Part shown: positions 1-64,000 of the stretch, one piece after another
How positions within the stretch are numbered: position 1 is the first letter of the stretch
Layout: every line of letters starts with the position of its first letter
Origin: Eledone cirrhosa
Taxonomy: Eukaryota
DNA: 64,000 bases
NCBI GenBank assembly: GCA_964016885.1
Contig: OZ024742.1
Coordinates: forward strand, 374,170,001 to 374,234,000
Direction: 5' to 3'
Notes under the pieces: model-generated
Told to the model about the DNA's origin: nothing
The model's input: only the letters and a program-made list of their open reading frames with translations
Databases searched by the model: none
Position numbers and translations under genes: made by a program

Positions 1-3000
1 AAATAATATATAACATATATAAACATATATAACATATAATATATAACATATATAACATATATAATATATATCATATAACATATATAATATATAACATATA
101 TAACATATATCATATATAACATATATAACATATATAATATATAACATATATAACATATATAACATATAACATATATAACATATATAACATATATAACATA
201 TAACATATAATGTATGACATATATGACATATAGAACATATAACATATATAATATATATAACATATATAACATATGACGTATATAACATATATAACATATA
301 ACTTATAAAATATATAACATATATAAAGTATAACATATATGACATATATAATATATAACATATATAACATATAACATATAATATATAACATATATAACAT
401 ATAGAACATATAACATATATAATATATATAACAAATATAACATATGACGTATATAACATATATAACATATAACATATATAATATATGACATATATAACAT
501 ATAACATATATAACATATATAATATATAACATATATAACATATATATAACATATATAATATATAACATATAAATAACATATATAACATATAATATTTAAC
601 ATATAACATATATAACATATATAATATATAACATATAAAATATATAATATATAACATATATAACATATATAATATATAACATATAACATATAAAATATAT
701 AACATATATAACATATAACATATATAACATATATAACGTATATAATATATAAATTATATAACATATATAACATATAACATATATAACATATATAACATAT
801 ATAACATATATAATATATAACATATAGAACATATAGAACATATATCATATATAATATATATAACATATATAACATGTGACATATATAACATATATAAAAT
901 ATAACATATAAAATATAACATATATAATATATAACATATATAACATATTACATATATAACATATATAATATATAACATATATAACACATATGACATATAT
1001 AACATATAACATATATATAACACATATAACATATAACATATAACATATATAACATATAAAACATATAACATATGATATATATAACACATATAACATATAT
1101 AATATATAACATATATAACATATAACATATATAACATATATAACATATATAAGAATATAACATATATAACATATATAACGTATAATATATACAACATATA
1201 TAACATATATTACATATATAACATACAACATATATAACATATAACATATAACATATATAACATATATAATATATATAACATATAACATATATAATATATA
1301 TAACATATATAACATACAACATATATAACATATATAACATATATAACATATATAACATATATAACATATATAATATATATAAAATATATAACATATAACA
1401 TATATAACATATATAATATATAACATATAACATATATAATATATAACATATATAACATATAACGTATATTACATATATAACGTATATAATATATAACTTA
1501 TATAACATATATAACATATAACATATATAACATATATAACATAACATATATAATATATAACATATAGAACATATAGAACATATATCATATATAATATATA
1601 TAACATATATAACATGTGACATATATAACATATATAAAATATAACATATATAACATATAACATATATAATATATAACATATATAACATATAAAATATATA
1701 AAATATATAATATATAACATATATAACACATATCACATATATAACATATGACATATATATAACATATATAACATATAATATATAACATATATAACATATA
1801 AAACATATAACATATAACATATATAACACATATAACATATATAATATATTACATATATAAGATATAACATATTTAACATATATAACATATATAAGAATAT
1901 AACATATATAACATATATAACGTATAATATATACAACATATATAACATATATTACATATATAATATATATAACATATATAACATATAACATATAACATAT
2001 ATAACATATATAACATATATAACATATAACATATATAACATATATAATATATATAACATATCTAACATACAACATATATAACATATATAACATATATAAT
2101 ATATATAACATATATAACATATAATATATATAACATATATAACATATATAACATATATAACATATATAACATATATAACATATATAACATATATGACATA
2201 TGTAACATATATAACATATATAACATATATAGCATATAACATATATAACTTATATAACATATAACATATATAACATATAGAACATATAAGATATATAACA
2301 TATATAACATATAACATATAAAAAATATATATAACCTATAACATATATAATATATAACATATATAACATATAACATATTTAACATATAACATATATAAAA
2401 TATATACAACACATATAACATATAACATATAAATAACATATATAACATATGATATTTAACATATAACATATATAACATATATAATATATAACATATAACA
2501 TATATAATATATAACATATATAACATATAACATATATAACATATATAACGTATATAATATATAACTTATATAATATATAACATATATAACATATGGAACA
2601 TATAACATATATAATATATATAACATATATAACATGTGACATATATAACATATATAACATATATCACATATATAACATATATAACATATATAACATATAA
2701 CATATAACATTTAACATATATAACATATATAACATATAGTAGATATAACATATATACAACATATATAATATATATGTAACATATATAACATATATAACAT
2801 ATATAACATATATAACATATATAACATAGAACATATATAATATATAACATATAGAACATATAACACATATAATGTATATAACATATATAAGATATCACAT
2901 ATATAATATATATAATATATAACATATATAATATATAACATATATAACATATATAACATATATAACATATAACATATATAATATATGGCATATATAACAT

Positions 3001-4369
3001 ATATAACATATATAACATATATAACATATAACAAATATAATATATAACATATATAACATATAACATATAACATATATAACATATATAACATATATAATAT
3101 ATATAGCATATAACATATATAACATATAACATATACCATATATAACATATATAACATATATAACATATCTAACATGTATATAATATGACATATATAACAT
3201 ATAACATATATAACATATATAACATATATAACATATATAACATATATAACATTTAACATATATAATATATAACATTTATGACATATAACATTTATAACAT
3301 ATAACATATATAACATATATAATATATAACATATATAACATATATATAACATATATAACATATAATATTTAACATATAACATATATAACGTATATAACAT
3401 ATATAACATATATAACATTTAACATATATAACACATATAACATATTTAACATATATAACATATATAACATATAAAACATATAACATATATAACATATATA
3501 ACATATTTAACATATATAGCATATAACATATATAACATATAAGATATAACATATAACATATATAACATATATTACATATAAAATGTATATAAAATATATA
3601 ATATATATATAACTTATATGACATATATAACATATATAACATAGAACATATATAATATATAACATATAGAACATATAACAAATATAATATATATAACATA
3701 TATAACATATCACATCTATAATATATATAACATATAACATATATAATATATAACATATATAACATATAACATATATTAAATATAACATATATATAACATA
3801 TAAAACATATAATATATAACATATATAACATATATAACATATAACATATAACATATATAACATATAATATATATAACATATATAACATGTATAACATATT
3901 TAACATATATATAACCTATATAACATATAACATATAAATAACATATATAACATATAATATTTAACATATAACATATATAACATATATAATATATAACATA
4001 TAACATATATAATATATAACATATATAACATATAACATATATAACATATATAAAGTATATAATATATAACATATATAACATATATAACATATAACATATA
4101 TAACATACAACATATATAACATATATAACATATATAACATATAACATATAACATATATAACATATATAATATATAACATATAACATATATAATATATAAC
4201 ATATAGAATATATAACATATATAACATATAACATATAACATATATGATATAAGTAATATATAAAATATGACATATATAATATATAACATATATAACATAT
4301 ATAACATATAATATATATAACATACAACATATATAACATATATAACATATATATCATATAACATATAAC

Positions 4370-7300
4370 ATATATAACATATATAATATATAACATATAA
4401 AATAGATAATATATAACATATAGAAATATAACATATATAACATATAACATATAACATATATACTATATATAATATATAAAATATGACACATATAATATAT
4501 AACATATATAACATATATAACATATATAACATATATAACATATAATATATATAATATATAACATATATAACATAGAATATATAACATATATAATATATAT
4601 AACATATATAACATATAACATATATAACATATATAACATATAACATATATAATATATAACATATATAACATATTACATATAAAACATATATAATATATAA
4701 AGCATATAACATATATAACATATAACATATAATAATATATAACATATATAACATACAACATAAATAACATATATAACATATATAACATATAACATATAAC
4801 ATATATAACATATATAATATATAACATATAACATATAACATATATAACATATATAATATATATAACATATAACATATAACATGTAAAACATATATAATAT
4901 ATATAACATATATAACATATGTAACTCATATAACATATAATATATATAACATATAACATATATAATATATATAACATATATAACATATGTAACTCATATA
5001 ACATATAATATATATAACATATAACATATATAATATATATAACATATATAACATACAACATATATAACATATATAACATATATAACATATATAATATATA
5101 TAACACATACAACATATATAACGTATAACATATATAATATATAACATAGATAACATATATAACATATATAACATATATAACATATAACATATATAATATA
5201 TAACATATATAACATATAACATATATAACATATATAATATATAAAGCATATAAGATATATAACATATAACATATAACCTATATAACATATAATACATATA
5301 TAACATATATAACATACAACATATATAACATATATAACATATATAATATATAACATATATAACATATTTAACATATAACATATATAACATATATAACATA
5401 TATAACATATAACATATATAACATATATAACATATATAACATATAACATATAACATATAACATATATAATATATATAATATATAACATATAACATATATA
5501 ATATATAACATATATAACATATATAACATATAACATATATAACATATATAACATATATAACATATAATATATATAATATATAACATATATAACATATAGA
5601 ATATATAACATATATAATATATATAACATATATAACATATAACATATATAAAATATATAACATATAACATATATAATATATAACATATATAACATATAAC
5701 ATATATAACATATATAATATATAACATGTATAAAATATATAACATACGTAACATGTAACATATATATAACATATATAACATATAATATATAACATATATA
5801 ACATATATAACATATAACATATATAATATATAACATATATAACATATATAACATATATAACATATAACATATAATATATAACATATATAACATATAACAT
5901 ATATAACATATATAATATATAAAGCATATAACATATATAACATATAACATATAACATATATAACTTATATAACATATATAACATATATAACATACAACAT
6001 ATATAACATATATAACATATATAATATATAACATATATAACATATATAACATACAACATATATAACATATATAACATATATAATATATAACGTATATTAT
6101 ATATATAACATATATAAAATATAGAACAAATGACATATATAATATATATAACATATATAACAAATAACGTATATAACATATATAACATATAACATATAAC
6201 ATATAACATATATAATATATAACATACATTACATATAACATATATAACATATATAACATATATAATATATAACATATATAACATATATAACATATATAAC
6301 ATATAAAATATAACATCATTAACATATAACATCTATAACATCTATAACATATAATATATAACATATAACATATATAATATATAACATACATAACATATAA
6401 CATATATAACATATATAACATATATAATATATAACATATATAACATATATAACATATATAACATATAAAATATAACATATATAACATACAACATCTATAA
6501 CATCTATAACATATAACATATAACATATAACATATAACATATATAATATATAACATACAGAACATATAACATATATAACATTTATAATATATAACATATA
6601 TAACATATATAACACATATAACATATAACATATATATAACATATATAACATATATAACATATAACATATATAATATATATAGCATATAACATATATAACA
6701 TATAACATATATAACATATATAACATATAACATATGACATATATAACATATATAACATATAACAGAAAATATATAACATATAATATATAACATATCTAAC
6801 ATATATAACATATAACATACAACATATATAACATATATAACATATATAACATATATAACATATATAACATATAATATATATAACATATATAACATACATA
6901 ACATATATAACATATATAACATATATAACATATATAACATATATAACATATATGACATATGTAACATATATAACATATATAACATATATAGCATATAACA
7001 TATATAACTTGTATAACATATAACATATATAACATATATAACATATAGAACATATAAGATATATAACATATATAACGTATGACATATAAAAAATATATAT
7101 AACATATAACATATATAATATATAACATATATATCATATAACCTATTTAACATATAACATATATAAAATATATACAACATATATAACATATAACATATAA
7201 TATTTAACATATAACATATATAATATATAACATATAACATATATTATAGATAACATATATAACATATAACATATATAACATATATAACGTATATAATATA

Positions 7301-10300
7301 TAAATTATATAACATATATAACATATAACATATATAATATATAACATATATAACATATATAATATATAACATATAAAATAGATCATATATAACATATAGA
7401 AATATAACATATATAACATATAACATATAACATATATACTATATATAATATATAAAATATGACACATATAATATATAACATATATAACATATATAACATA
7501 TATAACATATATAACATATAATATATATAATATATAACATATATAACATAGAATATATAACATATATAATATATATAACATATATAACATATAACATATA
7601 TAACATATATAACATATAACATATATAATATATAAAATATATAACATATTACATATAAAACATATATAATATATAAAGCATATAACATATATAACATATA
7701 ACATATAATAATATATAACATATATAACATACAACATAAATAACATATATAACATATATAACATATAACATATAACATATATAACATATATAATATATAA
7801 CATATAACATATAACATATATAACATATATAATATATATAACATATAACATATAACATGTAAAACATATATAATATATATAACATATATAACATATGTAA
7901 CTCATATAACATATAATATATATAACATATAACATATATAATATATATAACATATATAACATATGTAATTCATATAACATATAATATATATAACATATAA
8001 CATATATAATATATATAACATATATAACATACAACATATATAACATATATAACATATATAACATATATAATATATATAACACATACAACATATATAACGT
8101 ATAACATATATAATATATAACATAGATAACATATATAACATATATAACATATATAACATATAACATATATAATATATAACATATATAACATATAACATAT
8201 ATAACATATATAATATATAAAGCATATAAGATATATAACATATAACATATAACCTATATAACATATAATACATATATAACATATATAACATACAACATAT
8301 ATAACATATATAACATATATAATATATAACATATATAACATATTTAACATATAACATATATAACATATATAACATATATAACATATAACATATATAACAT
8401 ATATAACATATATAACATATAACATATAACATATAACATATATAACATATATAATATATAACATATAACATATATAATATATAACATATATAACATATAT
8501 AACATATAACATATATAACATATATAACATATATAACATATAATATATATAATATATAACATATATAACATATAGAATATATAACATATATAATATATAT
8601 AACATATATAACATATAACATATATAAAATATATAACATATAACATATATAATATATAACATATATAACATATAACATATATAACATATATAATATATAA
8701 CATGTATAAAATATATAACATACGTAACATGTAACATATATATAACATATATAACATATAATATATAACATATATAACATATATAACATATAACATATAT
8801 AATATATAACATATATAACATATATAACATATATAACATATAACATATAATATATAACATATATAACATATAACATATATAACATATATAATATATAAAG
8901 CATATAACATATATAACATATAACATATAACACATATAACTTATATAACATATATAACATATATAACATATATAACATACAACATATATAACATATATAA
9001 CATATATAATATATAACATATATAACATATATAACATACAACATATATAACATATATAACATATATAATATATAACGTATATTATATATATAACATATAT
9101 AAAATATAGAACAAATGACATATATAATATATATAACATATATAACAAATAACGTATATAACATATATAACATATAACATATAACATATAACATATATAA
9201 TATATAACATACATTACATATAACATATATAACATATATAACATATATAATATATAACATATATAACATATATAACATATATAACATATAAAATATAACA
9301 TCATTAACATATAACATCTATAACATCTATAACATATAATATATAACATATAACATATATAATATATAACATACATAACATATAACATATATAACATATA
9401 TAACATATATAATATATAACATATATAACATATATAACATATATAACATATAAAATATAACATATATAACATACAACATCTATAACATCTATAACATATA
9501 ACATATAACATATAACATATAACATATATAATATATAACATACATAACATATAACATATATAACATTTATAATATATAACATATATAACATATATAACAC
9601 ATATAACATATAACATATATATAACATATATAACATATATAACATATAACATATATAATATATATAGCATATAACATATATAACATATAACATATATAAC
9701 ATATATAACATATAACATATAACATATATAACATATATAACATATAACAGAAAATATATAACATATAATATATAACATATCTAACATATATAACATATAA
9801 CATACAACATATATAACATATATAACATATATAACATATATAACATATATAACATATAATATATATAACATATATAACATACATAACATATATAACATAT
9901 ATAACATATATAACATATATAACATATATAACATATATGACATATGTAACATATATAACATATATAACATATATAGCATATAACATATATAACTTGTATA
10001 ACATATAACATATATAACATATATAACATATAGAACATATAAGATATATAACATATATAACGTATGACATATAAAAAATATATATAACATATAACATATA
10101 TAATATATAACATATATATCATATAACCTATTTAACATATAACATATATAAAATATATACAACATATATAACATATAACATATAATATTTAACATATAAC
10201 ATATATAATATATAACATATAACATATATTATAGATAACATATATAACATATAACATATATAACATATATAACGTATATAATATATAACTTATATAACAT

Positions 10301-10330
10301 ATATAACATATAACATATATAATATATAAC
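4370..10330. repeat. Higher-order tandem duplication inside the satellite, period about 2976-2985 bp
   Basis: Rare variants recur in the same order: aatagat ~4401/7377, tcattaac ~6316/9301, aacagaaaat ~6761/9746. ORF-track pairs 4926..6332 vs 7902..9317 and 4994..7240 vs 7970..10225 are near-identical. Boundaries approximate. Confidence 0.92.
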
Positions 10331-13300
10331 ATATATAACATATGGAACATATAACATATATAATATATATAGCATATATAACATGTGACATATATAATAT
10401 ATATAGCATATAACATATATAACATATAACATATAACATATATAATATATATAACATATAGTAGATATAACATATATACAACATATATAATATATATGTA
10501 ACATATATAACATATATAACATATATAACATATATAACATATATAACATAGAACATATATAATATATAACATATAGAACATATAACACATATAATATATA
10601 TAACATATATAACATATCACATATATAATATATATAATATATAACATATATAACATATATAATATATAACATATATAACATATATAACATATATAACATA
10701 TAACATATATAATATATGGCATATATAACATATATAACATATATAACATATATAACATATAACATATACAATATATAACATATATAACATATAACATATA
10801 ACATATATAACATATATAACATATATAATATATATAGCATATAACATATATAACATATAACATATACCATATATAACATATATAACATATGTAACATATA
10901 TAACATGTATATAATATAACATGTATACAATATATAACATATATAACATGTAACATATATATAACATATATAACATATATCATATAAAATATATAAAATA
11001 TATAAAATATATAACATTTAACATATATAATATATAACATTTATGACATATAACATTTATAACATATAAAATATATAACATATATAATATATAACATTTA
11101 ACATATATAACACATATAACATATTTAACATATATAACATATATAACATATAAAACATATAACATATATAACATATATAACATATTTAACATATATGGCA
11201 TATAACATATATAACATATAACATATAAAATATAACATATATAACATATATTACATATAAAATGTATATAAAATATATAATATATATATAACTTATATGA
11301 CATATATAACATATATAACATATCACATCTATAATATATATAACATATAACATATATAATATATAACATATATAACATATAACATATATTACATATAACA
11401 TATATAACATATATAACATATAACATATATAACATATATAATATATATAACATATATAACATGTATAACATATTTAACATATATATAACCTATATAACAT
11501 ATAACATATAAATAACATATATAACATATAATATTTAACATATAACATATATAACATATATAATATATAACATATAACATATATAATATATAACATATAT
11601 AACATATAACATATATAACATATATAACGTATATAATATATAACTTATATAACATATATAACATATAACATATATAATATATAACATATATAACATATAT
11701 AACATATAACATATATAACATACAACATATATAACATATATAACATATATAACATATAACATATAACATATATAACATATATAATATATAACATATAACA
11801 TATATAATATATAACATATAGAATATATAACATATATAACATATAACATATAACATATATAATATAAATAGTATATAAAATATGACATATATAATATATA
11901 ACATATATAACATATATAACATATAACATATATAACATATAATATATACCTTATATAACATATAGAATATATAACATATATAATATATATAACATATATA
12001 ACATATAACATATATAACATATATAACATATAACATATATAATATATAACATATATAACATATAACATATAAAATATATAATATATAACATATATAAAAT
12101 ATATAATATATATAACATGTAACAAATATATAACATATATAACATATAATATATAACATATATAACATATATAACATATAACATATATAATATATAACAT
12201 ATATAACATATATAACATATATAACATATATAACATATAACATATATAATATATAACATATGTAACATATATAACATATATAACATATAACATATATATA
12301 ACATATATTATATATATAACATATAACATATATAACATATATAACATATATAACATATATAACATATGTAACATATAACATATATAACATATATAACATA
12401 TATACCATATATAATACTTAACATATATAACATATATAACATATATAACATATAACATATAACATATATAACATATAACATATATAACATATATAAGATA
12501 TAATATATAACATATAACATATATAACATATATAATATATAACATATAACACATAACATATACCATATATAACATATATAACATATAACATATAACATAT
12601 ATAACATATAACATATATAACATATATAACATAACATATCACATATAACATATATAACATATATAATATATAACATATCACATAATATATAACATATATA
12701 ATACATATAACATATATAAAATATATAACATATATAACATATAACATATAACATATAACATATATAACATATATAAAATAATATATATAATGTATAACAT
12801 ATATAATATATATAACATATATAATATACAACATATATAACATATATAACATATATAACATATATAACATATTTAACTTATATAACATATATAACATATA
12901 AAACATATAACATATATAACATATATAACATATTTAAAATATATAGCATATAACATATATAACATATAACATATAACATATAACATATAACATATATAAC
13001 ATATATTACATATAACATGTATATAAAATATATAATATATATATAACTTACATAACATATATAACATATATAACATTAGAACATATATAATATATAACAT
13101 ATAGAAAATATAACAAATATAATATATATAACATATATAACATATCACATCTATAATATATATAACATATAACATATATAATATATAACATATATAACAT
13201 ATAACATATATAACATATATAACATATAACATATATAATATATAACATATAACATATAGAACATATAACATATATAATATATATAACATATATAACATGT

Positions 13301-13459
13301 GACATATATACCATATATAACATATAACATATATAACATATATAACATATATAATATATAACATATAGAACATATAGAACATATAACATATATAACATAT
13401 ATGACATATATAGCATATAAAACATATTTAACATAAAACATATATAATATATATAACAT

Positions 13460-16400
13460 TTATAACATTTATAACATATATAACATATAATATATATAAC
13501 ATATAACATATATAATATATATAACATATATAACATACAACATATATAACATATATAACATATATAACATATATGACATATATAACATATATAATATATA
13601 TAACCTATATAACATACATAACATATATAACATATATAACATATATCACATATATAACATATATAAGATATATAACCTATAACATATAAAACATATATAA
13701 CATATATAACATATGCAACATAAACAACATATATAACATATAACATATATCACATATATAACATATATGACATATGAAACATATATAACATATATAACAT
13801 ATATAGCATATAGCATATATGACTTATATAACATATAACATATATAACATATATAACATATAACATATAAAACATATATAACATATATAACATATATAAC
13901 ATATATTATTTACATGACATAAGTAACATATATAACATATATAACATATATAGCATATAACATATATAACATATATAACATATAATATATATAACATATA
14001 TAACATATACAAAATATAACATATATAACATATATAACATATATAACATATATAACATATATAACATATATAACATATATAACATACAACATATATAACA
14101 TATATCGTATAACATATATAACATATATAACATACATAACATATAACATATATAATATATAACATATATAACAGATTTAACATATATAACATATATAATA
14201 TATAACATATATAAAATATATAACATATAACATATATATAAACATATATAACATATAATATATAACATAAAACATATATAACATATAATATATAACATGT
14301 AACATATATAACATATATAACATATATAACATATAACATATAATATATAACATATATAACGTATAGAACATATAACATATATAATATATATAACATATAT
14401 AACATATGACGTATATAACATATATAACATATAACATATATAACATATAACATATATAACATATAACATATATAACATATATAACATATATAACATATAT
14501 AGCATATAACATATATAACATATGTAACATAATATATATAACATATATAACATATATCATATAACGTATATAACATATATAACATATATATCATATAACA
14601 TATATATAATATAAAACATATATAACATATATAACATATATAACATATATAACATATATAATATATAACATATATAACATATATGACATATAACATATAT
14701 ATAACATATATAACATATAATATATAACATATATAACATATATAATATATAACATATAACATATATAATATCTAACATATATAACATATAACATATATAA
14801 CATATATAACATATTTAATATATTACATATATAACATATATAACATATAACATATATAACATATATAACATATAACATATAATGTATGACATATATGACA
14901 TATAGAACATATAACATATATAATATATATAACATATATAACATATGACGTATATAACATATATAACATATAACATATATAATATATAACATATATAACA
15001 TATAACATATATAACATATATAGTATATAACATATATAACATTTAACATATAATATATAACATATATAATATATAACATATAATATATAACATATATAAC
15101 ATATAACATATATAACATATATAATATATAACATATATAACATATATATAACATATATAACATATAACATATAAATAACATATATAACATATAATATTTA
15201 CCATATAACATATATAACATATATAAGATATAAAATATAACATATATAATATATAACATATATAACATATAACATATATAACATATATAACGTACATAAT
15301 ATATAACTTATATAACATATATAACATATAACATATATAACATATATAACATATATAACATATAACATATATATAATATATAACATATCGAACATATAGA
15401 ACATATATCATATATAATATATATAACATATATAACATGAGACATATATAACATATATAAAATATAACATATATAAAATATGACATATATAATATATAAC
15501 ATATATAACATATAACATATATAACATATATAATATATAACGTATATAACTCATATAACATATATAAAATATAACATTTATAACATATATAAGAATATAA
15601 CATATATAACACATAACATATAATATATAACATATATAACATATAGAACATATAACATATATAATATATATAACATATATAACATATGACGTATATAACA
15701 TATATAACATATAACATATATAATATATAACATATATAACATATAATATATAACATATATAACATATAAAACATATAACATATAACATATATAACACATA
15801 TAACATATATAATATATAACATATATAACATATATAAGAATATAACGTATATAACATATATAACGTATAATATATACAACAAATATAACATATATTACAT
15901 ATATAATATATATAACATATATAACATATAACATATAACATATATTACATATATAATATATATAACATATAACATATATAACATATATAATATATATAAC
16001 ATATATAACATGTATAACATATATAATATATAATATATATAACATATAACATATATAATATATATAACATATATAACATACAACATATATAACATATATA
16101 ACATATATGACATATATAACATATATAACATATATAACATATATAATATATATAACATATATAATATACATAACATATATAACATATATAACATATATAA
16201 CATATATAACATATATAACATATATGACATATGTAACATATATAACATATATAACATATATAGCATATAACATATATAACTTATATAACATATGACATAT
16301 ATAACATATATAACATATAGAACATATAAGATAAATAACATATATAACATATAACATATAAAACATATATAACATATAACAAATACAATATATAACATTA

Positions 16401-19270
16401 TATAACATATAACATATATAACATATAATATATATAACATATAACATATATAATATATATAACATATATAACATACAACATATATAACATATATAACATA
16501 TATAACATATATGACATATATAACATATATAATATATATAACCTATATAACATACATAACATATATAACATATATAACATATATCACATATATAACATAT
16601 ATAAGATATATAACCTATAACATATAAAACATATATAACATATATAACATATGCAACATAAACAACATATATAACATATAACATATATCACATATATAAC
16701 ATATATGACATATGAAACATATATAACATATATAACATATATAGCATATAGCATATATGACTTATATAACATATAACATATATAACATATATAACATATA
16801 ACATATAAAACATATATAACATATATAACATATATAACATATATTATTTACATGACATAAGTAACATATATAACATATATAACATATATAGCATATAACA
16901 TATATAACATATATAACATATAATATATATAACATATATAACATATACAAAATATAACATATATAACATATATAACATATATAACATATATAACATATAT
17001 AACATATATAACATATATAACATACAACATATATAACATATATCGTATAACATATATAACATATATAACATACATAACATATAACATATATAATATATAA
17101 CATATATAACAGATTTAACATATATAACATATATAATATATAACATATATAAAATATATAACATATAACATATATATAAACATATATAACATATTATATA
17201 TAACATAAAACATATATAACATATAATATATAACATGTAACATATATAACATATATAACATATATAACATATAACATATAATATATAACATATATAACGT
17301 ATAGAACATATAACATATATAATATATATAACATATATAACATATGACGTATATAACATATATAACATATAACATATATAACATATAACATATATAACAT
17401 ATAACATATATAACATATATAACATATATAACATATATAGCATATAACATATATAACATATGTAACATAATATATATAACATATATAACATATATCATAT
17501 AACGTATATAACATATATAACATATATATCATATAACATATATATAATATAAAACATATATAACATATATAACATATATAACATATATAACATATATAAT
17601 ATATAACATATATAACATATATGACATATAACATATATATAACATATATAACATATAATATATAACATATATAACATATATAATATATAACATATAACAT
17701 ATATAATATCTAACATATATAACATATAACATATATAACATATATAACATATTTAATATATTACATATATAACATATATAACATATAACATATATAACAT
17801 ATATAACATATAACATATAATGTATGACATATATGACATATAGAACATATAACATATATAATATATATAACATATATAACATATGACGTATATAACATAT
17901 ATAACATATAACATATATAATATATAACATATATAACATATAACATATATAACATATATAGTATATAACATATATAACATATAACATATAATATATAACA
18001 TATATAATATATAACATATAATATATAACATATATAACATATAACATATATAACATATATAATATATAACATATATAACATATATATAACATATATATCA
18101 TATAACATATAAATAACATATATAACATATAATATTTACCATATAACATATATAACATATATAAGATATAAAATATAACATATATAATATATAACGTATA
18201 TAACATATAACATATATAACATATATAACGTACATAATATATAACTTATATAACATATATAACATATAACATATATAACATATATAACATATATAACATA
18301 TAACATATATATAATATATAACATATCGAACATATAGAACATATATCATATATAATATATATAACATATATAACATGAGACATATATAACATATATAAAA
18401 TATAACATATATAAAATATGACATATATAATATATAACATATATAACATATAACATATATAACATATATAATATATAACGTATATAACTCATATAACATA
18501 TATAAAATATAACATTTATAACATATATAAGAATATAACATATATAACATATAACATATAATATATAACATATATAACATATAGAACATATAACATATAT
18601 AATATATATAACATATATAACATATGACGTATATAACATATATAACATATAACATATATAATATATAACATATATAACATATAATATATAACATATATAA
18701 CATATAAAACATATAACATATAACATATATAACACATATAACATATATAATATATAACATATATAACATATATAAGAATATAACGTATATAACATATATA
18801 ACGTATAATATATACAACAAATATAACATATATTACATATATAATATATATAACATATATAACATATAACATATAACATATATTACATATATAATATATA
18901 TAACATATAACATATATAACATATATAATATATATAACATATATAACATGTATAACATATATAACATATAATATATATAACATATAACATATATAATATA
19001 TATAACATATATAACATACAACATATATAACATATATAACATATATGACATATATAACATATATAACATATATAACATATATAATATATATAACATATAT
19101 AATATACATAACATATATAACATATATAACATATATAACATATATAACATATATAACATATATGACATATGTAACATATATAACATATATAACATATATA
19201 GCATATAACATATATAACTTATATAACATATGACATATATAACATATATAACATATAGAACATATATAAC
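13460..19270. repeat. Higher-order tandem duplication inside the satellite, period 2938 bp
   Basis: Markers atatgcaacataaac, ttttacatgacataagtaac, cgtacataat and tcgaac recur at a constant 2938 offset. ORF pairs 13646/16584, 13906/16844, 14591/17529 and 16107/19045 agree. Boundaries approximate. Confidence 0.93.
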
Positions 19271-22200
19271 ATATAACATATAAAACATATATAACATATA
19301 ACAAATATAATATATAACATATATAACATATAACATATATAACATATAATATATATAACATATATATAACATATATAACATATAAATAACATATATAACA
19401 TATAATAATTAACATATAACATTTATAACATATATAATATATGACATATAACAAATATAATATATAACATATATAACATAGAACATATATAACATATATA
19501 ACATATATAACATATAGAACATATAACATATATAATATATAACATATATAACATAGAGAACATATAACATATATAATATATATAACATATATAACATGTG
19601 ACATATATAACATATATAACATATAACATATATAACATACAACATATATAACATATATAACATATATAACATATAACATATAACATATATAACATATATA
19701 ATATATAACATAGAACATAACACATATAACATATAACATATAACATATATAATATATAACATATATAACATATATAACATATAACATATATAACATATAT
19801 AACATATATAACATATAATATATATAATATATAACATATGACATATATAATATATAACATATATAACATATATAACATATAACATATATAACATATATAA
19901 CATATATAACATATGATATATATAATATGTAACATATATAACATATATAACATATATATCATATAACATATAACATATATAACTTATATAATATATAACA
20001 TATAACATATATAATATATAACATATAGAATATATAACATATATAACATATAACATATAAAATATATAATATATATAATATATAACATATGACATATATA
20101 ATATATAACATATATAACATATATAACATATAACATATATAACATATATAACATATATAACATATAATATATATAATATATAACATATATAGCATATAGA
20201 ATATATAACATATATAATATATATAACATATATAACATATAACATATATAACATATATAAAATATATAAAATATATAATATATAACATATATAAAATATA
20301 TAATATATATAACATGTAACATATATATAACATATATAACATATAATATATATCATATATAACATATATAACATATAACATATATAATATATAACATATA
20401 TAACATATATAACATATATAACATATATAACATATAACATATATAATATATAACATATATAACATATAACATCTAAAACATATATAATATATAAAGCATA
20501 TAACATATATAACATATAACATATAATAATATATAACATATATAACATATATAACATATATAACATACAACATATATAACATATATAACATATATAACAT
20601 ATAACATATAACATATATAACATATATAATATATAACATATAACATATAACATATATAACATATATAATATATATAACATATAACATATAACATCTAAAA
20701 CATATATAATATATATAACATATATAACATATGTAACTTTTATAACATATAATATATATAACATATAACATATATAATATATATAACATATGTAACATAC
20801 AACATATATAACATATATAACATATATAACATATATAATATATATAACAAATACAACATATATAACGTATAACATATATAATATATAACATAGATAACAT
20901 ATATAACATATATAACATATATAACATATAACATATATAATATATAACATATATAACATATAACATATATAACATATATAATATATAAAGCATATAACAT
21001 ATATAACATATGTAACATATAACATATATAATATATAACATATATAACATATATAACATATATAACATATATAACATAACATATATAATATATAACATAT
21101 ATAACATATAACATATATAACATATATAATATATAAAGCATATAACATATATAACATATAACATATAACATATATAAAAGATATAACATATATAACATAT
21201 ATAACATACAACATATATAACATATATAACATATATAATATATAACATATATAACATATATAGCATATAACATATATAACATACGACATATATAACATAT
21301 ATAACATATATAACATATAACATATAACATATATAACATATATAATATATAACATATAACATATAACATATATAACATATATAATATATATAACATATAA
21401 CATATAACATATATAACATATATAATATATATAGCATATATAACATATGTAACATATATAACATATAATATATATAACATATAACATATATAATATATAT
21501 AACATATATAACATACAACATATATAACATATATAACATATATAACATATATAATATATATAACATATATAACATATATAACATATAACATATATAATAT
21601 ATAACATATATAACATATATAACATATATCACATATATAACATATATAACATATATAACATATATAACATATAACGTATATAATATATAACACATATAAA
21701 ATATAGAACATATGACATATATAATATATATAACATATATAACAAATAACGTATATAACATATATAACATATAACATATATAATATATAACATACATAAC
21801 ATATAACACATATAACATTTATAATATATAACAAATATAACATATATAACATATATAACATATAACATATATATAACATATATAACATATATAACATATA
21901 TAACATATAACATATATAACATATATAACATATATAACATATATAAAATATATAAAATATAACATATATAACAACATATATAACATATATAACATATAGA
22001 ACATATAATATAAATAACATATATAACATGTGACATATATAACATATATAACATATAACATATATAACATATATAATATATAACATATATAACATATAAT
22101 ATATAACATATATAACATATAAAACATATAACATATAACATATATAACATATTTAACATATATAATATATAACATATATAACATATAACATATATAACAT

Positions 22201-22399
22201 ATATAACATATATAACATATAACATATGTAAGAATATAACATATATAACATATATAACGTATAATATATACACCATATATTACATATATAACATATATAA
22301 CACATATACCATATATAACATATAACATACATAACATATATAATATATATAACATATAACATATATAACATATATAATATATATAACATATGTAACATG

Positions 22400-25300
22400 T
22401 ATAACATGTATAATATATATAACATATATAACATACATAATATATATAACATATATAACATACATAACATATATAACATATATAACATATAGAACATATA
22501 GAACATATATAACCTATATAGCATATAACATATATAACATATATAACATATAGAACATATAACATATATAACATATAACATATAAAACATATATAAAATA
22601 TATTACATATATAACATATATGACATATGTAACATATATTACATATATAACATATATAGCATATAACATATATAACATATATAACATATAATATGTATAA
22701 CATATATAACATATAGAACATATAACATATATAACATATGTAACATATATAACATATATATCATATACCGTATATAACATATATAACATATATAACATAT
22801 AACATATATAATATATAACATATATAACATATATAACATATATAACATATATAATATATAACATATATAACATATATAACATATATAATATATAATATAT
22901 AACATATATAACATATATAACATATAACATACATAATATATATAACATATATAAAATATAACATATATAACATATAACATATATAACATATTTAACATAT
23001 AACATATATAACATATATAATATATAAAATATAACATATATAATATATAACATATATAACATATAACATATATAATATATAACATATATAATATATAACA
23101 TTTATAACATATATAACATATATAAAATATAATATATAACATATATAACATATATAACATATAACATATATAATATATATAACATATATAAAATATAACA
23201 TATATAACATATATAACGTATATAACATATAACATATAACATGTATAACATATATAATATATAACATATAACATATATAATATATAACATATTTAACATA
23301 TAACATTTATAACATATAACATATAACATATATAACATATATAATATATAACATATAACATATATAATATATAACATATATAACATATATAACATATATA
23401 ACATATAACATATATAACATATATAAGATATATAACATATAATATATATAATATATAACATACATAACATATAGAATATATAACATATATAATATATAAC
23501 ATATATAACATATAACATATATAACATATATAATATATAACATGTATAAAATATATAACATATATAACATGTAACATATATATATCATATATAACATATA
23601 ATATATAACATATATAACATATATAACATATAACATATATAATATATAACATATATAACATATATAACATATATAACATATATAACATATAACATATAAT
23701 ATATAACATATATAACATATATAATATATAAAATATATAACATATATAACATATAACATATAACATATATAACATATATAACATATATAACATATATAAC
23801 ATATATAACATACAACATATATAATATATATAACATATATAATATATAACATATATAACATATATATAACATACAACATATATAACATATATAACATATA
23901 TAACATATAACATATAAAATATATAACATATATAATATATAACATATAACATATAACATATATAACATATAATATATAAAACATATAACATATGACATAT
24001 ATAACATATATAATATATATAACATATATCATATGTAACATATATAACATATAATATATATAACATATAACATATATAATATATATAACATATATAACAT
24101 ACAACATATATAATATATATAACATATATAACATATATAATATATATAACATATATAACATATATAACATATAACATATATAACATATATAACATATATA
24201 ATATGTAACGTATATAATATATAACATATATAAAATATAGAACATATGACATATATAATATATATAACATATATAACAAACAACGTATATAACATATATA
24301 ACATATATAATATATAACATACATAACATATAACATATATAACATTTATAATATATAACATATATAACATATATAACATATATAAAATATATAAAATATA
24401 ACATATATAACAACATATATAACATATATAACATACATAACATATATAATATATAACATATATAACATATATAACATATATAACATATAACATATAACAT
24501 ATATAACATATAACATCTATAACATATATAACATATAACATGTAACATATAACATATATAATATATAACATACATAACATATAACATATATAACATTTAT
24601 AATATATAACATATATAACATATATAACATATATAACATATAACATATATATAACATATATAATATATATAACATATAACATATATAATATATATAGCAT
24701 ATAACATATATAACATATAGCATATATAACATATATAACATATTTAACACATATTACATATATAACATATAACATATATAACATATATAACATATAACAT
24801 ATAACATATATAACATATATAACATATAACAGAAAATATATAACATATAATATATAACGTATCTAACATATATAACATATAACATATCACATATAACATA
24901 CATAACATATATAACATATATAACATATAGAACATATAGAACATATATAACATATATAGCATATAACATATATAACATATATAACATATAGAAATTATAA
25001 CATATATAACATATAACATATAAAACATATATAAAATATATAACATATATAACATATATGACATATGTAACATATATTACATATATAACATATATAGCAT
25101 ATAACATATATAACATATATAACATATAATATATATAACATATATAACATATAGAACATATAACATATATAACATATGTAACATATATAACATATATATC
25201 ATATAACATATATAACATATATAACATATATAACATATAACATATATAATATATAACATATATAACATATATAACATATATAACATATATAATATATAGC

Positions 25301-27350
25301 ATATATAACATATATAACATATATAATATATAATATATAACATATATAACATATATAACATATAACATACATAATATATATAACATATATAAAATATAAC
25401 ATATATAACATATAACATATATAACATATTTAACATATAACATATATAACATATATAATATATAACATATAACATATATAATATATAACATATATAACAT
25501 ATAACATATATAATATATAACATATATAATATATAACATTTATAACATATATAACATATATAATATATAATATATAACATATATAACATATATATCATAT
25601 AACATATATAATATATATAACATATATAAAATATAACATATATAACATATATAACATATATAACATATAACATATAACATATATAACATATATAATATAT
25701 AACATATAACATATATAATATATAACATATATAACATATAACATTTATAACATATAACATATAACATATATAACATATATAATATATAACATATAACATA
25801 TATAATATATAACATATATAACATATATAACATATATAATATATAACATATATAACATATATAAGATATATAACATATAATATATATAATATATAACATA
25901 CATAACATATAGAATATATAACATATATAATATATATAACATATATAACATATAACATATATAAAATATATAACATAAAACATATATAATATATGACATA
26001 TATAACATATATAATATATAACATGTATAAAATATATAACATATATAACATGTAACATATATATAACATATATAACATATAATATATAACATATATAACA
26101 TATATAACTTATAACATATATAATATATAACATATATAACATATATAACATATATAACATATATAACATATAACATATAATATATAACATATATATCATA
26201 TATAATATATAAAGCATATAACATATATAACATATAACATATAACATATATAACATATATAACATATATAACATATATAACATATATAACATATATAACA
26301 TATAACATATAACATATATAACATATATAATATATAACATATAACATATAACATATATAACATATATAATATATATAACATATAACATATGACATACATA
26401 ACATATATAATATATATAACATATATAACATATGTAACATATATAACATATAATATATATAACATATAACATATATAATATATATAACATATATAACATA
26501 CAACATATATAACATATATAACATATATAACATATATAATATATATAAGATATATAACATATATAACATATAACATATATAACATATAACATATATAACA
26601 TATATAACATATAACATATATAACATATATAACATATATAATATATAACGTATATAATATATAACATATATAAAATATAGAACATATGACATATATAATA
26701 TATATAACATATATAACAAACAACGTATATAACATATATAACATATAACATATATAGTATATAACATACATAACATATAACATATATAACATTTATAATA
26801 TGTAACATATATAACATATATAACATATATAAGATATATAAAATATAACATATATAACAACATATATAACATATATAACATACATAACATATATAATATA
26901 TAACATATAAAACATATATAACATATATAACATAACATATAAAATATATAACATATAACATCTATAACATATATAACATATAACATGTAACTTATAACAT
27001 ATATAATATATAACATACATAACATATAACATATATAACATTTATAATATATAACATATATAACATATATAACATATATAACATATAACATATATATAAC
27101 ATATATAATATATATAACATATAACATATATAATATATATAGCATATAACATATATAACATATAACATATATAACATATATAACATATTTAACACATATT
27201 ACATATATAACATATAACATATATAACATATATAACATATAACATATAACATATATAACATATATAACATATAACAGAAAATATATAACATATAATATAT
27301 AACATATCTAACATATATAACATATAACATATCACATATAACATATATAA
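22400..27350. repeat. More diverged higher-order duplication, period about 2440 bp
   Basis: aaacaacgta ~24279/26718, tttaacacatattac ~24744/27189, aacagaaaat ~24828/27273; ORF pair 22761/25199. Boundaries approximate. Confidence 0.8.
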
Positions 27351-28156
27351 CATATATAATATATAACATATAACATATAACATATATAACTTATATAATA
27401 TATATAATATATATAACATATATAACATATATAACATATATAACATATAACATATATAACATATATAACATATATAACATATAACATATATTATATATAA
27501 CATATATAACATATATAACATATATAACATATATAAAATATAACATATATATCATATAACATATAACATATATAACATATATAACATATAACATATATAA
27601 CATTTATAACATATATAAAATATATAACATTTAACATATTTAATATATAACATATATCACATATAGAACATAAAACATATATAATATATATAACATATAT
27701 AACATATAACATATATAACATATATAACATATATCATATATATTATATAACATATATAACCTATAACATATATAACATATAATATATAACATATATAACA
27801 TATATAACATATATAACATATAACATAGATATAACATATATAACATATAATATATAACATATATAACATATATAACATATATAACATATAACATATATAA
27901 AATATAACATATATAACATATATAACATATATAACATATAACATATAATATATAACATATATAACATATATAACATATATAACATATATAATATATATAG
28001 CATATAACATATTTAACATATAACATATAATATATATAACATATATAATATATAACATATAACATATATAATATATAACATATATAACATATAACATATA
28101 TAACATATATAATATATAACATATATAAGATATATAACATATAACATATATAACAT

Positions 28157-28499
28157 GGAGGAGCGTGGCTGAGTGGTTAGAGAACTGAATTGAAAATCGT
28201 GAGGTTGTGAGTTCGATTCCCAAAGGTGATGACACACGACCATGACCTCTGGCGTCACTCAGTGATACAGAGTACCCGACCTCCCATGGGTACAAGCTGA
28301 AGCATATAGACAATATACCCCGACACCCTCCCACTGTAAGGTGGTCGTGGAGGTGTTACGGCAAAAAAGCACCCAGCCCACGCTGTAAAGTCGACGTGTA
28401 GGCGCCACGAAAAATCACCCAGGACTCACTGTAAATGAGGTTGGTGTTAGGAAGGGCATCCAGCTGTAGAAATCAAGCCAGATCAGTTCCTGTATGAGC
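28157..28499 (+). mobile_element. tRNA-headed SINE/RTE-tail chimera embedded in satellite, copy 1 (343 bp)
   Basis: Pol III A box TGGCTGAGTGG at 28166-28176 and B box GTTCGATTCC at 28211-28220. The body matches the reverse complement of the RTE 3' end at 50088-50245 and of the element at ~46770-46935. Confidence 0.88.
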
Positions 28500-30699
28500 A
28501 TAACATATATAACATATATAATATATAACATATAACATATATAAAATATAACATATATAACATATATAACATATAACATATATAACATATATAACATATA
28601 TAACATATAATATATATAATATATAACATATATAACATATAGAATATATAACATATATAATATATATAACATATATAACATATAACATATATAACATATA
28701 TAACATATATAATATATAACATATATAAAATATATAACATATATAACATGTAACATATATATAACATATATAACATATAATATATAACATATATAACATA
28801 TAACATATATAATATATAACATATATAACATATATAACATATATAACATATATAATATATAACATATATAACATATAACATATATAAGATATATAATATA
28901 TAAAGCATATAACATATATAACATATATACATATAACATATATAACATATATAACATATATAACATACAACATATATAACATATATAACATATATAACAT
29001 ATATAATATATAACATATATAACATATATAGCATATAACATATATAACATACGACATATATAACATATATAACATATATAACATATAGCATATAACATAT
29101 ATAACATATATAATATATATAACATATAACATATAACATATATAACATATATAATATATATAGCATATATAACATATGTAACATATATAACATATAATAT
29201 GTATAACATATAACATATATAATATATATAACATATATAACATACAACATATATAACATATATAACATATATAACATATATAATATATATAACATATATA
29301 ACATATATAACATATAACATATATAATATATAACATATATAACATATATAATATATATCACATATATAACATATATAACATATATAACATATATGACATA
29401 TAACGTATATAATATATAACACATATAAAATATAGAACATATGACATATATAATATATATAACATATATAACAAATAACGTATATAACATATATAACATA
29501 TAACATATATAATATATAACATACATAACATATAACATATATAACATTTATAATATATAACAAATATAACATATATAACATATATAAAATATAACATATA
29601 TATAACATATATAACATATATAACATATATAACATATAACATATATAACATATATAACATATATAACATATATAAAATATATAAAATATAACATATATAA
29701 CAACATATATAACATATATAACATATAGAACATATAACATATATAATATATATAACATATATAACATGTGACATATATAACATATATAACATATAACTTA
29801 TATAAAATATAACATATATAATATATAACATATATAACATATAACATATATAACATATATAATATATAAAATATATAACATATAATATATAACATATATA
29901 ACATATAAAACATATAACATATAACATATATAACATATATAACATATATAATATATAACATATATAACATATAACATATATAACATATATAACACATATA
30001 ACATATAACATATGTAAGAATATAACATATATAACATATATAACATATAATATATACACCATATATTACATATATAACATATATAACATATATAACATAT
30101 ATAACATATATAACATATAACATATATAACATATATAATATATATAACATATAACATATATAATATATATAACATACAACATATATAACATATATAACAT
30201 ATATAACATATATAACATATATAACATATATAACATGTATAATATATATAACATATATAACATACATAATATACATAACATATATAACATACATAACATA
30301 TATAACATATATAACATATATCACATATAGAACATATATAACATATATAGCATATAACATATATAACATATATAACATATAGAACATATAACATATATAA
30401 CATATAACATATAAAACATATATAAAATATATAACATATATAACATATATGACATATGTAACATATATTACATATATAACATATATAGCATATAACATAT
30501 ATAACATATATAACATATAATATATATAACATATATAACATATAGAACATATAACATATATAACATATGTAACATATATAACATATATATCATATAACAT
30601 ATATAACATATATAACATATATAACATATAACATATATAATATATAACATATATAACATATATAACATATATAATATATAACATATATAACATATATAA

Positions 30700-33600
30700 C
30701 ATATATAATATATAATATATAACATATATAACATATAACATACATAATATATATAACATATATAAAATATAACATATATAACATATAACATTTATAACAT
30801 ATAACATATAACATATATAACATATATAATATATAACATATAACATATATAATATATAACATATATAACATATATAACATATAACATATATAACATATAT
30901 AACATATATAACATATAATATATATAATATATAACATACATAACATATAGAATATATAACATATATAATATATATAACATATATAACATATAACATATAT
31001 AAAATATATAACATATAACATATATAATATATAACATATATAGCATATAACATATATAAAATATTTAACATTTAACATATATAACATATATGATATATAA
31101 CATATAACATATATAATATATAACATATATAACATATAATATATATAATATATAACATATATAATATATAACATATATAACATATATAACATATATAATA
31201 TATAATATATAACATATATAACATATATAACATATAACATATATAATATATATAACATATATAAAATATAACATATATAACATATATAACATATATAACA
31301 TATAACATATAACATATATAATATATATAACATATATAACATATAACATATATAAAATATATAACATATAACATACATAATATATAACATATATAACATA
31401 TATAACATATATAACATATATAACATACAACATATATAACATATATAACATATATAATATATAACATATATAACATATAACATTTATAACATATAACATA
31501 TAACATATATAACATATATAATATATAACATATAACATATATAATATATAACATATATAACATATATAACATATAACATATATAACATATATAACATATA
31601 TAACATATAATATATATAATATATAACATACATAACATATAGAATATATAACATATATAATATATATAACATATATAACATATAACATATATAAAATATA
31701 TAACATATAACATATATAATATATAACATATATAACATATAACATATATAACATATATAATATATAACATGTAAAAAATATATAACATATATAACATGTA
31801 ACATATATATAACATATATAACATATAATATATAACATATATAACATATATAACATATATAATATATAACATATATAACATATATAACATATATAACATA
31901 TATAACATATAACATATAATATATAACATATATAACATATATAATATATAAAGCATATTACATATATAACATATAACATATAACATATATAACATATATA
32001 TCACATATAACATATATAACATATATAAGATATATAAAATATAACATATATAACATATAACATATAACATATATAACATATATAACATATAACATATATA
32101 ACATTTATAACATATATAAAATATATAACATTTAACATATTTAATACATAACATATATAACATATAGAACATATAACATATATAATATATATAACATATA
32201 TAACATATAACATATATAACATATATAACATATATCATATATATTATATAACATATATAACCTATAAAATATATAACATATAATATATAACATATATAAC
32301 ATATATAACATATATAACATATAACATATATATAACATATATAACATATAATATATAACATATATAACATATATAACATATATAACATATAACATATATA
32401 AAATATAACATATATAACATATATAACATATATAACATATAACATATATAATATATAACATATATAACATATAACATATATAACATATATAACATATATA
32501 ATATATATATAGCATATAACATATTTAACATATATAACATATAATATATATAACATATATAACATATAGAACATATAACATATATAACATATGTAACATA
32601 TATAACATATATATCATATAACATATATAACATATATAACATATATAACATATAACATATATAATATATAACATATATAACATATATAACATATATAACA
32701 TATATAATATATAACATATATAACATATATAACATATATAATATATAATATATAACATATATAACATATAACATACATAATATATATAACATATATAAAA
32801 TATAACATATATAACATATAACATATATAAAATATTTAACATTTAACATATATAACATATATGATATATAACATATAACATATATAATATATAACATATA
32901 TAACATATAATATATATAATATATAACATATATAATATATAACATATATAACATATATAACATATATAATATATAATATATAACATATATAACATATATA
33001 ACATATAACATATATAATATATATAACATAAATAAAATATAACATATATAACATATATAACATATATAACATATAACATATAACATATATAATATATATA
33101 ACATATATAACATATAACATATATAAAATATATAACATATAACATACATAATATATAACATATATAACATATATAACATATATAACATATATAACATACA
33201 ACATATATAACATATATAACATATATAATATATAACATATATAACATATAACATTTATAACATATAACATATAACATATATAACATATATAATATATAAC
33301 ATATAACATATATAATATATAACATATATAACATATATAACATATAACATATATATCATATATAACATATATAACATATAATATATATAATATATAACAT
33401 ACATAACATATAGAATATATAACATATATAATATATATAACATATATAACATATAACATATATAAAATATATAACATATAACATATATAATATATAACAT
33501 ATATAACATATAACATATATAACATATATAATATATAACGTGTAAAAAATATATAACATATATAACATGTAACATATATATAACATATATAACATATAAT

Positions 33601-34330
33601 ATATACCATATATAACATATATAACATATAACATATATAATATATAACATATATAACATATATAACATATATAACATATATAACATATAACATATAATAT
33701 ATAACATATATAACATATATAATATATAAAGCATATTACATATATAACATATAACATATAACATATATAACATATATATCACATATAACATATATAACAT
33801 ATATAAGATATATAAAATATAACATATATAACATATAACATATAACATATATAACATATATAACATATAACATATATAACATTTATAACATATATAAAAT
33901 ATATAACATTTAACATATTTAATACATAACATATATAACATATAGAACATATAACATATATAATATATATAACATATATAACATATAACATATATAACAT
34001 ATATAACATATATCATATATATTATATAACATATATAACCTATAAAATATATAACATATAATATATAACATATATAACATATATAACATATATAACATAT
34101 AACATATATATAACATATATAACATATAATATATAACATATATAACATATATAACATATATAACATATAACATATATAAAATATAACATATATAACATAT
34201 ATAACATATATAACATATAACATATATAATATATAACATATATAACATATAACATATATAACATATATAACATATATAATATATATATAGCATATAACAT
34301 ATTTAACATATAACATATAATATATATAAC
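30700..34330. repeat. Higher-order duplication, period about 1771-1778 bp
   Basis: gtaaaaaata ~31771/33542 and ttaatacata ~32141/33919; ORF pairs 32001/33779 and 32141/33919. Boundaries approximate. Confidence 0.85.
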
Positions 34331-34469
34331 ATATATAATATATAACATATAACGTATATAATATATAACATATATAACATATAACATATAACGTATATAA
34401 TATATAACATATATAACATATATAATATATAACATATATAACATATATAACATATAACATATATAACAT

Positions 34470-34766
34470 GAAGGCGCGTGGCTGAGTGGTTAGAGAACTG
34501 AATTGACAATCGTGAGGTTGTGAGTTCGATTCCCAAAGGCGATGACACACGACCATGACCTCTGGCGTCACTCAGTGATACAGAGTACCCGACCTCCCAT
34601 GGGTACAAGCTGAAGCATATAGACAATATACCCCAACACCCTCCCACTGCAAGGTGGTTGTGGAGGTGTTACGGCAAAAAAGCACCCAGGACTCACTGTA
34701 AATGAGGTTGGTGTTAGGAAAGGCATCCAGCTGTAGAAATCAAGCCAGATCAGTTCCTGTGTGAGC
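34470..34766 (+). mobile_element. tRNA-headed SINE/RTE-tail chimera, copy 2 (297 bp, 46-bp internal deletion)
   Basis: Same ends as copy 1. Lacks the segment between the two CACCCAG direct repeats (28370 and 28416 in copy 1). Confidence 0.88.
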
Positions 34767-34879
34767 ATAACATATATAACATATATAATATATAACATAT
34801 ATCATATATAATATATAACATATATAACATATATAACATATAACATATATAACATATATAATATATAACATATATAACA

Positions 34880-37800
34880 TGTATAACATATATAATATAT
34901 AATATATGACATATATAACATATATAACATATAACATACATAATATATATAACATATATAAAATATAACATATATAACATATAACATATATAACATATTT
35001 AACATATAACATATATAACATATATAACATATAACATATATAACATATAATATATATAATATATAACATATATAATATATAACATATATAACATATATAA
35101 TATATAATATATAACATATATAATATATATAACATATATAAATTATAACATATATAACATATATAACATATAACATATAACATATATAACATATATAATA
35201 TATAACATATAATATATATAATATATAACATATATAACATATAACATTTATAACATATAACATATATAACATATATAATATATAACATATAACATATATA
35301 ATATATAACATATATAACATATATAACATATAACATATATAACATATATAAGATATATAACATATAATATATATAATATATAACATACATAACATATAGA
35401 ATATATAACATATATAATATATTTAACATATATAACATATAATATATATAAAATATATAACATTTAACATATATAATATATAACATATATAACATATAAC
35501 ATATATAACATATATAATATATAACATGTATAAAATATATAACATATATAACATGTAACATATATATAACATATATAACATATAATATATAACATATATA
35601 ACATATATAACATATAACATATATAATATATAACATATATAACATATATAACATATATAACATATAACATATAATATATAACAAATATAACATATATAAT
35701 ATATAAAGCATATAACATATATAACATATAACATATAACATATATAACATATATAACATATATAACATATATAACATACAACATATATAACATATATAAC
35801 ATATATAATATATAACATATATAACATGTATAACATACAACATATATAACATATATAACATATATAACATATAACATATAACATATATAACATATATAAT
35901 ATATAACATATAACATATAACATATATAACATATATAATATATATAACATATAACATATAACATATATAACATATATAATATATATAACATATATAACAT
36001 ATGTAACATATATAACATATAATATATATAACATATAACATATATAATATATATAACATATATAATATACAACATATATAACATATATAACATATATAAC
36101 ATATATAATATATATAACATATATAACATATATAACATATATAACATATAACATATATAACATATATAACATATATAATATATAACGTATATAATATATA
36201 ACATATATAAAATATAGAACATGACATATATAATATATATAACATATATAACAAACAACGTATATAACATATATAACATATAACATATATAATATATAAC
36301 ATATATAACATATATAACATATATAAAATATATAAAATATAACATATATAACAACATATATAACATATATAACATACATAACATATATAATATATAACAT
36401 ATATAACATATATAACATATATAACATATATAACATATAACATATAACATATATAATATATAACATACATAACATATAACATATATAACATTTATAATAT
36501 ATAACATATATAACATATATAACATATATAACATATAACATATATATAACATATTTAATATATATAACATATAACATATATAATATATATAGCATATAAC
36601 ATATATAACATATAACATATATAACATATATATAACATATAACATATAACACATATAACATATATAACATATAACAGAAAATATATAACATATAATATAT
36701 AACATATCTAACATATATAACATATAACAGATCACATATAACATATATAACATATATAATATATAACATATAACATATAACATATATAACATATATAATA
36801 TATATAATATATATAACATATATAACATATATAACATATATAACATATAACATATATAACATATATAACATATATAACATATAACATATATTATATATAA
36901 CATATATAACATATATAACATATATAACATATATAAAATATAACATATATAACATATAACATATAACATATATAACAGATATAACATATAACATATATAA
37001 CATTTATAACATATATAAAATATATAACATTTAACATATTTAATATATAACATATATAACATATAGAACATATAACATATATAATATATATAACATATAT
37101 AACATATAACATATATAACATATATAATATATATCATATATATTATATAACATATATAACCTATAACATATATAACATATAATATATAACATATATAACA
37201 TATATAACATATATAACATATATATAACATATATAACATATAATATATAACATATATAACATATATAACATATATAACATATAACATATATAAGATATAA
37301 CATATATAACATATATAACATATATAACATATATAACATATAACATATAACATATATAATATATAACATATATAACATATATAACATATAACATATATAA
37401 CATATATAATATATAACATATATAACATATATAACATATATAATATATAATATATGACATATATAACATATATAACATATAACATACATAATATATATAA
37501 CATATATAAAATATAACATATATAACATATAACATATATAACATATTTAACATATAACATATATAACATATATAACATATAACATATATAACATATAACA
37601 TATATAACATATAATATATATAATATATAACATATATAATATATAACATATATAACATATATAATATATAATATATAACATATATAATATATATAACATA
37701 TATAAATTATAACATATATAACATATATAACATATAACATATAACATATATAACATATATAATATATAACATATAATATATATAATATATAACATATATA

Positions 37801-39900
37801 ACATATAACATTTATAACATATAACATATATAACATATATAATATATAACATATAACATATATAATATATAACATATATAACATATATAACATATAACAT
37901 ATATAACATATATAAGATATATAACATATAATATATATAATATATAACATACATAACATATAGAATATATAACATATATAATATATTTAACATATATAAC
38001 ATATAATATATATAAAATATATAACATTTAACATATATAATATATAACATATATAACATATAACATATATAACATATATAATATATAACATGTATAAAAT
38101 ATATAACATATATAACATGTAACATATATATAACATATATAACATATAATATATAACATATATAACATATATAACATATAACATATATAATATATAACAT
38201 ATATAACATATATAACATATATAACATATAACATATAATATATAACAAATATAACATATATAATATATAAAGCATATAACATATATAACATATAACATAT
38301 AACATATATAACATATAACATATAACATATATAACATATATAACATATATAACATATATAACATACAACATATATAACATATATAACATATATAATATAT
38401 AACATATATAACATGTATAACATACAACATATATAACATATATAACATATATAACATATAACATATAACATATATAACATATATAATATATAACATATAA
38501 CATATAACATATATAACATATATAATATATATAACATATAACATATAACATATATAACATATATAATATATATAACATATATAACATATGTAACATATAT
38601 AACATATAATATATATAACATATAACATATATAATATATATAACATATATAATATACAACATATATAACATATATAACATATATAACATATATAATATAT
38701 ATAACATATATAACATATATAACATATAACATATATAACATATATAACATATATAATATATAACGTATATAATATATAACATATATAAAATATAGAACAT
38801 GACATATATAATATATATAGCATATATAACAAACAACGTATATAACATATATAACATATAACATATATAATATATAACATATATAACATATATAACATAT
38901 ATAAAATATATAAAATATAACATATATAACAACATATATAACATATATAACATACATAACATATATAATATATAACATATATAACATATATAACATATAT
39001 AACATGTATAACATATAACATATAACATATATAATATATAACATACATAACATATAACATATATAACATTTATAATATATAACATATATAACATATATAA
39101 CATATATAACATATAACATATATATAACATATTTAATATATATAACATATAACATATATAATATATATAGCATATAACATATATAACATATAACATATAT
39201 AACATATATATAACATATAACATATAACACATATAACATATATAACATATAACAGAAAATATATAACATATAATATATAACATATCTAACATATATAACA
39301 TATAACAGATCACATATAACATATATAACATATATAATATATAACATATAACATATAACATATATAACATATATAATATATATAATATATATAACATATA
39401 TAACATATATAACATATATAACATATAACATATATAACATATATAACATATATAACATATAACATATATTATATATAACATATATAACATATATAACATA
39501 TATAACATATATAAAATATAACATATATAACATATAACATATAACATATATAACATATATAACATATAACATATATAACATTTATAACATATATAAAATA
39601 TATAACATTTAACATATTTAATATATAACATATATAACATATAGAACATATAACATATATAATATATATAACATATATAACATATAACATATATAACATA
39701 TATAATATATATCATATATATTATATAACATATATAACCTATAACATATATAACATATAATATATAACATATATAACATATATAACATATATAACATATA
39801 TATAACATATATAACATATAATATATAACATATATAACATATATAACATATATAACATATAACATATATAAAATATAACATATATAACATATATAACATA
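34880..39900. repeat. Higher-order duplication, period about 2564-2578 bp
   Basis: acagatcaca ~36727/39305 and aacagaaaat ~36673/39251; ORF pairs 35248/37812 and 36891/39469. Boundaries approximate. Confidence 0.87.
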
Positions 39901-40145
39901 TATAACATATAACATATATAATATATAACATATATAACATATAACATATATAACATATATAACATATATAATATATATAGCATATAACATATTTAACATA
40001 TAACATATAATATATATAACATATATAATATATAACATATAACGTATATAATATATAACATATATAACATATAACATATATAACATATATAACATATATA
40101 ATATATAACATATATAACATATATAACATATAACATATATAACAT

Positions 40146-40488
40146 GGAGGCGCGTGGCTGAGTGGTTAGAGAACTGAATTGACAATCGTGAGGTTGTGAG
40201 TTCGATTCCCAAAGGCGATGACACACGACCATGACCTCTGGCGTCACTCAGTGATACAGAGTACCCGACCTCCCATGGGTACAAGCTGAAGCATATAGAC
40301 AATATACCCCGACACCCTCCCACTGCAAGGTGGTCGTTGAGGTGCTACGGCAAGAAAGCACCCAGCCCACGCTGTAAAGTCGACGTGTAGGCGCCACGAA
40401 AAATCACCCAGGACTCACTGTAAATGAGGTTGGTGTTAGGAAGGGCATCCAGCTGTAGAAATCAAGCCAGATCAGTTCCTGTATGAGC
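40146..40488 (+). mobile_element. tRNA-headed SINE/RTE-tail chimera, copy 3 (343 bp)
   Basis: Same length, same junctions (taacat|gg ... gagc|ataacat) and only a few substitutions relative to copy 1. Confidence 0.88.
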
Positions 40489-41090
40489 ATAACATATATA
40501 ACATATATAATATATAACATATAACATATATAATATATAACATATATAACATATATAACATATAACATATATAACATATATAACATATAATATATATAAT
40601 ATATAACATATATAACATATAGAATATATAACATATATAATATATATAACATATATAACATATAACATATATAATATATAACATATATAACATATAACAT
40701 ATATAATATATAACATATATAACATATAACATATATAACATATATAATATATAACATATATAAAATATGTAACATATATAACATGTAACATATATATAAC
40801 ATATATAACATATAACATATATAATATATAACATATATAACATATATAACATATATAACATATATAACATAACATATATAATATATAACATATATAACAT
40901 ATAACATATATAACATATATAATATATAAAGCATATAACATATATAACATATAACATATAACATATATAACATATATAACATATATAACATACAACATAT
41001 ATAACATATATAACATATATAATATATAACATATATAACATATATAGCATATAACATACGACATATATAACATATAACATATATAACATA

Positions 41091-41617
41091 CTAGCAGTAA
41101 AGCCCGACGTTGCTCGGGGTCGCTCAGTAGCTGTGTTAAAGTTACAATGTTAAGTTTCTTTTTTGGCTTAAAAACTGTAGTGTCTACTGTGCAGACTTGC
41201 ATGTGGTGTTTTTGATTAATATTCCCTCAACCAACAATATGCCTTATGAAGTTAAGAAAACATAACGATAACCCGAATGTTATAACAAAAGAGGATGCTG
41301 GGGATAAAAACTGCACTGGTTATTTATTAACAAAGATCGAAAATGTAAACACTGCAACGCAGAGAAAAACAACGTAAGAGGCTCAATGTAAACAGAACAA
41401 AGGGAAATAACTCGTCACTTACGCTCAAAAATCGATACATTAGATTCGATTTCGTCACATAGGGTGGGTCAATTTGAAATATTTTTTTTCCGATGTCTTC
41501 GCTAGGGCTCAATGTACAAGTATAGCAATTTCGGTGCAATTCCGTCAGAGATTCTAAGAGGAGATGTGTGCCAAAAATCGATAGACAGACAGACAACCAC
41601 AGCTTTATATATATAGA
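41091..41617 (-). mobile_element. Non-autonomous Helitron (527 bp) inserted in the satellite
   Basis: Minus strand starts TCTATATATATAAAGC followed by (GTCT)n. It ends with a hairpin (CCCGA/TCGGG arms at 41103-41107 and 41114-41118) 8 nt before a terminal CTAG. Inserted between A and T with no TSD; removing it restores acata|taacat. Confidence 0.9.
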
Positions 41618-43213
41618 TAACATATAACATATATAACATATATAATATATAACATATAACATATAACATATATAACATATATAATATATATAACATATAA
41701 CATATAACATATATAACATATATAATATATACAACATATATAACATATATAACATATATAACATATATAATATATATAACATATATAACATATATAACAT
41801 ATAACATATATAATATATAACATATATAACATATATAACATATATAACATATATAACATATATAACATATAACGTATATAATATATAACACATATAAAAT
41901 ATAGAACATATGACATATAATATATATAACATATATAACAAATAACGTATATAACATATATAACATATAACATATATAATATATAACATACATAACATAT
42001 AACATATATAACATTTATAATATATAACAAATATAACATATATAACATATATAACATATAACATATATATAACATATATAACATATATAACATATATAAC
42101 ATATAACATATATAACATATATAACATATATAACATATATAAAATATATAAAATATAAGATATATAACAACATATATAACATATATAACATATATAACAT
42201 ATATAATATATAACATATATAACATATATAACATATATAACATATAACATATAACATATATAACATATAACGTATAACATCTATAACATATATAACATAT
42301 AACATATAACATATATAATATATAACATACATAACATATAACATATATAACATTTATAATATATAACATATATAACATATATAACATATATAACATATAA
42401 CATATATATAACATATATAACATATATAACATATAACATATATAATATATATAGCATATAACATATATAACATATAACATATATAACATATATAACATAT
42501 ATAACATATATTACATATATAACATATAACATATATAACATATATAACATATAACATATAACATATATAACATATATAGCATATAACAGAACATATATAA
42601 CATATAACATATAACATATCTAACATATATAACATATCACATATAACATATATAACATATATAATATATAACATATAACATATAACATATATAACATATA
42701 TAATATATATAATATATATAACATATATAACATATATAACATATATAACATATATAACATATAACATATATAACATATATAACATATAACATATATAACA
42801 TATAACATATATAACATATAACATATATAACATATATAACATATAACATATATAACATATATAACATATAACATATATAACATATAACATATATAACATA
42901 TATAACATATATAACATATAACATATAACATATATAACATATAACATATAACATATATAACATATAACATATATAACATATAACATATAACATATATAAC
43001 ATATAACATATATAACATATAACATATATAACATATAACATATATAACATATAACATATATAACATATAACATATATAACATATAACATATATAACATAT
43101 AACATATAACATATAACATATATAATATATAACATATAACATATAACATATATAACATATATAACATATAGAATTGACTCTGTAACCTGGACAGATTCTT
43201 ATTCAAGGACACC

Positions 43214-43441
43214 TTAACGCTTTGGCATTTAAATCGGCCATATCCGGCCAGAATTCTCACACCTCTTCCTGTTCAAACCGGCCGTAACTAGCTGATCATA
43301 CCTATATGAAGGTATTGTTCTCAAAATAAATGACATCTAAATCTCGTAGATTTGATATTACATAGATAACTATGTAAAATAAAGCCTTTACCATAAAAAT
43401 ACAGTAGTAAGTATAGAATAATGTAAATGCTAAACGGTTAA
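43214..43441. mobile_element. piggyBac-type MITE (TTAA target, degenerate CCCTTT...AAAGGG termini)
   Basis: ttaacgctttggcattta ... taaatgctaaacggttaa; colinear with the copy at 53355-53586. Confidence 0.72.
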
Positions 43442-43579
43442 GCGGTAGGAACCTATTACAAAAATTACTGGTTACACTGCTTAATCTTGCTATAAAACAT
43501 CTTTTGAAGGACACAATGAGTTCTAACGTTATCAGCCCCACCACAACCAGGTGGAATACGATATAGGAACGATCGACTT

Positions 43580-43782
43580 TCGTCAAATCGGACCAGGAAA
43601 CAATGTTTCCATTGGTCTTTCCAATTGCTAATACTATCTATCGGTTGCAACTCCAGGTAGAAGGAACAACGTGAAAATAAAGTGTCTTGCTCGAGGATAT
43701 AACGCATCGCCTGGTCTGGGAATCGAACTCATAACCTGACGATTGGGAATCCAATTCTCTAACCACTCAGTCACGCGCCTTC
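43580..43782 (-). mobile_element. tRNA-derived SINE (head plus gagcaagacacttt core)
   Basis: Reverse complement reads gaaggcgcgtgactgagtggttagag...gagttcgattccc...tcctcgagcaagacacttt; same head as the satellite-embedded element. Left boundary approximate. Confidence 0.8.
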
Positions 43783-43944
43783 ACGAGATATATATATATA
43801 TGAATATACACACAAATATGTATATATAGACCATGTGTGTATATATGTATATATACACACCATATCTGTATATGTGTGTATATATATATATACATATATA
43901 TGTATATACGAGTATGTATGTGTATGTTATGTTGGTTCCACAAA

Positions 43945-44137
43945 ACTTCCACTGTAAAGAGTTTGTGCAGGTGTGACGGCAAAAAGCACTCAGCCCACAC
44001 TGTAAATGTGGTTGGCACTAGGAAGGGCATCCAGTCGTAGAAAACGAGCCAGAAACAGTTCTATATGAGCAAGACATGGTCACGTGACCCAACTTGCCCA
44101 CGTGACATAATCCATGCTAGCGTGATGATGATGATGA
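43945..44137 (+). mobile_element. RTE-derived 3' fragment with (GAT)n tail
   Basis: ggcaaaaagcac...ggaagggcatccagtcgtagaaa...ccatgctagcgtgatgatgatg; homologous to 28325-28499 and to 45105-45270 (minus). Confidence 0.75.
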
Positions 44138-44206
44138 ACACAACATATACCGCACGGCACTGCTTCAAATTGGGCCGTTTGTTTACAAACGAATCAAACA
44201 TTATTA

Positions 44207-44370
44207 GACGCCATGCTTTGATGTATAGAGTTATGACACTTGCCATTCCGAGTTCAAATCCCGTCGAGGTTAACTTTGCCTTTCATCCTTATAGGGTTGA
44301 TAAAATAAAGTACCAGTAATACACTGGGTAATTGCTGGCCTTGTGCCAAAAGTAGAAACAATTATTATTA
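44207..44370 (+). mobile_element. tRNA-derived SINE, second family (gagttcaaatccc...gttaactttgcctttcatcc...aagtaccag...(ATT)n)
   Basis: B-box-like GAGTTCAAATCCC near 44250 and an ATT tail; about ten related copies in the window. Confidence 0.82.
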
Positions 44371-44578
44371 CTGTTCAATATAACCCATATGTACATATGT
44401 ATAGTTATATATGTATGTATATGTATATATGTATATATGTATGTACGTATGCATACTTACATTTATGTATCAGCTGTGCTAGAGCGAGAAATAAAATTCT
44501 AATTTTATTTTTAAATATATATATATATATATATCAATGATATTAAATAAATGGAAACTATATTTATAAAACTATATT

Positions 44579-44639
44579 TATTCTATTATATATATTTCAA
44601 GGACACCAAAACTTTGGTATGCTCTCATCAGATAAAATA
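44579..44639 (-). ncRNA. Type I hammerhead ribozyme (minimal palindromic helix III)
   Basis: Reverse complement: TATTTTAT-CTGATGA-gagcataccaa agtt ttggtgtcctt-GAAA-TATATATA-ATAGAATA. It has an 8-bp helix I, an intact core, an 11-position helix II with one C-C mismatch, and an AUA cleavage triplet. Confidence 0.85.
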
Positions 44640-44783
44640 CAAAGTTTGTTTTATAAATATTGACATATCCAGGAAGGAGATCTTAACGGTTCAAGGAGAT
44701 CTTAACGGTTCAACTATCCAGGAAAAACTTGAACCGTTAAGATCTCCTTCCTGGATATGTCAATATTTATAAAACAAACTTTG

Positions 44784-44844
44784 TATTTTATCTGAAGAAA
44801 GCGTACCAAGGTTTTGGTACCCTTGAAATATATATAATAGAATA
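44784..44844 (+). ncRNA. Type I hammerhead ribozyme (minimal palindromic helix III)
   Basis: TATTTTAT (44784-44791), CTGAAGA (44792-44798), helix II 44799-44824, GAAA (44825-44828), TATATATA, ATAGAATA (44837-44844). Predicted cleavage after A44836. Confidence 0.87.
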
Positions 44845-45033
44845 AATATGCTTTTATAAATATAGTTTCCATTTATTTAATATCATTGATATTATACTCC
44901 AGAAAATCTGTCGAGTGCTTCGAATCAGTTATAAACATTTATATTTGTTGAGTTACCAACAAATTAAATATCCCTTTGCTTATATATATATTTAAAAATA
45001 AATATATATATAAATATATATAATTGAATATAC

Positions 45034-45091
45034 AAGAGAGATAAACACAAATATAAACATACATATGTTTATATTTGTGTTTATCTCTCTT
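45034..45091. repeat. Perfect 28-bp inverted repeat with 2-nt spacer
   Basis: aagagagataaacacaaatataaacata-ca-tatgtttatatttgtgtttatctctctt. Confidence 0.95.
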
Positions 45092-45104
45092 TCAATAGAG
45101 AGTA

Positions 45105-45270
45105 ATCATCATCGTCATCATCAACGTTTAATGTCTATCTTCCACGCTAGCATGGGTTTTGACAGGAATTGTCCCACTTGAGGCAAGATTGGTTGTCTTG
45201 CTCATACAGGACTGTCTGGCAGGTTTTCTACAGCTGGATGCCCTTCCTAACACCAACCATATTACAGTGT
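45105..45270 (-). mobile_element. RTE-type 3' end with (GAT)n tail
   Basis: Reverse complement: ggtgttaggaagggcatccagctgtagaaa...cccatgctagcgtggaagatagacattaaacgttgatgatgac. Confidence 0.78.
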
Positions 45271-46054
45271 TTATAGTAATGTAAATGATAAAGGGTTAAT
45301 AGTACATAAGTCTTTGGAATGCTCAGCCACTTTCACATTAATTTCATGAGTAGGCTGTTCTGTTGTTCTTACAACTGGAACACTCATTGTTGAAACAACT
45401 GGTGGTCCAATACACGCACATCTCTCCAGACTAAACCGTAAAATATAGAAAAAATATTAAGATGAAATGATGACAGTTATATAATGTTGAGAATACAATT
45501 ATAATGCTAGTTAAATGACATTTCAATTTGAATCATACAAACATGATGTTCAATAAGTATATGTTATTGTGGGTGTGTTGCTTGATAAAGATTTCATTGT
45601 CTCCTATATATCTGTTCAAACAGAATTGGTAGTGTAGGAGGAAGTAGGGGAGGAATGACAAACGATGACAAGAACATGCTCTGTGTAGTCATTCACAAAT
45701 CATATTTATGATCACACATTAAACCCCCTCTTAATTTCTTATTTGGCAAGAGGATATATATGTGTGTGTGTGTGTCTGTGTATCCGAGACCCCCAGTAGA
45801 CAACTGATGAGGAACCTTCTCCCGTTCTTGCTTTCTTCTCATTCTTATTCTTAATTTTAAGCCTACCTTAACTAACAACTACACAGCCTTCCTATTCTCT
45901 CTCTATATATATGGTATGGCATAGTATGTCCCGTAACTCCTGATAGAGGGCACTGTATTGACATATTGCGTTTCCTGGGTATTTGAAACCTGGCGGAATC
46001 CATCTCCCCTGCAGGCCTGAGTACAGCAGATTTCTTTCAGTGAGAGAAAGAATT

Positions 46055-46208
46055 GACCCCAGTACTAGACTGGTACTTTTTTTTATCAACTTCGAAAGAA
46101 TGAAACACAAAGTTGACCTCGGCTGGATTTGAACTCAGAGAGCAGAGGGCCGGAATGAATACCATAAAGCATTCTTTCTGACATTAATGACCCTGCCAAT
46201 TCATCGCC
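46055..46208 (-). mobile_element. tRNA-derived SINE, second family
   Basis: cccagtactagactggtac...aaagttgacctcggctggatttgaactc is the reverse complement of the 44207-44370 family. Confidence 0.78.
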
Positions 46209-46726
46209 TATATATTATATATATATATTGCCTATATATTATATATATATATATATATACACACTAATATACAACGTGATTTCACCCTACTCTGGGCAGC
46301 GTGTATATTAGCTTTCTCTCTATCCATGAGGTTAGATGTGTAGTGAACAGAATCCACATTTGCTGACTGGGGATCCTGTGGACTGTTACACTGCACATGT
46401 CGGTGGTGAAACGAACGAGATTCGTATCAGCAAACTTATAGTTATAAGGTTAGTAATTTAAAACTCTAATTCAGAGATTTGATTGTGACTTAGTTTTTTT
46501 CTATTTAATTGCTAAACCTGTAGATATTGTTCTCTATACAGTAACGGTAAAACTCACTTGTAATAATTCTTTACACACATCTCACTGTGTAACACACTTA
46601 TATTTGCATTTGAGCTTGGAAGAAAATTCTCTATTCTTCTTTGAGCTAATATTATTATTATTACTGTGAACTGCGGAATACTCTTAATTCCGATCCTTGT
46701 ACTGTATATATATAGTTTGTTTTTTT

Positions 46727-47068
46727 TCATCATTTTACGTCCGCTTTTCCCTGCTTGCAAGGGTGGGACGGGAACTGATTCTGGCTTGATTTCTACAGCT
46801 GGATGCCCTTCCTAACACCAACCTCATTTACAGTGAGTGCTGGGTGCGTTTTTTTCCGTGGCGCCTACACGTCCACTTTACAGTGTGGGCTGGGTGCTTT
46901 TTTGCCGTGGCACCTCCACGACCACTTTGCAGTGGAATGATACAGCTGAGTAAACTGGAGCAATGTGAAATAAAGTGTCTTGCTCAAGGAAACAACACAT
47001 CACCCGGTCTGAGAATTGAACTCACAACCTTTCGATTGCAAAGCCAATGCTCTAACCACTAAGCCATC
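46727..47068 (-). mobile_element. Composite SINE: tRNA head plus gagcaagacacttt core fused to an RTE 3' UTR body and tail
   Basis: 46936-47068 matches the head and core at 43670-43780; 46770-46935 matches the reverse complement of 28330-28490. Confidence 0.78.
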
Positions 47069-47299
47069 CTCATCATCATCATCATCGTTTAACGTCCATC
47101 TTCCACGCTTATGTATATATATGTATGTATGTATATATATATATATGTATGTATGTATATATACATATATATATATGTATGTATGTATATATATATATAT
47201 GTATGTATGTGACTTATAAACTGTGTTGAAAAATTTGTGTTAAAATTGTATTATAAACCATTATGGTTCTCACTTCAAAAACCAACCGCCCTACCTCCA

Positions 47300-50088
47300 A
47301 CACATTCGGTATACATGCCTGACGCTGTATGCTAACCACTCCCTCGTGAATATACCATAGAACCGACAAGGGGCGGACGGAGGCTCCGTAAGCCGTAATG
47401 TAGGCAACCCGTCTAGGAGAGCTAACACTCCGAATAAATTGGTGCGGGGTAGAGAAGTCTCTTAAGTCCAGTAAGACAACTTCCCTAGTGCTGGTGGCAT
47501 GAATAAAAGCACCTAGTCCATGCTGTAAAAATGGAGGGGTGGTTAGGGCCCCTGAGTCCAGTAAGACGACCTCTCTAATGCTGGTGGCATGAATAAAAGC
47601 ACCTAGTCCATGCTGTAAAATGGAGGGGTAGAGAGGGCGCCTGAGTCCAGTAAGACATCCTCTCTAGTGCTGGTGGCACGAATAAAAGCACCTAGTTCAT
47701 GCTGTAAAGTGGTGCTGGTGTTAGGAAGGGCATCCAACCAGTATAATAAATGCCAAAATTATGAGCACAGCAAATAAGAATTGCAACCACTGCGACAACA
47801 GCAATAACACTAACCATGTTAGGGCTGCACACGGTAGTGGGATGGCTGGTGCGGCCATGTGCGAAAACCCTACGACCGTCATCAAGCAATCGCACAACAG
47901 GAAAAAGAACGAGATGTCGCATCTCAGAGTTGCCACACTTAATGTTGGCACTCTAACAGGTAGATCTGGTGAGATAGCGGAGATGCTGGAGAGAAGGCAT
48001 GTGGATGTGTGCTGTGTGCAAAAGGTGAGATGGAGAGGTGCCTCTGCAAGATTAATCGCAGGCAAATATCATAGTTATAAGCTTTTCTGGGTGGGTAATG
48101 ATGATGGGTTAGGGGAGGTGGGCATTTTACTGGCTGAGAGATGGATCAATAAGACAATAGAGGTAGTTAGAGTTAGTAATAGAATAATTAAGCTTAGATT
48201 AGTTGTAGGCAGGAGACTACTGACAATCATCTCGGCCTATACTCCCCAAGCAGGCCTAGGCAAAGATGAGAAAGACTGCTTTTACTAGCAACTTTTACAA
48301 ACAGCCTCAATGACAGAGGACAGACATCGTTATGCTAGCAGGGGACTTCAATGGACATGTTGGACAGCTCCAGGATGGATATACTGGGGTACATGTTGGG
48401 CACAGTTACGGCTCAAGAAATGAAGGAGTGAGGCTTCTTGAATTTTGTGATGAAAATGCACTAACCATTTGCAACACTAACTTCCAGAAGCCTACCAACC
48501 ACCTAATAACCTACAAATCAGGCGAGCACATAAGCCAGATTGATTTCCTGATAGTTAGACAGCGAGACAGAGAGATGGTGTCAAATACTAAGACATACCC
48601 TGGTGAAGAATGTACCCCACAGCATAGGTTAGTCGTTAGTGAGATCTCAGTAAGCAAGAGAAAGAATGAGACATACAGGAAGGTGTGGAAAAGAAAGGTC
48701 TGGAAGCCAAAAGACCTTTCATTAAAATATAAATTTAGCAAAGCCCTTCAAGATGTGTATGACGAAAAAGAAGACGATTTAGAGTTGTATGACAGATGAT
48801 AACTGGAATTTCTTATGTGACAACTTACTGCAGGCTACTGAAGAAACTTGTGGTTGGAGCAGAGCTTCGACCAGGCAGAGAGTGACCTGGTGGTGGAACA
48901 GCACAGTAGATAGGGCCATTAGAGATAAAAGACTGACATGGAAGGCTTGGAAAATAGGTGGGAGTAGGGAAGAATACACAGCCGCTAAGAGAGAAGCTAG
49001 ACGTCAGGTGTACTTAGCACGCAGGGAGGCTGAGAGTGGGAGGTTTGCCAATGTTCTGCGATGGGAAGATCAAGAACATGCGGTGTTCCGCATTGCAAGG
49101 CAGTGTGTCAGTGCAAATCAGGATGTTGTTGGAGATAAGTGTGTCCGGAATGATGCCGGTGTACTTAGTGTCATGAATGATCAAAAAAAGGAGGTCTGGA
49201 AATGTCATTATGAGAGACTGGTGAATGTGGAGAACGAATGGGAGAGAGAGAAATTACCCTTGGTAGATCCGACAGAGGGACCAGCTATTGAGATTGACGA
49301 ATATAGGGTACAAGAGGCAATTAAGGAAATGAAGAATGGTAAGGCTGCTGGGCCGTCGTGGATAGTTGCTGAGATGCTGAAGGCATCAGAAGTAGGCACT
49401 AAACTAGTTGCACGCATCATTAATCAAGTTATATATGGCGGATTCATACCCAAAGACTGGTGCAGCAGTATTCTCATAAATTGTTACAAAAGTAAAGGGG
49501 ATGCTCTAATGAGGAGCAATTATAGGGGCATAAAGCTGATGGATCATAAAGTGGCAGAGAGAATATTAGCGTAACTGATTAGAGAAAGGGTCAAATTAGA
49601 TGAGATGCAGTTTGGTTTTGTGCCTGGGAAAAGTACAACAGGTGCCCTCTTCTTAGTGAGGCAACTACAAGAGAGGTTCTTAGAGAAGAATAAGCCACTA
49701 TACTTAGCTTTTGTTGGCCTAGAGAAGGCCTTTGATAGGGTACCCCGATCTGTCATCTGGTGGTCCCTAAGGAAACTAGGTGTTGAGGGATGGTTTGTGA
49801 GGACAGTGTAAGCTATGTACAGAGGTGCTGTCAGTAAAGTGAGAATAGGAATGGAGTTTAGTGAGGAATTCCAGATACAAGTAGGTGTACATCAGGGTTC
49901 GGTCCTCAGCCCGCTCTTGTTCATTATAGTCCTCCAAGCCATAACAGAGGAGTTTAAGACTGGCTGCCCATGGGAACTTCTCTATGCTGATGACCTGGTT
50001 CTTATAGCAGAATCAGTAGAGGAGTTAGAGAATAAATTCTGTCTATGGAAACAGCAGTTGAAATCAAGAGGCCTGAGAGTGAACATAG
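47300..50088 (+). pseudogene. RTE-clade non-LTR retrotransposon: 5' UTR plus disrupted APE endonuclease-reverse transcriptase ORF, truncated after the RT core
   Basis: ORF pieces 47761-48288, 48332-48799, 48789-49574, 49605-49811 and 49815-50088 carry ATLNVGTL, GDFNGHVG, QIDF, HRLV, NYRGIKL, QFGF, LEKAFDRV, VGVHQGSVLSPLLF and LLYADDLVL, broken by stops and frameshifts. Confidence 0.95.
47446..47712 (+). repeat. Three tandem ~89-bp units in the RTE 5' UTR
   Basis: agtccagtaagac...tgctggtggca(t/c)gaataaaagcacctag...catgctgtaaa recurs at ~47465, ~47555 and ~47644. Confidence 0.92.
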
Positions 50089-50506
50089 CTGGGTGCTTTT
50101 TTGTCGTGGCACCTCCACGACCACTTTGCAGTGGGGGGTGTGGGGGAATATTGTCTATATGCTTCAGCTTGTACCCATGGGAGGTCGCGTCTTCTGTATT
50201 ACTGCGTGACGCCAGAGGTCACGGTCGTGTGTCATCACCTTTAAGAGGTGTAATTGGGTAAGGTCGGCCTTTATCACCTCATCCCAGGTCTTCTTGGGTC
50301 TCCCAACTCCATGGCTTCCCTCGACTTCTAGTGCTCTGCACTTTTTTATGCAGCTGTCATCCTTCATACGCATCACATGTCCATACCAACGCAACCTCCT
50401 CTCCTGCACACAGCATTTGATTCCTCTCATGCTCAGTCTCTCTCTCAATTCGTTTATGCTTTGCCATTCGCGTATATTACTATTACACATCCATCGGAGC
50501 ATGCAG
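50088..50506 (-). mobile_element. Inverted RTE 3' fragment (ORF C-terminus plus 3' UTR)
   Basis: Minus ORF 50164..50694 contains MLRWMC...RRLRWYGHVMRM...GRPKKTWDEVIKADL...MTHDRDLWRHAV, a typical RTE C-terminus, followed by the UTR shared with the SINE chimera. Confidence 0.9.
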
Positions 50507-50510
50507 GCTT

Positions 50511-50600
50511 GGTGGCAGTGGCGGTGGTGGTGGTGGTGATGGTGGTGGTGGTGGTGTTGGTGTTGGTGTGGTGGTGATGATGATGACAATGACCGTGATG
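50511..50600. repeat. (GGT)n/(GAT)n microsatellite
   Basis: ggtggcagtggcggtggtggtggtggtgat...gatgatgatgac. Confidence 0.9.
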
Positions 50601-50604
50601 ACAA

Positions 50605-50880
50605 CAGTGAGTTGAAGGAAAAATTGGACATAATGAGAATTAGATGTAGCTGGTAGGAGAGGGGACTGCACTGGTGCAGACATGTGATGCACATGGATGG
50701 TCACTGGAGGAAGAAGTGCTAGGAACTGTGAGTGGAAGGTAGTTGCAGAAGAGTATGACCAAGGAAAACCTGGCCAGAAGTGGTAAGAACTGTCCCAGGA
50801 TGCTGAACCTCGCAGAAAGACAAAGGAAGAAAGTTGTGCTGGAGAAGACTCGTCCAACCCATATAAACATGGGAAAATAA
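50605..50880 (+). mobile_element. Older decayed RTE 3' fragment
   Basis: Manual translation gives ELKEKLDIMRIRCSW*ERGLHWCRHVMHMD...PRKTWPEVV, homologous to the 50250-50500 fragment. Confidence 0.78.
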
Positions 50881-50899
50881 TTGCATTGTTTCTTTCCAG

Positions 50900-53253
50900 G
50901 GATTATGTCAAAAACTAAACCTCATTTGATCATTCCATGAGGAACCTCTAGGCGACTCTGATCATGCTATGATCATTGCCAATCTGGCTCTTGCGGGCAG
51001 CAACAAAAACAAGAACCATCTCCAATCTGCTTGCTTTGATTAGAAGAAAGCAGATTGGAACTTGTACTACACTGAGCTACAGCGCCCAAACTGGCATGAG
51101 TTCTATAACTCTGGAGATGTGAACACTATACTCCAGAGCATGCTGGACTCAACATGGATAGTGTGTGCAGCATCAGTGCCACGTAAGCAGAAAAAACCCC
51201 ACCCCAAAAGTGCAATTTGGGAAACTTTAGCGGTCCAACTTGCCAGGAAAGAACGTTGGAATGCTGAACGGGAATATAAACTGCATAAATCAGATGCCAA
51301 CAGAAAAAAGCGGAATAAATCTTCCAACCATCTCAAGCAAGTGACAAAAAAGCAGTGCTTGAATTTGAACAGTGCATAGCAACCAATCCTGACAGTAAGG
51401 TCTTCTGGAAATATGTACATTCAAAGCAGAGACCTCACTCTCCAGTTGGTCCTCTTCGCAATCCCCACACAAGCCAGATCACTGACGATCCCAAACAATG
51501 CACAGAACACATTGCTGAGTGCTATGCAAGCATTTTTACTGTTTAAAACCAGAATGTACCATCTCCACCATCTCTAACATCAAATTCCATAACAACTATG
51601 GAATTTACACCTGCAATGCTGTGATGTCACCTTAAGAATAAGCACAACTATGCCTCCCCTGGTCTTGATGGTGTGACATACCTGCTTCTCAAACGTGGCG
51701 GGTATTTCCTTTTGCACCAGCTTTCTTTCTTCTTTCAATACTGTCTCAACAATGGTGCTACTCCGGAACAGTGGAAAACTGCCAGTGTCATTCCCCTGTT
51801 CAAAAAGGGCGACCGCACGTCACCTGTCAACTATTGTCCAGTCAGTCTTACTAGCTGTATTGCCAAACTGATGGAATCCTGTGTCAGAGAAACACTTTAC
51901 TTCTGGAGCTCTCACAGCCTCATCCGGCCCTCGCCTAGGATTTATCCCTAACTCCAGCTGCTGTGATCAGCTTATCGAGTTCCTTGAAGACATTACCCGG
52001 ATCACTGACAGCGGCTCATGGGTGGATGTTGTTTACCTTGACTTCGCTAAGGCTTTTAATTCTGTGCCACACAAAAGAATTATGGCGAAACTCTCTGCAA
52101 TGGGTGTGAAGGATGATCTTTTTAACTGGTTGAAATCCTTCATTCTCAGCCGAAAAGAGGTAGTCACGGTTCTAGGACAGCATTCTTCACCATATGAGAT
52201 GTCATCTGGTGTACCACAAGGATCTGTTCTTGGTCCCCTTTTGTTTGTTGTATACATTAATGACATAGATGCCAACTTAAAGAATGCCACAGTACTGAAA
52301 TATGCAGATGACATCAAGCTGTACCTTGAAATCAAAAGGACAGATCCTGAAACCTACAATCAGACCTGGACACAATGCAGCAATGGATCACAGACTGGCA
52401 ACTGAAGCTGGCTGTGGACAAGTGTACCACCATGCATTTTGGAAGGAAAAATCCAGCGTCCACATACTCCCTCCACAACACTGATATCAAGAAGTCCTCT
52501 TGTGAACGTGACCTGGGCATTATGGTCAGCAGCGATTTGCGTTGGACAAAGCACATCTCTAAAATTGTCAAGAAGGCCGAGGGTGTCTTGGCATCACTCA
52601 GCAAGACCTTTGTTAGCCGCTCTCCAGCCATCTATTTAAAGCAGTATACAGCTATGGTACGACCACAATTGGAATTTGCATCATCAGTCTGGAACCTCTA
52701 TCTTGCTCAGAACATTGACCTCCTGGAAACTGTTCAGAGACGTGCAACCAAGCGCATACCCTCCATCAGACACCTACCATACTCTGAACGCCTTGCTTCC
52801 CTGGACATGGATTCATTGAAGCTCCGACGTCTGGCAATGGACTTGGTAAACACCCACAAAGTTATTAACCATCTCGCCAACAACAACCCTGAGCACCTTT
52901 TTGATCTCCATGTGTCTAACACACGTGGACATGCCTACAAAGACAGAAAACAGCACAGCTCCCATGACTTTCGGAAACTTTTTTTCACGCTTAGAGTTGC
53001 TGAAGCATGGAAAAAACTTCCTGCATCAGTTGTTAGCTGCCGAGACACTGCATCCTTTAAAACCCTCATGCTTCCCAAAATTCGCCAATACTACACCTGA
53101 TGTCCCTCTTCCATACACATGCACACATGTGTATATCATGACTCATGCACTGTTCATTTTCCTGACGTTTGTAAATTACCCTATGTACTATACATACACT
53201 TTTGATGAGTTGTAGTGCACCTGAACACTGTACACAATATTTTCATTATTATT
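50900..53253 (+). pseudogene. CR1/L2-group LINE, 5'-truncated, disrupted ORF2 with 3' UTR and (ATT)n tail
   Basis: EEPLGDSDHAMI (end of APE, ~50938), WKTASVIPLFKKG, NYCPVSLTS, VDVVYLDFAKAF, GVPQGSVLGPLLF, YADD, YSERL...LRR, TRGH, FFTLRV..W..LP; tail gagttgtagtgcacctga...cattattatta. Confidence 0.93.
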
Positions 53254-53354
53254 ATATCTTAGTCAGCCTATGAACTTTTCAGCCGACCTCGTATGAGTTA
53301 CATTTACACAGATAAAAACATTTTAAGAGTAGTCTCCCTTTATACAATAATCTA

Positions 53355-53586
53355 TTAACCCTTTAACATTTAAACTGGTTGTATCTGGCCAGAATTCTCT
53401 CAACTCTTTCTGCAGAAACTGGTCATAACCGGTCGTTCAAACTAATATTAAAGCATTGTTCTCAAAATAAATAACTTTAAAATCTTATAGATTCGATATT
53501 ATGTAAGATAATTATGTAAGATAAAGCCTTTACCATGAAAATAAAATAGTATATATATAGAGTAATGTAAATAAGTAAAGGGTTAA
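53355..53586. mobile_element. piggyBac-type MITE
   Basis: TTAA-CCCTTTAACATTTA ... TAAATAAGTAAAGGG-TTAA; homologous to 43214-43441. A right-end remnant also lies near 45273-45299. Confidence 0.78.
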
Positions 53587-53920
53587 TTTTATGATTACGT
53601 GATTTGAAGGAAATTTGCCTGCTATTTCTAGTAGGCATAGTAACCACGTTCTCCCGCTGGCCAGTGATATTTTTCTTCTTGAGATATGGTGTTTAAATTT
53701 GATTTATTTCCTTTACCATGAAATACTGTTATTTTCTTTACCACGAAATTTCCTTTACCACGAAATGCAGTTACTACGTTTTGAAGTGAATTTGAGAGAA
53801 AGAAAAAAAGAAAAGAAAAAAACCCATCAATTCACCACCAAGTGCGACAATCACACACTACACCACAACGATCAACGGAATATCTTGAGACAAACCAATA
53901 CGTTCGTAGCATTAACGCGA

Positions 53921-54066
53921 GTGATGGCGAGTCTGAGGCGCTGAAACAACCAAGCACCCTCACCAGGAGTTCACCTGATACCTCGGTAAGGCCTGGTGAT
54001 GGCGCGGCTAAGACGCTGAAATAACCAAGCACCCTCACGGGCATCATCTCACACCTCAGTAAGGCG
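53921..54066. repeat. Two diverged ~75-bp direct repeats
   Basis: gtgatggcg...cgctgaaa(c/t)aaccaagcaccctcac...acctc(g/a)gtaaggc at 53921 and 53996. Confidence 0.85.
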
Positions 54067-54474
54067 AGCTGTTAACGATGACAAGAACTTCACTGTCAGT
54101 GACCCAACTCCACCAAACTTTTCGAAAATCACGGGCTGGAAAAAATAATTATTTGATATTTCCCTGTATTTTAGGATCTTATTTAACGTAAGCAGTGACC
54201 CCAACATTTATCGCGGCGTCCATGATGTGAAAGGAAGCAAAAGAATCACTGACTGTGACGTCACAGATGAGACACCTATCTCTCACCCAGAGACAAAGGG
54301 TAAGGCCGTCTGGTCTCTTCCCACCACTTCTGGATAAACCAGCTCCACAACTGAAGGGTTATTTACCGTTTTTGTTTTTTGTTTTTTCCTGTTTTGATTC
54401 TATACTTTGGTGCGTTGTATTTGTAAGGTTTCCTAGCAATAATTGATTGTATTTATGGTGTTAGATTGGAGGGT

Positions 54475-54940
54475 GGTGGATTGGCAGTATCGGCAGAGCG
54501 TCGGACACCGTGCTTTGCAGCATAGAGTTACGCCCCTTTATGATCTAAGTTCAAATCTCGCCGAAGTTAACTTTGCCTTTCATCCTTATGGGGTCGATAA
54601 AATAAAGTACCAGTAATGCACTGGGTCGATTTAATCCCCTCCCCCAAAATTGCTGGCCTTGTGCCTAAAGTAGAAATTATGGTGGATTGGCGGTATTAGT
54701 AGTGAGTTGAACAACAGGCTTCGCAGAATAGAGTTACGGCCCTTTATGTTCTGAGTCCAATTCCCGCTGAGGTTATTTTTGCCTTCCTTCCTTACGAGTT
54801 GTAGTGCACCTGAGCACTGTACACAATAATTTCATTATTATTATTATTAAAATAAAGCGCCAGGAATGCACTGGAGTCAATTTAATCAACTTTTTCCTCC
54901 CCTCAAATTGTTGGCCTTGTGCCTAAATCAGAAACCATTA
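54475..54940 (+). mobile_element. Two tandem SINEs of the second family; the second is interrupted by a CR1-like 3' tail (54796-54848)
   Basis: Two ggtggattggc(a/g)gtat...agagttacg...ttgcctt...ggccttgtgcctaaa units, with gagttgtagtgcacctgagcactgtacacaataatttcattatta inserted in the second. Confidence 0.8.
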
Positions 54941-55937
54941 CAAGTAAACTTTGGGGAGCCAATCCCAAAACACACACATACACAATACTTATTTCCTCTG
55001 AAAGCGATGGTGTTGTAGAATTTATCCTGACTGAAGAAGCTACCTTTTTTAGCCATTAGCAAAACATCAATCTAAACCACAGAAAATTCGTTCTTGCAGA
55101 ATGTAACACTTTGAATATTCACCAGATTAATCAACAATAGAGTAAAGAATCTTACTGTGTCAATATTCTCGAATAATATATATCTGCATGATGCCAATTA
55201 AAACATTATTTCTAACAATAGTAATATGCGTCAAGTGATCAAAAAGCCTGGTTTTGATAACTGTCAAGACATCTAGCTTCTCGCATGTTTTCCTCCACGT
55301 GTTGGAGTGGCTCTTTCAATGCAGCTCCTTCCTTATCCTCCAGGGTATTACTTTCTGTATTTTGTCCGCTGGAACCGCGAGGCAGCATATACATGATGTA
55401 GAGCGGACGGGCGAAGTGGGAAAGGCATGGCGACCTTACATCGACTGGTTCGTGCTGTTATCATTGTCCACTACATTAAAAGAAGGTCTTCTTTTAAAAA
55501 TCTCAAACGTCGAAGTTGATCTTAACGGGATTTGAACTGAGAGAGCAGAGAGCCGGAATGCATACTGCAGAGAACTTTACCGTCCTCCTAACGATTCTGC
55601 CTATTTGCTACCTACACATTAACATACAGACGATAACATTTGTGGCATACCAGGGAGCTAACTTTGGCGACCCCGTCTCATACAGAGTTAGCGTTAGGGT
55701 CGTACACCCAGATCCCTTCTTATACGGTCGTAGACTCCGTCACAACCCCTACCTCAAACGTCATCTTTTACAATGCCCATTAATATCAATGCACCACCAA
55801 ACTGTGTTCCCAGTGTCAGCACAAATCGTTATTTGGCTATTTTAGTTGTCTTTTACTGTAGTCTTTGGTCGACCATGATTTTGGAATGAATTTGTTAGAC
55901 GGAAACTGTGCCAAGTCCATACGTTTATGTGTATAAT

Positions 55938-56510
55938 AATAATTGTTTCTACATTTGGCACAAGGCCAGCAATTACCTAGTTTATTACTGGTACTTTATT
56001 TTATCGACCCCGTAAGGATGAAAGGCAAAGTTAACCTCGGCGGGATTTGAACTCGGATCGTAAAGGGACGTAACTACGCTGGAAAGCATGTCTGACCCTC
56101 TACCGATACTGCCAATTCACTGCCCTTTAATAATAATTGTTTTTACTTTTGGCACAAGGCCAGCAATTATCCCAGTGTATTACTGGTACTTTATTTTATC
56201 GACCCCATTATTGTGTAGTGTTCAGGTGCACTACAACTCATCAAAGGTGCATGTATAGAACATAGAATAATTGTTTCGACTTTTCGCACAAGGCCAGCAA
56301 TTATTCCAGTGCATAACTGGTACTTTACTTTATTGTACATAGAATAATGTACACATGTCGTCATAATACACACACACACACACACACACAGGCACACAGG
56401 AACGCACGCACACCAACACACACACATGTATGCGTGTGTGTGGAGGGGAATACCAGGTATAGTGTTGGTGAATTTCAGGAAACATGCAAGTTTTGAAGGA
56501 TGCAGTGTCA
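55938..56510 (-). mobile_element. Mosaic of second-family SINE pieces and CR1-like 3' end pieces
   Basis: SINE at 55938-56127, SINE tails at 56130-56205 and 56264-56333, CR1 tail at 56207-56260, and CR1 ORF end/3' UTR at 56335-56510 with an internal (CA)n tract. Confidence 0.78.
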
Positions 56511-56511
56511 A

Positions 56512-56921
56512 CTATACGTGTTGATCTCCATATTTATGACTTTCAGAAATATATTTTCATACTCAGAGTTGTTGAAGCATGAAACAAACAGTTGTTAGTT
56601 GTCGGGACACTGTGTGTATCATGACACATACTGTTCACTTTACTGACATTTCGACATTATTCTATGTACTATACATGCACTTTTGATGAGTTGTAGTGCA
56701 CCTGAGCACTGTACACAATAATTTTCAGTGGATTGGCAGTATCAGTAGAGGGGTGGACGCCATGCTTTGCATCATAGAGTTACGGCCCTTTATGATGTGA
56801 GTTCAAATCCCGCCGAGGTTAACTTTGCCTTTCATCCTTACGGGAGTCGATAAAATAAAGTACCAGTAATACACTGGTTATTATATGCTGGCCTTGTGCC
56901 AAAAGTAGAAACATTTATTAT
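56512..56921 (+). mobile_element. CR1-like 3' end followed by a second-family SINE
   Basis: 56535-56727 aligns to 52963-53245 with an internal deletion; 56728-56921 is a SINE with GAGTTCAAATCCC. Confidence 0.8.
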
Positions 56922-57010
56922 CAAACACATAAACGTATGGACTTTGCTGTTTCACCCTATCACTTTCTTAGAAAAACTTCTCAAGTGCAACTAACTGTTG
57001 TCTAAAGTGA

Positions 57011-57733
57011 AAGTAGTAGTAGTAGTAGTGGTGGTGGTGGTGGTGTTAGTAGTAGTGGTGGTGGTGGTGGTGGTGTTAGTAGTAGTGGTGGTGGTGGTGG
57101 TGGTGTTAGTAGTAGTGGTGGTGGTGGTGGTGGTGTTAGTAGTAGTGGTGGTGGTGGTGGTGGTGTTAGTAGTAGTAGTGGTGGTGGTGGTGTTAGTAGT
57201 GGTGGTGGTGGTGTTAGTAGTAGTGGTGGTGGTGGTGGTGGTGTTAGTAGTAGTAGTGGTGGTGGTGGTGGTGTTAGTAGTAGTGGTGGTGGTGGTGGTG
57301 GTGTTAGTAGTAGTGGTGGTGGTGGTGGTGGTGTTAGTAGTAGTGGTGGTGGTGGTGGTGTTAGTAGTAGTAGTGGTGGTGGTGGTGGTGGTGTTAGTAG
57401 TAGTGGTGGTGGTGGTGGTGGTGTTAGTAGTAGTGGTGGTGGTGGTGGTGTTAGTAGTAGTGGTGGTGGTGGTGGTGGTGTTAGTAGTAGTGGTGGTGGT
57501 GGTGGTGGTGTTAGTAGTAGTGGTGGTGGTGGTGGTGGTGTTAGTAGTAGTAGTAGTGGTGGTGGTGGTGTTAGTAGTAGTAGTGGTGGTGGTGGTGGTG
57601 TTAGTAGTAGTGGTGGTGGTGGTGGTGGTGTTAGTAGTAGTGGTGGTGGTGGTGGTGGTGTTAGTAGTAGTGGTGGTGGTGTTAGTAGTAGTGGTGGTGG
57701 TGGTGTTAGTAGTAGTAGTGGTGGTGGTGGTGT

Positions 57734-57764
<31 letters not shown>

Positions 57765-58100
57765 GGTGGTGGTGGTGTTAGTAGTAGTAGTGGTGGTGGT
57801 GGTGGTGTTAGTAGTAGTGGTGGTGGTGGTGGTGGTGTTAGTAGTAGTGGTGGTGGTGGTGGTGGTGTTAGTAGTAGTGGTGGTGGTGGTGGTGGTGTTA
57901 GTAGTAGTAGTGGTGGTGGTAGTGGTAGTAGTAGTGGTGGTAGTGGTGGTGGTGGTGGTGGTAGTAGTGGTAGTAGTAGTAGTAGTAATAGTGGCAGTAG
58001 TAGTAGTAGCAGCAGCAGTAGTAGTAGTAGCAGTAGTAGTAGTAGTAGTAGCAATAGTAGTAGTGGCAGTAGTAGTAGCAGCAGCAGCAGTAGTGGTAGT
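57011..58100. repeat. Compound trinucleotide array, ~30-bp unit TTA(GTA)2(GTG)7, decaying into (GTA/GCA)n
   Basis: Lines 57481-57660 show a 30-bp register; unit length varies by triplets elsewhere. Confidence 0.97.
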
Positions 58101-58542
58101 ATCAGTCTGTTTCTACACTTGACAGTAACAGTGGTAGTAGTTGAAGATATTTATTATGGAACAAGTTGATTCTAAAAGTAAGTTTTAAATTATTTCTTGC
58201 TCCTTTGTTATGTCTATCTCATTCTGTCTTTAAAGGATATCATGGTCATCATATATAGATATTTCTTTTAAATGGAACAGTTCTAGTCCTGTAAAAGCCA
58301 TTTCTATCTAAATATATATATGTGTGTGTGTATTACTACATCCTCGTGTGTGTGTGTGTATATATATCTGTGTGTGTAATTTAACAAAACAAGTGTATTA
58401 AATATTAAGAGATTCATGAATTTAGAATTGTTTACTAAAGGCCTGGATAAGGTCATCATGATGTACAGGACACTAAAAATATGATATAATTAACAGAGGG
58501 GTACCTAAAAACATCTGACTGATAACATGACAAGTCAGTCAA

Positions 58543-58758
58543 TCATATCGGTGGCCTACCCACAGCTCCGGCGGACAGAATGGAGAAGGCGTTTCCCCGG
58601 AGGACGGCAAGGGAGACGCGCTGGAAAAGCCACGCCAGCTCGCGAGGCTCACACTTGCGGCTGGCCAGCTCAGCGCCTCTGGTGATGAGTAGGAAGGTAT
58701 CCCTAGGGCAGAGGACACCAGAAGTCTCCACAGCCAATGGTACAACCGCAAACCTGTC
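58543..58758 (-). pseudogene. CRE-clade non-LTR retrotransposon C-terminal fragment (end of the restriction-like endonuclease)
   Basis: Translation FAVVPLAVETSGV...WLFQRVSLAVLRGNAFSIL matches the recalled CRE-type P.AVET.G ... LFQR.S.A..RGNA motif. Confidence 0.8.
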
Positions 58759-58831
58759 TCTGTGTGTATATACACAGACCTGTCAACTCTCCCCGTTCAA
58801 CAAGGAGATCTCCCAACCCACTTTCCGGAAA

Positions 58832-59333
58832 GTTATCAATGTAGAAAACAAGTCATTTTCACCAACAGTGGAGTTAACTTAAATGAAAATATAGGTGGCC
58901 CTTAAAAGGGCCAAATTAGAAAACAAATTTATGGTTATCAAATTTTTTTCACCAACCCTTTATGAAGAAATGTTTAGAAAACAAATTTTTTTCACCAACC
59001 TTATTCAAAAGCATGGATACAGTCCACATGGAGACAAGAGACAGTCCCATGGAGATTGATGGTATCTGCTGTAGTAGCGGTAGCGATGGAAAGATCGCGA
59101 TGGTTAATTCCATTAACAATTTGGCCCTTTTAAGTGCCACCTATATTTTCATTTAAGTTAACTCCACTGTTGGTGAAAATGACTTGTTTTCTACATTGAT
59201 AACCATGACTATGAAAATATAAATGATTAAATCCAATTTATTTGATAACCATGACTTTTCTAATTAACTTAAATTTGTTTTCTAACTTGGCCCTTTTAAG
59301 GGCCACCTATATTTTCATTTAAGTAACTCCACT
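58832..59333. repeat. Foldback: 86-bp inverted arms with a third partial arm
   Basis: 58832-58917 is the reverse complement of 59118-59203 (one mismatch seen); 59273-59333 is a further reverse copy of about 58868-58930. Confidence 0.9.
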
Positions 59334-59459
59334 TACATCTATATGTTTTAATAAAAAAAAATTTATTTTTTTTAAACGCGTGAAAAAAAAATTTTTTTTT
59401 CATGTAAGTAACTCCACTTACGCGTGGTAGTAATACGGAAATAAACGATGTTTTGCTTT

Positions 59460-60335
59460 CATCGGCTGCTTCGACTGTAGTGCCGATATATCTTCAGGCA
59501 CTTACAGCCCTCCGCCAATCGGGCAATATGATCGATGGAAACTCCACCATAGCGTTCTAGTAGTGTGTTAGTGGCGGATGAAGCGACGACGGTCTTGGGG
59601 AAACTGTAGACATTGACGAATATCAACTAGTCACTCTGTTCGAGAGGACTTTGGATAATTTCTAATAACACTGACCTGGCAGTGTTACCGAGGAGCTTTG
59701 CCAGTTCAAGATAAACTCTACAAGCATGGAAGTGCCGTCAGCCAGGCCTGTCCGAGATACGCGCAGGGCGACGAAACCGTCCTGCATACAGACGTCCAGT
59801 GCCCGAACATTGTTCACTTGTGCATTTATGTTGAACACCTGCTGTCGCATTTAGGACAAATCCGGATATCAGCCAGAGTCCATTGTGAAGATTGTCCCGT
59901 CGCCTTCTTTTAGTCAAGAAGGGCAGGCTATTTTTATCTGTCTTGTGGCCATGGCGAAAAACATTGTATGGTGGACATACGTGAAAGGGGCATTTTCGTC
60001 TTTGGCGAAGCCCTGATTAACCTCTTCAGGTTTCACTTGAAAATGAAAATGAGGGTGGAAAGGGAAGTGCTGCTTCAAAGCAGTTTGTTGAAAGGTGGGT
60101 GAGAGAGGTGAGCATGGCCACAGTGAATGGGCATGCTCTGAGTATGTACCTGTAGACTGGAGTACAATTGGGACAGGGCACTTACCTTAGAGGTCAGGGC
60201 ACCTGCGGTTTTATGGGGTCTTTCGCACGAGTGACCCTCGAATGTCCCCTTACCCCCGCCCATTCAGAAGCCTCTTTTGTTTTATTTCTATTGTTATCGT
60301 TTTTTAACATAGTTAAAATTAGTTTACATGCAAAA
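59460..60335 (+). pseudogene. Tx1/L1-clade LINE 3' fragment with zf-RVT-like region and T-rich 3' UTR
   Basis: LTWQCYRGALPVQDKLYKHG...ACPRYAQGDETVLHTDVQCP (decayed CCHC knuckle), then AMAKNIVWW and FVERWV-like C-terminal motifs. Confidence 0.8.
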
Positions 60336-60336
60336 C

Positions 60337-63058
60337 CTACCACCACCAACACACACACACATCACCACCAACACACACACACCAACACACACACACACAC
60401 ACCACCAACACACACACACATCACCACCAACACACACACACATCACCACCAACACACACACACCAACACACACACACACACCACCAACACACACACACAT
60501 CACCACCAACACACACACACATCACCACCAACACACACACCAACACACACACACACACCACCAACACACACACCCACACACACACCACCAACACACACTC
60601 ACACACCACCAACACACACACATCAGCACCAACACACACACACACACACACCACCAACACACACACACATCACCACCAACACACACACACCAACACACAC
60701 ACACACACACACACACCACCAACACACACACACACCACCAACACACACACACACACACACCACCAACACACACACACACACTCACACACACCACCAACAC
60801 ACACACCAACACACACACACACACAAACACACCACCAACACACACACCAACACACACACACACCAACACACACCACCACCATCACACCAACACACACACA
60901 CACAAACACATACACACACACACACCAACACATACACACACACCAACACACACACTCACACACACACCACCAACACACACACATACACCAACACACACAC
61001 ACCAACACATACACACACCACCAACACACACACATACACACCACCAACACACACACCAACACACACACACACCACCAACACACACACACACCAACACACA
61101 CACACCAACACACCCACACACACACACCACCATCACACACCAACACACACACACCACCAACACACACACACCAACACACACACACACCACCAACACACAC
61201 ACACACCAACACACACACACCAACACACCCACACACAAACACCACCAACACACACACACCACCAACACACACACACCAACACACACACACACCAACACAC
61301 ACACCAACACACACACACACAAACACACACACCAACAAACACCACCAACACACACACACCAACACACACACACACCAACACACACACCAACACACACCAA
61401 CACCAATACACACACACATACACACCACCAACACACACACCAACACACACACACACCACCAACACACACACACCAACACACACACCAACACACACACACC
61501 ACCAACACACACACCAACACACACACCAACACACACCACCAACACACACACCAACAAACACCACCAACACACACACCAACACACACACACACACCAACAC
61601 ACACCAACACACACACACACCAACACACACACACACCAACACACACACACCAACACACCCACACACAAACACCACCAACACACACACACCACCAACACAC
61701 ACACACCAACACACACACACACCAACACACACACCAACACACACACACACCAACACACACACCAACACACACCAACACACACACACCAACACACACACAC
61801 CAACACACACACCAACACACACCAACACCAATACACACACACATACACACCACCAACACACACCAACACCAATACACACACACATACACACCACCAACAC
61901 ACACACCAACACACACACACACCACCAACACACACACACCAATACACACACACACCAACACACACACACAACACCAACACACACCAACACACACACACAC
62001 CAACACACACACACCACCAACACACACACCAACACACACACCAACACCAACACACACCAACACACACACCAACACACACACACACCAACACACACACCAA
62101 CACACACACCAACACACACACCAACACACACACCAACAAACACCACCAACACACACACCAACACACACACACACACCAACACACACCAACACACACACAC
62201 ACCAACACACACACACACCAACACACACACCAACACACACACACCACCAACACACACACCAACAAACACCACCAACACACACACCAACACACACCAACAC
62301 ACACACCAACACACACACCAACACACACACACCACCAACACACACACCAACAAACACCACCAACACACCACCAACACACATACCACCAACACACAACCAA
62401 CACACACACACCAACACACACACACACCAACACACACACCAACACACACACCAACACACACACACCACCAACACACACACCAACACACACACCAACACAC
62501 ACACACCACCAACACACACACCAACACACACACACACCACCAACACACACACACACCACCAACACACACACACACACACACACCACCATCACACACACAC
62601 ACCACCAACACACACACCAACACACACACCAACACACACCAACACCAATACACACACACATACACACCACCAACACACAACCAACACACACACACCAACA
62701 CACACACCAACACACCAACACACACACCAACACACACACACCACCAACACACACACCAACACACCAACACACACACACCACCAACACACACACCAACACA
62801 CACACACCAACACACACACCAACACACACACACCACCAACACACACACCAACACACACACCAACACACACACACCAACACACACATCACCAACACACATC
62901 ACCAACACACACGCACACCACCACCAACACACGCACACACACACACCACCAACACACACACACCAACACACACATACACACACACACCACCAACACACAC
63001 ACACACAGACACACACCACCAACACGCACACCAACACACACCAACACACACACACACA
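60337..63058. repeat. 2.7-kb complex CA/CAC microsatellite array (CACCAA(CA)n and CACCACCAA(CA)n units)
   Basis: Nearly pure A/C on the + strand; the internal marker caccaatacacacacacatacacaccacca recurs near 61401, 61826, 61867 and 62643. Confidence 0.97.
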
Positions 63059-64000
63059 TGTATGCGTGTGTGTGGAGGGGAATACCAGGTATAGTGTTGG
63101 TGAATTTCAGGAAACATGCAAGTTTTGAAGGATGCAGTGTCAACTATACGTGTTGATCTCCATATTTATGACTTTCAGAAATATATTTTCATACTCAGAG
63201 TTGTTGAAGCATGAAACAAACAGTTGTTAGTTGTCGGGACACTGTGTGTATCATGACACATACTGTTCACTTTACTGACATTTCGACATTATTCTATGTA
63301 CTATACATGCACTTTTGATGAGTTGTAGTGCACCTGAGCACTGTACACAATAATTTTCAGTGGATTGGCAGTATCAGTAGAGGGGTGGACGCCATGCTTT
63401 GCATCATAGAGTTACGGCCCTTTATGATGTGAGTTCAAATCCCGCCGAGGTTAACTTTGCCTTTCATCCTTACGGGAGTCGATAAAATAAAGTACCAGTA
63501 ATACACTGGTTATTATATGCTGGCCTTGTGCCAAAAGTAGAAACATTTATTATCAAACACATAAACGTATGGACTTTGCTGTTTCACCCTATCACTTTCT
63601 TAGAAAAACTTCTCAAGTGCAACTAACTGTTGTCTAAAGTGAAAGTAGTAGTAGTAGTAGTGGTGGTGGTGGTGGTGTTAGTAGTAGTGGTGGTGGTGGT
63701 GGTGGTGTTAGTAGTAGTGGTGGTGGTGGTGGTGGTGTTAGTAGTAGTAGTGGTGGTGGTGGTGGTGTTAGTAGTAGTAGTGGTGGTGGTGGTGTTAGTA
63801 GTGGTGGTGGTGGTGTTAGTAGTAGTGGTGGTGGTGGTGGTGGTGTTAGTAGTAGTGGTGGTGGTGGTGGTGGTGTTAGTAGTAGTGGTGGTGGTGGTGG
63901 TGGTGTTAGTAGTAGTGGTGGTGGTGGTGGTGGTGTTAGTAGTAGTGGTGGTGGTGGTGGTGGTGTTAGTAGTAGTGGTGGTGGTGGTGGTGGTGTTAGT
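63039..64000 (+). repeat. Second copy of a direct segmental duplication of 56411-~57370 (offset 6632 bp); runs off the window
   Basis: catgtatgcgtgtgtgtggagggg at 56425 and 63057. About 586 bp of non-array sequence looks identical by eye, then the same GTG/GTA array follows with a different unit count. Confidence 0.96.

What the first reader, a model, noticed from the sequence alone, without database searches (positions are those of the whole stretch)
44531..44892. Two complete, outward-facing hammerhead ribozymes in a 165-bp inverted repeat, with compensatory changes
Seen: each arm has helix I (TATTTTAT/ATAGAATA), core CUGA(U/A)GA, a long helix II, GAAA and a palindromic TATATA helix III with an AUA cleavage triplet. 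I count 8 differences between the arms. Six fall in the ribozyme and all are structure-neutral: free position 7, a loop base, G-C to A-U covariation, U-A to U-G and A-U to G-U. A C-C mismatch in helix II is kept in both. Established: Penelope-like elements carry minimal type I hammerheads with palindromic helix III that cleave as dimers, in direct or inverted pseudo-LTRs. Inference: this is a non-autonomous ribozyme-bearing retroelement whose arms may come from two distinct functional variants. A read-through transcript from either strand would fold into a long hairpin masking its own ribozyme, a possible self-silencing or siRNA switch.
Basis: partly seen in the sequence, partly recalled or inferred. 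Interest (0 to 1): 0.75.

Follow-up and report, generated by a model that had tools for sequence, protein, structure and literature searches.

The report
Head-to-head Penelope retroelement ends with hammerheads
The two mirror-image self-cutting-RNA motifs are in the sequence as described, but they are the short, back-to-back end pieces of a very abundant Penelope-type jumping gene, likely left by one insertion and since mutated, in a layout that is already published.

Summary
Observation confirmed: 165-nt inverted arms, 8 differences, a type I hammerhead motif on each strand. The insert runs on to 44980. The arms are the 3' end (pseudo-LTR) of a protein-coding Penelope-like family with Hydra-clade motifs, traced through longer copies to an RT plus GIY-YIG frame. 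One pattern finds 38,007 such motifs in this genome, about 16% in outward-facing pairs. Inverted truncated copies, one-sided tails and opposite-strand hammerhead pairs are published. 'Two functional variants' is not supported. Each arm differs from the family majority at 4 sites, both haplotypes are unique among 1,644 copies, and the A-U pair occurs in 4 of 1,644 (about 2 expected). Other pairs mostly share derived letters, which points to one template. Real covariation lies between subfamilies, around a C-C mismatch kept in 34,076 of 38,007 motifs; that is the one modestly new point. Cleavage and silencing are untested. The scan reported this layout before, in this genome and others.

The parts
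44515..44534 (.). Left (TA)n target microsatellite
   Evidence: Sequence; tailless arms of the family end in (TA)n
44531..44695 (-). Left arm: 5'-truncated inverted pseudo-LTR copy without tail
   Evidence: 95% match to the 3' end of ORF-bearing copy L051
44579..44639 (-). Type I hammerhead motif of the left arm; predicted cut after 44587
   Evidence: three private helix II changes
44693..44713 (-). Re-copied 21-nt piece (arm positions 22 to 2), likely a template-jump scar at the inversion junction
   Evidence: Exact-match parse against L011; direct repeat D13
44713..44757 (+). Element-intrinsic hairpin at the 5' truncation point of the right copy
   Evidence: -14.7 kcal/mol, z -3.1 for 44708-44767; aligned arm starts lie within 25 nt of each other in 9 of 11 further pairs
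44713..44892 (+). Right arm: 5'-truncated pseudo-LTR (end of the 3' UTR) of the Penelope-like element
   Evidence: 96% match over 184 nt to the 3' end of L051
44784..44844 (+). Type I hammerhead motif of the right arm; predicted cut after A44836; C-C mismatch 44802/44821
44893..44980 (+). 88-nt one-sided 'tail'; in full-length copies it continues into the leader of the ORF
44981..44991 (.). Right (TA)n target microsatellite
   Evidence: Sequence

Best explanation
This is a 450-base insertion in a TA microsatellite made of two head-to-head 3' end pieces of a protein-coding Penelope-like retrotransposon (likely Hydra clade), likely written in one insertion event from one RNA template and likely decaying since. 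Shown: the arms match the pseudo-LTR of copies that encode RT followed by a GIY-YIG-type domain; one arm has the tail and the other does not; the junction lies at a hairpin in the 3' UTR and holds a re-copied 21-nt piece. Inferred: the element's protein nicked the (TA)n target and began reverse transcription at the tail end. Synthesis stalled at the hairpin about 80 nt upstream of the ribozyme. The cDNA folded back or jumped and recopied the same stretch, and the second arm was resolved at the arm/tail boundary onto the other TA end. The 8 differences then arose as ordinary mutations, 4 per arm. The ribozyme was likely under selection in source elements, where it would cut tandem precursor RNA as a dimer or with the element's protein. 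At this locus the two motifs lie on opposite strands, so one transcript holds only one, and a read-through hairpin would mask it: it is likely inert.
For: Parent element: RT (YRDD) and C-terminal GIY-YIG-type frames on the ribozyme strand in L051, L052, L053, L061, L067; arm, tail, then ORF in L060, L064, L066. One-sided tail in 16 of 19 pairs and 11 of 11 further pairs. One template: in those 11 pairs the arms share 64 derived letters against 35 differences, and 10 of 11 share at least 2 (3 pairs were picked for a shared rare letter). In 20 other pairs the mean of shared derived letters is 0.95 against 0.29 for random pairs. Decay after insertion: rare deviations are 15 of 1,027 core cells (1.5%) against 97 of 8,482 flank cells (1.1%); only 16 of 64 copies with a ribozyme change stay fully intact; all 4 of 100 copies with the G-to-A change listed leave an A.C mismatch. 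Selection in source lineages: no shared deviation in the core, and compensatory pairs between subfamilies. Published precedent.
Against: The window's arms share no derived letter and differ at 44799, a common family polymorphism (35 A, 56 G, 9 T among the first 100); 5 of 20 pairs are discordant there. All six ribozyme changes are structure-neutral (resampling about 0.2%), and 6 of 8 differences fall in the ribozyme (P about 0.02-0.03). Pair L114 of a sister subfamily differs only within helix II, by two haplotypes that recur elsewhere, which a single template with later point mutation does not explain well. Arm-arm differences outside helix II are rarer in the ribozyme (9 of 660) than in the flanks (66 of 1,762); base composition and junction noise confound this. 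Pfam names neither domain; they were read from motifs.
Confidence: 0.8

Rival explanations
1. Same element and layout, but the two arms were copied from two different RNAs (a dimeric RNP priming on both nicked strands, at the two initiation sites) or helix II of one arm was later converted by another copy. Some arm differences would then be inherited, selected variants.
For: Discordance at the polymorphic site 44799 and no shared derived letter in this pair; 6 of 6 neutral changes; L114 differs only in helix II by recurring haplotypes. The Anolis protein cleaves and extends both strands and is modelled as a dimer (PMC11167929). An earlier scan note on another genome saw a similar sign (e1-9539494, unchecked).
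Against: Both haplotypes are unique in the genome. Seven of the 8 differing letters are at 11% or less among 88 copies. Most pairs share derived letters. Two independent starts would give tails on both or neither arm about half the time; one-sided tails are 27 of 30.
Confidence: 0.14
2. One reading: a non-autonomous fold-back mini-element that moves as a unit, or a host-kept switch in which a read-through hairpin masks the ribozyme and yields small RNAs.
For: The hairpin is predicted to be very stable; both ribozymes are structurally intact; outward-facing pairs are common (8 pairs among the first 100 motifs in each).
Against: Junctions differ from pair to pair (arm starts 1 to 1,262 nt apart), as expected of independent truncations rather than a replicated unit. 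Arms are contiguous with an ORF-bearing body in long copies. Copies decay in the core at flank rate.
Confidence: 0.05
3. A DNA fold-back or miniature inverted-repeat transposon that captured a ribozyme.
For: Long inverted arms and a TA target.
Against: The ends are asymmetric (tail on one side), most copies are single arms with variable 5' truncation, and the parent encodes an RT.
Confidence: 0.01

Closest known systems
Hydra-clade Penelope-like elements (Craig et al. 2021, PMC8557442), e.g. Penelope-13_HM and Hydra-1_Obim
   Same: RT then C-terminal GIY-YIG, DKT, CxCX5C linker, CxxC and CxH around the conserved E and N, (TA)n target, hammerhead near the 3' end. Penelope-13_HM is listed with a 5'-truncated inverted copy and a hammerhead on each strand.
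   Different: A different family: the hammerhead differs from that listed for Hydra-1_Obim. The 3' UTR is about 1.15 kb and the unit about 3.7 kb (my estimate from pieces) against 'generally <3 kb'. The tail is 88 nt against the 30-40 bp described. RWR replaces RWK. None of the Hydra hammerheads in File S2 shows a C-C mismatch in stem II or an all-A/U helix III (read by eye).
Minimal type I hammerheads of metazoan PLE pseudo-LTRs (Cervera and de la Pena 2014, PMC4209133)
   Same: Long helix II, short palindromic helix III, dimer architecture, mostly lone motifs from truncated copies, and 'dual min-HHRs ... ~100-700 bp ... in opposite strands'.
   Different: No G10.1-C11.1 pair or clear extra nucleotide in this subfamily; an 8-bp helix I; a conserved C-C mismatch; 38,007 pattern matches against the 4,000 and 9,000 called remarkable there (different search methods).
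Poseidon element of Anolis (PAc; Frangieh et al. 2024, PMC11167929)
   Same: The tail lies between two RT start sites; AT-rich target; the ribozyme cut only with the element's protein present and was dispensable for insertion in vitro.
   Different: A different clade; there the ORF starts inside the ribozyme, here about 200 nt after it. The biochemistry is untested for this family.
Animal non-LTR retrozymes (bioRxiv 10.64898/2026.07.22.740005)
   Same: Non-coding, type I hammerhead, related to PLE pseudo-LTRs.
   Different: Retrozymes are head-to-tail tandem units; this is a head-to-head pair contiguous in other copies with the ORF-bearing body.

Membership tests
Endonuclease-positive Penelope-like element | Single ORF with RT and C-terminal GIY-YIG on the ribozyme strand | tested here: met
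   In other copies, read from motifs and by eye against the published alignment; no Pfam or PDB hit; absent from the window itself
Endonuclease-positive Penelope-like element | Pseudo-LTR formed by a truncated upstream copy, with hammerhead | tested here: met
   Arm, tail, then ORF in L060, L064, L066, L070, L077, L079, L082; tandem in L055
Endonuclease-positive Penelope-like element | Adjacent inverted 5'-truncated copy and one-sided tail | tested here: met
   16 of 19 and 11 of 11 pairs have one tail; the tail is 88 nt rather than 30-40
Hydra clade | DKT motif and CxCX5C linker | tested here: met
   KSDKTNN and CNCRIKSNC in several copies
Hydra clade | RWK motif | tested here: inconclusive
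   RWR in this family; RWK at the aligned place in the 38%-identical P0002
Hydra clade | [quoted passage not shown] | tested here: inconclusive
   CHLC..EE..N..CRH present in L051; absence of CCHH not tested by alignment
Hydra clade | Insertion into (TA)n | tested here: met
   Both ends here and most ends of the 52 arms
Hydra clade | Phylogenetic placement of the RT | not tested
   The published reference proteins were not available as tool sequences; compared by eye only
PLE type I minimal hammerhead | CUGANGA/GAAA core, NUH triplet, helices I and II, palindromic helix III | tested here: met
PLE type I minimal hammerhead | Typical G10.1-C11.1 pair | tested here: not met
   G.U 59, A-U 30 of 94 motifs; described as highly conserved, not as required
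PLE type I minimal hammerhead | Self-cleavage as a dimer or with protein | not testable with these tools
   Predicted helix III self-duplex only -3.2 kcal/mol; the monomer with helix III closed is 2.9-3.5 kcal/mol less stable than with it open
Non-LTR retrozyme | Head-to-tail tandem units each with a hammerhead | tested here: not met
   Head-to-head pair; no further copy in the window

The most novel reading that the evidence does not exclude
This genome holds tens of thousands of a hammerhead variant in which a C-C mismatch at the fourth step of helix II is a required element (tertiary contact or grip for the element's protein), kept while neighbouring pairs changed in compensation across at least six subfamilies; and some head-to-head pairs, perhaps this one, are built from two different RNAs by a dimeric RT-endonuclease, so that pairs record the insertion mechanism.
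Probability: 0.25. Interest if true: 0.5.

Novelty: new member of a known kind. Interest (0 to 1): 0.22.

Why it matters
The locus itself is ordinary. The family offers an estimated 3,000 inverted pairs with one-sided tails and hairpin-sited junctions, a ready data set for the still unsettled question of how Penelope-like elements make inverted ends (fold-back against two templates). It also offers a natural covariation set for a hammerhead variant with an invariant C-C mismatch that can be assayed directly.

Tried and rejected
Rfam found no hammerhead family at gathering score or at E<=10; the microRNA hits are generic hairpin matches below their cut-offs. Pfam gave nothing meaningful on 6 family fragments (5 distinct stretches) or on P0001/P0002; the PDB sequence search gave 0. 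My first guess of the Neptune clade was dropped after DKT and CxCX5C matched Hydra. No RT or endonuclease remnant of this family lies elsewhere in the window. Sequencing runs: no RNA holder listed. Laying four contig sets was swamped by repeat copies, and no empty-site allele or RNA end could be read. An inverted target duplication as a general rule was rejected: an 11-nt match beyond the TA runs occurs here only; the other 18 rows printed match 0-4 nt. The sequence look-up in earlier findings was blank. Paper searches: hammerhead+octopus gave no ribozyme study beyond Craig et al. among 20 listed of 51. The O. vulgaris repeat paper PMC13282606 has 0 occurrences of hammerhead, ribozyme or Hydra. 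Lunse et al. 2017 (PMC5785218) is not held, so a C-C mismatch there cannot be excluded. No search was aimed at the C-C mismatch itself, so I do not claim it is absent from print.

Full report
1. Observation. The inverted repeat is as described: arms 44531-44695 and 44728-44892, 165 nt, 95% complementary, with 8 differences, six inside the ribozyme. Each arm reads helix I (8 bp), CUGANGA, a 10-pair helix II interrupted by C-C, GAAA, a palindromic AUAUAUAU helix III and an AUA triplet (A44836; 44587 on the minus strand). A motif scan found two other loose matches in the window (59497, 60029), which I did not follow. Rfam does not recognise the motif. Alone, each ribozyme region folds only modestly better than shuffles (z -1.9 and -1.2). 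The case for the fold rests on the core and on covariation in the family.

2. It is a high-copy repeat. The right arm gave 2,439 candidates in the 3.0-Gb genome G000; 40 were scored, the near-full-length matches at 92-100% identity. A pattern for the core and flanking helices matches 38,007 times against 1 for the reversed control. The subfamily of this locus, with the six variable sites left free, has 1,644 exact matches. Among the first 100 motifs listed in each I counted 8 outward-facing pairs within 1 kb (16 of 100 motifs). That extrapolates to about 3,000 pairs; it is an estimate from one chromosome arm.

3. True extent and parent. In copies, an arm ends either at the arm boundary into (TA)n or continues through an 88-nt tail into (TA)n. 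Here the left arm has no tail and the right arm does (44893-44980). Upstream, copies share a long body. In L051 the arm lies 1,146 nt after the stop of a frame ending in a GIY-YIG-type domain, preceded by RT with YRDD. In L060, L064, L066 and others the order is arm, tail, about 55 nt, then the likely start codon. All long copies I translated are broken by stops or frameshifts. The protein is about 38% identical to two unnamed proteins of 711 and 721 aa. It shows DKT, CxCX5C and CxxC..E..N..CxH, the Hydra-clade marks in section 11 of PMC8557442, and by eye resembles the Hydra rows of that paper's alignment rather than the Neptune rows. No tree was built. The locus is therefore a truncated insertion of a protein-coding family, not a separate non-autonomous element.

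4. How the pair was made. The centre parses exactly as: reverse arm down to position 1, a re-copy of positions 22 to 2, then the forward strand from position -15. This lies on a hairpin intrinsic to the 3' UTR (z -3.1). In 9 of 11 pairs taken from the pattern lists, the aligned arm starts lie within 25 nt of each other in this region. The tail is on exactly one arm in 16 of 19 pairs. Of the other three, two are full-length copies whose forward arm runs on into the ORF, and one has a truncated arm. Three of the 16 have a cut partner or lie at a locus edge. It is also on one arm in 11 of 11 further pairs (read from printed flanks). Arms of a pair usually share derived letters: 64 shared against 35 different in those 11 pairs, three of which were chosen for a shared rare letter, and 0.95 against 0.29 per pair in 20 others. 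This fits one coordinated event from one template; the fold-back step is inference.

5. The 'two variants' claim. Against 88 family copies each arm departs from the majority at 4 sites. The A-U pair needs two changes seen singly in 4 and 3 of the first 100 copies. Both together occur in 4 of 1,644, including this arm; 1.97 are expected if independent (P=0.14). The left haplotype is unique, and so is the right one among 27 copies with A at position 7. In 86 copies (12 of 98 alignments dropped: 10 under 85% identity, 2 from L075), rare changes hit the core as often as the flanks (1.5% against 1.1%), while shared changes avoid the core. Only 16 of 64 copies with a ribozyme change keep core and pairs intact. 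That is decay of inserted copies with selection in the source lineages. Against my reading: resampling gives about 0.2% for both arms staying intact after 3 changes each. The concentration of differences in the ribozyme has P about 0.02-0.03. The arms differ at the common polymorphism 44799. L114 shows a pair whose six ribozyme differences sit in helix II, both forms recurring elsewhere. With thousands of pairs and a reader selecting for neatness, 0.2% is not decisive, but mixed templates or conversion are not excluded.

6. What is conserved. In 31 motifs from loci taken in genome order, helix II shows compensatory states between subfamilies: pair 2 A-U 16, G-C 13; pair 3 G-C 23, A-U 6; pair 5 G-C 19, A-U 7; pair 6 U-A 19, C-G 9; pair 9 C-G 23, U-A 6. 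Step 4 is C-C in 27 and paired in none. Genome-wide, 34,076 of 38,007 motifs have C-C there. These counts are sequences, not independent events, and only this subfamily was linked to an ORF. The Hydra hammerheads listed in File S2 of PMC8557442 show no such mismatch. A structural or protein-binding role is a hypothesis.

7. Function at this locus. A read-through RNA would fold into a hairpin of about -242 kcal/mol that buries the ribozyme, and the two motifs cannot form the in-transcript dimer because they are on opposite strands. PLE minimal hammerheads did not cut as monomers and cut weakly as dimers (PMC4209133); the Anolis one cut only with the element's protein (PMC11167929). I found no RNA data that bear on it. 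A silencing role would most simply be a by-product shared by thousands of pairs.

8. What is known. Inverted 5'-truncated copies and one-sided tails: PMC8557442 (passages, section 11 and supplement parts seen), with Penelope-13_HM carrying a hammerhead on each strand. Opposite-strand hammerhead pairs 100-700 bp apart: PMC4209133 (parts 1-2 of 4 read). Tail as the span between two RT starts: PMC11167929 (parts 1-2 of 4). Retrozymes: bioRxiv 10.64898/2026.07.22.740005 (part 1 of 5; supplements closed). PMC6765202 and PMC13282606: passages only. Earlier scan notes describe the same layout in this genome and others (unchecked AI notes).

9. Verdict. Real, ordinary in kind: a new family member of a known class in a published arrangement. 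Interest 0.22.

Noticed in passing
window 44504-44514 and 44992-45002: The flanks beyond the two TA runs are an exact 11-nt inverted match, seen in no other pair examined. The target may have been a small A/T palindrome, or flank DNA was recopied.
   Followed up: partly
L114 (G000:C1:17021100-17022300): Spacerless inverted pair of a sister subfamily whose arms are near-identical in the flanks but differ at 6 sites within helix II; both forms recur elsewhere. Possible two-template or conversion case.
   Followed up: partly
window 1-43200: About 43 kb of a very A/T-rich, strand-skewed minisatellite (units of 9, 14 and 16 nt; GC 11-13% over most of it), with a few interruptions.
   Followed up: no
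window 58872-58917 (-): Rfam histone 3' stem-loop above the gathering score; a histone gene or pseudogene may lie nearby.
   Followed up: no
window 47761-50261 (+) and 51881-53100 (+): Broken frames that look like LINE endonuclease and RT remnants (family names not tested).
   Followed up: no
window 47438-47705: Three tandem copies of an 89-nt unit, 80-100% alike.
   Followed up: no
L054:4887-6134 and L056:5071-6345: Intronless frames of about 420 aa resembling ligand-gated ion channel subunits (recalled resemblance to cephalopod chemotactile receptors), each followed within 400 nt by a copy of this element, in a duplicated cluster on contig C11.
   Followed up: no
L051:1058-2204: The family has an unusually long (about 1.15 kb) A/T-rich 3' UTR, and an Asn-rich stretch before the linker cysteines.
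   Followed up: no
L055:9182-9856 (-), L056:3306-3776 (+), L053:465-983 (-): Fragments of other GIY-YIG-type retroelement frames near copies of this family.
   Followed up: no
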